Position numbers and translations under genes: made by a program | In this document: in pieces, positions 1-64,000 of the stretch | Layout of the letters: every line of letters begins with the position of its first letter | Position numbering within the stretch: position 1 is the first letter of the stretch | Assembly: GCA_040508545.1 (NCBI GenBank) | Contig: JBEVMR010000098.1 | Span: 2,885 to 66,884 of the forward strand | From: Solirubrobacterales bacterium | Lineage (GTDB): Bacteria; Actinomycetota; Thermoleophilia; Solirubrobacterales; 70-9 | Length of the DNA: 64,000 nt | Reading direction: 5' to 3' | Notes under the pieces: generated by a model | Seen by the model: only the letters and a program-made list of their open reading frames with translations | What the model was told of the DNA's origin: nothing | The model's database searches: none

Positions 1-324
1 GGTGAGATGAGTTCGATCGAGTGGTCGGGCCCTCGAGGCTTGGAGCTGTTTCGTCTCCCACCGAAGGCGAATCGGCGGATCCGACATCGCAGCGCAACCA
101 TTTGCGAGGATTGCGCGATGACCGATTCGGTCATGCGGGAGAGATTGTCCGGCCGGACGGAGCGACAAGCGCCTACGACGGCCCACCCGTGATCTTCCTG
201 CGCGGGATAACGAACCGCCCGGCATGGATGGGACCAGGTCGCCTGCGGGAGGCACGGGCCACCCTCCTCCACCTGGTCGATCCACCGCGCTTACGGAGCG
301 CTGCGGTCGTTCCTCGCCCAGGGG

Positions 325-729
325 TCAGTCTTGGGGTTGGACGATCTCCTGGACGGCCCAGCCGTTGCCGTCCGGGTCGGCGAAGAAGACGAAACGGCCC
401 CAGGGGAACTCCTGGACCTCGCTTGCCTCGACCCCGCGCTCCACAAGCTCCGCCCTGGCCGCATCAGCGTCCTCGACAACCAGCTGCAAGCCCGACACGC
501 TCCCCGGTTGCATCTGGTGCGCGCCAGTGGTCAGCGCGATCGAGCAGGCCGAGCCGGGCGGGGTCAGCTGCACGAAGCGCAGCTCCTCGCTCACCCGGTG
601 GTCGTGTTCGGCGAGGAAGCCGACCCGGTCGACGTAGAAGGCCTTGGCCCGATCCACGTCGGAGACGGGCACCTGCACCAGCTCCAGTCGCCATGCGATC
701 TTCGATGCAGTGTTTCCCGCGTTCGTCAT
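325..729 (-). CDS. VOC / glyoxalase-bleomycin-resistance family protein
   Basis: 134-aa ATG ORF. VDRAKAFYVDRVGF ... FFADPDGNGWAVQE is the typical VOC-fold signature. The overlapping + strand ORFs (21..791, 224..637, 331..762) are Arg/Pro/Ala-rich GC artefacts. Confidence 0.8.
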   Translation of the reverse strand: MTNAGNTASKIAWRLELVQVPVSDVDRAKAFYVDRVGFLAEHDHRVSEELRFVQLTPPGSACSIALTTGAHQMQPGSVSGLQLVVEDADAARAELVERGVEASEVQEFPWGRFVFFADPDGNGWAVQEIVQPQD

Positions 730-797
730 TCGCGCTCCCTTCGTCAGCCGAGCGGCCTATGATTCTCTCGCCCGGTAAGTACTTTATCTAGCGAGTA

Positions 798-812
798 TCT
801 TAGCAACTAAGA
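798..812. promoter_or_regulatory. Inverted repeat TCTTAG-CAA-CTAAGA in the VOC/marR divergent intergenic region (possible MarR operator)
   Basis: 6-bp arms read directly from the sequence, 4 nt upstream of the MarR ATG, in an AT-richer spacer. The arms are short, so this could be chance. Confidence 0.3.
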
Positions 813-815
813 GAT

Positions 816-1298
816 ATGCCTGCAAGTCCGAAGCGACAACTGATCGAAGGGTTGATCACTGCGTTCCGCGCCAGCGGCAACCAGGACAGCGCCTTCGAAA
901 ACCTCGCCGCCGATCGGCTCGGAGTCAACCGCACCGACCTGCACTGCCTGAACTCGATCGAGAACGCCGGGGGCCTCACCGCCGGAGAGCTGGCGGCCGA
1001 GGTCGGGTTGACCAGCGGCGCGGTGACCGGCGTCGTCGACCGGCTCGAGCGCGCCGGCTTCGCCCGGCGTGTCCCCGACCCCACCGACCGCCGCCGCGTC
1101 AAGGTCGAGGTGACCCCGGAGTTCTACGCTCGAGCCGAGCAGATCTGGGGCCCGCTGGCCGCAGAGTGGGAGGCGGCATTGGCCAGCGGCTTCACCGCCG
1201 CCGAGCTGGCCCGGATCACCGAGTTCCTGCGGCTCACCAACGAGGTCGGCAAGCGCCACCTCGACCGCTTGGCGGAAGGCCTGCCTACCTCACGGTGA
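816..1298 (+). CDS. MarR family transcriptional regulator
   Basis: 160 aa. Winged-helix segment LHCLNSIENAGGLTAGELAAEVGLTSGAVTGVVDRLERAGFARRVPDPTDRRRV is canonical MarR. Divergent from the VOC gene. Confidence 0.85.
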   Translation: MPASPKRQLIEGLITAFRASGNQDSAFENLAADRLGVNRTDLHCLNSIENAGGLTAGELAAEVGLTSGAVTGVVDRLERAGFARRVPDPTDRRRVKVEVTPEFYARAEQIWGPLAAEWEAALASGFTAAELARITEFLRLTNEVGKRHLDRLAEGLPTSR

Positions 1299-1361
1299 AG
1301 TGGACGACGACCGGTGTCGGCCTCCGAGCCGGCCGGATCGCAGCTGATCGCCCGGGGACCG

Positions 1362-3365
1362 TCACCGCAGGGTGCGCGCTGCCGTCTTCGCCGCCGTGTC
1401 GCCGGCGTCGTCACGCGCCTCGCCGGCGATCCGCAGTCTCACCTGGGACAGAGACCGCAGGGCTTTGCGTCCCCGTTCGGTTAGCGCCAGCGTCACCTTC
1501 TCCTCGGCATCCGCGGCGAGACGAACCGTCTTTGGCGTGAAGACCGGGACGAGCCTCGTCCCAGTCCCGCCTCGAGCGCGGCGGACCTCGAGCTTCGCCT
1601 GGCCGCTCAGCGCCACCCTCGCCGCTTCGTTGACGCCTGCGGCGACGCGCAAGGTTCCGGTGCGCTTCAGCTTCCGCAGCGACCCCGTATCGATCCGGAG
1701 GGTGAGTGCGATCTTGCGGCGGGGAGGCGGAGGTTTGGTCGCCGCAATCGCAATCGCCCCAATCCGGGTGCTCGTGTTGCCACCGGCGTCGACGGCGCTG
1801 ACCGTCACCGGGTAGGCCCCTGGCGCGGTGTAGACGTGGGAGACGGTGTTGCCGCTGGCGCCGGCTCCGCCGTCGCCAAAGGTCCAGCTCGTCGCGAACG
1901 GGAAGTCGTCAAACGATGAAACCCCGAACGCGACCGGCTCGCCTACGGTCCCGGCCGCGGGGATCTGGAGATCGCTGAGCCGCGGCGCGGCGAAGTCGTA
2001 ACCACTCGCCTGCACGAACGGCCCGTCGTCGCCGTTGCGCCCGAAGACCGCGAACGCGTTGCCTGCCGCGTCGAGCGCGACCTCGGGAAATGCGGCGCCT
2101 TCTCCGGCGGCTGAAAGGGTGTCCGGTTTGGACCACTCGCCGTCGAGCGGGCGTACCGCCGCCTGGACCCTGAGGTTAGAGCCGTCGTCGCGGTACCACA
2201 TGGCTACCGCACCGACCGCGACGTTCATCGCCACGACCGGGGACGCGCCATCCTGGCCGGAAGCCGAGAGGTCGTCCGCGTCCGCCCACTCCCCGGCCGC
2301 AGGGCGCACCGCCGCCTGGACGATGAAGTTGCTGCCGTTGTAGCGGCGCCAAACCGCGACCGCATCGCCGGCCTCGTCCATGGCCGCATCCGGTTGCCCC
2401 GCTTCCCCGCCTGCATCGGAGAGGTCGTCCGCGTTCGCCCAATCGCCGCTCGCAGGGCGCACCGCCGCCTGGATGATGTCAGGGCCGTCGAGGCGCGTCC
2501 AAACCGCGACCGCATCGCCCTCGTCGTCCATTGCCACGCTTGGTTCCCCCGCGTCCTGGCCTGCATCCGAGAGGTCGTCCGGCGCCGACCAATCATCTTG
2601 GCCCGCCGCGCGCACCGCCGCCTGGACGATGAAGTTGCTGCTGCCGTCGAGTTTCCACACGGCGATCGCGTTGCCCGCCGCGTCGATCGCTGCGTCCGGC
2701 GCCTCCAACGGCGTCACATCCTGGCCTGCCGGGGAGAGGTCGTCAGGTTCGGACCACTCGCCGTCCGCGGATCGAACCGCCCCCTGGACGAGTACGTCCC
2801 CGCTGTCGAAGGCGGTCCAGACGGCGACCGCTTCGCTCACCGCATCGATTGCCAGCATGGGCGACCCGGCTGCGGAGATCGAGTCGGACACGTCTTCCGG
2901 TTCCGGCCATGCGCCGCCAGGCGGGCGTACAGCCGAGCGAATGACGAAGCCGCCGATGCCGTCATCGGTGACCCACGCCGCGATCGCGTTGCCCGCCGCG
3001 TCGATCGCCACCTGCGACTGATCGCCTTCTTCGCCCGGGAGGGAGAGGATCTCCGGCTCGGACCAGTCACCCCCGGCGGGGCGTTCGGTCGCCTCGACGA
3101 TCTCCTCGCCGCCGACGTGGCGTTCCCAGATTGCGATCGCGTTGCCCGCCGCGTCGACCGCGACCTCGGGTCGACCGTCGACGACTTCGTTGGCGGCGGA
3201 GATGTCCTTTGGCTCCAGCCAGCCCGCCGCCGATGCGCTACCGGCCGTCGACAGCAGTCCGATGACCAGAATGAGCAGCATGGCCGGGATCGATACTCGG
3301 ACCTGCGAACGCGCCGTCTGCTCCATCTCGCTCGCTTGCGCCGTCACCGCATCCCGTTGGCTCAT
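1362..3365 (-). CDS. Secreted repeat protein (about 8 tandem ~50-aa repeats) with a C-terminal PKD domain
   Basis: 667 aa. N-terminal hydrophobic signal/anchor IPAMLLILVIGLLSTAGSASAAG. Repeated unit (I/M)DAAGNA(I/V)AVW...VQAAVRP..G.W..PDDLS. PKD-like segment WTFGDGGAGASGNTVSHVYTAPGAYPVTVSAVDAGGN. Confidence 0.75.
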   Translation of the reverse strand: MSQRDAVTAQASEMEQTARSQVRVSIPAMLLILVIGLLSTAGSASAAGWLEPKDISAANEVVDGRPEVAVDAAGNAIAIWERHVGGEEIVEATERPAGGDWSEPEILSLPGEEGDQSQVAIDAAGNAIAAWVTDDGIGGFVIRSAVRPPGGAWPEPEDVSDSISAAGSPMLAIDAVSEAVAVWTAFDSGDVLVQGAVRSADGEWSEPDDLSPAGQDVTPLEAPDAAIDAAGNAIAVWKLDGSSNFIVQAAVRAAGQDDWSAPDDLSDAGQDAGEPSVAMDDEGDAVAVWTRLDGPDIIQAAVRPASGDWANADDLSDAGGEAGQPDAAMDEAGDAVAVWRRYNGSNFIVQAAVRPAAGEWADADDLSASGQDGASPVVAMNVAVGAVAMWYRDDGSNLRVQAAVRPLDGEWSKPDTLSAAGEGAAFPEVALDAAGNAFAVFGRNGDDGPFVQASGYDFAAPRLSDLQIPAAGTVGEPVAFGVSSFDDFPFATSWTFGDGGAGASGNTVSHVYTAPGAYPVTVSAVDAGGNTSTRIGAIAIAATKPPPPRRKIALTLRIDTGSLRKLKRTGTLRVAAGVNEAARVALSGQAKLEVRRARGGTGTRLVPVFTPKTVRLAADAEEKVTLALTERGRKALRSLSQVRLRIAGEARDDAGDTAAKTAARTLR

Positions 3366-3486
3366 GTCCCTCCCCAGAGTTGGTTCCCGCTACACCGTAG
3401 CACCTAGAACGTACAGTGAAGCGGTCCAACGGTCGCTTCATCACGATCTTGTCGCGATCCGTTCCGCCGGGGACTACGGTTCAAGC

Positions 3487-4149
3487 GTGCAGGAGACAAA
3501 GCCCTCCGGGGGACAGCCGAAGAAACGACCGCGACTGTCGCCCGAGGCGATCACCGAGGCGGCGATCCGGTTGGCCGATGCCGAGGGCCTCGAGGCGGTC
3601 TCGATCAGGCGCGTCGCCGCCGAGCTCGACGCGCGGGCGATGAGCCTCTACGACCATTTCGCCAGCAAGCGCGAGCTGCTCGCCTCGATGGCCGACGAGG
3701 TGGTGGGGGAGATGCTGGTCTCCCAGCCCCTGCCGGAGGCCTGGCGCGAGGGGGTCGCGGTCTCCGCGCGGACGATGTATGCGGCTTACGCCTCACACCC
3801 TTGGGCGATCTTCGCCGCCGCCGAGCGGCTCGGCCCGGGACCCAACGGCCTCAAGCTCGCCAAGCAGATGGCGCGAGCGCTCGCGAATCTCCCGCTCGAG
3901 CATGGCGATGTCTGGCAGGTGCAGGGGATAGTCAACGACTACGTAATCGGCTACTCCTTCCGAACGGTCGGCACCGTGAACCCGGAGGACATGGAAGCGG
4001 CGATCGCGGCCAGCGACATAGTCGAGTTCCCCGAGCTGGCCGCCCTCCCCGACAACCTCCGCAACCGCTCCTCGATAGAGCGCTTCGAACTCGGCCTGCA
4101 GACGGTGCTCGACGGCATCGAGCGGCGCTTTCTCGATCAGCCTGGCTGA
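3487..4149 (+). CDS. TetR/AcrR family transcriptional regulator
   Basis: HTH region SPEAITEAAIRLADAEGLEAVSIRRVAAELDARAMSLYDHFASKRELL. GTG at 3487 chosen as start, because the track ORF from 3142 would overlap the divergent gene. The start is uncertain. Confidence 0.8.
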   Translation: MQETKPSGGQPKKRPRLSPEAITEAAIRLADAEGLEAVSIRRVAAELDARAMSLYDHFASKRELLASMADEVVGEMLVSQPLPEAWREGVAVSARTMYAAYASHPWAIFAAAERLGPGPNGLKLAKQMARALANLPLEHGDVWQVQGIVNDYVIGYSFRTVGTVNPEDMEAAIAASDIVEFPELAALPDNLRNRSSIERFELGLQTVLDGIERRFLDQPG

Positions 4150-4221
4150 GATCCGCGAGGCCATGATCGGGGTAGGTCGCCACTTCTGGCGTGACGTAGC
4201 TGAGATTCCGGGGCGCGTAGG

Positions 4222-5667
4222 ATGAGCGCCACGGTGCCCGAGACCATCCGCGACGCTTCCACGGCCAGCCAGGCCTTCAAGTCCGCACTCGAGGTGGTCG
4301 GCGGTGTGGCGCCGGAGGTGGCCGCCGCGATCCGCAGCGAACTCGAGGACCAGCGGCACGCGCTGAAGCTGATCGCGAGCGAGAACTACAGCTCGCCGGC
4401 CGTCCAGCTGGCGATGGGCCAGTGGATGACCGACAAGTACGCCGAGGGCGCCACGGGCAAGCGCTGGTACGCGGGCTGCGAGAACGTCGACACGGTCGAG
4501 GGCGCCGCCGCGTCGCTGGCTCAGGAGCTGTTCGGGGCTGACCATGCGTACGTGCAGCCGCACAGCGGCGCCGACGCCAACCTCGTCGCCTTCTCGGCGA
4601 TCCTCGCCGAGCGGGTCGAGAAGCCGTACCTCGAAGAGCAGGGCGTGCGGGACTCGCGGCTCCTTTCCGAGGAGCAGTGGGAGGAGCTGCGCCAACGCCT
4701 CGTCAACCAGCGCATGCTCGCGATGGAGCTGACTTCCGGCGGCCACCTGACGCATGGCATGCGGGCGAACCTGTCCGCCAAACTCTTCGAGATCGTCCCC
4801 TACGGGGTGGATCCGGAGTCGGGTCTGCTCGACTACGACCGGGTGCGCGAGCTGGCGCTGGAGACCCGCCCGCTGCTGATTCTCGCGGGCCACAGCTCCT
4901 ACCCGCGCAAGATCGACTTCCGCCGCTTCCGCGAGATCGCTGACGAGGTCGGCGCTGTGTTCATGGTCGACATGGCCCACTTCGCGGGCCTTGTTGCCGG
5001 TGGCGTCTTCGAGGGCGAGTTCGACCCCGTTCCGTACGCGCACCTGGTGACCTCGACGACGCACAAGACGCTGCGCGGCCCGCGCGGTGGTCTCGTGCTG
5101 TGCACGAGCGAGTTCGCAGACGCCGTCGACCGCGGCTGCCCGATGATCCTCGGAGGCCCGCTGTCCCACGTCATGGCGGCGAAGGCCGTCGCGTTCCACG
5201 AAGCGCTTGCACCGGAGTTCCGCGACTACGCGGCGGCGATCGTCGCAAATGCGCGGGCGCTGGCCGAGGCGCTCGTGGCCGGCAGTGAGGTGCTGCAGAC
5301 CGGCGGCACCGAAAACCATCTGCTGCTCGTGGATGTGCGCCAGCATGGCCTCAACGGTCGACAGGCGGAGGCGGCCCTGCGCGAGTGCAACATCGTGCTC
5401 AATCGCAACGTGCTGCCGTACGACCCGAACGGCCCCTGGTTCACCAGCGGCATCCGGCTCGGGACCGCGGCTCTGACCACCCGCGGCTTTGGCGAAGGGG
5501 AGATGGGCCGAATCGCCGAGCTGATCTCCACGGTCCTCGGGGCAGCAGGACCGATCGAGGACGTCCGCGGCAAGCCGGAGCTCCCGCAGACGTTGGTCGA
5601 CGAAGTGCGCGCCACCGTCGAGGAGCTGACGGCGGCGCATCCGCTGTATCCCGGCCTCGTCGTCTGA
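4222..5667 (+). CDS. glyA: Serine hydroxymethyltransferase
   Basis: 481 aa. [32 protein letters not shown] and the PLP-lysine motif [14 protein letters not shown]. Confidence 0.95.
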
Positions 5668-5876
5668 CCCGCGGTGCGGAGCGAGATGGGGGTACACCCG
5701 GCCAGAAGAGTCCTGGAAGGGATGCTCGCGCGAGCCGCTGGCCGGTTTGACTCGCAGGTCGCAGCCTCCAGCATCTGCTGCCAGCTCACCTTCGACGAAT
5801 TGCGTCACATCGCGGGGATGCGGCGGCGGTTGAGAGGTGAAAAACAGAAGCCCCGTTGTGCAGGAGCTTCTGACAG

Positions 5877-5921
5877 TGGAGCTAGGCGGAATCGTAGTGC
5901 CGACCTCCTGGGAGCGATCCA
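5877..5921 (-). repeat. Degenerate direct-repeat copy of the 3' portion of tRNA-Ala(CGC) (distal att-like site of island 1)
   Basis: tggagctaggcggaatcgtagtgccgacctcctgggagcgatcca aligned to 13028-13072 matches at 40 of 45 nt, with two uninterrupted 14-nt runs. Same orientation as the tRNA. Confidence 0.7.
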
Positions 5922-6039
5922 AGTCAGTCGTACAGCGCAGGAGCCAATAAAATCGCTGATTTACAGGGCTTTCTGCAAACACTGAATCCTCCGAAGTATC
6001 TCTGGATAAGCAGGGATATGTGGCGATATGCAGGGAGTC

Positions 6040-6063
6040 GGGCACTTCTGGCGAGAAGTGCCC
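6040..6063 (-). terminator. Stem-loop downstream of the island-1 operon (putative terminator, no U-tract)
   Basis: Perfect 10-bp stem gggcacttct / agaagtgccc with loop ggcg, 52 nt past the stop of ORF 6115..6747. Confidence 0.35.
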
Positions 6064-6114
6064 GAAATCGGGGCAGGGCGGTTGGAACAGTCGCGGAGAA
6101 GCTGGAGGCGTCCG

Positions 6115-6747
6115 TCAGGTCGTCCCGCCGTGCAGAGGCGGAGGCCGCAATGAACTCGTCGCAACGCTACCTGGATGCGTCTCTGCCAGCGGGACTTCCG
6201 GGTCTGCACGCGGCATCGAGTAGCGCGGATGTTCGGGCATGATGACCTGTCCGAACATCATCTCCAGCACGTCCTCGAAGAATCTCGGACGAACTCGTTC
6301 GTGATCAATACGTTCGACAAAGACAAGCAATTGCCGCCGAACCGCATCGAAGATGTCATCTGCCATAACGCTCTGCTGAGTGGCGTCTAACTCTGAGCGG
6401 CGCCAAGACAGGTGTGCGACACGCTGGGAGAATTCTCCCGACAAGCGCTTTAGGGTCCGTCGATCGCTAGTTGAGATTGACCACTCGCCGACAGTGAAGT
6501 TGGAGGCCGTTGCTTCCTTCTGGTTGGGGCGATCGGTCAGGAAGTCGATCAGCTGTCGAGCGTGAATCTGAAATGACTCAATGAGCGCATTGCGAGCCGC
6601 GAGGCCATTCAGCGGAAGATTCGCCACCGCTTGATCATGGTCACCGTTTTGAAGGTGAGTGTGCAGAGAGGCAAACATCTGGATCTCGTAAAGGACGTGC
6701 TCCGATTGCTCGATCGCTTCCTCTCTGGTCCGATCTTTGGGTGTCAT
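6115..6747 (-). CDS. Hypothetical protein, third gene of the island-1 operon
   Basis: 210-aa ATG ORF, same strand as the methyltransferase gene and 50 nt downstream of it. Lower GC. I recognise no family. Confidence 0.6.
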   Translation of the reverse strand: MTPKDRTREEAIEQSEHVLYEIQMFASLHTHLQNGDHDQAVANLPLNGLAARNALIESFQIHARQLIDFLTDRPNQKEATASNFTVGEWSISTSDRRTLKRLSGEFSQRVAHLSWRRSELDATQQSVMADDIFDAVRRQLLVFVERIDHERVRPRFFEDVLEMMFGQVIMPEHPRYSMPRADPEVPLAETHPGSVATSSLRPPPLHGGTT

Positions 6748-6797
6748 GGCGCAATCGTACGGTCGGCCGATCCCGACCCGCGGCGTGACGCTGCTCT

Positions 6798-8069
6798 TCA
6801 GCCCAAGTTGGCCTGCTCGCGGAGCTCCCGGGCCTGCGCACCGGGTCCCTTTCCCTCGCCCGGGTGATCGTCATGTGGACCTGAATGCTCCTCGAGGAAC
6901 TTCTTTGACACGTCCATCACGGGCTCAGGGTCCGGTCGCCCGCTCCGATGTGCGACTGCGAGTGAGAGCGGGTCCTTGAAGACCTCTCCATCCACCGATT
7001 CGAGCACCAGGCGACCGATGCGCTCCGCGAGCGCCGAGGGGACCGCATTTCCGAGCTGCCGGTGGGCGGAAAGGTAAGAGCCCCTGATCTCGACGTTCTT
7101 CGGAAACGTTTGCAGGCGCATCAGCTCATATCGCGAGAGTTTGCGTGAAGACCAGTGGAAAGGCCCGGTCGCAGGGCCAGGCGATGCTGGAAGGGTCCAG
7201 GACGGAAGGTCCTTCGCGAGCTTCAGTAGGAAGCTCCAAAAGCGCGTCCGATACCCGAAGAGCTCCTCGCCTCCTCCTCGGGAGGTGTGCCACAGGTAGT
7301 TCTTGCCCTCGGGGATCGAAGGCAACAGGTCAGCCCACTTGCCCTTCATAGCCAGGTCGTCGAGGTCATCAGGTGTCTCGTCGCCCAGTGCGTCCCAGGC
7401 ATCCCGATGTGGTTGACCGCGATCGGGACCGTGGGTCGGCTCGGCCGCTTCGAGGCGAAGACCTTCTCGAGTGGCACAGAGGAAGAGTCGCTCGCGCTTC
7501 TGGGCGACCCCGAAGTCGACCGCGTTCAGCTTCAGCGAATGGAGCACGTAGCCGGTACCGAGGGCGCCGTTCATCGCTTGAAGGCGCTCGCGGATGAAGC
7601 TGACCACCTCCTCACGCCCGCTCATCGACAGGGACGTGACGTTCTCGATCAAAAGAACGTGGGGTTGGAGCTCCTCGGCGACGTCCATCAGCATGGTCAG
7701 GGTCTCCGCCCTAGGATCCTCGAGCCGAGCCGAGTCGCGATACCACCATCCGGCCTTCGAGAATGGCTGGCAGGGGGGACCTGCGGCGAGGATCCCCACC
7801 GAGCCCTCCTTTAGGGAGAGCTCAGAAAGCAGCTCACTGGGTGCGTAGTCGGCGATGTCACGGAGGCGCGCGAGCGGCCAATCGGGACGATTCGCCTTGA
7901 TCGTGAGGCGCGCATCGACATCCTTCTCGACGCATCCGACGATCTCGAACCCCGCGGCCTCGAGGCCGTAATCGAGCCCGCCGGCACCCGTATAGAGCGA
8001 GAGGACGGTTCGCGGCATCCCGGTCGAGGGTGGGGCAGCGGAAGACGAGGTGGGTATCATGTCGCTCAC
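6798..8069 (-). CDS. DNA (cytosine-5)-methyltransferase
   Basis: 423 aa with ordered C5-MTase motifs: I LYTGAGGLDYG, IV GPPCQPFSKAG, VI LLIENV, VIII QKRERLF, X LGNAVP. Its ATG overlaps the upstream stop (ATGA at 8066-8069). Confidence 0.9.
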   Translation of the reverse strand: MSDMIPTSSSAAPPSTGMPRTVLSLYTGAGGLDYGLEAAGFEIVGCVEKDVDARLTIKANRPDWPLARLRDIADYAPSELLSELSLKEGSVGILAAGPPCQPFSKAGWWYRDSARLEDPRAETLTMLMDVAEELQPHVLLIENVTSLSMSGREEVVSFIRERLQAMNGALGTGYVLHSLKLNAVDFGVAQKRERLFLCATREGLRLEAAEPTHGPDRGQPHRDAWDALGDETPDDLDDLAMKGKWADLLPSIPEGKNYLWHTSRGGGEELFGYRTRFWSFLLKLAKDLPSWTLPASPGPATGPFHWSSRKLSRYELMRLQTFPKNVEIRGSYLSAHRQLGNAVPSALAERIGRLVLESVDGEVFKDPLSLAVAHRSGRPDPEPVMDVSKKFLEEHSGPHDDHPGEGKGPGAQARELREQANLG

Positions 8070-11000
8070 TCGCCCGGCACGATCGGCTCAGCGTCCTCGT
8101 CGGTGATCTCGGCTGCCGCGGCCCTCGACGGCACAAGCACCCGCACCGTCACGCCATCCTCCAGCTGCTCCTCGGCCACGAGTTCATCGCACGTGCTTCG
8201 TAGCGCCTTCCAGAGCATCGCATTGTCGTAGTTCTCAAGCTCCGCCGGTATGTGGTCGAGGAGCGAGGAGGAGACCACGACGATGAGCCGCTCCTCGACG
8301 CGGGAGAAAGCCACGTTTGAACGGTTGAGATCGAGGATGAAGGACTCATATCCCGCGATCGCCGAGGGGTCCGATGCCGTGGCCGAGACGATGATCGCCT
8401 TGCGCTCGCCGCCCTGAAGGCGCTCGACCGTGTCGACGACATCGACGGAGTCCGCCAGCGCGTCGGAAAGGAGCTGGCGCTGCGCCCGATGTGGGGTGAT
8501 GACCGCGATGTCGGAGGACGCCGGGCTGCCCTCCGCCTGGACGACCTTGCCAACGATCTCCACCTCGGTCTGATTCGCCTTCCTCGAGCCACGCTCGTCA
8601 TGGACGACGAGATAGATGCCGCCATCCCCGCGCCAGACGCCCTCCCAAGTGTCAGCGCCGTACTCCTCCGCGGGTGAGGCCTCGCGCTCGACTCCTTGCA
8701 GGTCGATCTGATCGGCTTTGTAGACGCGGCGGATCAGACGGATCACGTCTGGCGGAAGTCGGAAGGAGAGATTGAGCGCGTTCCTTGATATCTGTCGATC
8801 CGTATTCGCTTCGCTCGTGGCGAGACTGGCGATTGCGTCGAAGGCCGAGAGATGAGGCTGATAGATCTCGACCGGGGGCCGGTCCTCCCTCTCCCAGTCG
8901 TGGGCCACGATCGGCGCAAGCTGGCGGTTGTCTCCGGCGAGCATTAGGTACCCCTCGCCCGACACCATCGTCGTGAGGGCGAGGAAGTGGGGGAACACCA
9001 ACATCGATGCCTCGTCAACGATCAGCTCGGCCACCGGGTCGAAGTGCGTTGCCGCCCCATCGATGGTCTTCTGAAGCTTGAGCAGCCCCCGCGTCGTGCC
9101 GGCGAGGATCACGACCCCACAGTCCAGAAACCCGCGCAGCTTCCTGATGATGCCCGAGGTACCGATCCTTTCGCACCCCGCCGGCGGGTCTGCGTCGATG
9201 CGGAGCAGCGAGATTGCGGGCGTCGCGAGTCCCTCCTCGCCGGCCTTCTCCTCAAATTCCTCCCGGAGTTCTGCGATCCGACCGAGCAGGATGTCGACGG
9301 CGGCATGCGTGTTCGCACCGATCGTGATCATGTCTCCCGGAGTTCGGCGCAGGAGGATCCGCGTCAGCACCGAGATAGCGGCGGTCACCGTCTTCCCGGT
9401 TCCAGGCGGACCCTGAAGAAGGGCAGCCCGCGCGTGGAGGCCGTCCATGATCGCCTTGATTTGCGCCTCGGCTAGGGGACGGCCGCGGGACGGACGTAGT
9501 GAGCGGATTACGCGCTCGACCCGCTCTAGGAGCTCCTCGTCGGGGTGGGGCGCCTCGGGCACCTGCGGCGAGATTGGGTCGAGCCAGGCCACGGTCGGGG
9601 CGTCCCCGTGTTCGACGAGGCGTGCCTCCACGGTCCCGGCGACGAAGTCGGATGGGCTCGAGTCCAGGGTGGCGAATTCCTGGTCGGTTAGGAAGTCCAC
9701 CCCGGTTGAGGCCAGCACGTAGCGCGTCGCTTTGCGTCCTCCTCGGGCCTCGATCTCCACCGTGCCGCTCGTCCAGTCGATCTCAGTGACCTGCCCAGTC
9801 ATGCCGGCGCGGGTCAGTTGGCCGAGGGTCTGCCCCCTTTCCGGATCAGGGCCGCGGAGCGTGACCCGCGCCCAGGCGCCCTCGGGCCACGATGCCTGGA
9901 GTGCAGGAAGGTCGGAGTCGAATCCCTCCAAGTCGATCGTCGCGCGAAGCGCGTCTCCGTCGGCCTGCTCAAGGTTCCGGAGGGGCAGGGACGTACCGAG
10001 GGCCACGCGATCGGTCACCGCCGCCAGGTGCTCGCTCAGCCATCGGGTCATGCCGACGTGGTGATCGAGCCGCAGGAAGTCGACCGATGCACGTGCGATG
10101 TCGTTGACGCCGAGGTCGAACCGCGGCAGCTCGGCGAGCGGGATCGCTGGCTTCTGGATTTCGGTATTCCGAGAGCCGACCTGCTCCTCGATCCAGCGAA
10201 GCGCCTCCGCCCGCGCCCCGAGGTAGGCCCTGATCGAGGTCGAGTCGGCCTGGGAGTAGCGGCCGAGCGCCGCCTTTACCTGGTAGGAGTTCTCCTCCCT
10301 CGGATCGGGCAGCGTTCCCCACATCGCCCGCCAGTAGGGCGCCGGAAGGGTGTCGAAGTTGCGTGAACGGATCTCGAAGCGGTGCCGCAGCGCCGCGCCC
10401 TCGGGATCGTCCACCCAGTTGCCGTCTCCGTCGAGCCCGAGCGTGGTCTTGAAGTCGAAGAGGTCCTGCTCGAAGATCCGGTCTAGGTCTCGCTCCTCTC
10501 CGAGCACCCGGCGGCGCCAGTGATAACGATTGCCGAACCAAGTGAGCGACGTCGCCACCACCAGCCCGCGGCTCGTCCAGCCGAGTCCGAAGCGGCGGTT
10601 GATCTCGGTTCCGACGTCGCTGTAGATCATCTGCTCGAGCGACTCACGTGCGCCGAGCAGCTGCCGGAGATGGCCGAGGAGCCGGGTGTCCGCACGGCTG
10701 CAGGCCTCGACCAGCTGGCTCATCTCGTTGGCCGACCAGACGTAGAAGTGCAGACGACAGTCCTCTTCGGGCCGGACGATCTCGGCGATCGCCTCGACCA
10801 GGTCCGTGAGGAACCCCTGAATTAGGACCTTCTCGGCGCCCGTGTCCTCGTCGGGATTTCCCCGCCACGCCGAGGGCATCACGCTGCAGATGGTCCTCGA
10901 CTCGCCCGGATCGAGCTCCCTCTCGGCGATCACCTCTCGCCGGCGCGCTCCGTCGACCTCGGTCCATTCCCGCTTTCGCTCTTGCAGAGTCGGGTTCGGG

Positions 11001-12244
11001 CGCCATCGCCCCTCGACCTCTTGGAAAGGGGTGTGCAGTTCGTGCTCGGAGCGCGTCACGTGGGCGGTCAGGGCGCCGACTCGATTCTCGGCCACGTCAT
11101 AGTCGACCGTTAGATAGATCCGGACCAGCTGCTGTCCGTCGATCTCATGTGCCGGTAGCTGACTTGAGCCCGACCCGCGAAGGGTTGCGACCGGGAAGTC
11201 GTCGGGGTCCTCCTCGCCTCGCGGTAGAGTCGCGCGCCGCGCCTGCGCCCGTTCCTTCAGGCGGCGCAGGCTTTCCGAGAAGCCCGGTCGCTGCCTGAGT
11301 TCGCGGGCCTCAGTTGACTCCAGATCGAGGCTCGCCAGGGTGTCGATGTCGGACACGCCGTGCTCGCGGAGGGCCGAGGCGACCGAGGGCTCGAGGCTGA
11401 GCAACTCAAGTCGTCTTTCCCTCCCAGACTCCGAAAGGCAATCGATGCTGAACACGCATCCGTCGCACTTGCCGCCGAGCTGGAACTGGAGGTCGGGAAG
11501 AGCGGTGGAGGTGATTCGGGAGAGGGGTCCTTTGGGTGCGAGCAGGCGCCTCAGATCTGCTTCCTCGCGGTCGACGTCGCTCAGCTCCTCTAGCTCTTGG
11601 ACGACCTGCGGGCGGCCGGTGTCCTCCTCGATCCGCGCCACCACGGCCCTCACCGATTGCGGTTCGATCGCCCTGCCCGCAACGGAGAGCGGCGCGCTCT
11701 GAAGTAGGTCGCGGAGGAGCATCATGTAGGCGACGACCTGGATGCGGTGATAGGTCCGATCGCGGCGGCTGGCCTTTCCCTCAATGATCCTCAGGGTCGG
11801 CTGATCCCCTTGCCATTCGAGGACGACGAAGTCGATGGCGCCGCGTACCTCGAAAGCCCCGATCCGTCCTTCTACTCCCACCTCGCGGCCGAAGGCGAGC
11901 GAGCCCTCGGGCAGTTCGGCGAGCCCCGCCGCGAACTCCGCCCACTCGGAACGCCGTGGCCGCACCGTGCCGTCTTCGTCTGGTTCTGGTGGGAGCGGCG
12001 TTAATTCGCTGTAGCCGGCCTCGGTCAGCTGCGCGGCCCACGCCTGCTCTCGGTCGGCGCCTGCCTGCGCCAGGATCGGATCGAGGACATTGAACAGTCG
12101 CTCGTAAAACGGAAGCCGCCTTGCCTCCTGACGTTTGTTATAGGAGAGCTTGAAGCGCCGTTCACAGCTCTGGAAGCGAACGAACTCGCCGATGTCCGAT
12201 ACGGAGACTCGGAGTGTTTCCATCGGCGTCTCCCCGTTCGTCAC
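8066..12244 (-). CDS. Cas4/RecB-like 4-Cys PD-(D/E)xK nuclease fused to an SF1 (Dna2/Upf1-like) helicase
   Basis: 1392 aa. N-terminus has C27, D138 (AIDFVV), E155-x-K157 (IIEGK), Q169xxxY173 and C260-x2-C263-x5-C269. C-terminus has Walker A LLQGPPGTGKT (nt about 9389-9412), VDEASM, LAGDNRQLAPI, VITPHRAQ, VDTVERLQGGER and AFSRVEERLIVV. Confidence 0.9.
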   Translation of the reverse strand: MTNGETPMETLRVSVSDIGEFVRFQSCERRFKLSYNKRQEARRLPFYERLFNVLDPILAQAGADREQAWAAQLTEAGYSELTPLPPEPDEDGTVRPRRSEWAEFAAGLAELPEGSLAFGREVGVEGRIGAFEVRGAIDFVVLEWQGDQPTLRIIEGKASRRDRTYHRIQVVAYMMLLRDLLQSAPLSVAGRAIEPQSVRAVVARIEEDTGRPQVVQELEELSDVDREEADLRRLLAPKGPLSRITSTALPDLQFQLGGKCDGCVFSIDCLSESGRERRLELLSLEPSVASALREHGVSDIDTLASLDLESTEARELRQRPGFSESLRRLKERAQARRATLPRGEEDPDDFPVATLRGSGSSQLPAHEIDGQQLVRIYLTVDYDVAENRVGALTAHVTRSEHELHTPFQEVEGRWRPNPTLQERKREWTEVDGARRREVIAERELDPGESRTICSVMPSAWRGNPDEDTGAEKVLIQGFLTDLVEAIAEIVRPEEDCRLHFYVWSANEMSQLVEACSRADTRLLGHLRQLLGARESLEQMIYSDVGTEINRRFGLGWTSRGLVVATSLTWFGNRYHWRRRVLGEERDLDRIFEQDLFDFKTTLGLDGDGNWVDDPEGAALRHRFEIRSRNFDTLPAPYWRAMWGTLPDPREENSYQVKAALGRYSQADSTSIRAYLGARAEALRWIEEQVGSRNTEIQKPAIPLAELPRFDLGVNDIARASVDFLRLDHHVGMTRWLSEHLAAVTDRVALGTSLPLRNLEQADGDALRATIDLEGFDSDLPALQASWPEGAWARVTLRGPDPERGQTLGQLTRAGMTGQVTEIDWTSGTVEIEARGGRKATRYVLASTGVDFLTDQEFATLDSSPSDFVAGTVEARLVEHGDAPTVAWLDPISPQVPEAPHPDEELLERVERVIRSLRPSRGRPLAEAQIKAIMDGLHARAALLQGPPGTGKTVTAAISVLTRILLRRTPGDMITIGANTHAAVDILLGRIAELREEFEEKAGEEGLATPAISLLRIDADPPAGCERIGTSGIIRKLRGFLDCGVVILAGTTRGLLKLQKTIDGAATHFDPVAELIVDEASMLVFPHFLALTTMVSGEGYLMLAGDNRQLAPIVAHDWEREDRPPVEIYQPHLSAFDAIASLATSEANTDRQISRNALNLSFRLPPDVIRLIRRVYKADQIDLQGVEREASPAEEYGADTWEGVWRGDGGIYLVVHDERGSRKANQTEVEIVGKVVQAEGSPASSDIAVITPHRAQRQLLSDALADSVDVVDTVERLQGGERKAIIVSATASDPSAIAGYESFILDLNRSNVAFSRVEERLIVVVSSSLLDHIPAELENYDNAMLWKALRSTCDELVAEEQLEDGVTVRVLVPSRAAAAEITDEDAEPIVPGE

Positions 12245-12387
12245 GCGCCGAGCCTATCGCCGTTCTCAAAGAACACCATGCGGAACGCCGTGTCGAAAAG
12301 CTAGAGACGCTCAATGTGTCGGCTAACGGGCATACCCGTAGGATTTCCACGTATCGTTGGCTCCCGGTGGTCGAATACGATCGATAT

Positions 12388-13089
12388 ATGAGCCAGGCGA
12401 AGGGAGGCATTGCTGAACAAGTGAGCCTGCTGCGTGAGCGACTCACCGCGACGCGGTCCCCGTCCGGTTTCCATCCTTATTGGCCGAACTATCCGGTTAT
12501 GCCTGACGAGCCACTGTGGGCAATCTCTGTACGTGAATCGGACGGAGCATGGAGCGGCTGGTACAGGACGGCGACTCGCGATCTCGATGAAGCCATTGCT
12601 GAGGCACACCGCTTCTCCGGTGTCTCGGCTGAGGCTGACACCAGTGTGCTTCCGACGATTCCCCGATCGGAGTCCTACCGAAGCGCCAATCGCATGCTGA
12701 CGGCCCTGCTCCTGGCGGTTCCGCCCGACCATTCTGAAGCCGTCGCGATGCTTGAGCAGATCCGGCTCACTCTGGTGGCGGTTGCGGAGGCCGAGGAGGA
12801 AGGTCTCTACTTCGGCCCCCTCAGGATCGACCTGCCCATCGCCCTAGAGGTTGGCGCTTTGCTTAGCTCTGCAGTCGGCCAGATGCAAGCGGGAATCCAG
12901 GGTAATCGCCGCAATCCCTTCGCATCGCCGCGATTTCGGGCACTCGTGCCCGAAAGGAGCGCAAATTCAGCGCCGGTTGGAAACGGCTCCAGAAATCAAG
13001 CTGCCCACGTGCAGGGACATCCTCCGATGGAGCTAGGCGGATTCGAACCGCCGACCTCCTGGGTGCGATCCAGGCGCTCTGCCAGCTGA
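12388..13089 (+). CDS. Hypothetical protein; the ORF runs across the att junction into the tRNA-Ala gene
   Basis: ATG at 12388, in frame with track ORF 12214..13089. Divergent from the nuclease-helicase gene. The last ~20 codons are the antisense of the tRNA (MELGGFEPPTSW...), so the C-terminus is created by the junction. It may be a truncated gene. Confidence 0.4.
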   Translation: MSQAKGGIAEQVSLLRERLTATRSPSGFHPYWPNYPVMPDEPLWAISVRESDGAWSGWYRTATRDLDEAIAEAHRFSGVSAEADTSVLPTIPRSESYRSANRMLTALLLAVPPDHSEAVAMLEQIRLTLVAVAEAEEEGLYFGPLRIDLPIALEVGALLSSAVGQMQAGIQGNRRNPFASPRFRALVPERSANSAPVGNGSRNQAAHVQGHPPMELGGFEPPTSWVRSRRSAS

Positions 13090-13100
13090 GCTATAGCCCC
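13028..13100 (-). tRNA. tRNA-Ala (anticodon CGC)
   Basis: Reverse complement GGGGCTATAGCTCAGCTGGCAGAGCGCCTGGATCGCACCCAGGAGGTCGGCGGTTCGAATCCGCCTAGCTCCA folds as a 73-nt cloverleaf with the G3:U70 Ala identity pair and anticodon loop ATCGCAC. Confidence 0.9.
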
Positions 13101-13184
13101 TCGTGCGGGGTTGGGAGGATCGTCCCAAACGCCTCGCAAGGGCAAGGATAACCGCATAGTCTTTAGGTTTCCCCAGAGATCCGC

Positions 13185-14096
13185 ATGGGCATTCTCGACG
13201 ACGCGATCAAAGAGCACCTGGAGCTGAAGCGCCAGCACGGCGCCGATGACTCTGAGTTGAAACAGCTCGAGGACGAGGCGTTTGGCGCTGCCGAGCGGCC
13301 TGGCAGCGAGGGATCGGCGCCCGATCCGCTCGCCGAGGCCCCGACCGAATTCATGACTCAGCCCGACGTGGACGGGGCGCCGGAGGCTGAGCCAGCTGCC
13401 GACGCCGCGCCGCAGCCAGCCCCGCGCGAGGCCGAGGACGCGCCTGGCCGCCCCGCGCCTCGCTCGGAGATCGCCGACCTGCAGGAGGCTCCGCCCTCCG
13501 AGTACGACGAGCCCGCCGAGGAGGAGGCGCCGGCGATGGAACACGAGACGGTGCCCGAGCCGGAGGCGCCCGCCGAGCCAATCGCCTCGACCGGCCCGAC
13601 CACCGAGGAGCGCGAGGCGATCGCCGAGCAGCCGACCGAGATGTTCGACATCGAGGAGGAGCTCTCGATCTCCAAGGCGGAGGCCCCCTCCGAGGAGGAG
13701 CTGGTCGAAGAGGGGATCGAAGAGCCGCGCCTGGCCCCGGTCGATCCGCTCGCCGGCCTCGACGAGGAGGCCAAGGACGAGGCGCCGGACGAGGAGTACG
13801 AAGAGGACGAAGACTTTTGGGACGAGAAGCGGCTCTCCGACGAGCTCGACCAGGCGCTCGAGGCGCCGAGCGAAGTCGAGGACAAGGAAACGATCTTCGA
13901 TCAGCCCCCGGTCACCGAGCCTGAGCCCGCATCCGCACCTGAGCCCGATGACGCGCCCGCGCCCGCGGAGCCTCGCCCCGCCGCGCCTGAGGAGGACGTG
14001 CTCGAGGAGACGCCGGACTTCCTCGAGGAGGCGCCCGAGGACGACGAGCTCTGGTTCGAGCAGAAACCGCCCAAGGATTTCGATTTCGACGACTGA
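13185..14096 (+). CDS. Highly acidic Glu/Pro/Ala-rich protein, function unknown
   Basis: 303 aa. Ordered-looking N-terminus MGILDDAIKEHLELKRQHG and C-terminus DDELWFEQKPPKDFDFDD flank a low-complexity acidic core. The opposite-strand ORFs (12996..14147, 13358..13885) are Arg/Ser-rich mirror artefacts. Confidence 0.6.
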   Translation: MGILDDAIKEHLELKRQHGADDSELKQLEDEAFGAAERPGSEGSAPDPLAEAPTEFMTQPDVDGAPEAEPAADAAPQPAPREAEDAPGRPAPRSEIADLQEAPPSEYDEPAEEEAPAMEHETVPEPEAPAEPIASTGPTTEEREAIAEQPTEMFDIEEELSISKAEAPSEEELVEEGIEEPRLAPVDPLAGLDEEAKDEAPDEEYEEDEDFWDEKRLSDELDQALEAPSEVEDKETIFDQPPVTEPEPASAPEPDDAPAPAEPRPAAPEEDVLEETPDFLEEAPEDDELWFEQKPPKDFDFDD

Positions 14097-14128
14097 ATTC
14101 GAGCAATCGGTGCGTATACATTGCGCCG

Positions 14129-15112
14129 ATGCCCAGCGACGCTGCAATCGAAGCCAGCGGCCTCTGTAAGTCCTACGGAAAGGTCCGCGCCCTCGAAGGG
14201 GTGGATCTGCGCGCCCCCACCGGAACCGTGCTGGGCCTGCTGGGGCCCAACGGCGCCGGTAAGACGACCGCGGTCCGCATCCTCACCACGCTGCTGCAGG
14301 CCGACGGCGGCAGCGCCAGGGTCGCGGGCCTCGACGTTGCCCGCGACGCCGCGGAGCTGCGGGCGAAGATCGGCCTCGCCGGCCAGTACGCGGCGGTCGA
14401 CGAAAACTTGACCGGGGCCGAGAACCTGGAGATGGTCGGCCGCCTCTACCACCTGCCGAAGGGCGAGCCGCGCGCTCGCGCCGCCCAGCTGCTGGAGCGC
14501 TTCGGCCTCAGCGAGGCCGCCGACCGCCTCGTCCGCACCTACTCGGGCGGGATGCGCCGCCGCCTCGACCTCGCCGCCGCGCTCGTCGCCCGCCCGCCCG
14601 TCCTCTTCCTCGACGAGCCGACGACCGGCCTCGACCCGCGCAGCCGCATCGACCTCTGGGAGATGATCGAAGACCGGGTGGCGAAAGGGACCACGGTCCT
14701 GCTCACCACGCAGTACCTGGACGAGGCCGACCGGCTCGCCGATCGCATCGCCGTCATCGACCGCGGCCGGATGCTCGCCGAGGGCACCTCGGACGAGCTC
14801 AAGGACCGCTTCGGCGGCGAGCGCCTCGACCTTACCCTGGAGAACCGCGCCCAGGCCGACGCCGCGACCACCGCGCTCGAGCCGATCGTCTCCGGGCCGC
14901 CCAGCGACCTGCCGGGCGGCGCCCTCTGTTACCCGGTCGAGCAGCGCCAGGGCACGATCGCCGCCGCGGTGCGCAGGCTCGACGAGGCCGGGATCGCGAT
15001 CGATGACGTGGCGATGCACCGCCCGACCCTCGACGACGTCTTCCTCGGCCTGACCGGGCGCGCCGCCAGCGAGGCCGAGGAAAACGGCGAGCCCGCCAGC
15101 GAGGTCAGGTGA
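14129..15112 (+). CDS. ABC transporter ATP-binding protein (DrrA/ABC-2 exporter type)
   Basis: Walker A GPNGAGKTT, signature YSGGMRRRL, Walker B VLFLDEPTTGLD. Confidence 0.9.
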   Translation: MPSDAAIEASGLCKSYGKVRALEGVDLRAPTGTVLGLLGPNGAGKTTAVRILTTLLQADGGSARVAGLDVARDAAELRAKIGLAGQYAAVDENLTGAENLEMVGRLYHLPKGEPRARAAQLLERFGLSEAADRLVRTYSGGMRRRLDLAAALVARPPVLFLDEPTTGLDPRSRIDLWEMIEDRVAKGTTVLLTTQYLDEADRLADRIAVIDRGRMLAEGTSDELKDRFGGERLDLTLENRAQADAATTALEPIVSGPPSDLPGGALCYPVEQRQGTIAAAVRRLDEAGIAIDDVAMHRPTLDDVFLGLTGRAASEAEENGEPASEVR

Positions 15113-15885
15113 CGATGCGCTTCCGCGACAGCGTCTCCGACACGCTCGTGCTGGCCGGTCGCAGCTTCATGCGGATCCGCCGCGCGCCCGACCTGCTGGT
15201 CTCCTTCACCGTGCAGCCGATCATGTTCGTGCTGCTCTTCGTCTACGTCTTCGGCGGCGCGATCGAAACGCCCGGCTACTCCTACGTCGACTTCCTGATC
15301 CCCGGGATCGTCGTCCAGACGATGTCCTTCGGCGGCTTCGTCACCGCGCTCGGCCTCTCCGAGGACCTGAAGAAGGGGCTGATCGACCGCTTCCGCTCGC
15401 TGCCGATGTCGCGCGGCGCGGTGCTTGCTGGCCGCACCCTCGCCGACATCGGCACCAACGCCCTGTCGCTCGCGATCATGGTCATCGTCGGCCTCATCGC
15501 TGGCTTCTCCTTCGACGCGCCCGCCGCGCAGATCGCCGCCGGCGTCGGCCTGATGCTGCTCTTCGGCTACGCCTTCTCGTGGGTCTTCGCCTTCGTCGGG
15601 CTGGTTTCGTCCTCGCCGGAGTCCTCGCAGGCGTTCGGCTTCATCATCATCTTCCCGCTCACCTTCATCTCCTCGGCCTTCGTCCCCGTCGACTCGATGC
15701 CGGCGGCGCTGCAGTCCTTCGCCGAAGTCAATCCCTTCACGGTCGTGGTCGACGCGATGCGCGCCCTCTGGCTAGGCGCCCCTGCCGGCAACTCGATCTG
15801 GGGGGCTGTCGCCTGGTCGGCCGGCATCGCCATCGTCTTCGCCGCCCTCTCGATCAACCGCTACAAACGCGCCGTCATCCGCTGA
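15109..15885 (+). CDS. ABC-2 type transporter permease
   Basis: 258 aa with about 6 hydrophobic spans. GTGA start/stop overlap with the ATPase gene. Confidence 0.9.
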   Translation: MTMRFRDSVSDTLVLAGRSFMRIRRAPDLLVSFTVQPIMFVLLFVYVFGGAIETPGYSYVDFLIPGIVVQTMSFGGFVTALGLSEDLKKGLIDRFRSLPMSRGAVLAGRTLADIGTNALSLAIMVIVGLIAGFSFDAPAAQIAAGVGLMLLFGYAFSWVFAFVGLVSSSPESSQAFGFIIIFPLTFISSAFVPVDSMPAALQSFAEVNPFTVVVDAMRALWLGAPAGNSIWGAVAWSAGIAIVFAALSINRYKRAVIR

Positions 15886-15987
15886 GCGGAAGCGTTTTCG
15901 CGCCTTCGGATCGGCGTCTGAGGCCGTTGCACTATTGGCACATTCTCCGCGCCATACGTGACAATTGTCTGAGTAAGGTAGGCGCAG

Positions 15988-16488
15988 ATGGCTGCGCTGA
16001 AGCAAAAGGGGGATTTGGCCGAGCTCAAGGTGGCCGCTGACCTGGCGAGTCGCGGCTGCTGCATCTCGATCCCCTACGGCGAGGACTGCGACTACGACCT
16101 GATTGCCGACAGGCAGGGTGTTCTCCATCGCGTGCAGGTCAAATACACGGAGTCAGACGGAGAGGTCATCGCGGTTCGCTGCATGTCGCATTCCCTGACC
16201 AACGGGAAGATTCGGCAGACCAAGCATTACACGGCTGAGCTCGTCGATTGGATTGCCGTCTATGACCGAACTTCGGAGTGCTGTTACTACGTCCCGGCGA
16301 GCGAGCTGGGATCCGGGAGAAGCTACCTGCACCTTCGCCTCGTTCCAGCCCGCAACGGTCAGCGCGTAGGCATCCGCAACGCGTGTGACTACGCAGACCC
16401 CGATCTTGCGCGAGATCCGCGAGGAGTGGAGCCAGCGGGACTCGAACCCGCGGCCTCCGCCGTGCAAGGGCGGCGCTCTTCCAGCTGA
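15988..16488 (+). CDS. PD-(D/E)xK endonuclease-like protein (resembles the PDDEXK_5 / group I intron-type endonuclease family)
   Basis: 166 aa. KGDLAELKVAADLASRG...PYGEDCDYDLIAD...RVQVKY matches the D...(D/E)xK layout. Family assignment is from memory. Lower GC. The 3' end overlaps tRNA-Ala(UGC) by 62 nt. Confidence 0.6.
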   Translation: MAALKQKGDLAELKVAADLASRGCCISIPYGEDCDYDLIADRQGVLHRVQVKYTESDGEVIAVRCMSHSLTNGKIRQTKHYTAELVDWIAVYDRTSECCYYVPASELGSGRSYLHLRLVPARNGQRVGIRNACDYADPDLARDPRGVEPAGLEPAASAVQGRRSSS

Positions 16489-16499
16489 GCTATGGCCCC
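16427..16499 (-). tRNA. tRNA-Ala (anticodon UGC)
   Basis: Reverse complement GGGGCCATAGCTCAGCTGGAAGAGCGCCGCCCTTGCACGGCGGAGGCCGCGGGTTCGAGTCCCGCTGGCTCCA. 73 nt, G3:U70 pair, anticodon loop CTTGCAC. Confidence 0.9.
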
Positions 16500-16542
16500 T
16501 CTGGTCGAATTGTAGGCGCGATACGGTGGCGCTATCGAAGCC

Positions 16543-17322
16543 ATGCTCACCCACATAGGCGGGCCCACCCTCCTGATCGAGGTCGGCGGCTGGCGGCTGC
16601 TGACCGATCCGACCTTCGATCCGGCTGGTGGCCGTTACAACTTCGGCTGGGGGACGGGCTCGCGCAAGCTCGCCGGCCCGGCGAGGAGCGCAGCCGACAT
16701 CGGCTCCATCGACGCGGTGCTGCTCAGCCACGACCAGCACGAGGACAACCTCGACGCCGCCGGCCGCGAGCTGCTGCCCAGTGTCGGCACCGTGATCACG
16801 ACCGTGCCGGGCGCGAAACGCCTCGGTGGCAACGCGCGGGGGCTCGAGCCCTGGGCGACGACCCGGCTCGAGGCCGAGGGGCGGCCGGCGATCGAGATCA
16901 CCGCGACGCCCTGCCGCCACGGCCCGCCGCTCAGCAGGCCGCTGGTCGGCGACGTCATCGGCTTTGCCCTTGCCTGGGAGGGTCAGGAGCACGGGGTGCT
17001 CTGGATCTCCGGCGACACCGTGCTCTACGACGGCGTCCGCGAAGTCGCCGAGCGCCTCAGCGTCGGCACCGCCCTGCTGCACCTCGGCGGCGTCCGCTTC
17101 CCCACCACCGGTCCCATCCACTACACGATGACCGCGAAGCAGGCGATCGAGCTGGTCGGCCTGCTGGAGCCCCGCGAGGCGATCCCGATCCACTACGAGG
17201 GCTGGAAGCACTTCCGCCAGGGCCGCGAGGCGATCGAGCGCGAGCTCGCTGGAGCGCCGGAGCAGGTTCGCGACCGCTTCCGCTGGCTGCCGATCGGTGA
17301 GCCCACCCAAGTCTCTGCCTGA
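16543..17322 (+). CDS. MBL-fold metallo-hydrolase
   Basis: 259 aa. Variant metal motif LLSHDQHEDNLD and later His/Asp positions typical of the beta-lactamase fold. Confidence 0.8.
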   Translation: MLTHIGGPTLLIEVGGWRLLTDPTFDPAGGRYNFGWGTGSRKLAGPARSAADIGSIDAVLLSHDQHEDNLDAAGRELLPSVGTVITTVPGAKRLGGNARGLEPWATTRLEAEGRPAIEITATPCRHGPPLSRPLVGDVIGFALAWEGQEHGVLWISGDTVLYDGVREVAERLSVGTALLHLGGVRFPTTGPIHYTMTAKQAIELVGLLEPREAIPIHYEGWKHFRQGREAIERELAGAPEQVRDRFRWLPIGEPTQVSA

Positions 17323-17342
17323 CACCCGCTATACTGAACCAG

Positions 17343-17687
17343 ATGGTTCAGTATCAACCGCAGCTCGACCAGACCCTCGGTGCCCTCGCCGACCCGACTC
17401 GCAGGCAGGTTCTCGAGCGGCTCGGCAGGGGCAGCGCCACCATCTCCGAGCTCGCGGAGCCGTTCGAGATGTCGTTGACGGGAATGAAGAAGCACGTTCG
17501 GGTACTGGAGGAGGCAGAGCTCGTGACGACCGAGAAGGTCGGCCGGGCGCGGCGCTGCAGCCTCGGCCCGAGACAGCTCGAGGACGTCACCGAGTGGATC
17601 GACGCGTACCGGCGCACGCTGGAGGAACGCTTCGACCGCCTCGGCGAGCTCCTCGAAAACCGAAAGGAGATCGGCGATGACCGATGA
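17343..17687 (+). CDS. ArsR/SmtB family transcriptional regulator
   Basis: LADPTRRQVLERLGRGSATISELAEPFEMSLTGMKKHVRVLEEAELV. Confidence 0.85.
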   Translation: MVQYQPQLDQTLGALADPTRRQVLERLGRGSATISELAEPFEMSLTGMKKHVRVLEEAELVTTEKVGRARRCSLGPRQLEDVTEWIDAYRRTLEERFDRLGELLENRKEIGDDR

Positions 17688-18168
17688 CCAGCAGAGCACG
17701 ACCAACACCTCGACCGTGACGACCCCGGCAGAGCGGGAGATCCATATCGAGCGGATCTTCGACGCGCCCCGCGAGCGGGTCTTCGCAGCCTTCACCGACC
17801 CCGAGCTGACCCCACAGTGGTGGGGGCCACGTGGCACGACCACGGTCGTCGTCGAGATGGACGTACGCCCCGGGGGGGTCTGGCGCTTCGTCAGCCAGGA
17901 CTCCGATGGCAGCGAGGTCGGCTTCCGCGGCGTCTACCGCGAGGTCGTGCCACCCGAGCGGCTGGCGCAGACGTTCGAATTCGAGGGAATGCCCGGCCAC
18001 GTCAGCCTGGAAACCGCGACCTTCGAGGATCTCGGCGACGGCCGCACCAAGGTAACGAGCGACGTCATCTTCTACACGAACGAGGAACGCGACGGCATGC
18101 TCTCCGCCGGCATGGAGAAGGGCATGAACGAATCGTTCGAGCGCCTCGACGAGCTGCTCGCCGCCTAG
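17677..18168 (+). CDS. SRPBCC (Aha1/START-like) domain protein
   Basis: 163 aa. EIHIERIFDAPRERVFAAFTDPE...WWGP is typical of the family. Forms the usual ArsR-SRPBCC pair with an 11-nt overlap. Confidence 0.8.
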   Translation: MTDDQQSTTNTSTVTTPAEREIHIERIFDAPRERVFAAFTDPELTPQWWGPRGTTTVVVEMDVRPGGVWRFVSQDSDGSEVGFRGVYREVVPPERLAQTFEFEGMPGHVSLETATFEDLGDGRTKVTSDVIFYTNEERDGMLSAGMEKGMNESFERLDELLAA

Positions 18169-18205
18169 CGCCTAGCGCTCCGCCCGGCTGGCCCAAAATC
18201 CCGGG

Positions 18206-19174
18206 TCAGCCGGCGGCGGCGGCTCGCGGCAGGTTCTGGTCGGCGTGGTAGCTGGAGCGGACCAGCGGGCCCGAGGCGACCGACTCGAAGCCCATCGCGT
18301 AGGCCTCGCGCTCGAGCGCCGCGAACTCCTCCGGGTGCCAGTAGCGATCGACCGGCAGGTGGTTCTCGGTTGGGCGCAGGTACTGGCCGACGGTCAGCAC
18401 CTGGACCTTGTGCTCGCGCAGCAGGCCGAAGGTCTCGACCATCTCCTCGAAGGACTCGCCCAGGCCCACCATCAGCCCCGACTTGGTCACGACCTCGGCG
18501 CCGCCCATCTCCTTCGCGATCTGCAGCACCCGCGCCGAGCGCAGGAACTTCGAGCCGCGCCGCGCCTTCGGGTAGAGCCGCGGAACCGTCTCGACGTTGT
18601 GGTTGAAGACGTCGGGCCGCTCATGGATCACCTTCGCCAGCGGCATCTCCTGACCGCGGAAGTCGGGCGTCAGCACCTCGACCTTGCAGCCCGGCGCCTG
18701 CATGCGGATCGAGCGGATCGTGCCGACGAAGGCGCTCGCCCCGTAGTCGGGCAGGTCGTCGCGGTCGACCGAGGTGACGACGGCGTGGCGCAGACCCATC
18801 CGCTTCACCTGGTTGGCGACGCGCAGCGGCTCGAGCGGGTCGTTCCAGCTCGGCACCCCCGTCTTCACGTTGCAGAAGCCGCAGCGGCGGGTGCAGACGT
18901 CGCCGAGGATCATGAAGGTCGCCGTGCCGCGCTCCCAGCACTCGCCGACGTTGGGGCAGTTGGCCTCCTCGCAGACGGTGTGCAGGCCCTCGCCGCCGAT
19001 CTCCGCCTTCAGCCGGCGGTAGGTCGGCCCGCCCGGCGCCGGCACCTTCAACCACGGCGGCTTGCGGGCGCGGCGGAAGGGGACGGCGCCCTCGCCGCTG
19101 GCAGCCGTGCCGCCGGGCTTGGCGCGCGAGCGGGTGACGTGGACGCGCTCGGCCTCTGCGATCGGTTCGCTCAT
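18206..19174 (-). CDS. lipA: Lipoyl synthase
   Basis: CEEANCPNVGECW and radical-SAM CTRRCGFCNV cysteine clusters. Confidence 0.95.
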   Translation of the reverse strand: MSEPIAEAERVHVTRSRAKPGGTAASGEGAVPFRRARKPPWLKVPAPGGPTYRRLKAEIGGEGLHTVCEEANCPNVGECWERGTATFMILGDVCTRRCGFCNVKTGVPSWNDPLEPLRVANQVKRMGLRHAVVTSVDRDDLPDYGASAFVGTIRSIRMQAPGCKVEVLTPDFRGQEMPLAKVIHERPDVFNHNVETVPRLYPKARRGSKFLRSARVLQIAKEMGGAEVVTKSGLMVGLGESFEEMVETFGLLREHKVQVLTVGQYLRPTENHLPVDRYWHPEEFAALEREAYAMGFESVASGPLVRSSYHADQNLPRAAAAG

Positions 19175-19905
19175 GAGACCCCGAGCCTAGCGCTGTCGAG
19201 TCCCAGGTCCGCCGGCGCTGTGGCGACGGCCGCGCGCTCGAAGATCTCGCCGTAGCGCGCCGCAACGGTGTCGGTGAAGGCGACGAGGTCCTGCTCGGCG
19301 CCCAGCTCGCGGCCGAGCGAGGTGACGCGGCAATTATCAATTCCGCAAGGGACGACCCACTCGAACGGCTGCAGGTCGTTGTTGACGTTGATCGCCAGCC
19401 CGTGGGTGGTGACGCCGCGGCTGACGTGGACGCCGATCGAGCCGATCTTGCGCGCGGCATCGGGGCCGGCTTCCGGACCCGGCGCCTCGCCCTCGGTCCA
19501 GACCCCGGTCAGGCCCTCGATCGTCTTCGCCGCGACACCGTGCTCGCCCAGCGCCTCGATCGCGACCCGCTCCAGCCGCCGCACGTACTCGTGGACGTCG
19601 TCGTCGTATGGCTTCAGCGAGACGATCGGGTAGGCGACCAGCTGCCCGGGCCCGTGGTAGGTGACGCGGCCGCCGCGATCGGTCTCGTGGACTTCGATCC
19701 CCTGCATCTCGTACCACTCGCGCTGCATCGGCAGCTCCTCCTCGCTGGAGCGCCTGCCGCGGGTGTAGACGGGCGGGTGCTCGAGCAGCAGCAGCACGTC
19801 CGGGACCTCGCCCTCCTGGCGGGCGCCCTCGAGCCAGCGCTGGGCGACCAGCGCCTCCTCATAGGGGACGATCCCGCAGCGCACGACGAGGATTTCTTCG
19901 CTCAC
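19171..19905 (-). CDS. lipB: Octanoyltransferase (lipoate-protein ligase B)
   Basis: LLLLEHPPVYTRGRRS, GGRVTYHGPGQLVAYPI, KIGSIGVHV. GTG at 19905 chosen, because the track ORF to 20109 would overlap the divergent gene. 4-nt overlap with lipA. Confidence 0.85.
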   Translation of the reverse strand: MSEEILVVRCGIVPYEEALVAQRWLEGARQEGEVPDVLLLLEHPPVYTRGRRSSEEELPMQREWYEMQGIEVHETDRGGRVTYHGPGQLVAYPIVSLKPYDDDVHEYVRRLERVAIEALGEHGVAAKTIEGLTGVWTEGEAPGPEAGPDAARKIGSIGVHVSRGVTTHGLAINVNNDLQPFEWVVPCGIDNCRVTSLGRELGAEQDLVAFTDTVAARYGEIFERAAVATAPADLGLDSARLGVS

Positions 19906-19951
19906 TCTTGAAATCGTCGCATGCCGCGGTCCTATCCTTCGGCTTTCCCTT

Positions 19952-21556
19952 ATGGACCGGTCCTCACAGCTCCTCCGCCCCGACTGGCTTCCGGCCGTCG
20001 CGCTCAGCGCTGCGCTCGCCGCCGCGATGCTCGCCTGGAACCCGCCCGTCGGCGACCTCGCCGCCCAGGTCTTCCGCACCGAGCTGTTCCAGCGCGGTGG
20101 CCTCGGCATTTGGAACGGCAGCTGGTACGGCGGCCACTACACGCTCACCTACAGCGTCCTCTTCCCGCCGCTGGCGTCTCTCTTCGGCCCGCGCTTGGTC
20201 GGGACCGTCGCGGTCGTCGCCTCCTCCTACTTCTTCGACCGCCTGGTCCGCGACCGCTGGGGAGAGGAGGCGCGCTGGGCCACCCTCTGGTTCGCCGCGG
20301 GGGTCGTGACGCTGCTGGCCGACGGCCAGCTCACCTTCGCTCTCGGCGTCGCTTTCGGGCTCGCCGCCCTACGCTGCCTGCAGCTGGGGCGGGCGCCGCT
20401 GGCGTTCGCTGCGGCCACGGCCTGCGCCCTCTCCAGCCCCGTCGCCGCAGTCTTCCTCGCTGGTGTGCTGCTCGCCTCGGTGCGGCGCAGTGACGTGATC
20501 GCCGTCTGGGTCGCCGCCGTCGCGCTCGCCCTCACCCTGATCCCCAACCTGGTTTTCCCCGGCGCCGGCGAGTTCCCCTTCGCCTTCTCCTCCTACATCG
20601 CGATCCCGCTCTGGTGCGGCTCGGCGCTCTACATCACCCGTGGCCTCGGCGGCGAGGAGCGGCAGCTGCGCCGTGTCCTTTTCGCCTACCTGCTCGCGGC
20701 AACCTTGATCTTGCTCGTCCCGAACGCGGTGGGGGGCAACGCGGTGCGGCTCGGCGCCCTCTTCGGTGGCCCCGTGCTCGCCGCGGTGGTGCTGGCCCGC
20801 CGCCCCCGCGTCCCCGTCTCGTTCCTCGTCCTCTTCATGGCCGGCGGCCTCTACTGGCAGCTGACCGCCAGCGTCAGCCAGATCGCCCGCAGCGTCGGCG
20901 ATCCCTCGACCACCTCGGAGTATTTCGCCCCCGTCGCCGGCTGGCTGCGCGACCACGGCGGCGACGCCGCTCGGATCGAGGTGCCGCCGACCGCGAACCA
21001 CTGGGAGTCGGCCTACCTGGCGCCCGACTTCGAACTGGCCCGTGGCTGGCTGCGCCAGCTGGACACGACGCGGGACGGCATCTTCTACCGCGACGAGGGC
21101 CGGCTCACCGACCGCGCCTATCGCGCCTGGCTGCACGACAACGCGATCCGCTACGTGGCCTTGCCCGACGCGCCGCTCGATTACTCCTCGGTCGCCGAGC
21201 GGCGCTTGATCCTGAGCGAGCCGCCCTACCTGGAGCCGCGCTGGAGCGACGAGCACTGGCGCGTCTACGAGGTGCGCAACCCGGCCCCGCTGGTGCAGTC
21301 GCTCGGCGTGGGCGCGGCAGCCGTCCGCTCGGTAGGCCACAACGGCTTCTCCCTAAACGTCACCCGTCCCGGCGAGTTCCTAGTCCGCTTCGCCTTCACG
21401 CCCTACTGGTCGATAGCCCGCGGCCAGGGCTGCCTGGTCCGGCACGGCGACTGGACGCTGGCGAGAGCTAGCCAGCCGGGAGTCTTCCGCGTTGCGGCCG
21501 ACTTCTCGCTGCCGCGCGCCTGGAACGCAGTAACGGGCGCCAAGAAAACCTGTTGA
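19952..21556 (+). CDS. Polytopic integral membrane protein (possibly GT-C-like glycosyltransferase)
   Basis: 534 aa. About 9-10 hydrophobic spans in the N-terminal 300 aa, followed by a soluble C-terminal domain. The family call is weak. Confidence 0.65.
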   Translation: MDRSSQLLRPDWLPAVALSAALAAAMLAWNPPVGDLAAQVFRTELFQRGGLGIWNGSWYGGHYTLTYSVLFPPLASLFGPRLVGTVAVVASSYFFDRLVRDRWGEEARWATLWFAAGVVTLLADGQLTFALGVAFGLAALRCLQLGRAPLAFAAATACALSSPVAAVFLAGVLLASVRRSDVIAVWVAAVALALTLIPNLVFPGAGEFPFAFSSYIAIPLWCGSALYITRGLGGEERQLRRVLFAYLLAATLILLVPNAVGGNAVRLGALFGGPVLAAVVLARRPRVPVSFLVLFMAGGLYWQLTASVSQIARSVGDPSTTSEYFAPVAGWLRDHGGDAARIEVPPTANHWESAYLAPDFELARGWLRQLDTTRDGIFYRDEGRLTDRAYRAWLHDNAIRYVALPDAPLDYSSVAERRLILSEPPYLEPRWSDEHWRVYEVRNPAPLVQSLGVGAAAVRSVGHNGFSLNVTRPGEFLVRFAFTPYWSIARGQGCLVRHGDWTLARASQPGVFRVAADFSLPRAWNAVTGAKKTC

Positions 21557-21567
21557 CGCTGTTCCGG

Positions 21568-21618
21568 GAGTGTGGTTGAGGTTTGAACCGCTATGCGACC
21601 CAACCCTCAACCACACTC
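21568..21618. repeat. REP-like hairpin element, copy 1 (bidirectional terminator position)
   Basis: Perfect 14-bp stem gagtgtggttgagg / cctcaaccacactc with a 23-nt loop, filling the 64-nt convergent gap. 23 nt (21572-21594) recur exactly, in inverted orientation, at 29846-29868. Confidence 0.7.
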
Positions 21619-21620
21619 GG

Positions 21621-23075
21621 TCAGAGGGCGAGGGAAAGCGGCTCTTCGAGTAGGGCTCTGACGCGCGCCAGGAACTCGGCCGCTGGAGCGCCGTAGAGGA
21701 TGCGGTGGTCGCAGGCGAGGTCGACTTGCATCAGATGGGCGGTCGTGATCGCGCCGTCGCGGACGACCGGGCGCTCCTCGATCGCGCCGACGGCGAGGAT
21801 CGCCGCCTGCGGTGGGTTGATCACGGCCGAGAAGCCGTCGATCCCGTACATCCCCAGGTTGGAGACGGTGAAGGTGGCGCCGGAGAGCTCGGGCGGGGTG
21901 ATCTGGCCGTCGCGCACTTTGGTCGCCAGCGCCCGCGACTCCTGGGCGATCTGCCGCAGCCCCTTGCGGTCGGAGTCGAAGACGGTGGGAACGATCAGTG
22001 CGTCCTCGGCGGCGACCGCGACACCGACGTTGACCCGCGAGTAGAGCTCGAAACGTCCGTCGCGGTAGGCGCCGTTGGCGCGCGGGTGCTCGCGCAGCGC
22101 CAGCGCACACGCCTTGACCACCATGTCGTTGAAGGAGGGGATGACGTCGCCCGGCATCGCCCTGGCCTTCACTTGCGCCCGCCCCGCGACCGCCTCGCTC
22201 ATGTCGACCGTGGCCCGCAGGTAGAAGTGCGGCGCAGTCGCCTTCGACTCGGCCATGCGGCGAGCGATCACCTGTTGGGTCTTCGAGAGATCCTCGTAGG
22301 TGACCTGGCCCTTGGCGGTTTCGGCCGGGACGGCCGAGGGACCAGGCTCCTGGTCCACGGGTCCTGCCGCCGGCGAGGGGGTGTCCGACCGTGCGCTGGG
22401 TTCCTCGCCGGGCGGCGATGCGGCTCTCGCCGAGTCGGCGGGGCGAGGAACAGGATGCCGCGCCCGCTCGGACACCCCCTCCCCGACGTCACCCGCGGAA
22501 GACGCCCGCTCGACATCCGCCTTGACGATGCGACCACCAGGCCCGGAGCCCTCAAGCTTGCTCAAGTCGAGTCCCTGCTCTTTCGCGAGTCGCTTAGCGA
22601 GCGGAGAAGCTTTCGGCCTGTGCCCGTCGCCGTCAGCTGGAGCTTCCTGTGGTGCGGCGGGAGCTGCCTCCTCGGCGGTCGAAGCCCCGGACTCAGACGC
22701 TTCTCCCGCGGGTGGCGCGGTAGGGGGGACCTCCCCTGAGGAAGCTTTAGCTACCGGAGGGGGAGGTGGGTCCCCTGCCGTGACAGGACCCGCGGGCCGG
22801 GACTCCTCGGTCCCTAGCTCGTCCTCAGCTGAAGCCCCCGAACCCTCGCCGATCCGAGCAATAGGCGTGCCGATGGGAACCGTCTCACCCTCCTCGACCA
22901 GGATCTCAGTCAGCGTCCCGGCGGTGTCGGACTCATAAGCCATGTTCGCCTTGTCGGTCTCGACTTCGACCAGCTCATCCCCGACCGCAATCTCATCCCC
23001 GACAGCTTTCAGCCACTGGAGAACGGTCCCCTCCTCCATCGAGTCAGACAGTCGTGGCATGACGATGTCAGGCAT
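21621..23075 (-). CDS. Dihydrolipoamide acyltransferase, E2 component of a 2-oxo-acid dehydrogenase complex
   Basis: Lipoyl domain MPDIVMPRLSDSMEEGTVLQWLK...VETDKANM, Pro/Ala linkers, catalytic C-terminus ...DHRILYGA. ATG at 23075 follows GGAGGAA. The track ORF to 23228 is over-extended. Confidence 0.9.
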   Translation of the reverse strand: MPDIVMPRLSDSMEEGTVLQWLKAVGDEIAVGDELVEVETDKANMAYESDTAGTLTEILVEEGETVPIGTPIARIGEGSGASAEDELGTEESRPAGPVTAGDPPPPPVAKASSGEVPPTAPPAGEASESGASTAEEAAPAAPQEAPADGDGHRPKASPLAKRLAKEQGLDLSKLEGSGPGGRIVKADVERASSAGDVGEGVSERARHPVPRPADSARAASPPGEEPSARSDTPSPAAGPVDQEPGPSAVPAETAKGQVTYEDLSKTQQVIARRMAESKATAPHFYLRATVDMSEAVAGRAQVKARAMPGDVIPSFNDMVVKACALALREHPRANGAYRDGRFELYSRVNVGVAVAAEDALIVPTVFDSDRKGLRQIAQESRALATKVRDGQITPPELSGATFTVSNLGMYGIDGFSAVINPPQAAILAVGAIEERPVVRDGAITTAHLMQVDLACDHRILYGAPAAEFLARVRALLEEPLSLAL

Positions 23076-23100
23076 CGATTCCTCCCTGGACGTTGGGACG

Positions 23101-23223
23101 GAGGGTCTCGGGTGTCCCTCCGGCGAAGCGGCGTCCCCTTTTTCGCCCCACCAGCATTCCTCGGACGCCCCTCCGCGTCCCAGGCGAAAAACCCAGCAAG
23201 CCGGAGGGACACCCGAGACCCTC
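23101..23223 (-). other. 123-nt nested inverted repeat (structured intercistronic element) between the E1 beta and E2 genes
   Basis: Outer arms 23101-23124 and 23200-23223 are perfectly complementary over 24 nt. Inner pairings are tttttcgcc/ggcgaaaaa (23139-23147 with 23183-23191) and gacgc/gcgtc. Confidence 0.7.
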
Positions 23224-23237
23224 TCCAAGCGCCACGC

Positions 23238-24230
23238 TCATAGCGATCCCTCCAAAGCCGCCAGAGCCGCCTGCACGACGTGCTCCTCGTGCGGGATCGC
23301 CGCCTGCTCGAGCCGTTTCGCGTACGGCATGTGCACGTCAGCCCCGGTCACCCGCTGCACCGGCGCGTCGAGGTAATCGAAGGCCTGCTCGGTGATCAGC
23401 GTCGCCAGGTTGGCGCCGACGCCGCCGTGGGGCCAGCCCTCCTCGACGATCACGGCCCGGTTGGTCTTGCGCACCGACTCGACGATCGTGTCGAGGTCGA
23501 GCGGGCGCAGGGTGCGCGGGTCGATCACCTCAGCCTCGACGCCGTGCTCGTGCGCCAGCGTCCGCGCCGCCTCCTCGGCAACGTGGGCCATCTTGAGGAT
23601 GCCGACGATCGTCACGTCGCCGCCCTCGCGCCGCACCGCGGCTTCGCCGAAGCGCAGCTCATCGCCGTCGCCGTTCTCGGCGACCTCGCCGCGCATCCCG
23701 TAGAGGCTCTCGTGCTCGATGAAGATCACCGGGTTCTCGTCGCGGATCGCCGCCTTCAGCAGCGCCTTACCGTCGGCCGGCGTCGAGGGGCAGGCGACAA
23801 GCAGCCCTGGCACCTGCAGGTAGAGCGCCTCGAAGCTGTGCGAGTGGGTGGGTCCGAGCTGGTGGCCGCCGCCGCCGGGCATGCGGACCACCAGCGGCAC
23901 CCGTGCATGACCGTTGAACATGTAGGGGATCGCGGCGGCGTGGTTGACGATCTGGTCCAGCGCCAGCAGCGAGAAGTTCACCGTCATCAGCTCGACCACC
24001 GGCCGCAGCCCCCCCATCGCCGCGCCGACCCCGGCGCCGACGATCGTGTTCTCGGAGATCGGAGTGTCGCGGACGCGCCGCTCGCCGAACTCGTCCAGCA
24101 GCCCCTCGGTCACCTTGAAGGCGCCCTGGAAGACGCCGACGTCCTCGCCCATCACGAAGACGGCCTCGTCGCGGCGCATCTCCTCGGCCATCGCGTCGCG
24201 CAGGGCCTCCCGCATCCGCAGCGTCGCCAT
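23238..24230 (-). CDS. 2-oxo-acid dehydrogenase E1 component, beta subunit
   Basis: 330 aa, transketolase-like. EFGERRVRDTPISENTIVGAGVGAAMGGLRPV. Confidence 0.95.
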   Translation of the reverse strand: MATLRMREALRDAMAEEMRRDEAVFVMGEDVGVFQGAFKVTEGLLDEFGERRVRDTPISENTIVGAGVGAAMGGLRPVVELMTVNFSLLALDQIVNHAAAIPYMFNGHARVPLVVRMPGGGGHQLGPTHSHSFEALYLQVPGLLVACPSTPADGKALLKAAIRDENPVIFIEHESLYGMRGEVAENGDGDELRFGEAAVRREGGDVTIVGILKMAHVAEEAARTLAHEHGVEAEVIDPRTLRPLDLDTIVESVRKTNRAVIVEEGWPHGGVGANLATLITEQAFDYLDAPVQRVTGADVHMPYAKRLEQAAIPHEEHVVQAALAALEGSL

Positions 24231-25396
24231 CAGTCGGCCACCTCCGGCTCGACTCCCTCCTGGGCATCGCCCTGGACAGCTGGATTCGGCCGCGGCCCAT
24301 CCGGCTGCCCCGCGTAAGCGGCGCCTGCCTCGGCAAGCTCGCGCGCAGCATCGGGCATGTGCTCCTCGTCCTCGCCCCGGTGCGGCTCGGGGCTGCGCTC
24401 GTCGACCGCGTACCAGGCCTCCCCCTGCTCAACCACATAGAGGTTCTCGTAGAGGCTGTCGAGCGCCGGTTCAGGTGAGGCATCGGCGAACTCGACTGCC
24501 TCCTTCACCGCCGCCTCGGCCTTGTCACGGACCTCCTGCACCTCGCGCTCGCCCAGCACGCCGGCCTCGACGCAGCGCTGCGCGAAGGCCTCGATCGGGT
24601 CTTTCTGGCGCCACTCCTCGACCTCCTCGCGCTCGCGGTAGACCTCTGGGTCGGCGGCGGAGTGGCCGCGGTAGCGATAGGTGAAGGCCTCGAGCAGGGT
24701 TGGCCGGCGCTCCTCGCGCGCCTGGCGGATTCCCTCGGCGACGGCCTCGCGAACGGCGATCACGTCCATCCCGTCGATCCGCTCGCCGCTGATGCCGTAG
24801 CCCTCTGCCTTCTTGGAGAGATCGGTCTGGGCCGAGTGCCGCTCGACCGAGGTGCCCATCCCGTAGAGGTTGTTCTCGACCAGGAAGAAGACCGGCAGCT
24901 GCCAGAGCGCTGCCAGGTTCATCGTCTCGCCGAAGTTGCCGGTGTTGGAGGCGCCGTCGCCGAACATGCACACAGTGACCGCGTCCTCCCCCTTGTACTC
25001 GGAGGAGAGGGCGAGCCCGGCCGCTATCGGCAGGTTGCCGCCGACCACCCCGTAGCCGCCCATGAAGCGGCGCTCGCGATCGAAGATGTGCATCGAGCCG
25101 CCGCGGCCGCCGCTGGTCCCCTCGACCCGGCCGAAGAGCTCGGCCATCACCCGCTTCGGCTCGGTGCCTCGGGCGATCGCGTGGCCGTGGGTGCGGTAGG
25201 TGCCGATCAGGTAGTCCTCGTCGCGCATCACCGAGGTGGTGCCGACGATCGTCGCCTCCTCGCCGATCGCCAGGTGGAGGAAGCCGCCGGCTTTGGCGCG
25301 CTGGTACTGGCGGCCCGCCTCCTCCTCGAAGCGGCGGATCAGGGCCATCCGGGCGAGCAGCGCGTAACAGGTGCCGGCGTCGGGGAGATCTGCCAC
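24230..25396 (-). CDS. 2-oxo-acid dehydrogenase E1 component, alpha subunit (TPP-binding)
   Basis: 388 aa with TPP motif GDGASNTGNFGETMNLA. 1-nt overlap with the beta subunit gene. Acidic C-terminal tail. Confidence 0.95.
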   Translation of the reverse strand: MADLPDAGTCYALLARMALIRRFEEEAGRQYQRAKAGGFLHLAIGEEATIVGTTSVMRDEDYLIGTYRTHGHAIARGTEPKRVMAELFGRVEGTSGGRGGSMHIFDRERRFMGGYGVVGGNLPIAAGLALSSEYKGEDAVTVCMFGDGASNTGNFGETMNLAALWQLPVFFLVENNLYGMGTSVERHSAQTDLSKKAEGYGISGERIDGMDVIAVREAVAEGIRQAREERRPTLLEAFTYRYRGHSAADPEVYREREEVEEWRQKDPIEAFAQRCVEAGVLGEREVQEVRDKAEAAVKEAVEFADASPEPALDSLYENLYVVEQGEAWYAVDERSPEPHRGEDEEHMPDAARELAEAGAAYAGQPDGPRPNPAVQGDAQEGVEPEVAD

Positions 25397-25405
25397 TCCC
25401 TGACC

Positions 25406-25996
25406 TTAGCTCGCCGCTTCGACCGCCTCCTCCAACCGGTCGTCCCCCCAGAAGACCTCGTCGCCGACGGCCAGTGAAGGGACGCCGATCACGCCGCGCT
25501 CGGCGGCCTTGTCGGTCGCCTCGATCAGGGCCTGCTTGACGCCTTCGGTCCCCGCCGCCTTCGAGACCGCGTTGGGGTGCAGCTCGCAGGCGGCCGCGGC
25601 GATCAGCACGTTGTCGTGCTCGGTCAGGTCGCGGCCGGCGGCAAAGGCCTGGCGGAAGGCGGCGAGGGCAAAGGAGACGGTTCGTCCGGTCTGCTTGGCA
25701 AAGGTGGCGACGCGCATCGCGAAGAGCGTGTTGCCGGGCCAGGGCTCGGGCCAAACCAGGCGCTGCAGCCCGTATTCGGCGGCGCGCCGTTCGACCTCGG
25801 CGATCCCGTCATCCCGTTCGGGGCCGTTCGACCAGGAGTCGCGGCCGAAGCGCTTGAAGAGTCCGCCGAGCAGGATCGGCTGCCACTCCGGCTGCTCCAG
25901 CTCGGCGTCGGTGAAGACGCCGCTGATCCGCTCCGCGGTCAGGTATGCGTAAGGCGAGCCCAGGTCGAAATAGAAAGTGGCACGCTCGCCGCTCAA
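25406..25996 (-). CDS. DsbA-family / 2-hydroxychromene-2-carboxylate isomerase-like thioredoxin-fold protein
   Basis: FYFDLGSPYAYL ... GVIGVPSLAVGDEVFWGDDRLEEA. TTG at 25996 overlaps the lpdA stop (TTGA). The start is uncertain. Confidence 0.75.
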   Translation of the reverse strand: MSGERATFYFDLGSPYAYLTAERISGVFTDAELEQPEWQPILLGGLFKRFGRDSWSNGPERDDGIAEVERRAAEYGLQRLVWPEPWPGNTLFAMRVATFAKQTGRTVSFALAAFRQAFAAGRDLTEHDNVLIAAAACELHPNAVSKAAGTEGVKQALIEATDKAAERGVIGVPSLAVGDEVFWGDDRLEEAVEAAS

Positions 25997-27360
25997 GCGT
26001 GCGTCGCCCAGCCGTCCACGGCTCGCGCCGCTTCGAAGATCGCCTCGGAGATCGTCGGGTGCGGGTGAACGATCCGGGCGAGCTCTTGGTAGCCGCCCTC
26101 CAGCGCCATCGTCGCGACCAGCTCGGCGATCATGTCGCAAGCCCGGTTGCCGACGATGTGGGCGCCGAGGATCTCCCCGTACTTGGCGTCGACGACGAGC
26201 TTGACCATGCCTTCTTTGTCGTCGTAGACGGTCGCCCCGCCGACCCCGCCCAGTTTGAGCTTGCCGATCTTGACCTCGTGCCCGGCCTCCTTCGCCGCCG
26301 CCTCGGTCAGGCCGACGCTCGCCACCTGCGGGTGGCAGAAGGTGGCGCCGGCGACGAGCTTCTGGTCGACCGGGTGGGTCGCGGCGCCGGCGGCCTGCTC
26401 GGCCGCGACGACGCCCTCGTCGGATGCCTTGTGGGCGAGCGCCTTGGCGTTGACCAGGTCGCCGATCGCGTAGACCTTGGAGTTGGACGTGCGGCCGAGC
26501 TCGTCGACCTTGACCTTGCCGTTCTCCTCCAGCTCCACGCCTGCCGCCTCGAGGCCGAGCCCCTCGACGTCGGCGCCGCGGCCGCCGGCGATGCAGAGGT
26601 AATCGACCTCCGCCGACTCGCCGCCGTAGGAGAGCTTGACCGACGAGCCGCCCGCCTCGACGTTCTCGACTGGAGTACCGGTGGAGATCGTGATGTTCTG
26701 CTTCTTGAAAGCCCTCTCGACGATCCGCGCCATGTCCTTGTCCTCGGCGGGGAGGATCTGGCCGAGCATCTCGATCAGCAGCACCTCGGTGCCGAAGCGG
26801 CCGTAGGCGGAGGCGATCTCGCAACCCGAGGCGCCGGCGCCGACGACCGCGATCTTCTTGGGCCGCTCGGGCAGCGACCACGCGCCCCACGTGTCGAGCA
26901 CGCGGTCGCCGAACTCGACCCCCGGGATCGGCAGGGCGACCGAGCCGGTCGCGAGCACCACGGCGCCGGCCTCGTAGACGTCGTCGCCGACCTGGACGTT
27001 GCCCTCGGCGGTGAGCGAGCCGTCGCCCTCGATCACGGTCACCTTGTTTCTGTCCCAGAGCATCTTCACGCCGTTGGAGAGCGATTCCGAGACTGCGGCG
27101 CGGCGCTTGCCGAGCGCGTCCCAGTCGAGCGACACGCCCTCGGCCACGACGCCCAGCTCGGCGCTGCTCTGCGCCTGGTGGTAGATCTCGGCGGTGCGGA
27201 GCACGGTCTTGGCCGGGATGCAGGCGTAGTTGAGGCAGCGCCCACCCGCTTTGTCGCGCTCGACCACGGCCGTCTTGCGGCCCAGCTGGGCCGAGCGGAT
27301 CGCGGCAACGTAGCCGCCAGGGCCCCCGCCGATGACGATCGTGTCGAAGGATTCAGCCAA
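25993..27360 (-). CDS. lpdA: Dihydrolipoyl dehydrogenase (E3)
   Basis: 455 aa. FAD motif IVIGGGPGGYVAA, redox disulfide GGRCLNYACIPAK, NAD motif VVGAGASGCE. Confidence 0.95.
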   Translation of the reverse strand: MAESFDTIVIGGGPGGYVAAIRSAQLGRKTAVVERDKAGGRCLNYACIPAKTVLRTAEIYHQAQSSAELGVVAEGVSLDWDALGKRRAAVSESLSNGVKMLWDRNKVTVIEGDGSLTAEGNVQVGDDVYEAGAVVLATGSVALPIPGVEFGDRVLDTWGAWSLPERPKKIAVVGAGASGCEIASAYGRFGTEVLLIEMLGQILPAEDKDMARIVERAFKKQNITISTGTPVENVEAGGSSVKLSYGGESAEVDYLCIAGGRGADVEGLGLEAAGVELEENGKVKVDELGRTSNSKVYAIGDLVNAKALAHKASDEGVVAAEQAAGAATHPVDQKLVAGATFCHPQVASVGLTEAAAKEAGHEVKIGKLKLGGVGGATVYDDKEGMVKLVVDAKYGEILGAHIVGNRACDMIAELVATMALEGGYQELARIVHPHPTISEAIFEAARAVDGWATHA

Positions 27361-27384
27361 GGAGTTTGAGCCTATAGAACCGGC

Positions 27385-27912
27385 TCAGTCGCGGCTCGGC
27401 ATCTGGATCCGCGCCATCGCCTTGACCATGAAGAAGAAGAAGGTGCCGGAGACGACGAGAAGGCCAAGCGTCGTCGCGATCTCCGCCAGGCTCGACGCCT
27501 GCACTGCGAGGCCGAAGACGGCGCTGAAGATTAGGAAGACGAGCAGCAGCTGGAAGCCGAGCACGGCCCAATAGCGGGCGCGCCACATGCCCCAGGCCAT
27601 CACGCCCATGATCAGGGCGGGGGCGAGCACCTGGGCCAGGCGTGGTTTGTCGCCTTCGACCTCGACCCCGGCCAGGTAGCCGACGAGGATCGAGGCGCAG
27701 ATCAGGCCTGCGACCACGGCGCCGATCGTCACTACAAGCGGCCGCTCGCCCTCCTCCAGCGGCTCGAGGCTCTCGCGCACTTCCTGGTTGCGTTCCTCGG
27801 CGCGGGCGTAGCCCCGTTGCATCCGCTCACGCGGGGTGGGCTTTGCGCCGGGAGCCGGCGAGTCGCTGCCGCGCTGCTTGCGCTTGCGCGGGGCGTCGGA
27901 GCTGTCAGGCAC
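27385..27912 (-). CDS. Small membrane protein with a basic N-terminus
   Basis: Four hydrophobic spans. GTG at 27912 overlaps the thiE stop by 8 nt. Alternative starts are at 27984 and 27822. Confidence 0.55.
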   Translation of the reverse strand: MPDSSDAPRKRKQRGSDSPAPGAKPTPRERMQRGYARAEERNQEVRESLEPLEEGERPLVVTIGAVVAGLICASILVGYLAGVEVEGDKPRLAQVLAPALIMGVMAWGMWRARYWAVLGFQLLLVFLIFSAVFGLAVQASSLAEIATTLGLLVVSGTFFFFMVKAMARIQMPSRD

Positions 27913-28591
27913 CGGGCGCCGCCTCGCCGACGGCATCGAAGGCGCCGCGCAGCGCTTCCGCCACCGCGGTCGGCTCTGCGGCATCGCGGATCGCCCGCAC
28001 GACGCCGAGCCGCCGCGCTCCGGCGCCGACGACCTCGCCGGCGTTCGACGGGTCGATGCCGCCGATCGCGAAGAAGGGGTGGGGGGCCGCGGTGGCGGCG
28101 TGCTCGACCAAGCCGAGGCCGACGCCGGGCCGTCCAGCTTTCGTCGGCGTCTCCCAGATCGGCCCCACGCTGACGTAGTCCACCGGCTGCTCGGCGCTTG
28201 CCGCGAGCTGCTCTTGCGAGTGGGTCGAGAGGCCGATGATCACCTCCGGTCCCAGCAGCTCGCGCGCCTCGGCCGCCGAGGCGTCGTCCTGGCCGACGTG
28301 GACGCCGTCGGCATCGCAGGTCCGCGCCAGCCAGGGGTCGTCGTTGACGATGAAGAGGGCGCTGTAGGTGTCGCAGAGGCGGCGGAAGGTCTGCGCCGAG
28401 CGCTGGATCTCCTCGCGACCCAGCTCCTTCTCACGCAGCTGGACGATGTCGACGCCGCCGCCGAGCGCGGCCTGGAGCAGCGCTTCGGGGTCGCGGCCGC
28501 CTGGGCGCGCCTCGCAGACGAAGTAGAGCCGCGCCGTGCGCAGCCGCTCGCGTCGCAGGGGGCCGCGGGACTCAGGGGGCGCCAAGCTCAT
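27905..28591 (-). CDS. thiE: Thiamine-phosphate synthase
   Basis: 228 aa. LYFVCE..., VDIVQLREK, DGVHVGQDD, IGLSTH, DYVSVGPIWETPTK, FAIGGI. ATG at 28591; the track ORF is over-extended. Confidence 0.9.
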   Translation of the reverse strand: MSLAPPESRGPLRRERLRTARLYFVCEARPGGRDPEALLQAALGGGVDIVQLREKELGREEIQRSAQTFRRLCDTYSALFIVNDDPWLARTCDADGVHVGQDDASAAEARELLGPEVIIGLSTHSQEQLAASAEQPVDYVSVGPIWETPTKAGRPGVGLGLVEHAATAAPHPFFAIGGIDPSNAGEVVGAGARRLGVVRAIRDAAEPTAVAEALRGAFDAVGEAAPGA

Positions 28592-28659
28592 ATCCCGATT
28601 ATGGCTTGCGAGGCTCGCGAGAGGGGTAGCATCGGGGGAGTAACGGGAGCCGATGGAGC

Positions 28660-28742
28660 CCTGCCGGGTGCCAAGGCTGAGAGGGCGGCATCGAGGCCGC
28701 CGACCGTCTAGACCTGATCCGGGTAATGCCGGCGGAGGCAAG
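28660..28742 (+). promoter_or_regulatory. TPP (THI-box) riboswitch upstream of thiO-thiSG
   Basis: CCGGGUGCC...GCUGAGAGG...GACCUGAUCCGGGUAAUGCCGGCGGAGGCAAG matches the conserved CUGAGA and ACCUGAUC.GG.UAAUGCC.GCG cores. The 3' end contains the GGAGG SD just before the ATG at 28744. Boundaries are approximate. Confidence 0.8.
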
Positions 28743-28743
28743 A

Positions 28744-30860
<2,117 letters not shown>

Positions 30861-30867
30861 TCGGCGC

Positions 30868-30941
30868 GCCCCTGTAGCTCAGTTGGTTAGAGCGGCGGCC
30901 TTTTAAGCCGCGCGGCGCGGGTTCGAATCCCGCCGGGGGCA
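30868..30941 (+). tRNA. tRNA-Lys (anticodon UUU)
   Basis: GCCCCTGTAGCTCAGTTGGTTAGAGCGGCGGCCTTTTAAGCCGCGCGGCGCGGGTTCGAATCCCGCCGGGGGCA. 74-nt cloverleaf, anticodon loop CTTTTAA. Confidence 0.9.
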
Positions 30942-31052
30942 CTCAGTGACAAGCGCCCAATGCCGCCGTCACGGCCTACATTGGATCGACGTATCGGCTC
31001 CCGTGGGTACCGCATTTGGGTACCAAGGAGCCCGTTGGGCGACCGAGCAATT

Positions 31053-31400
31053 TCAAAGAGACCTTGGTCTACCGGCAATTGTTTGGGCCGATTTCAATCC
31101 GGAGATCATCGGACTGAGTGCCGGCGATTCAAGCTGGCTCAAGTAGAACGAGGCGAGCGTCAGCGGCAGGATGCGCAACCCCGTCTCGGTGGGGGAGAGA
31201 CCCAGCCCGACCTGAAAGTAGATCGCCACGAACAGCAGCAACGGGTAGAGCGCGACCTACTGCGCGAAGGCAACCACCGCCGTCCCGGAAAGGCGGGGGT
31301 GCGAACAGCGAGAGCGGCACATCGGCGCCTCGCTGCGGCGCTCGCTCGCCGTCCCTCGACGAGTTTCTCACCACGCTCGCCTCGATCCCCTCGGGGATGC
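31053..31400 (-). pseudogene. Decayed fragment of a DHA2-type MFS transporter gene
   Basis: ...GTAVVAFAQ*VALYPLLLFVAIYFQVGLGLSPTETGLRILPLTLA reads like an MFS transmembrane segment interrupted by an in-frame TAG. The upstream PLSLF segment lies in another frame. The upper boundary is approximate. Confidence 0.45.
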
Positions 31401-31510
31401 TCCTGCCCGTCGCATGCCAGCGACAGGCAATCGATCGCGGCGCCAGTGAAGCGTATGAGCGCAGTACGACACCTGTCTCTAGAGAGTGGAGAAAACTTAA
31501 CTTATTTGAG

Positions 31511-31516
31511 TATAAT
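31511..31516 (+). promoter_or_regulatory. TATAAT hexamer upstream of the small secreted-protein gene (possible -10 box)
   Basis: Perfect TATAAT in an AT-rich stretch (cttatttgagtataatcaag), 112 nt upstream of the ATG at 31628. I did not identify a convincing -35 element. Confidence 0.25.
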
Positions 31517-31627
31517 CAAGAAGTCTCGTTCATCGCAGTGGCGCAGTCGTCATTGTCTGAGGAAGCGTGGTGGGCAGGACACCTAGCCACTGTGAAATCT
31601 GTTCCGTTCAACTCAAGGAGGAAGCAA

Positions 31628-31963
31628 ATGCATACCTTAAAAATGGGCGGGTTTCTCTTGGCAGTGTTAGCGGCGCTACTCGTCACGATGGCTCTCGCGT
31701 CATCGGCGTCGGCAGCCTTCTACTGTGGAGGAGCGACAATCAACAATGCGAACAAGTGCTGGGGTGCTGCCCGCATTATGGGCAATGGCCAAGCGTGGGG
31801 AACGGCTACCGGAGTATGTGTCGGTGCGGATTTGTATTCAGGGACCTGCGCGCCTACCGGCATGTGGGCTTCTGTCAGTGTGCCGCTAGGACCACACTCC
31901 CCGTGGGTAATAGGTACCGCGGCTGCCCACACCAAAGTCGGTGAAGGATTAACCTTTCCCTAG
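31628..31963 (+). CDS. Small secreted 4-cysteine protein
   Basis: 111 aa. Strong SD AAGGAGGAAG 6 nt before the ATG. Signal peptide MHTLKMGGFLLAVLAALLVTMALASSASA followed by AFYCGG. Four Cys in the mature part. Low GC. Confidence 0.55.
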   Translation: MHTLKMGGFLLAVLAALLVTMALASSASAAFYCGGATINNANKCWGAARIMGNGQAWGTATGVCVGADLYSGTCAPTGMWASVSVPLGPHSPWVIGTAAAHTKVGEGLTFP

Positions 31964-32012
31964 ATGCCAACGGCGCTGCATGTCGTGACAGCTAGTCCTG
32001 TGCCCTGAAGAA

Positions 32013-32648
32013 ATGCCGAGTAAGCGCGAGCATCAGGCAGTGGCCTCCACCGTGGCGTCGGGGAGATGGTGGTTAGGCGTGATGCTCGCGCTCGTACTCT
32101 CAATGAGTGTGTCGGCATGTGGCGCCGTCCGAGAGGGCAGTGGTCAAGCGTCCAATAGAATCGAGTCGATTCCAAGCACTGCGTCAGGAGGGGCTGTTAC
32201 TGACGACAATATCTCCCCCTTGCTGCTGTCCAACTTCCCACTGCTGCGTACTCCTCGCGATGGCCTTCCTCTCGCCATCAGACAAAGGCTGCGTGTGCCG
32301 TTCGCCGGAATGAAATGGAATCTCGCCCGACGAATCCCAACTTCGCTGCCGGGTGGCCACTGGCTGGCTCCAGGTGTCAATCGCCTCTGCATCGTTGCGG
32401 TGAGCCCGGACTCCCGATCGATCGGGACCGTTTGCGGGATCGTCAATCAGGCGTTGCGTCGTGGAATCGCGAATACTTCGGTGAACCCGGTCTCGCGCCG
32501 ACGCGTCATCGTTGGTGTGGCACCGCAGGGAACCCATGCCGTCCTTCTGCAAAGTGGTGCCGAGACCATCTCTGTGCGGGTGCGGCACGGGCGGTTCGTG
32601 CTTCGGGATGCCGTCCTTTCACCGCCAGATCAGCTGACTCTTCGCTAG
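32013..32648 (+). CDS. Putative lipoprotein
   Basis: 211 aa. Hydrophobic segment WWLGVMLALVLSMSVSAC with a lipobox-like VSAC. Low GC. No recognised family. Confidence 0.5.
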   Translation: MPSKREHQAVASTVASGRWWLGVMLALVLSMSVSACGAVREGSGQASNRIESIPSTASGGAVTDDNISPLLLSNFPLLRTPRDGLPLAIRQRLRVPFAGMKWNLARRIPTSLPGGHWLAPGVNRLCIVAVSPDSRSIGTVCGIVNQALRRGIANTSVNPVSRRRVIVGVAPQGTHAVLLQSGAETISVRVRHGRFVLRDAVLSPPDQLTLR

Positions 32649-32651
32649 GTG

Positions 32652-32933
32652 TCAACGCTCGGAATCGATCCAGACGCGTAGCGCCCGTTGCAACCCATCT
32701 CTCTGGCGGGGGTCTGCTACCGCCTCCGAATCCTGCAAGCTGGCGAATCGCTCGAACCACTCGCTGAGCAGATCTCGTATGGGGTTGCAGGCGGGATCGT
32801 CGACTCGCTGAAAGAAGCCATAGTCGCTTTCGTGCGCCCGCTTAGGTTGGGGGTCGCGCCGGGCAACATCCGGAAACAGTGGAGAGTCAGAAACCACAGC
32901 GAGATCATGCCGCTTCCCCTGCGATATGGCCAC
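32652..32933 (-). CDS. Hypothetical 93-aa ORF, probably a 5' gene fragment
   Basis: Low-GC ATG ORF that ends abruptly 3 nt from the lipoprotein gene. No recognised motifs. Confidence 0.3.
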   Translation of the reverse strand: MAISQGKRHDLAVVSDSPLFPDVARRDPQPKRAHESDYGFFQRVDDPACNPIRDLLSEWFERFASLQDSEAVADPRQRDGLQRALRVWIDSER

Positions 32934-32998
32934 GGTCTACGGCTCTCATGCTCATCGCATCGGTTGGCCCGACGCCGACGAGATCGAGGCCATCTCGT

Positions 32999-33045
32999 TC
33001 AGGCTCATAACCCGAAGGTCGCAGGTTCGAATCCTGCCCCCGCTA
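32999..33045 (+). pseudogene. 3' fragment of an initiator-type tRNA-Met (CAU)
   Basis: TCAGGCTCATAACCCGAAGGTCGCAGGTTCGAATCCTGCCCCCGCTA corresponds to the anticodon arm through the acceptor 3' strand of tRNA-fMet, with one stem mismatch. The upstream sequence cannot form the matching 5' acceptor strand. Confidence 0.65.
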
Positions 33046-33096
33046 TGGGCCTTGTGCGGGTACCAGTCGGGTACCAATTTTGTTGCGACGCGGCTG

Positions 33097-35259
33097 TTAG
33101 AGCAGCTCTACGAGGCGTCGTGCGGCGCGGGCGGCGCCGTCGACCTCGACATCTCGGTATTCGACGTCACGGCCGATCTCTTCGGCGATCGCCGCCGCGA
33201 TCCGCTCTGGCGGGGAGTCATCGAAATCCATGCGACGACCAGCTCCGTAGCGTTCGAGCCGATGGCGAACGTGGAAGTTCTGCTCGAAGTGGTGGCGCAG
33301 CGGGAAGTAGAGGAACGGCCGCTTCTGCGCGGTTAGCTCCATCGCCGTCGTGAGCCCGCCCTGGACGACTGCCAGGTCGCAGGCCGCCAGGTGGCGGTAG
33401 AGGTTGTGCACATAGGGGACAACCTCGAGACCGGAATGCGAGGGAAGCGAGGCCGGGTCGATTCGCGGCCCCGCGACGACGATCATGCGCAGGTCGGGGA
33501 CCCTCTCCTTGGCCGCAGGAAAGGAGGTGATCACTCGTCGCAGCAGGTCCGCCCCGACGCCCGAGCCGCCGACGGTGACGATGCAGACCCGCTCGTCGTC
33601 GCCGTAACCCAGCTCGGAGCGCAGCCTGGTGCGATCGCCAAGGTCAGCAGGGTCGAAGCCGGTCACATAGCCGGTGAAGTCGAAGTGGCGCTCGGTCCAG
33701 TCGCGGATCGCCGGCAGCTGTGGTCCGAGTCGCTCGGGGACGATGTCGTCGGGGTTGCCCACGAACAACGCCATGTCACGAACCTCGGGGTGCTCGGCGA
33801 CGTGGTCGACCATGTCGGCGTTGTAGTCAGCGGTCAGGAAGCCTTCGCGCTCATTCCTCTCGTCCATCGGCAGGAAGCCGACGAAGTCGGTCAGCCACGC
33901 GAACGGGACCCGCTTCTCACCTGGGTTCTCATGCAGGTAGTAGTCGAGCTCCCAGGCCTCGTCTCCGATCCAAAGGTCGTAACGCTCGTCGCGCACGACA
34001 TCGTGGAAGAGCATGAAGTTGGCGGCGAGGATCTCGTCCATGCGGCGCAGCGCCTGGAAGCAGTGCAGGTCGTGCTCGGCGGACTCCGACTCGATGTGCC
34101 GGGACTCGTTGGCCAGATGAGCGCTGGCGGGATGGATCTGCTCCCCCTCCGCCTCCAGCACCCTGGTGACCGGGTCCTGAGCGAGCCAGTCGATCCGCAG
34201 GTCGGGATTGAGGCGGCGCATCTCACGGGCGATCGCGATGTCGCGCTGCGCGTGGCCGAGCCCGATCGGCGAGGAGATGTAGAGGGCCCGCGGACGCCCG
34301 TCAGGGCGGTAGACATTGTCGTCGCGGCGCTTGCGCTTGTGCCTGAATGCCTTTTCGGAGAAGTCGCGCAGCGCCAGGTTGACCCGGACCGGCTTGCGCC
34401 CGTGCGGGAAGTGGCCGGCGCCTTTGACCACCTCGAGCTCGGCGCCGGCGAGCCGGGCCAGAGCCCGACCGTCCCGCAGAGGAGTGATCTTGTCCCGGTC
34501 GCCGTGGATCACGAGCACCGGGCATTGGACTCCTCGCGCAAGCTCACGAAGCGTGCGGCGGTCGCTGTGTATGGGCGTTTCGATCGTGGCAATCAGCGTC
34601 TCGGGGTCGGTGTCCAGAGCCCATCCCACCCCGTCCTCGATGCCCTTGGTCGAGTGCGGCTCGGGCAGGCATCGTGAGAGGAACCAGTCCGCGAACTCCG
34701 GGTAGGCCTGGCGCCAGTGGTTTGCATTCATCCGCCCCCACCAGCGGTAGGCCGGCATCGGCATCCGGAAGATCGCTGGGGTCCAGCGGTGGAGCAGGAA
34801 CGAGTACTGCGACGGCGTGTACGGGAACATCGGGCCGATGAAGGCAGCGCCCGCGACGCGTTCGGGGGCGAGCCGTGCCATCTCCAGCTGGTATTGGGCG
34901 CCGCGCGACCAGCTCGCCATGACCGCGCGCTCCGTGCCGGTCGCGTCCATCACGGCAAGGCAGTCGCGGGCGAACTCGGCGGCCTCGTAGCGGCGCGGGT
35001 CGCGGCACCGGGAGGAACGGCCGTTGCCCAGCCCGTCCATGGTCAGCACGCGGAAGTGGCGGGCGAAGTAGGGGACCTGCATCTTCCAGAAGCGAGAATG
35101 GACGAGCGACCAGGTCGGAAGCAGGAAGATGGTCTCCTCGCCCTCGCCGTAGACCTCGTAGAAGAGGTTCATCCCGTCGCGCTCTACGAAACCCTCGCTG
35201 TCCGGATAGCGGGCCCGGCTCTGCTCGCCCTCAGGGCCGGCCGACTCCGCGCTCGGCAC
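33097..35259 (-). CDS. Alpha/beta-hydrolase fused to a GT-B glycosyltransferase (MurG/GT28-like C-terminal half)
   Basis: The N-terminal half (LFYEVYGEG..IFLLPTW ... GDRDKITP) is alpha/beta-hydrolase-like. The C-terminal half (ALYISSPIGLGHAQRDIAIA ... VTVGGSGVG ... VVQGGLTTAMEL) is GT-B-like. GTG at 35259 chosen; the track ORF to 35619 overlaps the TetR gene. Confidence 0.7.
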   Translation of the reverse strand: MPSAESAGPEGEQSRARYPDSEGFVERDGMNLFYEVYGEGEETIFLLPTWSLVHSRFWKMQVPYFARHFRVLTMDGLGNGRSSRCRDPRRYEAAEFARDCLAVMDATGTERAVMASWSRGAQYQLEMARLAPERVAGAAFIGPMFPYTPSQYSFLLHRWTPAIFRMPMPAYRWWGRMNANHWRQAYPEFADWFLSRCLPEPHSTKGIEDGVGWALDTDPETLIATIETPIHSDRRTLRELARGVQCPVLVIHGDRDKITPLRDGRALARLAGAELEVVKGAGHFPHGRKPVRVNLALRDFSEKAFRHKRKRRDDNVYRPDGRPRALYISSPIGLGHAQRDIAIAREMRRLNPDLRIDWLAQDPVTRVLEAEGEQIHPASAHLANESRHIESESAEHDLHCFQALRRMDEILAANFMLFHDVVRDERYDLWIGDEAWELDYYLHENPGEKRVPFAWLTDFVGFLPMDERNEREGFLTADYNADMVDHVAEHPEVRDMALFVGNPDDIVPERLGPQLPAIRDWTERHFDFTGYVTGFDPADLGDRTRLRSELGYGDDERVCIVTVGGSGVGADLLRRVITSFPAAKERVPDLRMIVVAGPRIDPASLPSHSGLEVVPYVHNLYRHLAACDLAVVQGGLTTAMELTAQKRPFLYFPLRHHFEQNFHVRHRLERYGAGRRMDFDDSPPERIAAAIAEEIGRDVEYRDVEVDGAARAARRLVELL

Positions 35260-35276
35260 GATGAGGGCGCCGGCCC

Positions 35277-35909
35277 TCACTTCTTCCCCTCCTCGAGTGA
35301 GGTAAGCCAGTTGTCGATCGAGGCGAGTAACTCGGCGTGGCCGCGGTCGAAGCCGAGCAGGCGCTCGTACAGCAGGCCCTTGTTGAACTGCATCACCAGC
35401 GCCGCCCAGGACTCCGCCGAGAAGCGGACGGGGTCGAGGCCGTACTCCTCGATTGCCTCCGCCAGGGCATCGCGAAGCAATAAGCGCCATTTCTCGCTGA
35501 CACCGTTCAGCCGCTCGCGCAGCTCGGGCTTGTGCCAGGCGAGCGCCTCCAGCTCCGCCCAGACCTTTGGGTAACCCGACGCCAGGTCCTCCTCGATGTA
35601 GGCGACGGCGGTGCGCCACTTCTCGGCGAACGGCGCCGCCGTCGCGTACATCGCCCGCTGGCGCTCGAGAACACGGCCGGTGAATCGCTCCAGGGTCTGC
35701 AGCAGCAGCTCGTCGACCGAGCCGAAGTAGTAGTGAACGAGGCCGTGGTTCTGCCCGGCCTCCCGGGCCAGCTGTCGGGTCGAGATCCCCGCCGCTCCCT
35801 CTCTGACCAAGAGCCGCTCCGCGGCGTCGAGAAACGCCGCGACGTTGACCTGCCTGATCGAGCGGTCGCCCGCAACTCCACTCTCTTCTGGGGCAAGCTT
35901 GTTAGTCAT
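35277..35909 (-). CDS. TetR/AcrR family transcriptional regulator
   Basis: AAERLLVREGAAGISTRQLAREAGQNHGLVHYYFGSVDELL. Confidence 0.85.
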   Translation of the reverse strand: MTNKLAPEESGVAGDRSIRQVNVAAFLDAAERLLVREGAAGISTRQLAREAGQNHGLVHYYFGSVDELLLQTLERFTGRVLERQRAMYATAAPFAEKWRTAVAYIEEDLASGYPKVWAELEALAWHKPELRERLNGVSEKWRLLLRDALAEAIEEYGLDPVRFSAESWAALVMQFNKGLLYERLLGFDRGHAELLASIDNWLTSLEEGKK

Positions 35910-36146
35910 TTGACTAAGTCAAGTATCTAAGCATCTCGTGGCAGGACTTGTCAAGCCTGCTCGATTCGCTGATCTGGGCCAAGCGCCTGCGCGCAGATTG
36001 CGGCGCAGAGGTCGGACCGACCATGAGCAGGAGAGGCGAGTGCCGCAGGAGCGCGGCGAGGGGGCATCCGTCGCATCTCCTGCGACGACACGAATCGCAC
36101 CGCGCGAAACTTTGGCTGGCGTCGCCAAGCCGTCTCCCTATGCTGC

Positions 36147-37589
36147 CTAGCGGTGCGCCGGGCCGACCTGCACGTCGAATCGCTCGCCAAGCGTGTCCAG
36201 CGTCTTGCGGTAGCGGGAAGAGTCCCAGGGTTGGGTTGCGAGGAGCGCGGTGGCTCCGGCCATTCGCCGGGCCCTTGGGTACCAGCGGTCGAAGTCCAGG
36301 CCGCAGTCGATCATGACCTTGGGCGGCAGCGCGCGGGCGATGCGGCCGAGGTTGTACATCGACAGCGTGATCGAGGCCCAGATGATCGCGGACCGCGATT
36401 TCGTCGCGAGGTCCTCGAGGTCGAGCTCGTACAGTCGCGCGGCGCGGAGCTTGTCGCGGAACATGAGGTGCGTCAGGTGGTAACCGGCAAACGACGTGAA
36501 GGGCCCCGTGACGCTCGAGCGCAGCTGGATCGACAGCACGTTGCCCGTGTCCGAGACGAAGGGCTCGTATGGACGTCGTGGCTGGGCGAGGTAGCCGGTG
36601 CAGCTCACGATCCAGCTGTCGGCGGGGATCGCCAGCGATCGGCCGTCGCGAAGGGCGATCGCAGGCCCGTCGGTCGTGTCGAGCACGTCATCGAGGTGTC
36701 CGGGCTCGATGCGTTGCATCCCTGCCCGCACGTCGGCGCACTCGGCGTCGGACAGGTAGGCGCTGAAGAAGTTGGCCGGCTCGGCCGACGGGCTGATGCC
36801 GTAGGTGTCGGCGAACCATGCGGCGACGTCTTGCTCGTTGGTGCCATCGAAGCGGAGAGCGACCTGGCGCAGCATCGCGTTGATGCGGGTACCGCCGTAC
36901 CAGCGTCTCGGGCCGGTCGGGAAGAACGTCTCGCGACGGCTGAACATCGTGCCCGAGCCGGCCACCATGTTCAGCTCGCGCCCAGGGCATTCCCGGCGCA
37001 GCATCAGGGCGACGTCCATGGCGGTCTTGCCGCTGCCGATGATCCAGACCGGGCTGCTGTCCTCAGGTCGCTCGGCGATCAGGCCCGACAGTGCCTCTGG
37101 AGTGGTCGAGCGAACGGCGGCGCTCGAGAGCGACAGCGGTGAGCTGGGCAGGACGTCGTTGCCGTACGCCTTGATCAACCGCTTGGCGGTCAGGGTCTCA
37201 TTCCGACCGTCCGGGCCCCGCACGGTTACCGTTACGGTGCCGCCAGCCTCGGCGTGCTCGATGTACTCCCAGCCGAAACGCTCGTCGAGATCCACTTTCG
37301 TGCGCACCACGTCGACGCAGTAGCGCAGGTGGTCGAGCACCTCGTCGCGGGTCGCCAGGTGGCTGGCCGGCTTGTCCAGCTGCCAGGCGATGTTGCCGGC
37401 GGTGAAGATCGGGTGGGGTTGGTGCAGCCGGACGAAGTCGTAGGTGTCCACCCACATCCCTCCGGCGCGGGGGCGGCTGTCGACGAGGACGACCCGGTCG
37501 CGCGGGGAGAGGTAGCGGCTGGCGACAGCCAGCGCATTGAGCCCGGTGATGCCTCCGCCGATGATGATCAGCTCGTTGGTCTCTTCCAC
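36147..37589 (-). CDS. FAD/NAD(P)-binding oxidoreductase (flavin monooxygenase-like)
   Basis: GTG at 37589 is preceded by GGGGAGGA, giving VEETNELIIIGGGITGLNA (GxGxxG) at the N-terminus. A second dinucleotide motif is VWIIGSGKTAMDV. The track start at 37658 lies in an AT-rich spacer. Confidence 0.8.
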   Translation of the reverse strand: MEETNELIIIGGGITGLNALAVASRYLSPRDRVVLVDSRPRAGGMWVDTYDFVRLHQPHPIFTAGNIAWQLDKPASHLATRDEVLDHLRYCVDVVRTKVDLDERFGWEYIEHAEAGGTVTVTVRGPDGRNETLTAKRLIKAYGNDVLPSSPLSLSSAAVRSTTPEALSGLIAERPEDSSPVWIIGSGKTAMDVALMLRRECPGRELNMVAGSGTMFSRRETFFPTGPRRWYGGTRINAMLRQVALRFDGTNEQDVAAWFADTYGISPSAEPANFFSAYLSDAECADVRAGMQRIEPGHLDDVLDTTDGPAIALRDGRSLAIPADSWIVSCTGYLAQPRRPYEPFVSDTGNVLSIQLRSSVTGPFTSFAGYHLTHLMFRDKLRAARLYELDLEDLATKSRSAIIWASITLSMYNLGRIARALPPKVMIDCGLDFDRWYPRARRMAGATALLATQPWDSSRYRKTLDTLGERFDVQVGPAHR

Positions 37590-37677
37590 GATGTCCTCCC
37601 CGATCCGCGACGATCCGAGCCCTCGCAACGCTAACATAAGAAAAGAAAGTAGCGGCATAACTTTATGAAGGAGGGGT

Positions 37678-38382
37678 TTGGTGACGGAGCGCTCGTACGG
37701 CCAGTACTGCGGTCTTGCCGGCGCGCTTGACCTCGTCGGCGAGCGCTGGACTCTGTTGATCGTCCGCGAGCTGATGTCGGGACCGAAGCGCTACACCGAT
37801 CTCGCCGACGGCCTGCCGGGTATCGGCACGAGCCTGCTGGCCAAGCGGCTGGCGAAACTCGAGAACGGCGAAGTGATCGAACGACGGCTGCTTCCCCCAC
37901 CGACCGCCGCAACGGTGTACGACCTCGCGCCCGCCGGCCACGAACTGGCCGCAGCCCTGGGCCCGCTCATCACGTGGGGCCTGCGCCACGCCGTTCCAGA
38001 GGCCCCAGGGAACCGCCAGTACAGCGCGACCTGGTGCGTCTTGCCCTTCACCCAGCCCGCCGACCCGCTGGCGCTCGCAGGCATCGAGGCGACCTACGAG
38101 TTCCGCATCCGCGACACCTCAGCGCTCCTGCGCGTACACGACGGACATGCCGAACTGCTCTCCCCGGGAACAGCCACACCGGACACCATGATCTCGATGG
38201 ACCCCGCGACCGTCGCGGCCCTCGGCGCCGGCCGCCGCACGATCAGTGAGGCCGCGGCCGATGGCGCGATCACCGTCGACGGCGACCTCAACGCAGCCGC
38301 CGCACTCTTTGCTGCTTTCGAGAGCAGCGGCGCTTTGGGTGAGTCTACGACCACGCCGCAAGGTGCATCACTCGCGGGGTAG
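37678..38382 (+). CDS. HxlR-type winged-helix transcriptional regulator with a C-terminal extension
   Basis: CGLAGALDLVGERWTLLIVRELMSGPKRYTDLADGLPGIGTSLLAKRLAKLE. Start is TTG 37678 or GTG 37681, following GAAGGAGGGG. Confidence 0.85.
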   Translation: MVTERSYGQYCGLAGALDLVGERWTLLIVRELMSGPKRYTDLADGLPGIGTSLLAKRLAKLENGEVIERRLLPPPTAATVYDLAPAGHELAAALGPLITWGLRHAVPEAPGNRQYSATWCVLPFTQPADPLALAGIEATYEFRIRDTSALLRVHDGHAELLSPGTATPDTMISMDPATVAALGAGRRTISEAAADGAITVDGDLNAAAALFAAFESSGALGESTTTPQGASLAG

Positions 38383-38415
38383 CCTTCTCATCGTCGTATT
38401 TCTTGTCAGAGGAGA

Positions 38416-38982
38416 TTGGTGCCGGACGAGTCATTCAGCTCACGCGCACGGTTGTTGGCCGATGTCGCCGACAACCTTGACCACCCACTGAGCATTCCGT
38501 GGCTTCGCGAGTTTCTCGCTCAGCGCGTGCCGGTCGCCCTCCTCCACGGCATATGGGGACACATTCGATGGCGCCGGTCACTTGGAAGGCCCGCGGGATC
38601 GCTCGCGAGCGGCTTCGCGGTGGAGCAGTCGATGCAGGAGACGGTTATTGACTACGAGAATCCCGCAGGGTTCACCACCTTCACGACGACCGAACCGCTG
38701 ATTGTTTGGGACGGGCCAAATGACGGCGAGTATTACCGCGTGACGTTCAGTTCCGTCAACGTCTTACAAGGTGAGGTGACGACACTGAGGGCGCGGTTTG
38801 CCCCAACGCGGTGGGAGGACGCCAGCCAATCGGGGGGCCTTTGGCGCATCGATCCGAGTCATGCTGTGCTCGACATATCGAGTGGCAACACGTTTTTCCT
38901 CCTCCCGGAAATGGAGGTCAAGCGCGATCGTATACCGCTGGGGCAGCTTCACTTCGTACCGCCAGCCGTGCTTGGTCCATAA
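38416..38982 (+). CDS. Hypothetical protein (low GC)
   Basis: 188-aa ORF at the right end of island 2. An internal ATG (MQETVIDYENP...) is an alternative start. No recognised family. Confidence 0.4.
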   Translation: MVPDESFSSRARLLADVADNLDHPLSIPWLREFLAQRVPVALLHGIWGHIRWRRSLGRPAGSLASGFAVEQSMQETVIDYENPAGFTTFTTTEPLIVWDGPNDGEYYRVTFSSVNVLQGEVTTLRARFAPTRWEDASQSGGLWRIDPSHAVLDISSGNTFFLLPEMEVKRDRIPLGQLHFVPPAVLGP

Positions 38983-39154
38983 GTATGAGGGGAAAGCGGG
39001 CGAGGCTAGTTGGCTCTTGCCAGGATTGATCGTAGTCAAGGCTTCCGCATCTTCAGAGTCCGATGGTCCAGCTCCGATTGGAGCCTTTTACCGAGGGAGC
39101 TTGATGGTCACGCTGGCTGAGCTCACAAGGAAGCAGGCTATGGGCGATAGGACC

Positions 39155-39197
39155 CCTTTTAAGCCGCGCGGCGCGGGTTCGAATCCCGTCGGGGGCA
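39155..39197 (+). repeat. Direct-repeat copy of the tRNA-Lys 3' portion (distal att-like site of island 2)
   Basis: ccttttaagccgcgcggcgcgggttcgaatcccgtcgggggca matches 30899-30941 at 42 of 43 nt. Confidence 0.85.
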
Positions 39198-39746
39198 TTG
39201 ACCGTGCCGAGTGATCCGCCTGTCCTGATCATCACCGGGCCGCCCGGGGCCGGGAAGACCACGACGGCCGCCGCGCTTGCTGCCCGCTTCCCTCGCGCGG
39301 TCCACCTCGAATCCGACCGGTTCTTCGAGTTCATCCACTCCGACTACGTGGAGCCGTGGAAGCCGGAGTCCGCCGAGCAGAACCAGGTCGTGATGCGGAT
39401 CGTCGCCGAGGCGGCCGCGGGCTATGCGGCGGCTGGCTACTTCACCGTCATCGATGGGATCGTTATCCCCGGTTGGTTCCTCGAGCCGGTGCGCGACGCC
39501 CTGCGCGAGGCAGGGCACGACGTCGCGCTGGCCGTGCTGCGCGCACCCATGGCGATATGCGTCGAGCGCGTGCAGGAGCGCGAAGGGGGGCCGAGCGTCG
39601 ACGCGGCCGCCTTGGAGCAGCTCTGGCGAAGCTTCGACGGCATCGGCGAGCTCGAGGCGAACGTGCTCGAGCTGGATCGGGAGAGCAGCGACCAGATCAG
39701 CGAGATGCTCGCTCGCCGCCTCGACGAAGGCCTGCTGCGGATATGA
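39198..39746 (+). CDS. P-loop kinase-like protein (AAA_33 / small-molecule kinase type)
   Basis: 182 aa. Walker A ITGPPGAGKTT near the N-terminus. The size and layout fit small P-loop kinases. Start is TTG 39198 or GTG 39204. Confidence 0.7.
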   Translation: MTVPSDPPVLIITGPPGAGKTTTAAALAARFPRAVHLESDRFFEFIHSDYVEPWKPESAEQNQVVMRIVAEAAAGYAAAGYFTVIDGIVIPGWFLEPVRDALREAGHDVALAVLRAPMAICVERVQEREGGPSVDAAALEQLWRSFDGIGELEANVLELDRESSDQISEMLARRLDEGLLRI

Positions 39747-40426
39747 GCCCCTCCGCTGACAAACGATTGCTCCAGGTTCCCTGCGACGTCGAGGCCGAAG
39801 ACGAGCGCCGCCTCGACCGGATCCGGGCCGAGGCCGACGCCGGCTTCGACGCCATGCGCGACGTCGACGACGGCGTCTCGGTCTTCGGCTCGGCCCGAAT
39901 CGGCGAGGGCCACCGCTGGTACGAGCTCTGTCGCGAGACCGGCGCCTGTCTGGCTCGCCACGGCTTCACCGTCATCACCGGTGGCGGGCCGGGGCTGATG
40001 GAGGCGGCGAACCGCGGCGCCGCCGAGGCCGGCGGCCTCTCGGTCGGCCTCAACATCGAGCTGCCGCACGAGCAGCACGTCAACCCATACGTCAACCGCA
40101 GCCTCCAGTTCCACTACTTCTTCGCCCGCAAGCTGATGTTCGTCCGCTACGCCCGCGCCTTTGTCATCTTCCCCGGCGGCTTCGGCACGCTCGACGAGCT
40201 GTTCGAGAGCCTCACCCTGATCCAGACGCACCGGGTCCAGCACTTCCCGACGATCCTCGTCGGGAGCGAGTTCTGGCAGCCGCTGCTCGGCTGGATCGAC
40301 GTCCAGCTGGAGGACGAAGGCCTGATCTCCCCCGGCGACAAAGAGCTGCTGCTCATCGCCGAGACCCCGGAGGAAGTCTGCGATCACGTGCGTCGCGCCA
40401 GCGCGGCGCAGAAGCAGCTGAGCTGA
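39743..40426 (+). CDS. LOG family (TIGR00730) nucleotide 5'-monophosphate nucleosidase
   Basis: VSVFGSAR..., ITGGGPGLMEAANRGA, PGGFGTLDELFE. ATGA overlap with the kinase-like gene. Confidence 0.9.
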   Translation: MSPSADKRLLQVPCDVEAEDERRLDRIRAEADAGFDAMRDVDDGVSVFGSARIGEGHRWYELCRETGACLARHGFTVITGGGPGLMEAANRGAAEAGGLSVGLNIELPHEQHVNPYVNRSLQFHYFFARKLMFVRYARAFVIFPGGFGTLDELFESLTLIQTHRVQHFPTILVGSEFWQPLLGWIDVQLEDEGLISPGDKELLLIAETPEEVCDHVRRASAAQKQLS

Positions 40427-40574
40427 ACCTCCAAGAGCCAGGCGGGCCTGGCGCCGTCCGTTCCCTTCCCTATGCTTTTGAAGCGTACTTGGCTCTCGGA
40501 CGGCGAAAGAGCCCCTGGGCTCTGCCTATGGCTAGCTGTCCGGGGGCCTTTTGCTAAAGCGCTCGACGCCGCAC

Positions 40575-41228
40575 TCAGTAGTAGTGAGTCGAGCCGATCG
40601 ACCAGACGTCGAACTCCGACTCGATCTTGTCCTGAATCAGGTCATAGGAACGACTGTCGTCTCTCTCCCACTTGCGCTGTATGGCCCAGACGCAATAGTC
40701 CGCGACCTGCAGGCACGGATCGCTTTCGGCGGGCCAGAACGCAACCCGATGGGATGCACACGGAGAGACCTGATCCACGACGTCGTCGACCGCCGTATGA
40801 AAGCTTCCACGCTTCTTCTTCGTGCCAAGGCGCGACGCGACGACGAATAGCCGGTCGTCAGGTCCCGCTATCAGCGGCGCAACGTGCTTGAAGTGCAGAA
40901 ACCAAGCCATCTTGTACAGGGCGGATTCCTGGTGCAGATGGGGCTGCGCTTTTGACTTCTCGAGGATGGTCGCGTCGATCCGGAAGTTGCCTCGGGCGAG
41001 AATGTCGAACACCTCGTCGCGCACCGCTTGGGGGTCGTCCGTTGCGTGGAAGACCTTGTCGAGATGGGTTCCACGCCAGCCCATCTCGCGTCGTAGCTGC
41101 AAGAGTCGGTCTCCCACGTGGCAATCGTTCGCGGTGACGGTGCCGAGGATGAAATAGCGACTCGCCCCAGATTTCCGCGAGAAATCGAAATTGCCGGCCT
41201 CGTCCGAGAAGACGTAGCGGTCGGCCAT
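40575..41228 (-). CDS. DUF3800-like protein
   Basis: 217 aa. N-terminal YVFSDEAGNFDF and C-terminal CLQVADYCVWAI fit my memory of the DUF3800 pattern. Lower GC than the flanking genes. Confidence 0.6.
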   Translation of the reverse strand: MADRYVFSDEAGNFDFSRKSGASRYFILGTVTANDCHVGDRLLQLRREMGWRGTHLDKVFHATDDPQAVRDEVFDILARGNFRIDATILEKSKAQPHLHQESALYKMAWFLHFKHVAPLIAGPDDRLFVVASRLGTKKKRGSFHTAVDDVVDQVSPCASHRVAFWPAESDPCLQVADYCVWAIQRKWERDDSRSYDLIQDKIESEFDVWSIGSTHYY

Positions 41229-41237
41229 GTCGACTGG

Positions 41238-42854
41238 TTAGTGCCGGAAATGCCGGTGCTTGGTGAAGACCATCGGGATCGAGGCTGAGTCGCAGGCCTC
41301 GATCACCTCGGCGTCGCGTTTCGAGCCGCCGGGCTGGATCACTGAGTTGGCGCCGGCGTCGATCGCCGCCTGGGGCCCATCGGCGAAGGGGAAGAAGGCG
41401 TCTGAGGCGACGGCTGAGCCGGCGAGCAGGCCGCCGGCGTCCTCGCCGCGGGCGTCGCGGCACTTCTCGACCGCGAGGCGGACCGAGTCGACACGGCTCA
41501 TCTGGCCGGCGCCGATGCCGAGCGTTGCGCCGCCCCTGGCGATCACGATCGCGTTGGAGCGGACGTGGCGGACGACCGTCCAGGCGAAGAGCAGATCGTC
41601 CCACTGCTCCTGGCTCGGCTCGGTCTTGGTCACCGTCTCCATCATCTGGCGCGGCTCGGGGTCGCCGTCGCGGTCCTGGATCAGGAGGCCGCCGCGGACC
41701 CGCTTGACGTCGCGTTCCGCGGGGTCGGGCTGGCGGCGCTCCTCGTCGCAGAGGATGCGGATCGCCTCCTTGCGCTGCAGCACCTCCAGCGCGCCGTCCT
41801 CGAAGCCGGGCGCGAACAGCACCTCGACGAAGTTCTCGTGCAGCGCCTCGGCCAGCGCCACGCTGACCGGCCGGTTGAGCGCGATCACGCCGCCGTAGGC
41901 GGAGATCGGGTCGCAGGCGAGCGCCTTGAGATAGGCGTGGAGCGCGTCCTCGCCGACCGCCACCCCGCAGGGGTTGTTGTGCTTGACGATCGTGCAGGCG
42001 GGCGGATCGAAGTCTTCGTTCAGCCGCCGCGCCGAGTCGAGGTCGAGCACGTTGTTGAAGGAGAGCGCCTTGCCGTGCAGCTTCGAGACTCCGGCGAGGA
42101 CGTGACTGCGCAGGCCAGCCTCGGAGTAGAGGGCCGCCCGCTGGTGCGGGTTCTCGCCGTAGGCGAGGTCGAGCTCCTTCTCGTAGGAGACCGTCAGGTG
42201 TTCGGGGAAGTCCTCGTATGAGGTCGAGAACCAGCGGCTGATCGCGGCGTCGTAGCGGGCCGTCTGGGCGAAGGCCTCGTTGGCCAGCCAGTGGCTGGTC
42301 GAGGCCGAGACCTCGCCGCCGCTCTCCTCCAGCTCGGCGCAGACCGCGTCGTAGGACTCCGGTTTGACGACGACGGCGACGCCCTCGTGGTTCTTCGCGG
42401 CGGCGCGGATCATCGTCGGCCCGCCGATGTCGATGTTCTCGACCGCGACGTCGGGGTCGACGTCATGCGCGGCGACGGTCTGCTCGAAGGGATAGAGGTT
42501 GACGCAGACCAGGTCGATCGGCTCGATCCCCTCACGCTCCAGGATTGCCATGTGCTCCGGGTCGCCGCGACGGGCGAGCAGCGCCGCGTGCAGGCGCGGG
42601 TGCAGCGTCTTCACGCGGCCGCCGAGGATCTCCTCCTGGCCGGTGAACTCGGAGACGTCCGTCACCTCCAGCCCCGCCTCGCGCAGCGCGCTGGCGGTCC
42701 CGCCGGTGGAGAGGATCTCGACGCCCTGCGTTGCGAGCGTCTTGGCGAAGTCGGCGACCCCGGTCTTGTCGGAGACCGAGATCAGCGCCCGGCGCACCCG
42801 GATCGCGCCGTTGCTCACGGCTTCGGATCGGGTGTCGGCGGCGGCCTCACTCAT
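41238..42854 (-). CDS. purH: Bifunctional AICAR transformylase / IMP cyclohydrolase
   Basis: 538 aa. RALISVSDKTG, GGRVKTLHP, KHNNPCG, ASDAFFPF, ending FRH. Confidence 0.95.
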   Translation of the reverse strand: MSEAAADTRSEAVSNGAIRVRRALISVSDKTGVADFAKTLATQGVEILSTGGTASALREAGLEVTDVSEFTGQEEILGGRVKTLHPRLHAALLARRGDPEHMAILEREGIEPIDLVCVNLYPFEQTVAAHDVDPDVAVENIDIGGPTMIRAAAKNHEGVAVVVKPESYDAVCAELEESGGEVSASTSHWLANEAFAQTARYDAAISRWFSTSYEDFPEHLTVSYEKELDLAYGENPHQRAALYSEAGLRSHVLAGVSKLHGKALSFNNVLDLDSARRLNEDFDPPACTIVKHNNPCGVAVGEDALHAYLKALACDPISAYGGVIALNRPVSVALAEALHENFVEVLFAPGFEDGALEVLQRKEAIRILCDEERRQPDPAERDVKRVRGGLLIQDRDGDPEPRQMMETVTKTEPSQEQWDDLLFAWTVVRHVRSNAIVIARGGATLGIGAGQMSRVDSVRLAVEKCRDARGEDAGGLLAGSAVASDAFFPFADGPQAAIDAGANSVIQPGGSKRDAEVIEACDSASIPMVFTKHRHFRH

Positions 42855-43467
42855 CGGTGACGACGACCCTGGGGTCGTCTGCGTCGATCCTAACTAGGCC
42901 CTGCGCGATCATGCGGATCGCCTCCGGGTAGAGCTCGTGCTCGACCGCGTGGATCGCCTGCTCGAGCCGCCCTCGATCGCGGTCCGCCGGCACGGCGACC
43001 TCGCGCTGCACGATCGGCGGGCCGGTGTCGACTCCCTCGTCGACGAAATGGACCGTGACGCCGGTCGTCTCGACCCCCGCCTCGAGCGCCTGGCCGATCG
43101 CGTCGAGCCCGGGGAAGGCGGGCAGCAGCGCCGGGTGGACGTTGACGATCCGCGCCCGGAAGCGGGCGACGAAGGTGGGGGAGAGCAACTGCATATAGCC
43201 GGCGAGGACGACGAGGTCGGCGCTGCGCTCCTCGATCCACCCAGCCATCGCCACGTCGCGCGCCTCACGGCCGCTGTACTCGTCGCGGGGGAAGACCGCG
43301 GTCTCGACATCGACCCGCCGAGCGCGCTCCAGCGCCCGTGCACCGGGCTTGTCGGATGCGGCCCCAACCACCTCGATCCCCTCGCGCCCGTGCAGCGTGT
43401 CGAGGATCGCCTGCAGGTTGGTGCCCGAACCCGAGGCGAGCACTACGAGCTTGAACGCTTCGGCCAC
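42847..43467 (-). CDS. purN: Phosphoribosylglycinamide formyltransferase
   Basis: VLASGSGTNLQAI, LAGYMQLL, IVNVHPALLP, TGVTVHFVDEGVDTGP. Confidence 0.9.
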   Translation of the reverse strand: MAEAFKLVVLASGSGTNLQAILDTLHGREGIEVVGAASDKPGARALERARRVDVETAVFPRDEYSGREARDVAMAGWIEERSADLVVLAGYMQLLSPTFVARFRARIVNVHPALLPAFPGLDAIGQALEAGVETTGVTVHFVDEGVDTGPPIVQREVAVPADRDRGRLEQAIHAVEHELYPEAIRMIAQGLVRIDADDPRVVVTDE

Positions 43468-43484
43468 CGTGGCATTATCGCCGC

Positions 43485-44444
43485 GTGTCGCTCCTCGACC
43501 AGCTCGGCCTCTCCACCCCGATCGTCCAGGCTGGCATGGGCGGCGCGATCAGCCGCCACGAGCTGGCGGCCGCGGTCAGCGAGGCCGGCGGCTTGGGGAC
43601 GATCGCGGTGGCCGGCCCGCAGGCGATCCGGCGGGAGCTGGCTGCCGCGCGAGCGCTGACCGAGCGGCCGATCGCCGTGAACGTGCTGCTTCCCTTTGCC
43701 CGGAGAAGCTGGTTCGAGGCAGCCGCGGGGGCCGATGTGATCGTCACCTTCTGGGGCGCGCCGAAGCGCCGCGCCGGCGGCTTCTGGGCCCACCAGTGCG
43801 GCTCGGTGGCCGAGGCGCGCTCGGCCTACGCCGCAGGTGCCGACGCGGTGATCGTCCAGGGTGTCGAGGCCGGCGGCCACGTGCGCGGGAGCCTGCCGGC
43901 CCTGGAGTTGCTCGAGCGCATCAGGGCTGCCTTGCCCCCCAGCTATCCGCTGCTTCTCGCCGGCGGGATCGCGGAGCGCGCCGACGTTCGCCAGGCGCTC
44001 GAGGCGGGGGCGAGCGCCGCCGTCGCCGGAACGCGCTTCCTGCTCTCGGACGAGAGCCGCGCGCACCCCGAGTACAAGCGGCGCCTGCTGGGGGCGGAGG
44101 AGACGATCCTCACCGAGCTCTTCGGCCTCAGCTGGCCCGCGCCCCACCGGGTGATTCGCAACGCCGCCACCGAGCATCACCTCAGCGGCATCTCCGGCGT
44201 CCCGACCCTGAACCGAGCCCTCAACCACCTGCTCGCCCCCGGCGCCCGCTTCACCCCCGCAGCGCTCCAGCGGCGCTTGATCGTTGCCCAGCGCCCGAGC
44301 AGCCGGATGCTGACGCCCCAGGGCCCGACCGACGACGGCCCCGAGACCTTGCTCGACGCCGGCCCTCTATATGCGGGCCAAACGGTCGCCCGTATCGGCG
44401 ATCTCCGCCCTGCAGCAGAGATCGTCAGCGACCTGACGCCTTAG
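43485..44444 (+). CDS. Nitronate monooxygenase family (NMO / FabK-like) flavoprotein
   Basis: PIVQAGMGG..., VQGVEAGGH, LLLAGGI, AVAGTRFL. Confidence 0.85.
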   Translation: MSLLDQLGLSTPIVQAGMGGAISRHELAAAVSEAGGLGTIAVAGPQAIRRELAAARALTERPIAVNVLLPFARRSWFEAAAGADVIVTFWGAPKRRAGGFWAHQCGSVAEARSAYAAGADAVIVQGVEAGGHVRGSLPALELLERIRAALPPSYPLLLAGGIAERADVRQALEAGASAAVAGTRFLLSDESRAHPEYKRRLLGAEETILTELFGLSWPAPHRVIRNAATEHHLSGISGVPTLNRALNHLLAPGARFTPAALQRRLIVAQRPSSRMLTPQGPTDDGPETLLDAGPLYAGQTVARIGDLRPAAEIVSDLTP

Positions 44445-45886
44445 GAGCTTGCCGGAACCACGGCAATGTCCTCCAAGGCGAATTTGCCGTTCGCGTCTTC
44501 CGGGTCACCCAACGGGTAGCGCCCCGTGAAGCAGGCGTCGCAGTGGTCCTCGGGCGGGGTGCCGATCGCCTCGTAGACCCCCTCCATCGAGAGGTAGGCG
44601 AGCGAGTCGGCGCCGAGCTCGTCGGCGATCTCCTCGATCGTCCGTTCGTGGGCGATCATCTCCTCGCGGGTCGACATGTCGACTCCGTAGTGACAGGGGT
44701 TGCGGATCGGCGGCGCCGAGATCCGCAGGTGAACCTCCTTGGCGCCGGCGTCGCGCAGCATGCCGACGATCTGCCGCGTCGTGTTGCCGCGCACGATCGA
44801 GTCGTCGACGACGACGATCCGCTGCCCGGCGACGATCTCCGGCAGCGGGTTGAACTTGAGCCGCAGCCCGTGCTTGCGCAGCTCCTGCCCCGGCTGGATG
44901 AAGGTGCGGGCGACGTAGCGGTTCTTGATCAGGCCGTCGTCGCGCGGCAGCCCCGAGGCACGCGAGAACCCGGCGGCCGCCGGGTTGCCGGAGTCCGGCA
45001 CCGAGATCACCAGGTCGGCATCGGCCGGCGCCTCGCGACAGAGGATTTCGCCCATCCGCCCGCGCACCTGCTGCAGCACCTTGCCCTCGAGGCGGCTGTC
45101 GGGGCGGGAGAAGTAGATGTGCTCGAAGACGCAGTGCGCCGGCCGGCCGGCCTTGACCACCTGGCGCGTCTCCAGGCCACGCTCGGTCAGCGAGACCATC
45201 TCGCCCGGGTGCACTTCGCGCAGCAGCTCGGCGCCGACGATGTCGAAGGCGCAGCTCTCCGAGGCGACGACGAAGCGATCGCCGAGGCGGCCCAGCGAGA
45301 GCGGTCGCACGCCGTGTGGGTCGCGGAAGGCGACGATCGCGTGCTTGGTCATCGCCACGGTCGAGTAGGCGCCCTCGAGGCGCGGCATCACCTCGGCGAC
45401 CGCGTCCTCGACGAACTTGCCGTCGTTGGAGGAGATCAACGCGGCGATGATCTCCGAGTCCGAGGTGCCGCGGAAGGCGATCCCGGCCTCCTTCAGCTCG
45501 CCCCAAAGCTCGACCGCGTTGGTCAGGTTGCCGTTGTGGGCGAGCGCCAGCTCGCGACCGTCGTCGCGCCAGACCGGCTGCGCGTTCTCCCAGGAGCCGC
45601 CGCCGGTGGTCGAGTAGCGCACGTGGCCGATCGCCATGTCGCCCTCCAGCGCCCGCAGCTTCTCCTCGTCGAAGACCTGGGAGACGAGGCCCGAATCCCG
45701 CATCGTGGTGATGTGACCGCCCTCGCAGGTGGCGATCCCGGCCGACTCCTGGCCGCGGTGCTGCAGCGCGTAGAGACCGAAGTAAGCGAGGCGAGCGACG
45801 TCATGGCCAGGCGCGTATACGCCGAACACCCCGCATTCCTCGCGCGGGCCATCGCGGTCTATCGGCTGCCCCTGGGGCGGAGTCAA
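44441..45886 (-). CDS. purF: Amidophosphoribosyltransferase
   Basis: ECGVFGV (Ntn Cys), LQHRGQESAGI, VVVDDSIVRGNT, C-terminal Cys ligands. Confidence 0.95.
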   Translation of the reverse strand: MTPPQGQPIDRDGPREECGVFGVYAPGHDVARLAYFGLYALQHRGQESAGIATCEGGHITTMRDSGLVSQVFDEEKLRALEGDMAIGHVRYSTTGGGSWENAQPVWRDDGRELALAHNGNLTNAVELWGELKEAGIAFRGTSDSEIIAALISSNDGKFVEDAVAEVMPRLEGAYSTVAMTKHAIVAFRDPHGVRPLSLGRLGDRFVVASESCAFDIVGAELLREVHPGEMVSLTERGLETRQVVKAGRPAHCVFEHIYFSRPDSRLEGKVLQQVRGRMGEILCREAPADADLVISVPDSGNPAAAGFSRASGLPRDDGLIKNRYVARTFIQPGQELRKHGLRLKFNPLPEIVAGQRIVVVDDSIVRGNTTRQIVGMLRDAGAKEVHLRISAPPIRNPCHYGVDMSTREEMIAHERTIEEIADELGADSLAYLSMEGVYEAIGTPPEDHCDACFTGRYPLGDPEDANGKFALEDIAVVPASS

Positions 45887-46031
45887 AGCGCGTGTTCCTC
45901 GCGTTGGAAAAAGGACGTGACGCGCAGGCAGACTGCCTACCCGGGGAGGGTAGCAACGAGGCCGGATCAGGCCTTATGCGGACGCGAGGCCCGAGGCGGA
46001 CGTGCTGCCACTTGAGCGTCCATATGGGTGC

Positions 46032-46661
46032 CTAAGTGACGGCACGTCCGGCGAGCAAGGAGTTGAGGGCCTGGTGGAGTCCCGCTACGGCTGAGTCGAG
46101 CGGAGCCTGATCGCCCGCGGCGCGGGCGCGGATCAGGGCGCCCTCGATCGTCGAGACGACCAGGCCGGCGAAGGCCTCGGCCTCTTTTGCCGGCACGCCT
46201 TCGTCGCGTAGCGCCGCTGCGATCGGTGCTTCCCAGCTCGCGAAGGCGGCGGTTGCCGCGGCGGCGAGGGCCGGGTCCTCGGGGCGGGCGAGGGCCGCGG
46301 CGGCGACGGGACAGCCGAGCCGCTCGGGCTTGTCCTTGACCCGGCGGCGGAACATCTCGCCGAACATCGTCAGCGTCTCGCCGAGGCCGCGCTCTTCCAG
46401 CGAGCGCTCGATCGCGGCGCGGATCTCTCGCCCCTCCGCCTCGGCGGCCTCGATCGCCAGCTGGCTCTTGCCGCCGGGGAAGTGGTGGTAGATCGAGCCG
46501 CGCGGGGCGTCGCCCACCTCGGCGACGTCGCGCAGCTCCATCCCCGCGTAGCCCTTCTCGGCGAGCAGCCGCCGCGCCCCTGCGATCAGGCGCTCGCGCC
46601 CGTCGCGGCGCTTCGGTTCGATCGCTTTCGCATCCGCAAGTCGCGTTATGCCCACGGACAT
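46032..46661 (-). CDS. TetR/AcrR family transcriptional regulator
   Basis: RLIAGARRLLAEKGYAGMELRDVAEVGDAPRGSIYHHFPGGKSQL. ATG at 46661, divergent from the MFS gene. Confidence 0.85.
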   Translation of the reverse strand: MSVGITRLADAKAIEPKRRDGRERLIAGARRLLAEKGYAGMELRDVAEVGDAPRGSIYHHFPGGKSQLAIEAAEAEGREIRAAIERSLEERGLGETLTMFGEMFRRRVKDKPERLGCPVAAAALARPEDPALAAAATAAFASWEAPIAAALRDEGVPAKEAEAFAGLVVSTIEGALIRARAAGDQAPLDSAVAGLHQALNSLLAGRAVT

Positions 46662-46680
46662 AGTATAGTCGCGCCGAACG

Positions 46681-48129
46681 ATGTATGACCGTGGACATAG
46701 AGCGAGCGTCGCGATCGCTTGTGCCGGCGCCTTTGTCGCCTTCCTCGACACGACGATCGTCAACATCGCCTTCCCCGACATCTCGGCCTCCTTCGCCGGC
46801 TCGGGGCGCGACGCGCTCTCCTGGGTGCTCGACGGCTACTTCGTCGTGATCGCCGCCTTGCTGGTCCCGGCCGGCGGCCTCGCCGACCGCTTCGGCCACA
46901 AGCGGATCTTCCTCGTCGGGGTTGGGGCCTTCACCGCCGCCAGCCTGCTCTGCGCGGTCGCGCCCAGCCTCGAGCTGTTGATCTCCTTCCGCGTCCTGCA
47001 GGGGGTCGGCGCGGCGCTGATCGCGCCTGCTTCGCTGGCGATCGTGCTCGACGCCTACCCGGTCGAGAAGCGCGCGACCGGCGTCGGCATCTGGGGCGCT
47101 GCGGCGGCGGCCGCCGCCGCAACCGGCCCGACCCTTGGCGGGGCGCTGGTCGAGCTCTCCGACTGGCGCCTCGTCTTCCTCGTCAACCTGCCGCTCGGCG
47201 CGGCGATCGTCTGGGCCGGCAGCCGCCACCTCGCCGAGCGGCCGATCCGCGACCACCGCCTGCCCGACCTGCCCGGCGCCCTGATGCTCGCCCTCGCCCT
47301 GGCCCTGATCACGCTCGGCATCGTCGAGGGCAACGACTGGGGCTGGACCGCTTCCGCAACCCTTGGCTCATTCGCCGCCGGCACTGTCTTGCTCGCCGCG
47401 ATGATCGCCCGCAGCCGCACCCACCCGCGCCCGATCGTCGAACCGGACCTCTTTGCCCACCGCTCCTTCCGCGTCGGCAACCTCGGCACGCTGCTCTTCT
47501 CCGCCGCCTTCTTCTCGATCGTGCTCGGCAACGTCGTCTTCCTCACCTCGATCTGGGGCTACACCGTGCTCCAGGCGGGCCTCGCGACCCTGCCGGGCCC
47601 CGCCTGGACGACGATCGTCTCCGGCCCCGCCGGCAAGCTCGCCGACCGCTTCGGCCAGCGCGCCGTCGTCGTCCCCGGCGCGCTGATCTTCGCCGCCGGG
47701 GTGATGGTTCTGCGCTCGGCCGGCGCCGAGCCCGACTGGCTCGGCCTCTGGCTGCCGGGAGCGACCCTGACCGGAATCGGCATCGGCCTCGCCTTCCCGA
47801 CCCTCGGCTCGGCCGCCGTGCGCGACGTCGACGTCGACCGCTTCGCCACGGCCAGCGCCGTCAACGCCGCCTTTCGTCAGATCGGCGCCGTGCTCGGCAC
47901 CGCGATCCTCGTCGCCATCGTCGGCGACCCCGCCACCCTCGCCGACGCCCTCGCGGTCTCCGACAGCGCCTACCTCTTCGCCGCGATCGCGGCGCTGCTC
48001 TCGGGCGCCGTCACCCTGCTGCTGCGGCCGGCGCCGAGTCCCGCCGGGTCAGGCTCTCGCCGCTCTCCGGATCGAAGAGATGCAGCTTCGACGTATCCGC
48101 CCATAGCTGAGCCCGCTCGCGACGCTTGA
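46681..48129 (+). CDS. MFS transporter, DHA2 (EmrB/QacA, 14-TMS) type
   Basis: 482 aa. FVAFLDTTIVNIAFPDI, LADRFGHKR, LQGVGAALIAP. Confidence 0.9.
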   Translation: MYDRGHRASVAIACAGAFVAFLDTTIVNIAFPDISASFAGSGRDALSWVLDGYFVVIAALLVPAGGLADRFGHKRIFLVGVGAFTAASLLCAVAPSLELLISFRVLQGVGAALIAPASLAIVLDAYPVEKRATGVGIWGAAAAAAAATGPTLGGALVELSDWRLVFLVNLPLGAAIVWAGSRHLAERPIRDHRLPDLPGALMLALALALITLGIVEGNDWGWTASATLGSFAAGTVLLAAMIARSRTHPRPIVEPDLFAHRSFRVGNLGTLLFSAAFFSIVLGNVVFLTSIWGYTVLQAGLATLPGPAWTTIVSGPAGKLADRFGQRAVVVPGALIFAAGVMVLRSAGAEPDWLGLWLPGATLTGIGIGLAFPTLGSAAVRDVDVDRFATASAVNAAFRQIGAVLGTAILVAIVGDPATLADALAVSDSAYLFAAIAALLSGAVTLLLRPAPSPAGSGSRRSPDRRDAASTYPPIAEPARDA

Positions 48130-49216
48130 TCTTGCTCGCCGGGTCGAGGCGGGCGACGATCTGCTCCTCGCCCTCGCGCAGGCTGGCCGCGCCGGTTTCG
48201 CCGATGCTCTCCTCCGCCAGGTCGGCGAGCTGGTCGGACTCGACCCCTTCGGACTCGACGTGGAAGTAGGCGTAGAGGTCCGATCCGAGCGACTCGACTA
48301 GGTCGATCTCGGCCTCGACCGTAACCCCGCGCCCGCGCTTCAGCTCGTCGTCGATCATCGCAGCGTCCTCGAAGCTCTCTGGCCGCAGCCCGGCGACGAC
48401 CTTGCCGTCGCTACGCCCGCGCGCCTCCTCCGGCAGCTCGGCCTCGCCGATCGGCAATACCACCTTGCCAGAATCTATCTCTGCCGGCATGAAGTTCATC
48501 GCCGGCGAGCCGATGAAGCCGGCGACGAAGAGGTTCACCGGGTCGTCGTAGAGCTCGGCCGGCGGGCCGACCTGCTGCAGGAGCCCGGCCCGCATCACCG
48601 CGACCCGGTCGCCGAGCGTCATCGCCTCGACCTGGTCGTGGGTGACGTAGACGGTCGTCGTCTCCAGGCGTGACTGCAGTTTCGCCACCTCGGTCCGCAT
48701 CTGCACGCGCAGCTTCGCGTCGAGGTTGGAGAGCGGCTCGTCCATCAGGAAGGCCTTCGGGTCGCGCACGATCGCCCGCCCCATCGCCACCCGCTGGCGC
48801 TGCCCGCCGGAGAGGTTGGCGGGGCGGCGGTCGAGGTGCTGGGTCAGGTCGAGCGTCTCCGCCGCCTCCTCGACCTGGCGGTTGATCTCGCCCTTCTCGG
48901 TGCCCGCCAGCTTCAGCGCGAAGCCCATGTTCTCGCGTACGGTCATGTGCGGGTATAGGGCGTAGTTCTGGAAGACCATCGCGACGTCGCGGTCCTTGGG
49001 GGCGCGGTCGTTGACGACCTCGCCGCCGATCTTCACCTCCCCGCTGGAGATGTCCTCGAGCCCGGCGATCATCCGCAGCGCCGTTGACTTGCCGCAGCCC
49101 GAGGGCCCGACGAGGATCATGAACTCACCGTCGCCGATCTCGAGGTTCATCTCCTTGACGGCTTCGAAGCCGTCGCCGAAGACCTTGGTTACTCGATCGA
49201 GGGTTATCTCTGACAT
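48011..49216 (-). CDS. Sugar ABC transporter ATP-binding protein (MsiK/UgpC/MalK type)
   Basis: MSEITLDRVTKVF..., GPSGCGKST, LSGGQRQRVA, FLMDEPLSNLD. ATG at 49216; the track ORF 48011..50041 runs into the permease gene in another frame. Confidence 0.9.
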   Translation of the reverse strand: MSEITLDRVTKVFGDGFEAVKEMNLEIGDGEFMILVGPSGCGKSTALRMIAGLEDISSGEVKIGGEVVNDRAPKDRDVAMVFQNYALYPHMTVRENMGFALKLAGTEKGEINRQVEEAAETLDLTQHLDRRPANLSGGQRQRVAMGRAIVRDPKAFLMDEPLSNLDAKLRVQMRTEVAKLQSRLETTTVYVTHDQVEAMTLGDRVAVMRAGLLQQVGPPAELYDDPVNLFVAGFIGSPAMNFMPAEIDSGKVVLPIGEAELPEEARGRSDGKVVAGLRPESFEDAAMIDDELKRGRGVTVEAEIDLVESLGSDLYAYFHVESEGVESDQLADLAEESIGETGAASLREGEEQIVARLDPASKIKRRERAQLWADTSKLHLFDPESGESLTRRDSAPAAAAG

Positions 49217-49227
49217 CAGGTGGCTCC

Positions 49228-50070
49228 TTATCCCTTCACGGCCCCGGCGGTGAGGCCGGAGACGATTCGGCGCTGGAATAACAGGACGAAGACGATGATC
49301 GGCACGGTTACGACGACCGCCGCCGCGGCGATGCTGCCGGTCGGCTGGGTGAAGGACGACTCGCCGGTGAAGAACGCCAGCGCGGCCGGCACCGTGCGCG
49401 ACGCGTCCGAGGAGGTCAGCGAGATCGCGAAGAGGAAGTCGTTCCAGGCGAAGATGAAGACGAGGATCGCCGCCGTGAACATGCCGGGCGCAGCCAGCGG
49501 CACGATCACCTTGGTGAAGGCCTGAAACGGGGTCGCCCCGTCGACCTGGGCCGCCTGCTCGAGCTCCCAGGGGATCTCGCGGAAGAAGGCGACGAGGACG
49601 TAGATCGCCAGCGGCAGCGAGAAGGTCAGGTAGGGGATGATCAGGCCCGGATAGGTGTCGTAGAGCCCGATCGCCCGCCACATGTCGAACAGCGGCCCGA
49701 CCGTGGAGATCGGCGGGAACATCGCAATCGCCAGCGCCCCGGCGAGGATCACTCGCTTGCCCGGGAATTCGAGCCGGGCGATCGCGTAGGCGGCGAAGGA
49801 GGCGAAGGTGATCGCGATCACCGTCGTGCTCAGCGCGATCAGGATCGAGTTGATCAGCGGCTTGATGAACGGGCTGTCGTCGATGCCCCCTTCGAACAGG
49901 CTCTTGTAGTTGTCGAAGGAGATCTCGCTGGGCAGGAAGTGCCCGTCGGTGACCGCGTCGGTCGGCTTCAGCGAGATCGAGATCAGCCAGACGACGGGGA
50001 CCAGGGCGACCACGATCACCGCCAGGATGGCGATGCTCCACAGTGCGTAATCGCGGCTTCCACGTTCCAT
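49228..50070 (-). CDS. Carbohydrate ABC transporter permease (MalG-like)
   Basis: 280 aa, 6 TMS, EAA-type loop [21 protein letters not shown]. Confidence 0.9.
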
Positions 50071-50071
50071 C

Positions 50072-50986
50072 TCAGCTACCTGGCCTTCCTTCCTCGACCC
50101 GCGCCCCGAACCCGCGCACGAAGACGAACGCGATCAGGAATACGCAGATGAAGATCAGCACCGAGACCGCCGAGCCGAGGCCGAGGTTGAGGCGCGAGAT
50201 CAGCTGGTTGAAGCCGAGGATCGAGACCGATTCGGTGTCCTGCGCACCGCGGGTCATGATGAAGATCGTGTCGAAGACGCGGAAGGCATCGAGCGTGCGG
50301 AAGAGCAGCGCGACGAGGATCGCCGGCTTCATCAGCGGCAGGGTGATCCGGGTGAAGCGCTGCCACGCCGACGCCCCGTCGACTTTTGCCGCCTCATACA
50401 GCTGGCTGTCGATCGTTACCAGCCCGGCCAGCAGCAGCAACGCCATGACCGGGGTCGTCTTCCAGACCTCGGCCATGATGATCACGGCGAAGGAGCTGAA
50501 GCGACCGCCGAACCAGTCCATGTCTTCGGCGATCAGCGGCAGGTTGTTGACGAAGCCGGTGTCCGGCGCGAAGGCGAACTGCCAGGCGAAGGCCGCGACC
50601 ACGGTGATGATCCCGTAGGGGATCAGGACCGAGGTGCGGACGATGCCGCGGCCGAAGATAGCCCGGTGCATCACCAGCGCGATCGCCATCCCAAGGACGA
50701 GCTCGATCGCGACCGAGGTGACCATCACGAAGACGGTGTTGAAGAGGTCGGTCCACCAGAGGTCGGAGCTGAGGATGGCGGTGTAGTTGTCGAGGCCGAC
50801 GAAGCCGCTTTGGTCGGGGAAGCGCAGGTCGATCTGCTGCAGCGAGAGGACGATCGCGTAGCCGATCGGGTAGGCGGTCACCGCCAGCATCGCGATCACC
50901 GCCGGGGCGCACAGCATCCAGGCCAGGCGGTGCTCGGAGCGGGTCCGCTGGCTACCTGCCGGCTGTGGCTGCACGCTCGCCTCCAT
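50072..50986 (-). CDS. Carbohydrate ABC transporter permease (MalF-like)
   Basis: 304 aa, EAA loop [21 protein letters not shown]. Confidence 0.9.
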
Positions 50987-52266
50987 CAGAACAGCCCTTC
51001 GTGCTTGACCGCGTCTTCGAGGTTCGACTTCAGTTCCTCATAGATCGAGCTCGTGTCTTCGGGGTCGATCTTGTCGGGGGGGTGGAGCGTGCGCTGCACA
51101 GCAAGCGAGACGTCCTGGTAGGCGGGCGTCGTCGGCCGCGGGCCGGAGTCCTCGATCGATTTTTTGACCAGCTGCGCGAAACCGGGGAAGGCTTCGGTCA
51201 CCACTTTGTCTTCGTAGAGATCGGAGCGGGAGGGCGGCAGCCCGTCGAGTTCCGTCGCGGTCATCTGGCTCTTGCCGTTGGCCAGGCAGGCCGCCGCTTC
51301 GAAGGCGACATCCTTGTTCTCCGAGAAGGCGCTGACCGCGAGGTTGAAGCCGCCCAGCGGCGGTTTGCTCGGCAGGCTCGCCTCGACCCGGGGGAAGCGC
51401 GCGAAGCCCATCTCCTTGCCGATCTCCGGCGCTTCGGCCTGGGCGCTCGCGTAGGCGAAGGTGTAGTTGGTCATGAAGGCGGATTCGCCCGCCTCGAAGG
51501 CCAGCCGGGTCGTGTCCTCGTCGGAGGTGGAGAGGCTCGGCGGGGCAGCGGAGGAGTTCGCCAGCCTGCCGATCACCTCGAGCGCCTTTTCGGTCGGGCC
51601 CTCCTTCAGCTCGACCGCTTCCGGTCCCGAGAGGATCGGCGTCCCGGCGCTCTCGATCATCGCGTTGACCCAGACCATGAAGCCCTCGTAGCGGTTGGCC
51701 TGCACCTGGATCGTGCCGGCGTTTCCCGGGCCGAGCTTTTCCGCTTGGTCGATCATCTCGTCCCAGGTGCGGGGCGGTTTCGGGACCAGGTCCTTGCGAT
51801 ACCAGAGCAGCTGCGTATTGGTGTTGAACGGCGCCGCGTAGAGCTTGCCCTCGAAGGAAGCCGTCTCGATCACGTTGGAGAAGACCTTTTCGGTCACCTG
51901 TTTCTTCAACGGCCCCTTCCACTCTTCGACCCAGCCGGCGTTGGCGAACTCGCCGGTCCAGATCACGTCCATGCCGACGATGTCGATCGAGGGGTCCTCC
52001 GCGCCCAGCCTGCGGACGAGCTGTTCGCGCTGCTGGCTGGCGTCGGTCGGCAGGAATTCGGGTTCGACCGTGTATTTGCCTTTCGATTCTTCGCTGCAGC
52101 GTTTGGCCACTTCCTCGATCGAGCCACCCGGCTGGATTGCGACGAACCAGCTCAACTCTCGAGTGCCGGAGGCATTGGAGTCGCCGCCGCAACCACCAAG
52201 GGCGACGACCGCCAGCACCGTCGCCCCCAGGCAAAACAGGGCTGAGGTCGTCACCCGTGGTGTCAC
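50986..52266 (-). CDS. Extracellular sugar-binding lipoprotein of the ABC importer
   Basis: 426 aa. Lipobox VALGGCGG. Family-1 solute-binding features. GTG start with GGAGG 7 nt upstream. Confidence 0.9.
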   Translation of the reverse strand: MTPRVTTSALFCLGATVLAVVALGGCGGDSNASGTRELSWFVAIQPGGSIEEVAKRCSEESKGKYTVEPEFLPTDASQQREQLVRRLGAEDPSIDIVGMDVIWTGEFANAGWVEEWKGPLKKQVTEKVFSNVIETASFEGKLYAAPFNTNTQLLWYRKDLVPKPPRTWDEMIDQAEKLGPGNAGTIQVQANRYEGFMVWVNAMIESAGTPILSGPEAVELKEGPTEKALEVIGRLANSSAAPPSLSTSDEDTTRLAFEAGESAFMTNYTFAYASAQAEAPEIGKEMGFARFPRVEASLPSKPPLGGFNLAVSAFSENKDVAFEAAACLANGKSQMTATELDGLPPSRSDLYEDKVVTEAFPGFAQLVKKSIEDSGPRPTTPAYQDVSLAVQRTLHPPDKIDPEDTSSIYEELKSNLEDAVKHEGLF

Positions 52267-52273
52267 TCTCTTT

Positions 52274-52324
52274 CCTCCATCAGTGCACCCCTGCCATCCG
52301 GGAGTCTCAGGGGTGCACTGGAGG
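52274..52324 (-). promoter_or_regulatory. SD-sequestering hairpin / palindromic operator in the 5' leader of the sugar-binding protein gene
   Basis: A 12-bp perfect stem (agtgcacccctg / caggggtgcact) extends by 5 bp (cctcc/ggagg) after a 3-nt bulge. The 5-bp extension pairs the SD GGAGG. Confidence 0.55.
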
Positions 52325-52441
52325 AAATGCCCGGATCGGGCGGGGCTTAAACGGAGTAGGCAGAGCGGTGGCCACGGCCGTTTCCGGCGCTCTGCGGCCG
52401 GGTACCTACCGAGCAGGCAGCGCTACGGGAAGGAGCAACTC

Positions 52442-52720
52442 ATGGGGATCATCGGATGGATCGTGCTCGGACTGTGCGCCGGGGCGATAGCGAAGCTGAT
52501 CATGCCCGGCGAGGATCCGGGCGGCATCATCGTCACGATGTTGATCGGGATTGCCGGCGCCCTCGTCGGTGGGTTCATCGCCAGCGCCCTCGACATCGGC
52601 GACCTGGACGAGTTCTTCGACATCGGCACCTGGCTGATCGCGATCGGCGGCTCGCTCTTGCTGCTGTTCCTGTACCGGATGATTGCCGGGGACCGGACCG
52701 GCCGCGGCGCCTACCGCTGA
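52442..52720 (+). CDS. GlsB/YeaQ/YmgE family stress-response membrane protein
   Basis: MGIIGWIVLGLCAGAIAKLIMPG..GGIIVTMLIGIAGALVGGF is the family signature. Confidence 0.85.
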   Translation: MGIIGWIVLGLCAGAIAKLIMPGEDPGGIIVTMLIGIAGALVGGFIASALDIGDLDEFFDIGTWLIAIGGSLLLLFLYRMIAGDRTGRGAYR

Positions 52721-54945
52721 CGGCCTGCGGGCGCTAGCGGTTGAGCTCCCTGGCGCTCGGCGAGTGAGTGCCAGGCGCCCTCGGCGTCGCCGAGCGGGAC
52801 GGCGACGCTGCGGTCGCCGGCGGCGATCTCGATCGCGGTGCCGCCGACGCTGCCGAGGTGGAGGACCGCGACGCCAGCGCTGGCGAGGCCTGCCAGCGCC
52901 ACGCGCTCGCCGCTGACCAGGAAGCCGCCGGCGCCCTCACCGAACAGCGCCTCCTCGGGCGAGCAACCGCGCTCGCGCAGGTGCTGGAGGTCGACCTTGC
53001 AGCCCAGGCCGGCGCCGATCGAGGACTCGGCCAGGGCGCAGGCGAGGCCGCCGTCGCTGACGTCGTGGGCGGAGGCCAGGCGGCCGGCGCGCACCGCGTC
53101 GCGCACGGCGGCGCAGGCAGCGGCAACCGCGGCGACGCCGGGCAGGGGCAGTCCGGGGCCCAGCTCGCCGCGCTGCTTGGCCAGCTCAGAGCCGGAGAGC
53201 GACGGTTCGAAGGGGCCGACGAGGGCGATCGCATCGCCCTCGCGAGCGAAGGCGCTTGGCGCTGCCAGGCCGGGATCCGGCAGCTCGCCGACCATGCCGA
53301 CGACTGGGGTTGGGTAGATCGGGCCTTCCGGGCCCTCGTTGTAGAGGGAGACGTTGCCGCCCACCACCGGCACGCCGAGCGCCTCGCAGGCGTCGGCGAG
53401 GGCGCTGACCGAGCGGTCGAGCTGCCAGGCCGGGAGCGGCTTCTCGGGGTTGCCGAAGTTGAGGCAGTTGGTCAGGCCGAGCGGCTCGGCACCGGCGCAG
53501 GCGAGGTTCTGGGCGCACTCGAGCACCGCCTCGACCGTGCCCGCGTAGGGATCGCAGGCGACCCGGCGGCCGTTGCCGTCGATCGAGATCGCGATCGCGG
53601 AGCCCGCCTCGGGGATCGCGAGGACGGCCGCGTCGGCGCTCTCGGGCCGCCGCGCCGTGCGCGAGCCGACGATCGAGTCGTACTGCTCGAAGGCCCAGCG
53701 CTTGGAGGCGATGCTGGGCGCGGCAAGCAGGGCCAGGAGCGTCTCCGCCGCCGTGGCGCCGGTGTCGAGCGTCGCCTCGTTGCCGTAGCTCCAGGCCTCG
53801 GGCTGGGCAGGCTCCAGGTCGTAGAGCGGGCAGCCGTCGACCAGCGCCTCAACCGGCATCTCGCCGACGACCTCACCGTCGCGCAGCACCCGCACCAGGC
53901 CGTTGTCGGTCACGGTGCCGATCTCCGCCGCGCCGGTCTGCCATTTCTCGCAGACCGCGATCACCTCGGCGACCCGCGCCGGCTCGACCACCGCCAGCAT
54001 CCGCTCCTGCGACTCGGAGACCATGATCTCGAAGGGCTCCATGTCGGCCTCGCGCAGCGGCACCCGCGCCACGTCGATCTCGATCCCGACGCCTCCCGCC
54101 GAGGCCATCTCGCTGGCCGAGGAGGTGAGCCCGGCCGCGCCGAGGTCCTGCAGCGAGACGAGCAGGCCCTTCCCCAGCAGCTCCAGGCAGCACTCCAGCA
54201 CCTTCGACTCCTCGAAGGGGTCGCCGATCTGCACCGTCGGCCGCTTCGCCTCGTCGCCGTCGCCGAGCTCGGCCGAGGCGAGCACCGAGGCGCCGCCGAT
54301 CCCGTCGCGCCCGGTCGAGGCGCCCATCAGCACGACCGCGTTGCCGACCCCCGCCGCTGCCGCCCGCACCATGTCCGCCTGCTTGGCGATCCCGACGCAC
54401 ATCGCGTTGACCAGGCAGTTGTGCTCGTAGGGGGCCTCGAAGTAGATCTCGCCGCCGACGTTGGGCACGCCGATCGAGTTGCCGTAGTGGCCGATGCCGC
54501 GCACGGCGCCGTCGAGCAGGTGGCGCGAGCGCACCGAGTCGAGCTCGCCGAAGCGCAGCGAGTCGAGGATCGCGATCGGCCGCGCGCCGAGGGCGAAGAC
54601 GTCGCGGAGGATGCCGCCGACCCCCGTTGCCGCTCCCTGGAAGGGCTCGACCGCGCTCGGGTGGTTGTGGGACTCGACCTTGAAGGCGACGGCGTAGCCG
54701 GCGCCGACGTCGACGGCGCCGGCGTTCTCGCCCGGGCCCATCACGACCCGCTCGCCCTCGGTCGGCAGCCGCCGCAGCAGCTTGCGCGAGTGCTTGTAGG
54801 CGCAGTGCTCGGACCAGAGCAGGCTGAACATCGCCAGCTCGACCCCGTTCGGCTCGCGCCCGAGCTTCTCGCAGATCAGCTCGAACTCGGAATCGGTCAA
54901 ACCCAGCTCGCGGTGCGGCGAGCTGCTCGCGGCCGGCGCGCTCAC
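52711..54945 (-). CDS. purL: Phosphoribosylformylglycinamidine synthase subunit PurL
   Basis: LAMFSLLWSEHCAYKHS, ESHNHPSAVEPFQGAATG, DCLNFGNPEKP. GTG at 54945 overlaps the purQ stop (GTGA). Confidence 0.95.
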   Translation of the reverse strand: MSAPAASSSPHRELGLTDSEFELICEKLGREPNGVELAMFSLLWSEHCAYKHSRKLLRRLPTEGERVVMGPGENAGAVDVGAGYAVAFKVESHNHPSAVEPFQGAATGVGGILRDVFALGARPIAILDSLRFGELDSVRSRHLLDGAVRGIGHYGNSIGVPNVGGEIYFEAPYEHNCLVNAMCVGIAKQADMVRAAAAGVGNAVVLMGASTGRDGIGGASVLASAELGDGDEAKRPTVQIGDPFEESKVLECCLELLGKGLLVSLQDLGAAGLTSSASEMASAGGVGIEIDVARVPLREADMEPFEIMVSESQERMLAVVEPARVAEVIAVCEKWQTGAAEIGTVTDNGLVRVLRDGEVVGEMPVEALVDGCPLYDLEPAQPEAWSYGNEATLDTGATAAETLLALLAAPSIASKRWAFEQYDSIVGSRTARRPESADAAVLAIPEAGSAIAISIDGNGRRVACDPYAGTVEAVLECAQNLACAGAEPLGLTNCLNFGNPEKPLPAWQLDRSVSALADACEALGVPVVGGNVSLYNEGPEGPIYPTPVVGMVGELPDPGLAAPSAFAREGDAIALVGPFEPSLSGSELAKQRGELGPGLPLPGVAAVAAACAAVRDAVRAGRLASAHDVSDGGLACALAESSIGAGLGCKVDLQHLRERGCSPEEALFGEGAGGFLVSGERVALAGLASAGVAVLHLGSVGGTAIEIAAGDRSVAVPLGDAEGAWHSLAERQGAQPLAPAGRQR

Positions 54946-55613
54946 ACCCGCGCTCCCGCGACGGCCTCGAACACCTTCAGCCCGTCGGTCGAGCCCGTCA
55001 TCGGGTCGACCGCGTGCTCGGGGTGGGGCATCAGGCCGAGCACGTTGCCGGCCTCGTTGCGGACGCCGGCGATGTCGCGCGCCGAGCCGTTCGGGTTCTG
55101 CCCCGGCGCGTAGCGGAACGCCACCTGCCCGTTCGCCTCCAACGCATCGAGCATCCCCTCCGGCGCCCAATAGCGACCTTCCCCATGCTTGGCCGGGATC
55201 GACAGCACCCCCCCGGCCAAAGTGAAGGATTGTGTCCCCTCTGGGGGACTCAATCCTTCACTTTGCAGCTCGACTTGGCGGCATATGAAGCGCTTGCTCT
55301 CGTTTAGGAGCAGGGCGCCGGGGAGGAGGCCGGTCTCGCAGAGGACCTGGAAGCCGTTGCAGATCCCCAGCACCGGTCCGCCCGCGGCGGCGAACTCGGC
55401 GACCGCCTCCATCGCCGGGGAGAAGCGCGCGATCGCCCCCGCCCGCAGGTAGTCGCCGTAGGAGAAGCCGCCGGGGACGACGACCGCGTCGATGCCGCCC
55501 AGGTCGCGCTCTTCGTGCCAGACCAGACGCGCCTCGCCGCCGGCCAGCCCACAAGCGTGCAGGGCGTCCCGCTCGTCGCAGGAGCCGGGGAACTGGACTA
55601 CGCCCCAGAGCAT
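54942..55613 (-). CDS. purQ: Phosphoribosylformylglycinamidine synthase glutaminase subunit PurQ
   Basis: VVPGGFSYGDYLRAGAIA, GICNGFQVL (catalytic Cys), MPHPEHA. Confidence 0.95.
   Translation of the reverse strand: MLWGVVQFPGSCDERDALHACGLAGGEARLVWHEERDLGGIDAVVVPGGFSYGDYLRAGAIARFSPAMEAVAEFAAAGGPVLGICNGFQVLCETGLLPGALLLNESKRFICRQVELQSEGLSPPEGTQSFTLAGGVLSIPAKHGEGRYWAPEGMLDALEANGQVAFRYAPGQNPNGSARDIAGVRNEAGNVLGLMPHPEHAVDPMTGSTDGLKVFEAVAGARV
55218..55265. repeat. 48-nt low-GC palindrome embedded in frame in purQ
   Basis: caaagtgaaggattgtgtcccc tct gggggactcaatccttcactttg forms a 21-22 bp stem with one mismatch. GC is 24/48 by direct count, inside a much GC-richer gene. It encodes LQSEGLSPPEGTQSFTLA. 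Confidence 0.8.
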
Positions 55614-55843
55614 CAGCCGCCGTCGATGCTCTCGATCTCGAAGTCCTCGATCAGCGGGTTGGCGAGCAGCTTCTCGCAGAGCGCCGGGAGCTGTGCCGGG
55701 TCGTCCGCCTCCAGCTCGACCATCCGCCCGACCCGCACGTGCTCGACGCCCTCGAAGCCGAGCGCCGGCAGCGCCCGCTCGACCGCCTTGCCCTGCGGGT
55801 CGAGGATGCCCTCCTTCGGGCGGATCAAGACTCGAGCTTTCAC
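55613..55843 (-). CDS. purS: Phosphoribosylformylglycinamidine synthase subunit PurS
   Basis: 76 aa. VKARVLIRPKEGILDPQGKAVERAL. GTG at 55843. 1-nt overlap with purQ. Confidence 0.85.
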   Translation of the reverse strand: MKARVLIRPKEGILDPQGKAVERALPALGFEGVEHVRVGRMVELEADDPAQLPALCEKLLANPLIEDFEIESIDGG

Positions 55844-55894
55844 GGCTGCCAATCTAGCGATCCCGGCCCCTGTGTTCGCGTCTACGATGTCCCG

Positions 55895-56506
55895 GTGAGC
55901 CACCCCGAGGCCCTCGCGGCCCCGACAGAGGCGTATTCCCCTGGCGATTCGATCGAGAACCCGGTCACGGGCGAGCGGGGAACCCTGCTCGAGGGCCCCT
56001 GGGAAGGGGACGACCCCTCCCTCCTCGTCGACCTTCACGTTCAGCCCGGCGGCGCCGTTGTCGGCGAGCACGTCCACCACCATCTCGACGAGCGATTCAA
56101 GGTGAAGGCCGGGCAGATCGGGTTCCGCCTCGACGGCGAGGAATCGGTGGTGGGTCCCGGCCACTCGGTCGAGATCCCGCGCGGCAGCTGGCACGACTGG
56201 TGGAACGCCGGCGAGGTGGAGGCCATCGCCGAGGTTTACGTCTCCGACGGGACCCGCTTCATGCTGATGATCGAGAACCTCTTCGGCCTCGCCCGCGACG
56301 GCTACACCAACGAGAAGGGCCTACCGGGTCCGCTGCAGTTGACCATGTTCGCGACCGAGTTTCGGGACGTGCTCGTGCTCAAACGCCCTCCAGCCATCGT
56401 CCAGAGGCTCCTCTTCGGCGCCTTGCGGCCGATCGCCGTCAGGCGCGGCTACCGCGGCACCTATCCCCAGTACGGCCGCTCGCTGCTCAGAACGAGCGCT
56501 CGGTGA
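55895..56506 (+). CDS. Cupin domain protein
   Basis: GGAVVGEHVHHHLDERF ... GPGHSVEIPRGSWHDWWN (two cupin motifs). GTG at 55895; the start is uncertain. Confidence 0.7.
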   Translation: MSHPEALAAPTEAYSPGDSIENPVTGERGTLLEGPWEGDDPSLLVDLHVQPGGAVVGEHVHHHLDERFKVKAGQIGFRLDGEESVVGPGHSVEIPRGSWHDWWNAGEVEAIAEVYVSDGTRFMLMIENLFGLARDGYTNEKGLPGPLQLTMFATEFRDVLVLKRPPAIVQRLLFGALRPIAVRRGYRGTYPQYGRSLLRTSAR

Positions 56507-57353
56507 TCCGCTCGTAGGCCTCGACGTACTTGGCGCGGGTCTGCTCGATCACGTCAGCCGGCAGCTCCGGCGCCGGCGGCTTGTGATCCCAGCCCTCTGC
56601 GTCGGCCCAGTCGCGCACGAACTGCTTGTCGAAGGACGGCTGCGTCTTGCCCGGCTCGTAGCGGTCGGCCGGCCAGAAGCGCGAGGAGTCCGGGGTCAGC
56701 ACCTCGTCGCCGAGGACGATCTCGGCGCCGGCGTGGCGCCCGAACTCGAACTTGGTGTCAGCGAGGATGATCCCCCGCTCGGCAGCGTGCTCGGCGCCGC
56801 GCTGATAGACCTCGATCGAGACCCGCCGCAGCTCTTCCATCAGCGCCCGGTCGCCGACGATCTCCGCCGCCCGCTCGAAGTCGACGTTCTCGTCGTGGTC
56901 GCCGATATCGGCCTTGGTCGCCGGGGTGAAGATCGGCTCGGGCAGCTTGTCGGACTCGAGCAGGTTGGGCGGCAGCTCGATTCCGCAGACCGCGCCGCCC
57001 GCCTTGTATTCCTTCCAGCCGGAGCCGGAGAGGTAGCCGCGGACGACGCACTCGACCGGGTACATCTCCAGCCGCCGCACCCGCATCCCCCGTTCCATCG
57101 CCTCCTCTGGGACGTCGGCTGAGAGGAAGTGGTTGGGGACGATGTCGCCGGTCAGCTCGAACCAGAATTCCGAGATCCGGTTCAGCACCTTGCCCTTGTC
57201 GGGGATCGGCGTCGGCATCACCACGTCGTAGATCGAGATCCGGTCGGAGGCGACCATCAAGAGGTCGTTCTCCCACTCGTAGATCTCGCGCACCTTGCCC
57301 GAGGAGTGGAGCTTCAGATCGGCGACGGCCGGCATTAAGTCGATGCTAACCAT
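56487..57353 (-). CDS. purC: Phosphoribosylaminoimidazole-succinocarboxamide synthase
   Basis: SGKVREIY..., LLMVASDRISIYD, ILADTKFEFG. Start is ATG 57353 or 57335. The track ORF to 58049 is over-extended. Confidence 0.9.
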   Translation of the reverse strand: MVSIDLMPAVADLKLHSSGKVREIYEWENDLLMVASDRISIYDVVMPTPIPDKGKVLNRISEFWFELTGDIVPNHFLSADVPEEAMERGMRVRRLEMYPVECVVRGYLSGSGWKEYKAGGAVCGIELPPNLLESDKLPEPIFTPATKADIGDHDENVDFERAAEIVGDRALMEELRRVSIEVYQRGAEHAAERGIILADTKFEFGRHAGAEIVLGDEVLTPDSSRFWPADRYEPGKTQPSFDKQFVRDWADAEGWDHKPPAPELPADVIEQTRAKYVEAYERITERSF

Positions 57354-57404
57354 CGCGGGAGCGGAGGGCTTTGACGGCGGTCGTCTGCGACGCTGTGTCT
57401 CTCG

Positions 57405-58727
57405 ATGCTGCCGCCTGAACCGAAGTCGTCGCCGCTCGTCCAGACTTTGCGTTGGAGCTTCCGGCCGCTGCCGTTCATGCAGGAGTGCCGGGAGCGCTAC
57501 GGCGACAGCTTCAGCGTCAAGTTCCTCAGCTTCGAGCGGCCGATGGTGATGATCTCCGACCCGGTCGCGATCAAGGCTCTCTACACGGAGCGGTCGCACG
57601 GGCTGCCGCCGGGGCGCGAGGTCGTTCTCACCCCCGTCGTCGGCCCGCACTCGGTGCTCGTGATCGAGGGCGCCGACCACCTCGCTCACCGCAAAGTGAT
57701 GCTGCCCGCCTTCCACGGCGAGCGGATGCGCTCCTACGAGCCGATCGTCAGCGAGATCGTCGACGCCGAGATCGACTCCTGGCCGCTGGGCGAGGAGTTC
57801 GCGATCCACCCGCACATGCAGGCGATGACGCTGGAGGTGATCCTGCGCGTCGTCTTCGGCGTCGCCGAGGGGCCGCGGCTGGAGCAGTTGCGCGTCGTAC
57901 TGACCAGGGTGCTGGAGGAAACCGCCTCCCCGTTCACCCAGCTGATCGGCCTCGCCGCGCGCCGCTTCGGCGGCCGCGGGCCGTGGGCGAGATTCGAGGC
58001 GCAGCTGAGAGCAGTGGACGATCTGCTCTACGCCGAGATCGCCGAGCACCGCAAGCGCGACGGCCTCGAGGAGCGCGACGACATCCTCTCCCAGCTGATC
58101 CAGGCCCGCTTCGAGGACGGCAGCAAGATGAGCGACGAGGATCTGCGCGACCAGCTGATGACGCTATTGCTCGCCGGCCACGAGACGACCGCGACGGCGC
58201 TCGCCTGGACCTTCGACCTGCTGCTGCGCCATCCGCGCGAGCTGGCGCGGCTGCGCGAGTCGCTCGAGGCGGGGGAGGACGACTATCTGCGGGCGACGAT
58301 CAGCGAGTCGCTGCGACTGCGGCCTGTGGTGCCGCTGGCCGGCCGCCGCCTCGCCACGGAGCTCGTCGCCGACGGCCTCACCCTGCCTGCCGGCACCGAC
58401 GTCACGCCGGCGATCTGGCTCGCCCACACCCGCGCCGACGTCTACCCCGAGCCCTTCGCCTTCCGGCCCGAGCGCTTCCTCGGGGAGTCACCCGACACCT
58501 ACGCCTGGATCCCCTTCGGCGGCGGCATCCGCCGCTGCCTCGGCGCCGCCTTCGCCGAGTTCGAGATGCGGATCGTCCTGCGCGAGGTGCTGACCCGCTG
58601 CGACCTGCGCAAGGCGAGCTCGCGGCCGGAGAAGATCGGCCGCCGCAACATCACCCTCTCGCCGAAGGACGGCACGCCGGTCGTCCTCGACGCGCGCCAG
58701 CCGGCGCGCGAGCCGGTCGCCGCCTAG
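57405..58727 (+). CDS. Cytochrome P450
   Basis: I-helix LLLAGHETTA, ESLRLRP (ExxR), heme loop FGGGIRRCLGAAFA. Confidence 0.9.
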   Translation: MLPPEPKSSPLVQTLRWSFRPLPFMQECRERYGDSFSVKFLSFERPMVMISDPVAIKALYTERSHGLPPGREVVLTPVVGPHSVLVIEGADHLAHRKVMLPAFHGERMRSYEPIVSEIVDAEIDSWPLGEEFAIHPHMQAMTLEVILRVVFGVAEGPRLEQLRVVLTRVLEETASPFTQLIGLAARRFGGRGPWARFEAQLRAVDDLLYAEIAEHRKRDGLEERDDILSQLIQARFEDGSKMSDEDLRDQLMTLLLAGHETTATALAWTFDLLLRHPRELARLRESLEAGEDDYLRATISESLRLRPVVPLAGRRLATELVADGLTLPAGTDVTPAIWLAHTRADVYPEPFAFRPERFLGESPDTYAWIPFGGGIRRCLGAAFAEFEMRIVLREVLTRCDLRKASSRPEKIGRRNITLSPKDGTPVVLDARQPAREPVAA

Positions 58728-58757
58728 AGAGGGACTACTAGCGCCCCGGCCGGGCGG

Positions 58758-60038
58758 TCACGGCGCCTTCACCGAGTCCTTCGGCGATTCGAACGCGGCC
58801 AGGGCGAGCGTCGTGCTGATTGGCTGCTCACCCGAGCTGGAGATGCGGAGCTTGGCCTCCTCCTGGACCTCGAAACCGACCGCGAACAGCGCATCGACCG
58901 CCGCGGCCACCCTTTCCCAGCCCCGCTGGTCGAGCCGCAGCAGGGACCAGCTGAGGTGATTGTCGGTGCGGGCCTCGAAAGTGCCTGCCTCGATTGCCTT
59001 CTTGACCTGATCGGAGAGCTGCCCGAAGGTCCGCCAGCTGTACGTCGCCTTGACCGGGTCCGGCACGTCGGCCCAGGCAACGTTGTCGAAGATCGCCGGC
59101 CCGGTCGCCCGGTAGAAGTACTCGACCGCGCCGCGCCGCCTACCACCCCGCTTCTCGCCGACCTTGCTCAGCCAGCCGATCTCGGCCAGCATCTTGAAGC
59201 GACGGCGTATGCCGTCCACGGAAGCGCCGCCAACTTCCTCGTGGAACTGGCGGGCGCTCATCTCGCGCAGGTTCGTCTCCGCGACGATCTCCAGGCATAG
59301 CTCGTCCGCGAACACTTTGGAGACGCGCAGCGGGAACGGCACCGCGCAGCTTGCGCCCTCGACCAGGGTCGAGCCGCCGTCTCGCTGACCCCCTGGGCCG
59401 TGGCGACGCGGCGATTCGAACAAGGCCATCGCGGTCGTAGCCAGGATTGGCTGCTCGCCCGAGTCGAAGATGCGGAGTTTGGCGTCGGCCTGCTCCTCGA
59501 AGATCGTCTCGAACAGCTGGTCGACGGCGGCGATCAGCTGGTCCCAGCCGAGCTGATCGAGGAGCAGCGGGGTCCAGCTGAGGTGACTGTCGGCGCGGGC
59601 GTCGAAGGTGCCCGCCTGCAGGGCTTCGCGCACTCGCTCGGCGAGCTGGCCGAAGGTTCGCCAGCTGAAGGCGACGCGGATCGAGTACGGCACCATGGAC
59701 CAGGTCTCGTTGTCGAAGACGGCGAGCTCGGTCGCCCGGTAGAAGTGCTCCTTGCCGCCCCGGCGGCGTCCGCCTGACTCGCGGCGGACGAACCTGAGCC
59801 AGCCGTGCTCGGCGAGCCTTTTGAAGTGGCGATCGACCCGGGTCACCGAGCCGCCGCCGAACTCCGCGTGGAACGCGCTCGGACTCATTTCCCGCATGTA
59901 GAGCTCGGTCACGATCTTCAACCGCAGCTCGTCCGCGAACACGACGGCGAGGCGCCGCAGGTAGGACGCTCGGGACTTGTTGCCGATCCAAACTTTTGCC
60001 ACGCGATTCCTCTCGAATGCTTCGTGCTTGCTGAGCAT
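58758..60038 (-). CDS. Internally duplicated winged-helix (ArsR-like) protein
   Basis: 426 aa made of two ~190-aa halves that align along their whole length (FADELRLKIVTE.../FADELCLEIVAE..., FYRAT, SWRTFGQL, AGTFxAR.D.HLSW, AKLRI..SGEQPI). Confidence 0.75.
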   Translation of the reverse strand: MLSKHEAFERNRVAKVWIGNKSRASYLRRLAVVFADELRLKIVTELYMREMSPSAFHAEFGGGSVTRVDRHFKRLAEHGWLRFVRRESGGRRRGGKEHFYRATELAVFDNETWSMVPYSIRVAFSWRTFGQLAERVREALQAGTFDARADSHLSWTPLLLDQLGWDQLIAAVDQLFETIFEEQADAKLRIFDSGEQPILATTAMALFESPRRHGPGGQRDGGSTLVEGASCAVPFPLRVSKVFADELCLEIVAETNLREMSARQFHEEVGGASVDGIRRRFKMLAEIGWLSKVGEKRGGRRRGAVEYFYRATGPAIFDNVAWADVPDPVKATYSWRTFGQLSDQVKKAIEAGTFEARTDNHLSWSLLRLDQRGWERVAAAVDALFAVGFEVQEEAKLRISSSGEQPISTTLALAAFESPKDSVKAP

Positions 60039-60185
60039 CAGAAAGTTTATGCGGTTTCACTACGGAACCGGAGCGGTCTCCTAGGCAAACGCTAGCTACC
60101 GTCACTTCGATTCCCCTAAAGGACGGAAGGGGGTGAGGAGATGAAGCTCGTAGCGACCGAGTTGGCTCTGCCGGTCCTATCTATC

Positions 60186-60236
60186 CGGAAGTCCGGCTGA
60201 TAGGCCTCCATCAACGGGCATGGAGCCGGACTTCCG
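60186..60236 (-). terminator. Stem-loop downstream of the glutaredoxin-like gene
   Basis: Perfect 13-bp arms cggaagtccggct / agccggacttccg around a 25-nt loop, 34 nt past the stop at 60270. No U-tract. Confidence 0.4.
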
Positions 60237-60269
60237 CCTGAACGGGGAGTCCGGCCATATGCCCACCGG

Positions 60270-60572
60270 CTACTGCGTGCCCTCGGTGTTCGCGGCCGGG
60301 TGTTCGCCGGCCCAGCGGGCGATCGTGCCTGAGCCGGAGATGACCTCGCCGTCATCGAGGACGAGGATCGGGACCTCGTTGGTGCCGCTCAGCTTCTTCA
60401 CCTCGGCCCGGGCCTCGCCGCGGCCGCCCCAGGTCCAGGGCACCAGGCGGTAGCCGCCGACCACCCGCAGCTCGTACGTGTACCCGGCGGCATCGAGCGC
60501 CTTCGCCGCTTTTGCGCACGGATGCGCGAAGCCCGGCCCAAATTTCTTCTGTCCACAGGTGTAGAGGATCAT
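60270..60572 (-). CDS. Glutaredoxin-like / GST-N-terminal thioredoxin-fold protein
   Basis: 100 aa. MILYTCG...HPCAKAAKALDAAGYTYE ... VPILVLDDGEVISGS has a thioredoxin-fold layout. Confidence 0.65.
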   Translation of the reverse strand: MILYTCGQKKFGPGFAHPCAKAAKALDAAGYTYELRVVGGYRLVPWTWGGRGEARAEVKKLSGTNEVPILVLDDGEVISGSGTIARWAGEHPAANTEGTQ

Positions 60573-60629
60573 TGCCGGCGAAAGCTACCTGTTAGCCACC
60601 TCTCGATCCAGCGCTACGCTCGTAGCACA

Positions 60630-60889
60630 ATGGTAGAAGTTGCCACCAGGGAGTTGAGGAACGACACCGCCGGGGTCCTACGGCGGGTCGAGGCCGGCGA
60701 GCGCGTCGTGATCACGGTCAGGGTAAGCCGGTCGCCGATTTGGTGCCGCACCGGCCCGAGGGGCCCCGATGGGTGGGTCCCGAGGAGGTGATGGAGATCG
60801 TCGCCAAGTACTCGGCCGATCCAGGCCTGAGGGACGATCTCAAGCGCATAGCGGGCGACACCACCGACGATCTCGGTCCGATTCGGTGA
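60630..60889 (+). pseudogene. Phd/YefM-VapB-type antitoxin gene with a -1 frameshift
   Basis: The N-terminus MVEVATRELRNDTAGVLRRVEAGERVVITVR is in one frame. The natural continuation GKPVADLVPHRPEGPRWVGPEEVMEIV...DDLGPIR* is in the next frame. The switch occurs at the G-run near 60720. Confidence 0.6.
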
Positions 60890-61174
60890 ACGCGAGCCGT
60901 CCAGTCAGAGGAGTGCTTGACACGTCGATCTTCGTTGCCCTCGAGAGCGGGCGCAAGCTGAATCAAGCGGCGCTGCCCAGGCAGAATGCGATCTCGATCG
61001 TGACGCGAGCGGAGCTTCGCGCGCGCCTACTTCGCCGCCTCAGGGCGCCGGGTGAATGCGAACGACATGTGGATTGCCGCGACGGCTGCCGCGCACGAGA
61101 TCCCCGTGGTCACCCAAGACGCGGACTTCGACGCCCTCAACGGGGTAGCGGGTCTGACTGTGATCCCGGTTTGA
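60886..61174 (+). pseudogene. VapC (PIN-domain) toxin remnant with a frameshift and internal deletion
   Basis: GTGA overlap with the antitoxin stop. The N-terminal part RGVLDTSIFVALE...ISIVTRAEL and the C-terminal part [31 protein letters not shown] lie in different frames. Only about 96 codons remain in total. Confidence 0.6.
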
Positions 61175-61493
61175 GTCCCGCCCCCGTCGCGAAAGCCATC
61201 GCGAGCCCCTCCGCGGTTGCCTGACCTGCCTCCGGCGCGCCGATCGCCAGGGTCAGATCGCGGCAGCCTTCCACGAGCGTGAGATCGAGGAAGGCGCAGC
61301 ATTGTTTCTCGGCCTCGACGATCGCCGCCAGGTCTTCGCGGGTCTCGGGGTCAGGGCGGAAGCGCAGCAGGTGCTTGCCGTCGGTTTTCTGGTGATCGAT
61401 GAGGCTCTTGCGCCCGATCTCGCCGATCGCCGCCAGCCGCTGTTCCATGTCGCCGACGTTGAGCGAGCAGACGATGGGAAGGTCTTGGGCCAT
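61137..61493 (-). CDS. Hypothetical protein with a CC motif
   Basis: 118-aa ATG ORF (…[14 protein letters not shown]…). It overlaps the vapC remnant by 38 nt. No family recognised. Confidence 0.45.
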
Positions 61494-61517
61494 CGTTTCC
61501 CAGTGTAGGTAGCGCGA

Positions 61518-62801
61518 TCAGCCGTGCAGCGCTTCGAGCCGCTCGAAGATCGTCGGCACGTGGCCTAGGTAGGCGTCGTAGTCGAAGACAGCATCGAGGT
61601 CGAGCTCGGGGGCGGCCTCGGCGAGCAGCTCGCGGAAGTGGGTGCCGGTGTCCCAGGCGCGCTGGGCGTTCTCCTGGACGACGCGGTAGGCGTCGTCGCG
61701 GCTGAGGCCGGACTCGACCAGAGCGGTCAGGGCGCGCTGGCTGAAGAGGGCGCCGTGGGTCAGCTCGAGGTTCTCCTTCATCCGCTCGGTGCGGATCGTC
61801 ATCTCCGCCGCGACCTTTGCCGCCAGGTCCTGCATGTAGTCGAGGCCGATCGTCGCGTCGGGCAGGATCACCCGCTCGGCGCCGGAGTGGGAGATGTCGC
61901 GCTCGTGCCAGAGGGCAACGTTCTCGAGGCCGGTCTGCGCGTAGCCGCGCAGCACCCGGGCCAGGCCGGTGATCCGCTCGGTGCGGATCGGGTTGCGCTT
62001 GTGCGGCATCGCCGAGGATCCCTTCTGGCCGGCGCCGAACGGCTCTTCTACCTCGCGCACCTCGGTGCGCTGCAGGTTGCGCACCTCGGTCGCGAAGCGC
62101 TCGAGGCCGGCGCCGGCGATCGCGATGCGCGAGGTCAGCACGGCGTGGCGGTCGCGCGGCACGACCTGGGTGGCGACGTCCTCGCGCTGCAGCCCCAGCC
62201 GCTCCATCACCCGCGCCTCGACCACGGGCGGCACCGAGGCGTAGGTGCCGACCGCGCCGGAGAGCTTGCCGAAGCGCAGCTGCTCGAAGGCGTCGCTGAG
62301 GCGGGCGAGGTTGCGGTCGGCCTCGAAGGCGAAGCCGGCGAGGCGCAGCCCGAAGGTGGTCGGCTCGGCGTGGACCCCGTGCGTGCGGCCGACGCAGAGC
62401 GTGTCGCGGTGCTCGAGCGCCCGTTCGATCAGGGCGTCGCGGTAGGCGCGCGCCGAGGCGAGGACGATCTCGCCGGCCTGGCCCAGCTGCAGCGCCAGCG
62501 CCGTGTCGAGCACGTCGGAGGAGGTGAGCCCGTAGTGGATCCAGCGGCCGTGCTCGCCGACGGACTGGGCGACGACGTCGACGAAGGCAGCGACGTCGTG
62601 GTCGGTCACCTTCTCCCGCTCGTTGACCGCCTCGACGGTGAAGGCGGCGTTCGCCCGGGCGGCCACGGCCGCCTCGGCCGGGACGACGCCCTCCTCGGCC
62701 CAGGCCTCGGTCGCCGCCAGCTCGACCTCGAGCCAGCACTCGAGCTTGCGCTGCGGGGACCAGACCTCGCCGATCTCCTTGCGCGTGTAGCGGGGGATCA
62801 C
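61518..62801 (-). CDS. purB: Adenylosuccinate lyase
   Basis: 427 aa. [29 protein letters not shown] signature. Confidence 0.95.
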
Positions 62802-63280
62802 GCGTTGATTATCCGGATGGCGAGCAGGCCGGCGTTCTTCGCCCCGTCGACTGCGACGCAGGCCACCGGCACGCCGGGGGGCATCTGCACCGCCGAGAGC
62901 AGCGCATCGAGGCCGCCGAGGCTCTTGCCGAGGATCGGCACCCCAATCACAGGTAGGTCGGTGTGGGCGGCGGCGACGCCGGGCAGGGCGGCCGACATTC
63001 CCGCACCGGCGATGATCACCCTCAAGCCACGCATGCGGGCGCTGTGGCAGTACTCGCGGACCAGCTCGGGGTCGCGGTGGGCGCTCATCACCCGCACCTC
63101 GTAGCGGATGCCCGCTTCCTGCAGCGCGGTCCCCGCGGGTTGCATCTTGGGCTTGTCGTTTTTCGAGCCCATGATGATCCCGACGTGGGGCTCGTCGACC
63201 TCGATCTCCTCGAATGCCTCCTCCACCTCGGGCATCGTGGTCGGCACGGCCGGCTGCGGCTCCTCTGAGATCTCGCTCAT
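62798..63280 (-). CDS. purE: 5-(carboxyamino)imidazole ribonucleotide mutase (PurE)
   Basis: [32 protein letters not shown] at 63280 gives a ~30-aa acidic N-terminal extension. 4-nt overlap with purB. Confidence 0.9.
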
Positions 63281-63305
63281 CCCTTCCTCTCTCGTTTGCT
63301 TGTCG

Positions 63306-64000
63306 TCAACTGGGTACCCGCTCGACCGCACGGGCGGCGATGTCGGAGCGGATCTGCATGCCGTCGAAGGAGATCCGGCCCGCCGCATCGTACGCACGAT
63401 CGCGCGCCGCGGCGGGCGTCGCGCCCAGCGCCGTCAGGTTGAGCACGCGGCCGCCCGCGGTGACGATCTCGCCACCTCGCTCGGCGGTGCCGGCATGGGT
63501 CACCTCGGCCAGCTCCGCGGCTGCGTCGAGACCGCTGATCACGTCGCCCTTCGAGGAGGACTCCGGATAGCCGGCGGAGGCCAGGACCAAGGTCACCGCC
63601 CAGTCCTCGCCGAACTCGGCCTCGGCGCTGGCCAGGCCGCCCGGCTCGCGTGCCGCCAGGCAGAGGTCAACCAGGTCGGAGCGCAGGCGCGGCAGCACCG
63701 CCTGCGTCTCGGGGTCGCCGAATCGGGTGTTGAACTCGAGCACCTTGGGGCCCTCGGGCCCGACCATCAGGCCGGCGTAGAGGACGCCGTGGAAGGGGAT
63801 GCCGCGGGCTGCCATCGCAGCGACGACGGGCCGGTGCACGGCGTCGACGATCTCCTCGACCTCGACCGGCCCGAAGCCGGGCACGGGCGAGTAGCTGCCC
63901 ATGCCGCCGGTGTTGGGCCCCTCGTCGCCGTCGAAGATCCGCTTGTAATCCTGCGCGGGCGCCAGGGGCACGACGTTCTCGCCGTCGCAGAGCGCGAGCA
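63306..64000 (-). CDS. purD: Phosphoribosylamine-glycine ligase, C-terminal part (5' end lies beyond the window)
   Basis: [42 protein letters not shown]. The reading frame stays open to the window edge. Confidence 0.9.

What the first reader, a model, noticed from the sequence alone, without database searches (positions are those of the whole stretch)
6115..12244. Candidate methylation-linked defence operon: FeS nuclease-SF1 helicase giant protein + C5 cytosine methyltransferase + 210-aa unknown protein
Three co-directional genes fill the island.
- A 1392-aa Cas4-like nuclease / Dna2-Upf1-like SF1 helicase fusion.
- A complete C5 DNA methyltransferase. Its ATG overlaps the upstream stop (ATGA, 8066-8069), which implies translational coupling and fixed stoichiometry.
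- A 210-aa orphan ORF 50 nt downstream, followed by a strong hairpin.

A modification enzyme hard-wired to an ATP-driven nuclease is the logic of restriction-modification and of systems such as BREX or DISARM. From memory, classical ATP-dependent R-M types (I, III, ISP) use SF2 motors, not an SF1 Dna2-like helicase with a 4-Cys nuclease. Single-gene nuclease-helicase defences such as Nhi are not described with a coupled methyltransferase.

My working hypothesis is a self/non-self system in which m5C marks host DNA and the helicase-nuclease processively degrades unmarked DNA. This hypothesis is inference.
Basis: inference. Interest (0 to 1): 0.85.

Follow-up and report, generated by a model that had tools for sequence, protein, structure and literature searches.

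The report
Mobile Dna2-like nuclease-helicase plus cytosine methyltransferase
A small mobile island at a tRNA gene carries an uncharacterised 1392-aa nuclease-helicase next to a cytosine DNA methyltransferase; this pair recurs across distant bacteria and archaea and is probably a new restriction-modification-like phage defence, but the third gene is a passenger and the mechanism is untested.

Summary
Two details need correction: the junction overlap is GTGA, not ATGA, and the 210-aa ORF has 29 homologues.

The 1392-aa protein has a Cas4/Dna2-type four-Cys PD-(D/E)XK nuclease, a roughly 400-aa family-private domain with no PDB fold match, a beta-barrel and a Upf1/Dna2-type SF1B helicase. No PADLOC, NCBIfam or Pfam model covers it end to end, and I found no paper naming it.

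Across about 50 related loci, a C5-methyltransferase lies next to it in 23 of 33 loci with adequate flanks. Outside one solitary cyanobacterial clade and a distant archaeal outgroup the figure is 29 of 36. All orientations occur, so translational coupling is not conserved. Nucleotide synteny with close relatives covers exactly the two genes.

The 210-aa gene is cargo. It became adjacent through a deletion that removed a Vsr segment present in a relative. The module sits in a 7.1-kb tRNA-Ala(CGC) island.

Vsr, HhH-GPD glycosylases and, in five loci, SacI-family restriction enzymes also co-occur. Some partner methyltransferases therefore already have a conventional nuclease.

Verdict: a real, uncharacterised two-gene module, most likely restriction-modification-like. 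That methylation protects the host remains inference.

The parts
8066..12244 (-). 1392-aa nuclease-helicase, core gene 1 of the module. The true start may be GTG at 12244 or the ATG at residue 8.
   Evidence: ORF. Pfam PDDEXK_1 plus AAA_11/AAA_12. More than 200 full-length homologues of 1365-1450 aa. Nuclease, Walker A/B and helicase motifs are invariant.
11420..12244 (-). Nuclease domain, residues about 1-275. Cas4/Exo5/Dna2-type PD-(D/E)XK with D138, E155, K157 and four Cys (C27, C260, C263, C269).
   Evidence: Pfam PF12705 and PADLOC Cas4. TIGR03491, partial. Foldseek matches Exo5 7lw9 (prob 0.98), Cas4 SSO0001 4ic1 (0.95) and Dna2 5eax. Residue invariance.
9995..11212 (-). Family-private middle domain, residues 345-750. 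Function unknown. Residues 511-600 are among the most conserved parts of the protein.
   Evidence: No Pfam hit. AF2 model pLDDT 78, pTM 0.83. No PDB fold match, best E 0.31. Found only in this architecture among 1.84 billion representatives. Conservation profile.
9650..9994 (-). Beta-barrel, residues about 751-865, between the middle domain and the helicase. A barrel occupies the same position in Dna2.
   Evidence: Strands E752-862 in the AF2 model. Only generic beta-barrel matches in Foldseek. The comparison with the Dna2 barrel is my inference.
8225..9532 (-). SF1B (Upf1/Dna2-type) helicase core, residues about 905-1340. Walker A is GPPGTGKT and Walker B is VDEAS.
   Evidence: Pfam AAA_11/AAA_12/AAA_19/AAA_30. 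PDB profile hits to Upf1 (1e-21), IGHMBP2 and Dna2 (4e-18). Partial PADLOC MkoA and DpdJ hits over the helicase only.
6798..8069 (-). C5 cytosine DNA methyltransferase, core gene 2. 423 aa from GTG 8069, or 420 aa from ATG 8060.
   Evidence: PF00145 7e-42 over profile positions 2-320 of 324. TIGR00675 dcm. Nearest solved relatives are M.HaeIII and M.HhaI. Orthologues next to the big gene at 30 of the 51 dereplicated family loci, the window included.
6115..6747 (-). 210-aa conserved hypothetical protein. Island cargo, not a conserved member of the module.
   Evidence: No Pfam, PADLOC, NCBIfam or PHROG hit. 29 homologues. They occur without helicase or MTase in L090 and L092. GC3 is 0.63 against 0.76-0.82 for the pair. 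L089 has a 1.1-kb segment between the MTase and this gene.
6039..6064 (-). Perfect stem (12 bp as folded, 11 by eye) with a 4-nt loop after the 210-aa gene. Terminator-like but has no U-tract.
   Evidence: Sequence. Fold dG -21.3 kcal/mol, z -5.08.
13028..13100 (-). tRNA-Ala(CGC). This is the integration site and proximal border of the island.
   Evidence: ARAGORN. An identical tRNA lies just upstream of the module in relative L081.
5858..5921 (-). Degenerate direct repeat of the tRNA-Ala 3' half. att-like distal border of the 7.15-kb island.
   Evidence: 64 nt, 80% identical to 13009-13072, spacing 7151. Equivalent repeats occur in L081 (22167-22215) and L089 (9283-9325).
12245..13027 (.). 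Unassigned leader between the tRNA and the big gene. No convincing gene. Partly conserved at nucleotide level with L089.
   Evidence: ORFs on both strands have no Pfam or PHROG hit and no clear GC3 signal. Nucleotide matches at 12396-12517 and 12859-12942 to L089.

Best explanation
This is a mobile, two-gene restriction-modification-like defence module carried as cargo of a tRNA-Ala(CGC) genomic island.

Gene 1 is an ATP-driven 5'-3' (SF1B) motor fused to a Cas4/Dna2-type iron-sulfur nuclease. It also carries a family-private domain of about 400 aa. Gene 2 is an active C5 cytosine methyltransferase.

Proposed mechanism (inferred, by analogy with Type III enzymes):
1. The methyltransferase marks host DNA and supplies the sequence specificity. 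The nuclease-helicase has no variable recognition domain of its own, while its partner methyltransferases are very diverse.
2. On DNA lacking the mark, the motor-nuclease is licensed, either directly by the methyltransferase or through its private domain.
3. It loads on DNA, translocates and degrades it processively.

If so, the nuclease-helicase alone would be inert or differently controlled, which would explain why intact solitary copies are tolerated.

The 210-aa gene and the hairpin are not part of the mechanism.

Shown: domain make-up, conserved catalytic residues, the gene linkage, block-wise mobility and the defence-island context.

Inferred: that methylation protects, that unmethylated DNA is the target, and that the two proteins interact.
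For: - Architecture and intact active sites.
- C5-MTase adjacent in 23 of 33 well-flanked loci, and in 29 of 36 full-length members outside the cyanobacterial and Bathyarchaeia clades. My estimate of the chance expectation for a random gene is well below 1%, because genomes carry only a few such methyltransferases.
- The MTase is the primary partner. Only about 13 of the 29 MTase-linked loci also have Vsr or HhH-GPD.
- Nucleotide synteny with L081 and L082 spans exactly the two genes, 12301 to 6813, at 85%.
- Patchy, cross-domain distribution, including haloarchaeal megaplasmids at 42-43% identity.
- Island features: tRNA-Ala with an att-like repeat in the window, L081 and L089; GC3 below host genes.
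- Neighbours include integrases, transposases, toxin-antitoxin genes and many PADLOC defence proteins.
- The big protein has no hypervariable segment of recognition-domain size. Partner MTases range from below 20% to 75% identity and from 333 to 668 aa.
- Conceptual precedent: Dcm(+Vsr) cassettes combined with helicase-nuclease or ATPase genes in predicted defence systems (PMC5704561, PMC2292703).
Against: - There is no experimental evidence, and nothing shows sensitivity to methylation.
- Five loci carry a SacI-family restriction enzyme next to the partner MTase: L003, L095, L096, L119 and the Haladaptatus plasmid L135. One carries XhoI and two carry HNH_2 genes. In those loci the MTase already has a conventional nuclease.
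- Intact solitary copies exist: seven syntenic cyanobacterial loci, plus L014, L005, L136, L110 and L098.
- Gene order and orientation are not conserved. Co-divergence of the two proteins is only modest, Spearman about 0.32, so partners are swapped. That is less expected for an obligate complex.
- The family is absent from the phage collection and rare on plasmids. This is neutral.
Confidence: 0.5

Rival explanations
1. The nuclease-helicase is an accessory end-processing enzyme for m5C restriction-modification cassettes and does not itself read methylation. It joins Dcm(+Vsr)(+REase) modules. It resects or degrades DNA that another nuclease has already cut, whether a SacI-, XhoI- or HNH-type enzyme or an unrecognised restriction enzyme. 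This is comparable to RecBCD or AddAB acting after restriction, or to the 'ancillary' role proposed for UvrD-Cas4 fusions.
For: - Conventional restriction enzymes sit beside the partner MTase on at least four separate branches of the tree.
- The Dna2-like architecture is that of an end- or flap-processing enzyme.
- There is no recognition domain.
- Solitary copies are tolerated.
- Hudaiberdiev et al. reached this reading for the analogous UvrD-Cas4 fusion (PMC5704561).
Against: - Most MTase-linked loci, including the window and its close relatives, show no recognisable restriction enzyme. The conserved block is only the two genes.
- The 210-aa ORF cannot be the missing restriction enzyme, because its homologues occur without any MTase.
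- Many Type II enzymes escape profile detection, so this argument is not decisive.
Confidence: 0.2
2. The nuclease-helicase is a repair helper for m5C deamination. After Vsr nicks 5' of a T:G mismatch, or after a Mig-type HhH-GPD glycosylase acts, the 5'-3' helicase displaces the damaged strand and the Dna2/Cas4-type nuclease cuts the flap. The gene travels with methyltransferases to offset their mutagenic cost.
For: - Vsr occurs at 11 loci and HhH-GPD at 5.
- In L110 and L131 the glycosylase gene is 17 and 2 nt upstream of the big gene with no MTase in the available flank. In L098, Vsr is adjacent without a C5-MTase.
- Close relatives L082, L081 and L089 have Vsr or a Vsr remnant directly after the MTase.
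- Solitary chromosomal copies sit in conserved synteny in cyanobacteria.
- Dna2's known function is flap processing (established knowledge).
Against: - The MTase is the dominant partner, not Vsr or the glycosylase. About 16 of 29 MTase-linked loci have neither. The window has no Vsr anywhere in its 64 kb.
- Vsr is a routine companion of Dcm-type methyltransferases, so its presence needs no special explanation (PMC5704561).
- The patchy, horizontally transferred, defence-island distribution is untypical of repair genes.
- Whether these HhH-GPD proteins are T:G-specific was not tested.
Confidence: 0.15
3. The nuclease-helicase is a self-sufficient single-protein defence analogous to Nhi. It senses phage replication intermediates or phage proteins. 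The methyltransferase adjacency reflects co-travel in defence islands, or protection against a different nuclease.
For: - The protein is intact and conserved when solitary.
- Nhi shows that a nuclease plus SF1B helicase in one protein can defend without a methyltransferase (10.1101/776245).
- The neighbourhoods are rich in defence genes.
Against: - 81% adjacency to one enzyme class, within 0-2 kb and on many independent branches, is far more than island co-localisation would give. No other neighbour family comes close.
- The conserved nucleotide block is exactly the pair.
Confidence: 0.1

Closest known systems
Eukaryotic and archaeal Dna2 nuclease-helicase (PDB 5eax, 5ean)
   Same: The domain order is the same: an iron-sulfur (four-Cys) PD-(D/E)XK nuclease, then a beta-barrel, then an SF1B helicase. 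Dna2 is the best whole-chain fold match for residues 1-923, and the helicase profile matches it at 4e-18.
   Different: The fold match is weak (E 5e-3, TM 0.14). This protein has an extra private domain of about 400 aa between the nuclease and the barrel. It is encoded next to a methyltransferase on mobile islands. Dna2 is a housekeeping replication and repair enzyme.
UvrD-Cas4 fusion proteins linked to Dcm-Vsr or Type III R-M loci (Hudaiberdiev et al. 2017, PMC5704561)
   Same: A Cas4-family nuclease fused to an SF1 helicase. It is found either alone or next to Dcm and Vsr, and is predicted to be a defence component.
   Different: That family has a UvrD-type SF1A (3'-5') helicase. This one is an Upf1/Dna2-type SF1B helicase (AAA_11/AAA_12, with no UvrD Pfam hit) and has the nuclease at the N-terminus. 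Neither family has been tested experimentally, as far as I could find.
Type III restriction-modification (Res/Mod)
   Same: The logic is the same: a helicase-nuclease polypeptide without its own recognition domain, paired with a methyltransferase that could supply specificity.
   Different: Res is an SF2 helicase with a C-terminal nuclease, and Mod is an N6-adenine or N4-cytosine enzyme (established knowledge). Here the motor is SF1B, the nuclease is an N-terminal Cas4 type, and the methyltransferase is C5. Gene order is not fixed.
Nhi (nuclease-helicase immunity; SERP2475; 10.1101/776245)
   Same: A single polypeptide with an N-terminal PD-(D/E)XK nuclease and an SF1B-like helicase. It is horizontally spread and found in defence neighbourhoods.
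   Different: Nhi is defined by a DUF2075 (PF09848) helicase core and an HsdR-like nuclease, and it works without a methyltransferase. No PF09848 or PADLOC Nhi hit was found here. This protein is larger and carries the private domain.
Methyltransferase-containing multi-gene defences: DISARM class 2 and Druantia type II
   Same: A C5 methyltransferase is combined with a large helicase and a nuclease. The window's MTase scores well against the DruM and DrmMII models.
   Different: Those hits reflect generic C5-MTase similarity. The big protein does not match DrmA, DrmB, DrmC or DruE, and the other genes of those systems are absent from the island.

Membership tests
Cas4/Dna2/AddB-type iron-sulfur PD-(D/E)XK nucleases (PF12705) | PD-(D/E)XK catalytic D...E-x-K motif | tested here: met
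   PF12705 1.2e-9 above its cutoff. D138, E155 and K157 are invariant in 31 sequences. Fold matches Exo5 and Cas4.
Cas4/Dna2/AddB-type iron-sulfur PD-(D/E)XK nucleases (PF12705) | Four cysteines (one N-terminal, plus C-x2-C-x5-C) that bind a 4Fe-4S cluster | tested here: met
   C27 is nearly invariant. C260, C263 and C269 are invariant. Actual cluster binding cannot be tested here.
SF1B Upf1/Dna2-like helicases | AAA_11 plus AAA_12 core with Walker A, Walker B and the downstream motifs | tested here: met
   Both Pfam families score above their cutoffs. Upf1 1e-21 and Dna2 4e-18. GPPGTGKT and DEAS are invariant. The 5'-3' polarity is inferred from family membership.
Dna2 orthologue | Overall fold and sequence similarity across nuclease, barrel and helicase, without extra domains | tested here: not met
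   The whole-chain Foldseek match is weak (E 5e-3, TM 0.14). A private 400-aa domain is inserted. Sequence similarity is confined to the helicase.
Nhi | DUF2075 (PF09848) helicase core, or a match to a PADLOC Nhi model | tested here: not met
   No PF09848 hit at E 0.01 or better. No Nhi model among the PADLOC hits. Definition taken from 10.1101/776245.
Mokosh (MkoA/MkoB or MkoC) | Full-length match to MkoA or MkoC, plus a PLD nuclease | tested here: not met
   MkoA and MkoC hits cover only the helicase C-terminal part, residues 1046-1341. No PLD domain is present in the protein or the island.
Type III R-M | Res is an SF2 helicase (ResIII) with a C-terminal nuclease. Mod is an amino-methyltransferase. 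| tested here: not met
   No ResIII or Helicase_C hit. The helicase is SF1B and the MTase is C5.
Type I R-M | HsdR (SF2), HsdM and HsdS | tested here: not met
   No HsdR, HsdM or HsdS matches among the PADLOC or NCBIfam hits, and no specificity gene in the island.
DISARM class 2 / Druantia type II | DrmA/B/C or DruE/F/G accompanying the C5 MTase | tested here: not met
   Only the MTase matches, through the DruM and DrmMII models. None of the other components is in the island.
Classical Type II m5C R-M with Vsr | A C5 MTase with an adjacent small sequence-specific restriction enzyme, often with Vsr | tested here: inconclusive
   The MTase is present. No recognisable restriction enzyme and no Vsr were found in the window. 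Relatives have Vsr (L082), and other loci have SacI or XhoI enzymes. Unrecognisable restriction enzymes cannot be excluded, although the 210-aa ORF is unlikely to be one.
UvrD-Cas4 fusion family (PMC5704561) | UvrD-type SF1A helicase fused to a Cas4-like nuclease | tested here: not met
   No UvrD-helicase or UvrD_C Pfam hit. The helicase is of the AAA_11/AAA_12 type.
tRNA-integrated genomic island | A tRNA gene at one border, a direct repeat of its 3' part at the other, and an integrase | tested here: inconclusive
   The tRNA-Ala and an 80%-identical 64-nt repeat are present. Relatives use the same site. Composition is foreign. No integrase is present in the window's island, so it is probably a decayed or trans-mobilised element.

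The most novel reading that the evidence does not exclude
This is a previously unrecognised class of ATP-dependent restriction-modification system. In it, a C5 cytosine methyltransferase acts as the specificity and self-marking subunit for an SF1B Dna2/Cas4-type motor-nuclease. The motor-nuclease's family-private 400-aa domain, which has no known fold relative, couples methylation status or methyltransferase binding to nuclease licensing. Solitary cyanobacterial copies would then be domesticated versions that work with conserved orphan methyltransferases.
Probability: 0.3. Interest if true: 0.8.

Novelty: new variant of a known kind. Interest (0 to 1): 0.6.

Why it matters
If the pair is a working defence, it adds a motor type to the ATP-dependent restriction enzymes. 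The described Type I, III and ISP enzymes use SF2 motors; this one would use an SF1B, Dna2-like motor with an iron-sulfur nuclease.

It would also give a function to a family now annotated only as 'AAA domain-containing protein'. That family spans Actinomycetota, Proteobacteria, Myxococcota, Bacteroidota, Cyanobacteria, Planctomycetota and haloarchaeal megaplasmids.

The family-private, highly conserved middle domain with no structural relative is a concrete target for learning how such an enzyme is controlled.

The mix of MTase-linked, restriction-enzyme-linked, Vsr- or glycosylase-linked and solitary copies makes the family a natural experiment. It can show how nucleases are recruited to, and released from, methylation control.

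The practical cost of testing is low: two genes, about 5.5 kb.

Tried and rejected
1. **The trio as one system: rejected.** The 210-aa family occurs without helicase or MTase. It is missing from all other family loci except L089. Its GC3 differs from the pair. A 1.1-kb segment separates it from the MTase in L089.
2. **The 210-aa ORF as the missing Type II restriction enzyme: rejected.** The same reasons apply.
3. **The middle domain as an RNase H-like or DEDD exonuclease.** This was my guess from the strand-helix pattern and the partial TIGR03491 hit. It is not supported. Foldseek found no significant PDB match, and the TIGR03491 match ends at residue 315.
4. **A named defence system: none found.** PADLOC, NCBIfam and Pfam give only partial helicase-domain hits: MkoA, DpdJ, PLuB_AAA at 74 bits against a cutoff of 999, and PDC-S68 over 40 residues.
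5. **Literature: nothing for this family.** Five searches found only analogous themes.
6. **An alternative DNA methyltransferase at loci without a C5-MTase.** None appeared among families with two or more members in 85 neighbours. Direct checks found one Eco57I-type N6-MTase, in L098. Families with a single member are hidden in that census, so a few may have been missed.
7. **The first genome-contig scan was diluted.** It used generic P-loop patterns and returned mostly unrelated helicases. I repeated the scan on metagenome contigs with a middle-domain query.
8. **A gene in 12245-13027: unresolved.** No Pfam or PHROG hit and no clear coding signal.
9. **Target site of the MTase: not determined.** Counts of candidate palindromes were not informative and were not pursued.

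Full report
**1. Observation**

The minus strand carries three consecutive ORFs at exactly the stated coordinates: 8066-12244 (1392 aa), 6798-8069 (423 aa) and 6115-6747 (210 aa).

- Pfam places a PD-(D/E)XK nuclease (PF12705) at residues 23-267 of the large protein. It places an AAA_11/AAA_12 SF1 helicase at residues 925-1325.
- A family profile matches Upf1 (1e-21), IGHMBP2 and Dna2 (4e-18) among solved structures.
- The second protein is a complete C5 methyltransferase: PF00145 at 7e-42 and TIGR00675. All the canonical motifs are visible in the translation. Its nearest solved relatives are M.HaeIII and M.HhaI.
So are E155, C260, C263 and C269. C27 is nearly invariant. This is the Cas4/Dna2/AddB iron-sulfur nuclease signature.
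- The 50-nt spacer and the hairpin after the small ORF are real. The hairpin at 6039-6064 has dG -21.3 kcal/mol and z -5.1.

Two details are wrong. First, the 4-nt overlap reads GTGA, not ATGA. An in-frame ATG at 8060, after an 8-nt gap, matches the spacing seen in relatives. Second, the small ORF is not an orphan: it has 29 unannotated homologues.

**2. Setting**

The genes lie in a 7.15-kb island between glyA (plus strand, 4222-5667) and an ABC transporter.

- The island is bounded by tRNA-Ala(CGC) at 13028-13100 and a 64-nt, 80%-identical copy of the tRNA 3' half at 5858-5921.
- The 90%-identical relative L081 has the identical tRNA directly upstream of its module, with the repeat 13 kb away. 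L089 also carries the repeat.
- GC3 is 0.82 for the big gene, 0.76 for the MTase and 0.63 for the small ORF. The flanking host genes are at 0.90-0.94.
- No integrase is present in the window's island.

**3. Which genes belong together**

The large protein belongs to a full-length family of more than 200 proteins of 1365-1450 aa. All are annotated 'AAA domain-containing' or 'hypothetical'. The family is scattered across Actinomycetota, Proteobacteria, Myxococcota, Bacteroidota, Cyanobacteria, Acidobacteriota, Planctomycetota and Bathyarchaeia. Two copies sit on haloarchaeal megaplasmids, and none was found in the phage collection.

I gathered about 50 dereplicated family loci and clustered all neighbouring ORFs.

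- By far the most recurrent neighbour is a C5 methyltransferase, at 30 of the 51 dereplicated loci (the window included).
- It is present in 23 of 33 loci with at least 1.5 kb on both flanks.
- An NJ tree shows where the solitary copies lie. Seven form one cyanobacterial clade with conserved synteny next to dtd, and two form the distant Bathyarchaeia outgroup.
- Elsewhere, 29 of 36 members have the methyltransferase.
- The orientation varies: 12 tandem downstream, 10 convergent, 4 upstream co-directional and 3 divergent. Co-divergence of the two proteins is only modest (Spearman about 0.32).
- Nucleotide synteny between the window and L081/L082 spans exactly 12301 to 6813, which is the two genes and nothing else.

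The 210-aa gene is not part of the module.

- Its homologues sit in unrelated contexts.
- It accompanies the pair only in L089. There, a 1.1-kb segment with a Vsr-like remnant and a 161-aa ORF lies between it and the methyltransferase.
- L082 has Vsr in that position.
- So the window's tight trio is the product of a deletion.

**4. Other recurrent neighbours**

| Neighbour | Loci |
|---|---|
| Vsr | 11 |
| HhH-GPD glycosylase | 5 |
| SacI-family restriction enzyme | 4, plus the Haladaptatus plasmid |
| XhoI restriction enzyme | 1 |
| HNH_2 | 2 |

- Resolvases, transposases, integrases and toxin-antitoxin genes are also present.
- PADLOC recognises many neighbours as defence proteins: REase_II, BrxC, DruF, DrmD/DrmMI, HmaA, GajB, AriA, MADS components and Cas12k/TnsB.
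- Loci without a C5-MTase show no other recurrent DNA methyltransferase. One has an Eco57I-type enzyme.

**5. The protein**

- An AlphaFold model of residues 1-923 is confident (pLDDT 82, pTM 0.81).
- Its N-terminal domain matches Exo5, Cas4 SSO0001 and Dna2.
- A beta-barrel at about residues 752-862 precedes the helicase, as one does in Dna2.
- Residues 345-750 form a separately confident model (pLDDT 78, pTM 0.83). It has no significant PDB match; the best E-value is 0.31.
- An exhaustive HMMER scan of 1.84 billion representatives finds this domain only in proteins of the same architecture or in fragments: 182 clusters in all.
- Conservation is even along the chain. Residues 511-600 are as conserved as the helicase motifs, and no segment is variable enough or large enough to be a target-recognition domain.

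**6. Interpretation**

The gene linkage, block-wise mobility, patchy cross-domain distribution and defence-island context favour a restriction-modification-like defence.

The nuclease-helicase has no recognition domain, and its partner methyltransferases are diverse. The most economical mechanism is therefore Type III-like. The methyltransferase would mark self DNA and provide specificity. The SF1B motor-nuclease would be licensed on unmarked DNA, perhaps through its private domain. I put this at about 0.5, and every mechanistic step is inference.

Three rivals remain:

- **Accessory end-processing enzyme of m5C restriction-modification cassettes (0.2).** The conventional restriction enzymes present in several loci support this. 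So does the ancillary role proposed for UvrD-Cas4 fusions (PMC5704561).
- **m5C-deamination repair helper acting after Vsr or a glycosylase (0.15).** Glycosylase-big and Vsr-big pairs without a methyltransferase support this. Against it, the methyltransferase is the dominant partner.
- **Self-sufficient Nhi-like defence (0.1).** The 81% adjacency to a single enzyme class weakens this.

**7. Comparison with known systems**

- The protein works like Dna2 but is not an orthologue: the fold match is weak and it carries an inserted private domain.
- It resembles Nhi in concept but lacks Nhi's defining DUF2075 core.
- Type I, Type III, DISARM, Druantia and Mokosh each fail a defining feature.
- The closest published idea is the Dcm-Vsr association of UvrD-Cas4 fusions (PMC5704561) and of MORC-type ATPases (PMC2292703). 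Both involve different protein families.
- I found no paper, PADLOC model or NCBIfam model for this family. REBASE and DefenseFinder could not be consulted.

**8. Verdict**

It is a real, conserved, mobile two-gene module, not a trio.
- It is a new variant of the restriction-modification-like kind, with an unusual SF1B iron-sulfur motor-nuclease and a domain of unknown fold.
- Methylation-dependent self/non-self discrimination is plausible but unproven.
- The restriction-enzyme-linked and solitary relatives are real complications.
- Interest 0.6.

Noticed in passing
window 5858-5921 and 13009-13100; L081 9014-9086 and 22167-22215; L089 9283-9325: The module sits in a tRNA-Ala(CGC)-bounded island. 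Two related genomes use the same integration site, with different island sizes (7.1 kb against about 13 kb) and different cargo. The window's island has no integrase.
   Followed up: yes
window 12934-12990 and 6038-6094: A similar motif (TTCCAACCG ... TTTCGGGCAC ... GTGCCCGA, forming a hairpin) occurs just inside both ends of the island. The alignment is weak and its meaning is unclear. It could be duplicated terminators or island-end repeats.
   Followed up: partly
window 5845-5872 (minus strand): A 10-bp hairpin followed by TTTTT (dG -16.5 kcal/mol, z -4.0) sits directly after the tRNA remnant. It mirrors the sequence downstream of the intact tRNA. It is probably the displaced original tRNA terminator.
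   Followed up: partly
window 13001-14500: This stretch has strong AT skew (+0.25) and long ORFs on both strands (12996-14147 minus, 13185-14096 plus, 13901-15019 minus). None has a Pfam hit. The true gene content is unresolved.
   Followed up: no
window 16426-16499: A second tRNA-Ala (anticodon TGC) lies on the minus strand, 3.3 kb from the first.
   Followed up: no
window 3793-6045 (minus) against 4222-5667 (plus): The 750-aa minus-strand ORF is a shadow of glyA. The plus-strand ORF is serine hydroxymethyltransferase (4e-121). This shows how misleading long ORFs are at this GC content.
   Followed up: yes
L085, L086, L103, L104, L108 (Microcoleus-type cyanobacteria): Solitary family members sit in conserved synteny directly downstream of dtd (D-Tyr-tRNA deacylase). 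This looks like vertical inheritance of a domesticated copy without an adjacent methyltransferase.
   Followed up: partly
L098 1085-13131: The order is Vsr (divergent), an intact nuclease-helicase, an SNF2 helicase and a 1354-aa Eco57I/MmeI-type N6 methyltransferase. The sister locus L083 has the usual C5-MTase instead, so this looks like partner replacement.
   Followed up: partly
L110 1325-6161 and L131 5965-10897: An HhH-GPD glycosylase gene ends 17 and 2 nt before the nuclease-helicase, with no methyltransferase in the available flank. The L131 copy shows many stops or frameshifts in my translation, so it may be a pseudogene or an assembly error. L010 is also frameshifted.
   Followed up: partly
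L136 (Halorubrum plasmid NZ_CP098416.1) 11291-15976: A solitary family member lies convergent with a 1561-aa protein annotated as an HNH endonuclease. L135 (Haladaptatus plasmid) has a SacI-family restriction enzyme, dcm and the family member, flanked by two integrase genes.
   Followed up: no
one MTase-linked locus in alignment A7, probably L126 1600-6648 (not verified): A neighbour matches the Druantia DruF model with E = 0, and another matches BrxC with E = 0. Family members can therefore sit beside components of other methyltransferase-containing defence systems.
   Followed up: no
L081 9307-9941, L082 2-400, L089 7838-9086: Close relatives carry toxin-antitoxin pairs immediately next to the module: PIN with a small antitoxin upstream, and ParE/RHH downstream. 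The window's island lacks them.
   Followed up: no

Follow-up and report, generated by a model that had tools for sequence, protein, structure and literature searches.

The minus strand of a 64,000-nucleotide stretch of Solirubrobacterales DNA (GCA_040508545.1 JBEVMR010000098.1:2885-66884; the window, in which all positions are counted) encodes a 1392-residue nuclease-helicase whose gene overlaps or directly precedes that of a C5 cytosine DNA methyltransferase, and this pair lies within a 7.1-kb low-GC island beside a tRNA-Ala gene. On the basis of the architecture of the nuclease-helicase and its predicted co-transcription with the methylase on a tRNA-linked island, we tentatively favor a reading, at somewhat less than an even chance, in which the pair is a restriction-modification (R-M)-like defense module composed of a C5 methylase and an enzyme like Bad, the bacterial DNA2-like helicase-nuclease of Geobacillus stearothermophilus (Wilkinson et al. 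2020, PMC7430649). The idea builds in part on earlier suggestions: a methylase link and a defense role were proposed for Bad in 2020 and for helicase-Cas4-like fusions in 2017.

Domain architecture of the nuclease-helicase

The ORF of the nuclease-helicase (8066-12244, minus strand) consists of 1392 codons, from a GTG to a TGA stop. A preliminary description of this DNA had reported the ORF, without its strand, and had proposed a bacterial Dna2-like layout in a mobile island. The ORF and the layout, an Fe-S-type nuclease, a central region, and a Dna2/Upf1-type helicase in that order, were both borne out, and the motifs quoted for the two ends of the protein are all located at the residues given below. 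The ORF is not a product of chance because its codons differ in composition between positions (GC3 of 0.82 vs. GC2 of 0.47), at least 120 full-length homologues are 45-90% identical to its product, and 300 alignment columns are kept in ≥95% of the 120 homologues. The true start is likely the ATG at 12223 (residue M8), which has GGGGAG just upstream; alignments of homologues start between residues 6 and 13.

Residues ~10-278 (11411-12217, minus strand) form a Cas4/AddB/Dna2-type "iron-staple" PD-(D/E)xK nuclease. Pfam PDDEXK_1 (PF12705) matches residues 23-267 with 38.9 bits (cut-off of 22; 1.2e-9), and Cas4 profiles match more weakly. Foldseek searches with the model of this domain (pLDDT of 89) returned Dna2, EXO5, Cas4 SSO0001, AddB, and MGME1, with probabilities of 0.95-1.0 for EXO5 and Cas4, which places the N-terminus in the Cas4/RecB nuclease clan, as had been proposed. 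The RecB-family motif residues E121, D138, E155-x-K157, and Q169-x3-Y173 are invariant across the 120 homologues. In distant relatives, E121 is replaced by Q in 46 of 47, the position of E155 is D or E, and the other nuclease residues are kept.

Conservation of four cysteines among homologues had been set beforehand as a test of the domain assignment. C27 (codon at 12164-12166, minus strand; in FQSCERRF) is present in 98% of the 120 homologues, and the triad C260-x2-C263-x5-C269 (11438-11467, minus strand) in 100%; the whole 1+3 arrangement is kept in 47 of 47 distant relatives and in archaeal loci at 25% identity. Together with the D/E-x-K and QxxxY residues, the cysteines are thus invariant down to 25% identity. 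The four are candidate ligands of a 4Fe-4S cluster, which the domain is predicted to bind. Residues 279-340 (11225-11410, minus strand) follow as a linker of five short helices, according to DSSP of the model. The linker may be a helix-hairpin-helix, and short TM0106-type proteins have HHH_5 at the matching position.

At the other end of the protein, residues ~920-1340 (8225-9487, minus strand) are an SF1B helicase of the Dna2/Upf1 type, a refinement of the SF1 assignment made initially. Its motif set is intact: GPPGTGKT (945-952), VDEASM (1076-1081), GDNRQLAPI (1104-1112), TPHRAQ (1250-1255), VERLQGGER (1273-1281), and AFSRVEERL (1312-1320). Motifs I, II, III, V, and VI are invariant, and the key residues are K951 of Walker A, D1077-E1078, Q1108, R1281, and R1315. 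Pfam AAA_11 and AAA_12 match with 48.4 and 61.2 bits (cut-offs of 27), and the best sequence match in the PDB is Dna2 (5EAW; 1.8e-11), confined to residues 938-1334. Family membership and the activity of Bad suggest that the helicase translocates 5'-3'. Ahead of it, DSSP of the model and barrel-type Foldseek matches identify a beta-barrel (residues 752-862; 9659-9991, minus strand), which appears comparable in position to the barrel/stalk of Dna2.

The central module has a core of residues ~366-625 (10370-11149, minus strand), with a beta-rich insertion at ~399-446, and a helical part of residues 635-750 (9995-10342, minus strand). It is confined to about 200 clusters and occurs each time within the same architecture. 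Residues D383, E471, H499, E507, and D597 are invariant in the family; in distant relatives, D383, E471, D/E507, and D597 are invariant. The predicted order of secondary structure in the core is beta-beta-beta-alpha-beta-alpha. Based on these features, the core is a candidate divergent RNase-H-like (D-E-D-D) nuclease, and the module is predicted to have nuclease activity.

The preliminary description had a hunch that this region resembles the RNase-H-like module of TM0106-type proteins. Across residues 340-760 of ten diverse family members, Pfam at E ≤ 10 gave neither RNase_H_2 (PF13482) nor any other consistent match, and a PF13482 search of four distant relatives did not find RNase_H_2. PHROGs and sequence-profile searches of the PDB yielded no match for the central module, and Foldseek of its model against PDB and BFVD yielded none better than E = 0.07, with RsAgo PIWI and RNase H among the weak matches. 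Hhalign aligned the module weakly but in register to the RNase_H_2 of TM0106-type nuclease-helicases (P = 0.038). With the beta-rich insertion removed, P was 0.009-0.024 and the score exceeded those of all 40 column-shuffled controls. In this weak alignment, W460, E471, K472, H499, Y501, and E507 are paired with identical residues in the TM0106-type middle module. Because the evidence consists of invariant residues and a weak in-register alignment with no significant match in Pfam, PDB, or Foldseek searches, the resemblance is plausible but unproven.

Comparison with characterized enzymes

Judged from its published description, Bad is the closest characterized protein. Both have an N-terminal, four-cysteine, iron-staple RecB-family nuclease, a C-terminal SF1B helicase, and, as far as Bad's description allows a comparison, a large central domain without a database match. 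Both are sporadic in bacteria and archaea and adjoin a methyltransferase gene. Bad contains an Fe-S cluster, acts as a 5'-3' motor, and has a methylase gene beside its own, and the study that described it put it forward as a new class of restriction enzyme (PMC7430649). The proteins differ in that the one in the window is longer by 147 residues, with the Walker A lysine at K951 rather than K815, and in that its partner is a C5 methylase instead of a Type III Mod-like N6 methylase. Among the matches of a profile search seeded with distant relatives, there was no named protein from Geobacillus or a methanogen. One relative of the size of Bad (P0289) has in common with the window protein only the nuclease and the helicase and not the central module; its match resumes at position 794 of 1342, in the numbering of the profile rather than of the window protein.

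Of the PDB entries, eukaryotic Dna2 (5EAN/5EAW) matches best, both in sequence, through the helicase, and in fold, and it has the same order of Fe-S PD-(D/E)xK nuclease, barrel, and SF1B helicase. Relative to Dna2, the window protein has about 450 extra residues (~340-800) between nuclease and helicase and lacks the N-terminal OB/alpha1 region, and its gene is island-borne and methylase-linked. We therefore rejected an orthologue of eukaryotic or archaeal Dna2, as only residues 938-1334 match and a family-specific module of ~450 residues intervenes. TM0106-helicase fusions (TIGR03491 + PF13482 RNase_H_2 + AAA_11/12; e.g., WP_258124244.1 of Mesorhizobium) also have the same order of domains, namely a Cas4-like nuclease, a middle module, and an Upf1/Dna2-type helicase. 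Membership in this family was rejected as well; the TIGR03491 score of 24.9 bits is below the cut-off of 97.45 and covers model positions 8-250 of the nuclease part only, and the alignment reaches residue 315 of the 1392-residue protein. With more than 4,383 clusters, the TM0106 family greatly exceeds this one in size, and the one TM0106-type locus that was read has WYL and SbcCD-like genes as neighbors.

Cas4, AddB, and EXO5 have the same 1+3 cysteines around a PD-(D/E)xK core as the window nuclease, but are stand-alone or, in AddB, joined to an inactive SF1A-like domain; the window nuclease has no CRISPR link. Type III and Type ISP enzymes are alike in combining an ATP-dependent helicase-type motor with a PD-(D/E)xK nuclease and in having self defined by a methyltransferase. 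However, their motors are non-unwinding and of SF2, their methylases are of the N6/N4 kinds, and they lack an Fe-S cluster or a second nuclease module. The window protein fits neither the classical R-M Types I-IV nor any system-specific effector model of PADLOC, and we know of no R-M class that combines an SF1B helicase, an iron-sulfur nuclease, or a C5 methylase with such a motor. By their description, helicase-Cas4-like ("UvrD-Cas4") fusions resemble the window protein in having a pfam12705 nuclease and an SF1 helicase and in recurring beside Dcm, sometimes with Vsr, but their helicase is described as UvrD-like (SF1A, 3'-5') rather than SF1B. These fusions adjoin Dcm/Vsr or Type III R-M genes and were predicted to be a component of defense with an ancillary role (Hudaiberdiev et al. 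2017, PMC5704561).

The methylase gene, the island, and the distribution of relatives

The gene downstream of the nuclease-helicase (6798-8069, minus strand) encodes a C5 cytosine DNA methyltransferase (Pfam DNA_methylase, 7e-42; TIGR00675) with motifs GAGG, PCQ (C100), ENV, QKR, and GN. Its GTG overlaps the stop of the nuclease-helicase by 4 nt, and an alternative ATG is 5 nt past the stop. From this arrangement, the methylase is predicted to be translationally coupled to and co-transcribed with the nuclease-helicase, and the overlap argues for co-expression of the two. The preliminary description was silent on this adjoining gene, which is the main functional clue, and on Bad as a published precedent. 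A 210-codon ORF of low GC (6115-6747, minus strand), to which Pfam and PHROGs assigned no function, is the last gene of the putative operon; since no counterpart was found beside relatives of the nuclease-helicase, we did not count it as a core component. Downstream of this third ORF is a terminator-like hairpin (5845-5872, minus strand) whose 10-bp stem precedes a T run. PADLOC matched the methylase only with generic models (MTase_II, DruM, and DrmMII). For the nuclease-helicase, PADLOC v2 gave only helicase-domain matches to unrelated systems (MkoA, DpdJ, and MkoC) and no known system.

The proposal of a mobile island is supported, as a tRNA-Ala gene and a 64-nt repeat enclose the low-GC 7.1-kb segment. 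On the right (13009-13100, minus strand), the boundary consists of tRNA-Ala(cgc) at 13028-13100 and a repeat copy at 13009-13072; on the left (5858-5921), the 3' part of the tRNA plus 19 nt recurs as a degenerate copy with 80% identity. The same tRNA is alongside a homologue at 90% identity in another locus (L001). The 7.1-kb island has no integrase, and Pfam, PADLOC, and TIGR profiles recognized no gene on it besides the pair. Three further ORFs in and around the island were set aside. The 750-codon ORF at 3793-6045 (minus strand) is spurious, with glyA (SHMT; 4e-121; GC3 of 0.90) on the opposite strand, and those at 12301-12732 (minus strand) and 12214-13089 (plus strand) are probably non-coding, as both have low GC3 and no matches and the latter crosses the tRNA.

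Relatives are sporadic, with about 200 clusters (50% identity) in a set of 1.84 billion representative proteins, and some are plasmid-borne. Viral contigs and phage genomes yielded no relative, and a phage origin was therefore rejected. A pattern scan of genome contigs was dominated by the Walker A pattern and yielded eight loci. In 20 of 34 assessable relatives (59%; loci whose flanks each span at least 1.4 kb), a C5 methylase is within about 1 kb, in every orientation and placed upstream, downstream, convergently, or divergently. Methylase-linked relatives span several phyla (Afipia, Actinoplanes, Pseudomonas, and Kocuria), and one locus (L002) has a Vsr gene after the methylase. The other 14 of 34 lack an adjacent C5 methylase, and when all loci with the whole gene are counted, no methylase was detected for 30 copies, of which 27 are intact. 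These counts imply that a nearby cognate methylase is not obligatory. Broken copies (three of 30 without a methylase vs. none of 25 methylase-linked) are too few for a conclusion on decay. Between nuclease-helicases and methylases, identities are weakly correlated (Mantel r = 0.37, p = 0.0006; r = 0.21 when close pairs are excluded). Neighbors of relatives include genes for toxin-antitoxins, AbiEii, an SMC-like ATPase, a NACHT protein, and SNF2 with an N6 methylase.

Candidate roles of the pair

If the pair is an R-M-like module, the methylase would mark host DNA and provide sequence specificity. The Bad-like enzyme would act through four parts, the iron-staple nuclease, the probable second nuclease with an RNase-H fold, the beta-barrel, and the 5'-3' SF1B helicase. 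On unmarked DNA, a nick, flap, or end would offer the single strand on which the motor loads; the motor would then move 5'-3' on ATP, and the nuclease domain or domains would shred the DNA. Recurrent methylase linkage, mobility together with defense-type neighbors, and the precedent of Bad speak for this reading. Methylase-less intact copies, loose co-evolution with the methylase, the lack of a PADLOC system, and the Bad-sized relative with which the central module is not shared (P0289) speak against it, and it also counts against it that no target-recognition or 5mC-reading domain was recognized.

A stronger version, which we consider doubtful, is that the pair is the prototype of an unclassified ATP-dependent R-M type, in which one polypeptide with two nucleases, the Fe-S PD-(D/E)xK domain and an RNase-H-fold D-E-D-D domain, and an unwinding SF1B motor would destroy DNA that lacks the mark of its C5 methylase. 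If the pair does function as an R-M module, it would represent a mechanistically distinct R-M class, with an unwinding 5'-3' SF1B motor and an iron-sulfur nuclease under the control of 5-methylcytosine, and would give a biological role to Bad/DNA2-like enzymes, which are biochemically well studied yet functionally orphan. The conserved D-E-D-D set offers a concrete assignment for the kind of domain that in Bad was termed "completely unknown" (PMC7430649), and it would join the TM0106-helicase, Bad-like, and window families into one lineage.

The nuclease-helicase could instead be a generic, methylation-independent enzyme that processes DNA ends and is ancillary to various defense modules, with the methylase as a frequent but dispensable neighbor. 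We regard this as rather unlikely, although several observations fit it. Many copies are intact without a methylase, and such copies adjoin other systems, namely SNF2 with an Eco57I-type N6 methylase, UvrD with a PDDEXK_1 protein, or a trypsin-NACHT protein. Relatives at 27% identity adjoin a Piwi gene with SbcCD-like genes. A role of this kind was proposed for helicase-Cas4-like fusions (PMC5704561), and Bad requires a 5' single-stranded site for entry and not a recognition sequence (PMC7430649). However, the overlap of the methylase start with the nuclease-helicase stop argues for co-expression, adjacency to one class of enzyme in 59% of relatives and in all orientations is far above chance, and nothing else on the island is recognizable.

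A housekeeping-type role in recombination or repair is improbable. The enzyme would then do in a single chain the work of AddAB/RecBCD or Dna2 and be carried on islands by chance. Homology to domains of Dna2 and AddB, the AddAB-like neighbors in two loci (L053 and L060), and two nucleases combined with a helicase, which recall end-resection machines, are consistent with such a role. However, relatives are sporadic, island- and plasmid-borne with GC below that of the host, and flanked by genes that differ from locus to locus. Least probable is an effector of the modification-dependent (Type IV-like) or guard type, which would respond to foreign modification or to an inhibited methylase instead of to missing methylation. 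The viability of solo copies and the diversity of methylase partners are indirect points in its favor, but Pfam and Foldseek found no modified-base-reading domain of the SRA, YTH, or Mrr-N type, and a nuclease dependent on 5mC would attack its own host if paired with a 5mC methylase.

The nuclease-helicase gene and its terminal domains

The nuclease-helicase is encoded by one ORF of 1,392 codons on the minus strand (8066-12244 of the window). Its codon-position GC (GC3 0.82, GC2 0.47) and more than 120 full-length homologues with 45-90% identity indicate that it is a real gene, and each motif quoted in the preliminary description is found at the residue number given there. We keep that numbering, which counts from GTG at 12244. 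The true start is probably ATG at 12223 (residue 8, M8) rather than the GTG; a Shine-Dalgarno-like GGGGAG lies ahead of the ATG, and alignments of homologues start at residues 6-13.

The N-terminus falls in the Cas4/RecB nuclease clan, as had been proposed. Pfam PDDEXK_1 covers residues 23-267 (38.9 bits, gathering score of 22) and PADLOC Cas4 models match more weakly at residues 122-181. Modeled with AlphaFold2 (pLDDT 89, pTM 0.87), residues 1-930 retrieve PDB structures of mouse Dna2, human EXO5, Cas4 SSO0001, AddB, and MGME1, with probabilities of 0.95-1.0 for the EXO5 and Cas4 fold matches. Among 120 homologues, 98-100% keep the four cysteines of the preliminary description (C27, C260, C263, and C269) together with E121, D138, E155, K157, Q169, and Y173. 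Residue E121 is replaced by Q in 46 of 47 distant relatives; the other nuclease and cysteine residues are retained in these 47, with D or E at position 155, and in archaeal loci at ∼25% identity. The proposal thus withstands both checks that could have refuted it, one on the clan of the N-terminus and one on cysteine conservation. From knowledge of the clan and by analogy with Bad, the bacterial DNA2-like helicase-nuclease of Geobacillus stearothermophilus, the nuclease is predicted to bind an Fe-S cluster.

The C-terminal SF1 helicase is supported as well. AAA_11 (residues 925-997) and AAA_12 (1215-1325) exceed their cut-offs, and the helicase motifs are all invariant among homologues. Of the solved structures, Dna2 is closest in sequence (matching residues 938-1334 at 1.8e-11), with IGHMBP2 and Upf1 next. 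The helicase is SF1B of the Dna2/Upf1 type, and its polarity is predicted to be 5'-3'.

The central module

In the predicted model, the central region opens with five short helices (residues 279-340). Next is a unit of the order beta-beta-[beta-rich insertion]-beta-alpha-beta-alpha (∼366-530, running on to ∼625), and the region is completed by helices (635-750) and a beta-barrel (752-862). A Pfam search with residues 340-760 of ten diverse members (E ≤ 10) gave no RNase_H_2 or other consistent match, and PHROGs and a sequence-profile search of the PDB gave none. With a separate model of this region (pLDDT 85), the best Foldseek E values were 0.45 in PDB and 0.075 in BFVD; the weak, low-probability matches include RsAgo PIWI, LC9-RNase H1, FtsA, and two viral RNase H entries. 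Across 1.84 billion representatives, an exhaustive phmmer search found the module in 200 clusters only, at a constant position, ∼residues 330-780 of proteins of 1,300-1,550 residues or fragments of those. The module is therefore specific to this architecture.

The preliminary description likened segments of the region to the RNase-H-like module of TM0106-type RecB-like proteins, a resemblance that is plausible. The layout in question exists, because a plasmid search recovered a Mesorhizobium protein with a TM0106-family annotation that has PDDEXK_1, RNase_H_2 (314-490), and AAA_11/AAA_12, hence a helicase of the same kind. Membership of the window protein in TIGR03491 or PF13482 does not hold, as its scores fall short. 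Profile-profile alignment of the middle regions of the window and TM0106 proteins gave P of 0.038; when insertion 399-446 was omitted, P was 0.009-0.024 and the score was higher than in all 40 column-shuffled controls. In this weak alignment, W460, E471, K472, H499, Y501, and E507 are identical in the two proteins.

Residues D383, E471, and H499 are invariant across 80 sequences that include relatives with 25-30% identity, 75 of the 80 have D or E at position 507, and 77 have D597. D383 is located where the first strand ends, E471 in the first helix, position 507 just past the fourth strand, and D597 in a later helix. RNase H-like folds have a D-E-D-D catalytic set with this order of positions, and we infer that the conserved set follows the same pattern. 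On balance, we lean toward the central module being a divergent nuclease of RNase H fold.

TM0106-type nuclease-helicases such as the Mesorhizobium protein form a large uncharacterized sister family of more than 4,383 clusters. On Mesorhizobium plasmid pOM4 (locus L016, 1-7278), a 1,124-residue TM0106-type protein with nuclease, RNase_H_2, and SF1B helicase is adjoined by WYL and SbcCD-like genes.

The island and its methylase

The proposal that the gene lies in a mobile island is supported by a 7.1-kb low-GC segment (0.57-0.67 from ∼5860 to ∼13030 versus 0.68-0.74 outside). It is delimited on the right by tRNA-Ala(cgc) at 13028-13100 and on the left by a 64-nt direct repeat at 5858-5921, a degenerate remnant of the 3' part of the tRNA (80% identity; other copy within 13009-13100). 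No integrase was found in the island. A 90%-identical homologue (L001) is likewise immediately downstream of tRNA-Ala(cgc). Ordinary host genes lie beyond both ends of the island: glyA and a TetR-family gene at one end, ABC transporter genes at the other. A 750-codon minus-strand ORF at 3793-6045 was rejected as an antisense artifact of high-GC glyA (serine hydroxymethyltransferase; 4222-5667, plus strand). The window has two other tRNA genes, Ala(tgc) at 16426-16499 and Lys(ttt) at 30868-30942. Exact protein matches (MET0306634.1 and MET0306639.1) assign the contig to a Solirubrobacterales metagenome-assembled genome.

Directly downstream of the nuclease-helicase gene, on the minus strand at 6798-8069, is a C5 DNA methyltransferase gene (Pfam DNA_methylase, 7e-42; motifs I, IV [PCQ], VI, VIII, and X). 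It starts either at a GTG overlapping the nuclease-helicase stop by 4 nt or at an ATG 5 nt past that stop. On the same strand and 3' of the methylase, a 210-codon low-GC ORF (6115-6747), with a terminator-like hairpin beyond, matches nothing in Pfam, NCBIfam, PADLOC, or PHROGs and is not seen beside relatives. Its product may be a regulator, or the ORF may simply be cargo of the island. The island is without Vsr (very-short-patch repair), and a second copy of the 90%-identical module (L002) has a Vsr gene after its methylase (6091-6480).

Precedents, neighborhoods, and proposed function

Bad, of 1,245 residues, has an iron-staple nuclease, a "completely unknown" central domain, and an SF1B helicase. 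This Fe-S enzyme cuts 5' overhangs, translocates 5'-3' with looping of single-stranded DNA, and is always beside a Type III Mod-like methylase (PMC7430649). Our literature search found no follow-up study on Bad. Hudaiberdiev et al. reported SF1 helicase-Cas4-like fusions adjoining Dcm, sometimes with Vsr, or Type III R-M genes, and predicted defense roles, possibly ancillary (PMC5704561). Both the architecture and the methylase link are already published, so the window system is not a categorical novelty. Relative to Bad, it differs in size and in the class of its neighboring methylase. Moreover, its central module is not common to a Bad-sized relative, as P0289 (Walker A 828-835) has the nuclease and helicase without this module. 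Our analysis adds a testable catalytic assignment for the module.

Relatives with an adjoining C5 methylase include those of Afipia (convergent), Actinoplanes, Pseudomonas fulva, and Kocuria, as well as of several metagenomic contigs; the methylase may be upstream, downstream, convergent, or divergent. Of 34 loci with 1.4 kb or more on each side, 20 have it within ∼1.2 kb, and in the metagenome subset it lies within 1 kb in 14 of 26. These counts are lower bounds, since family-linked enzymes were the source of the methylase profile. The two partners show weakly correlated pairwise identities (Mantel r 0.37, p 0.0006), and methylases diverge more than nuclease-helicases (median identity of 40% vs. 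47%).

We tentatively suggest that the pair forms a restriction-modification-like module. The domains, their conservation, the gene coupling, and the linkage statistics are observed. In the mechanism that we infer, the methylase would mark self and supply specificity, and the motor would load at single-stranded sites of unmarked DNA (a nick, flap, or end) and then travel 5'-3'. Like the nucleases of Dna2 and Bad, the Fe-S nuclease would cut the strand that the motor tracks, and the central module, if active, would cut the displaced strand.

Among all loci holding the whole gene, 27 of 30 copies without a detected methylase are intact, and the methylase-less loci examined adjoin other conflict genes. 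Such intact solo copies and varied partners favor the main rival, a methylation-independent ancillary nuclease-helicase serving several defense modules, which we regard as a less likely but serious alternative. A role as a repair enzyme agrees with the homology, but a sporadic distribution on islands speaks against it, and it is improbable; a modification-dependent or guard-type effector is given very little weight.

Copies broken by stops or deletions number three of 30 methylase-less and none of 25 methylase-linked, counts too small to interpret (see L009, 7429-9699, L024, L072, and L078). Searches of viral contigs and phage genomes found no relative.

The neighbors of Dcm-less members include an SNF2 helicase (L034, 5957-13128; L066, 12710-15742), followed in L034 by a 1,372-residue Eco57I/MmeI-type N6 methylase in a setting that resembles DISARM or BREX neighborhoods. 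Others are beside a UvrD-type helicase (L053, 13180-18926; L060, 5637-8201), which in L053 precedes a large PDDEXK_1 protein, forming an AddAB/AdnAB-like pair. A trypsin-NACHT protein adjoins one methylase-less relative, and cyanobacterial copies are solitary. Relatives on haloarchaeal plasmids (27% identity) neighbor either Piwi and SbcCD-like genes or a TM0106-type RNase_H_2 protein and a DEAD helicase. One of these, on a Salinigranum rubrum plasmid (L018, 2535-13479), has the same architecture and is flanked by Piwi-domain (pAgo) and SbcCD-like metallophosphoesterase/ATPase genes, an arrangement that suggests that one branch of the superfamily is associated with pAgo.
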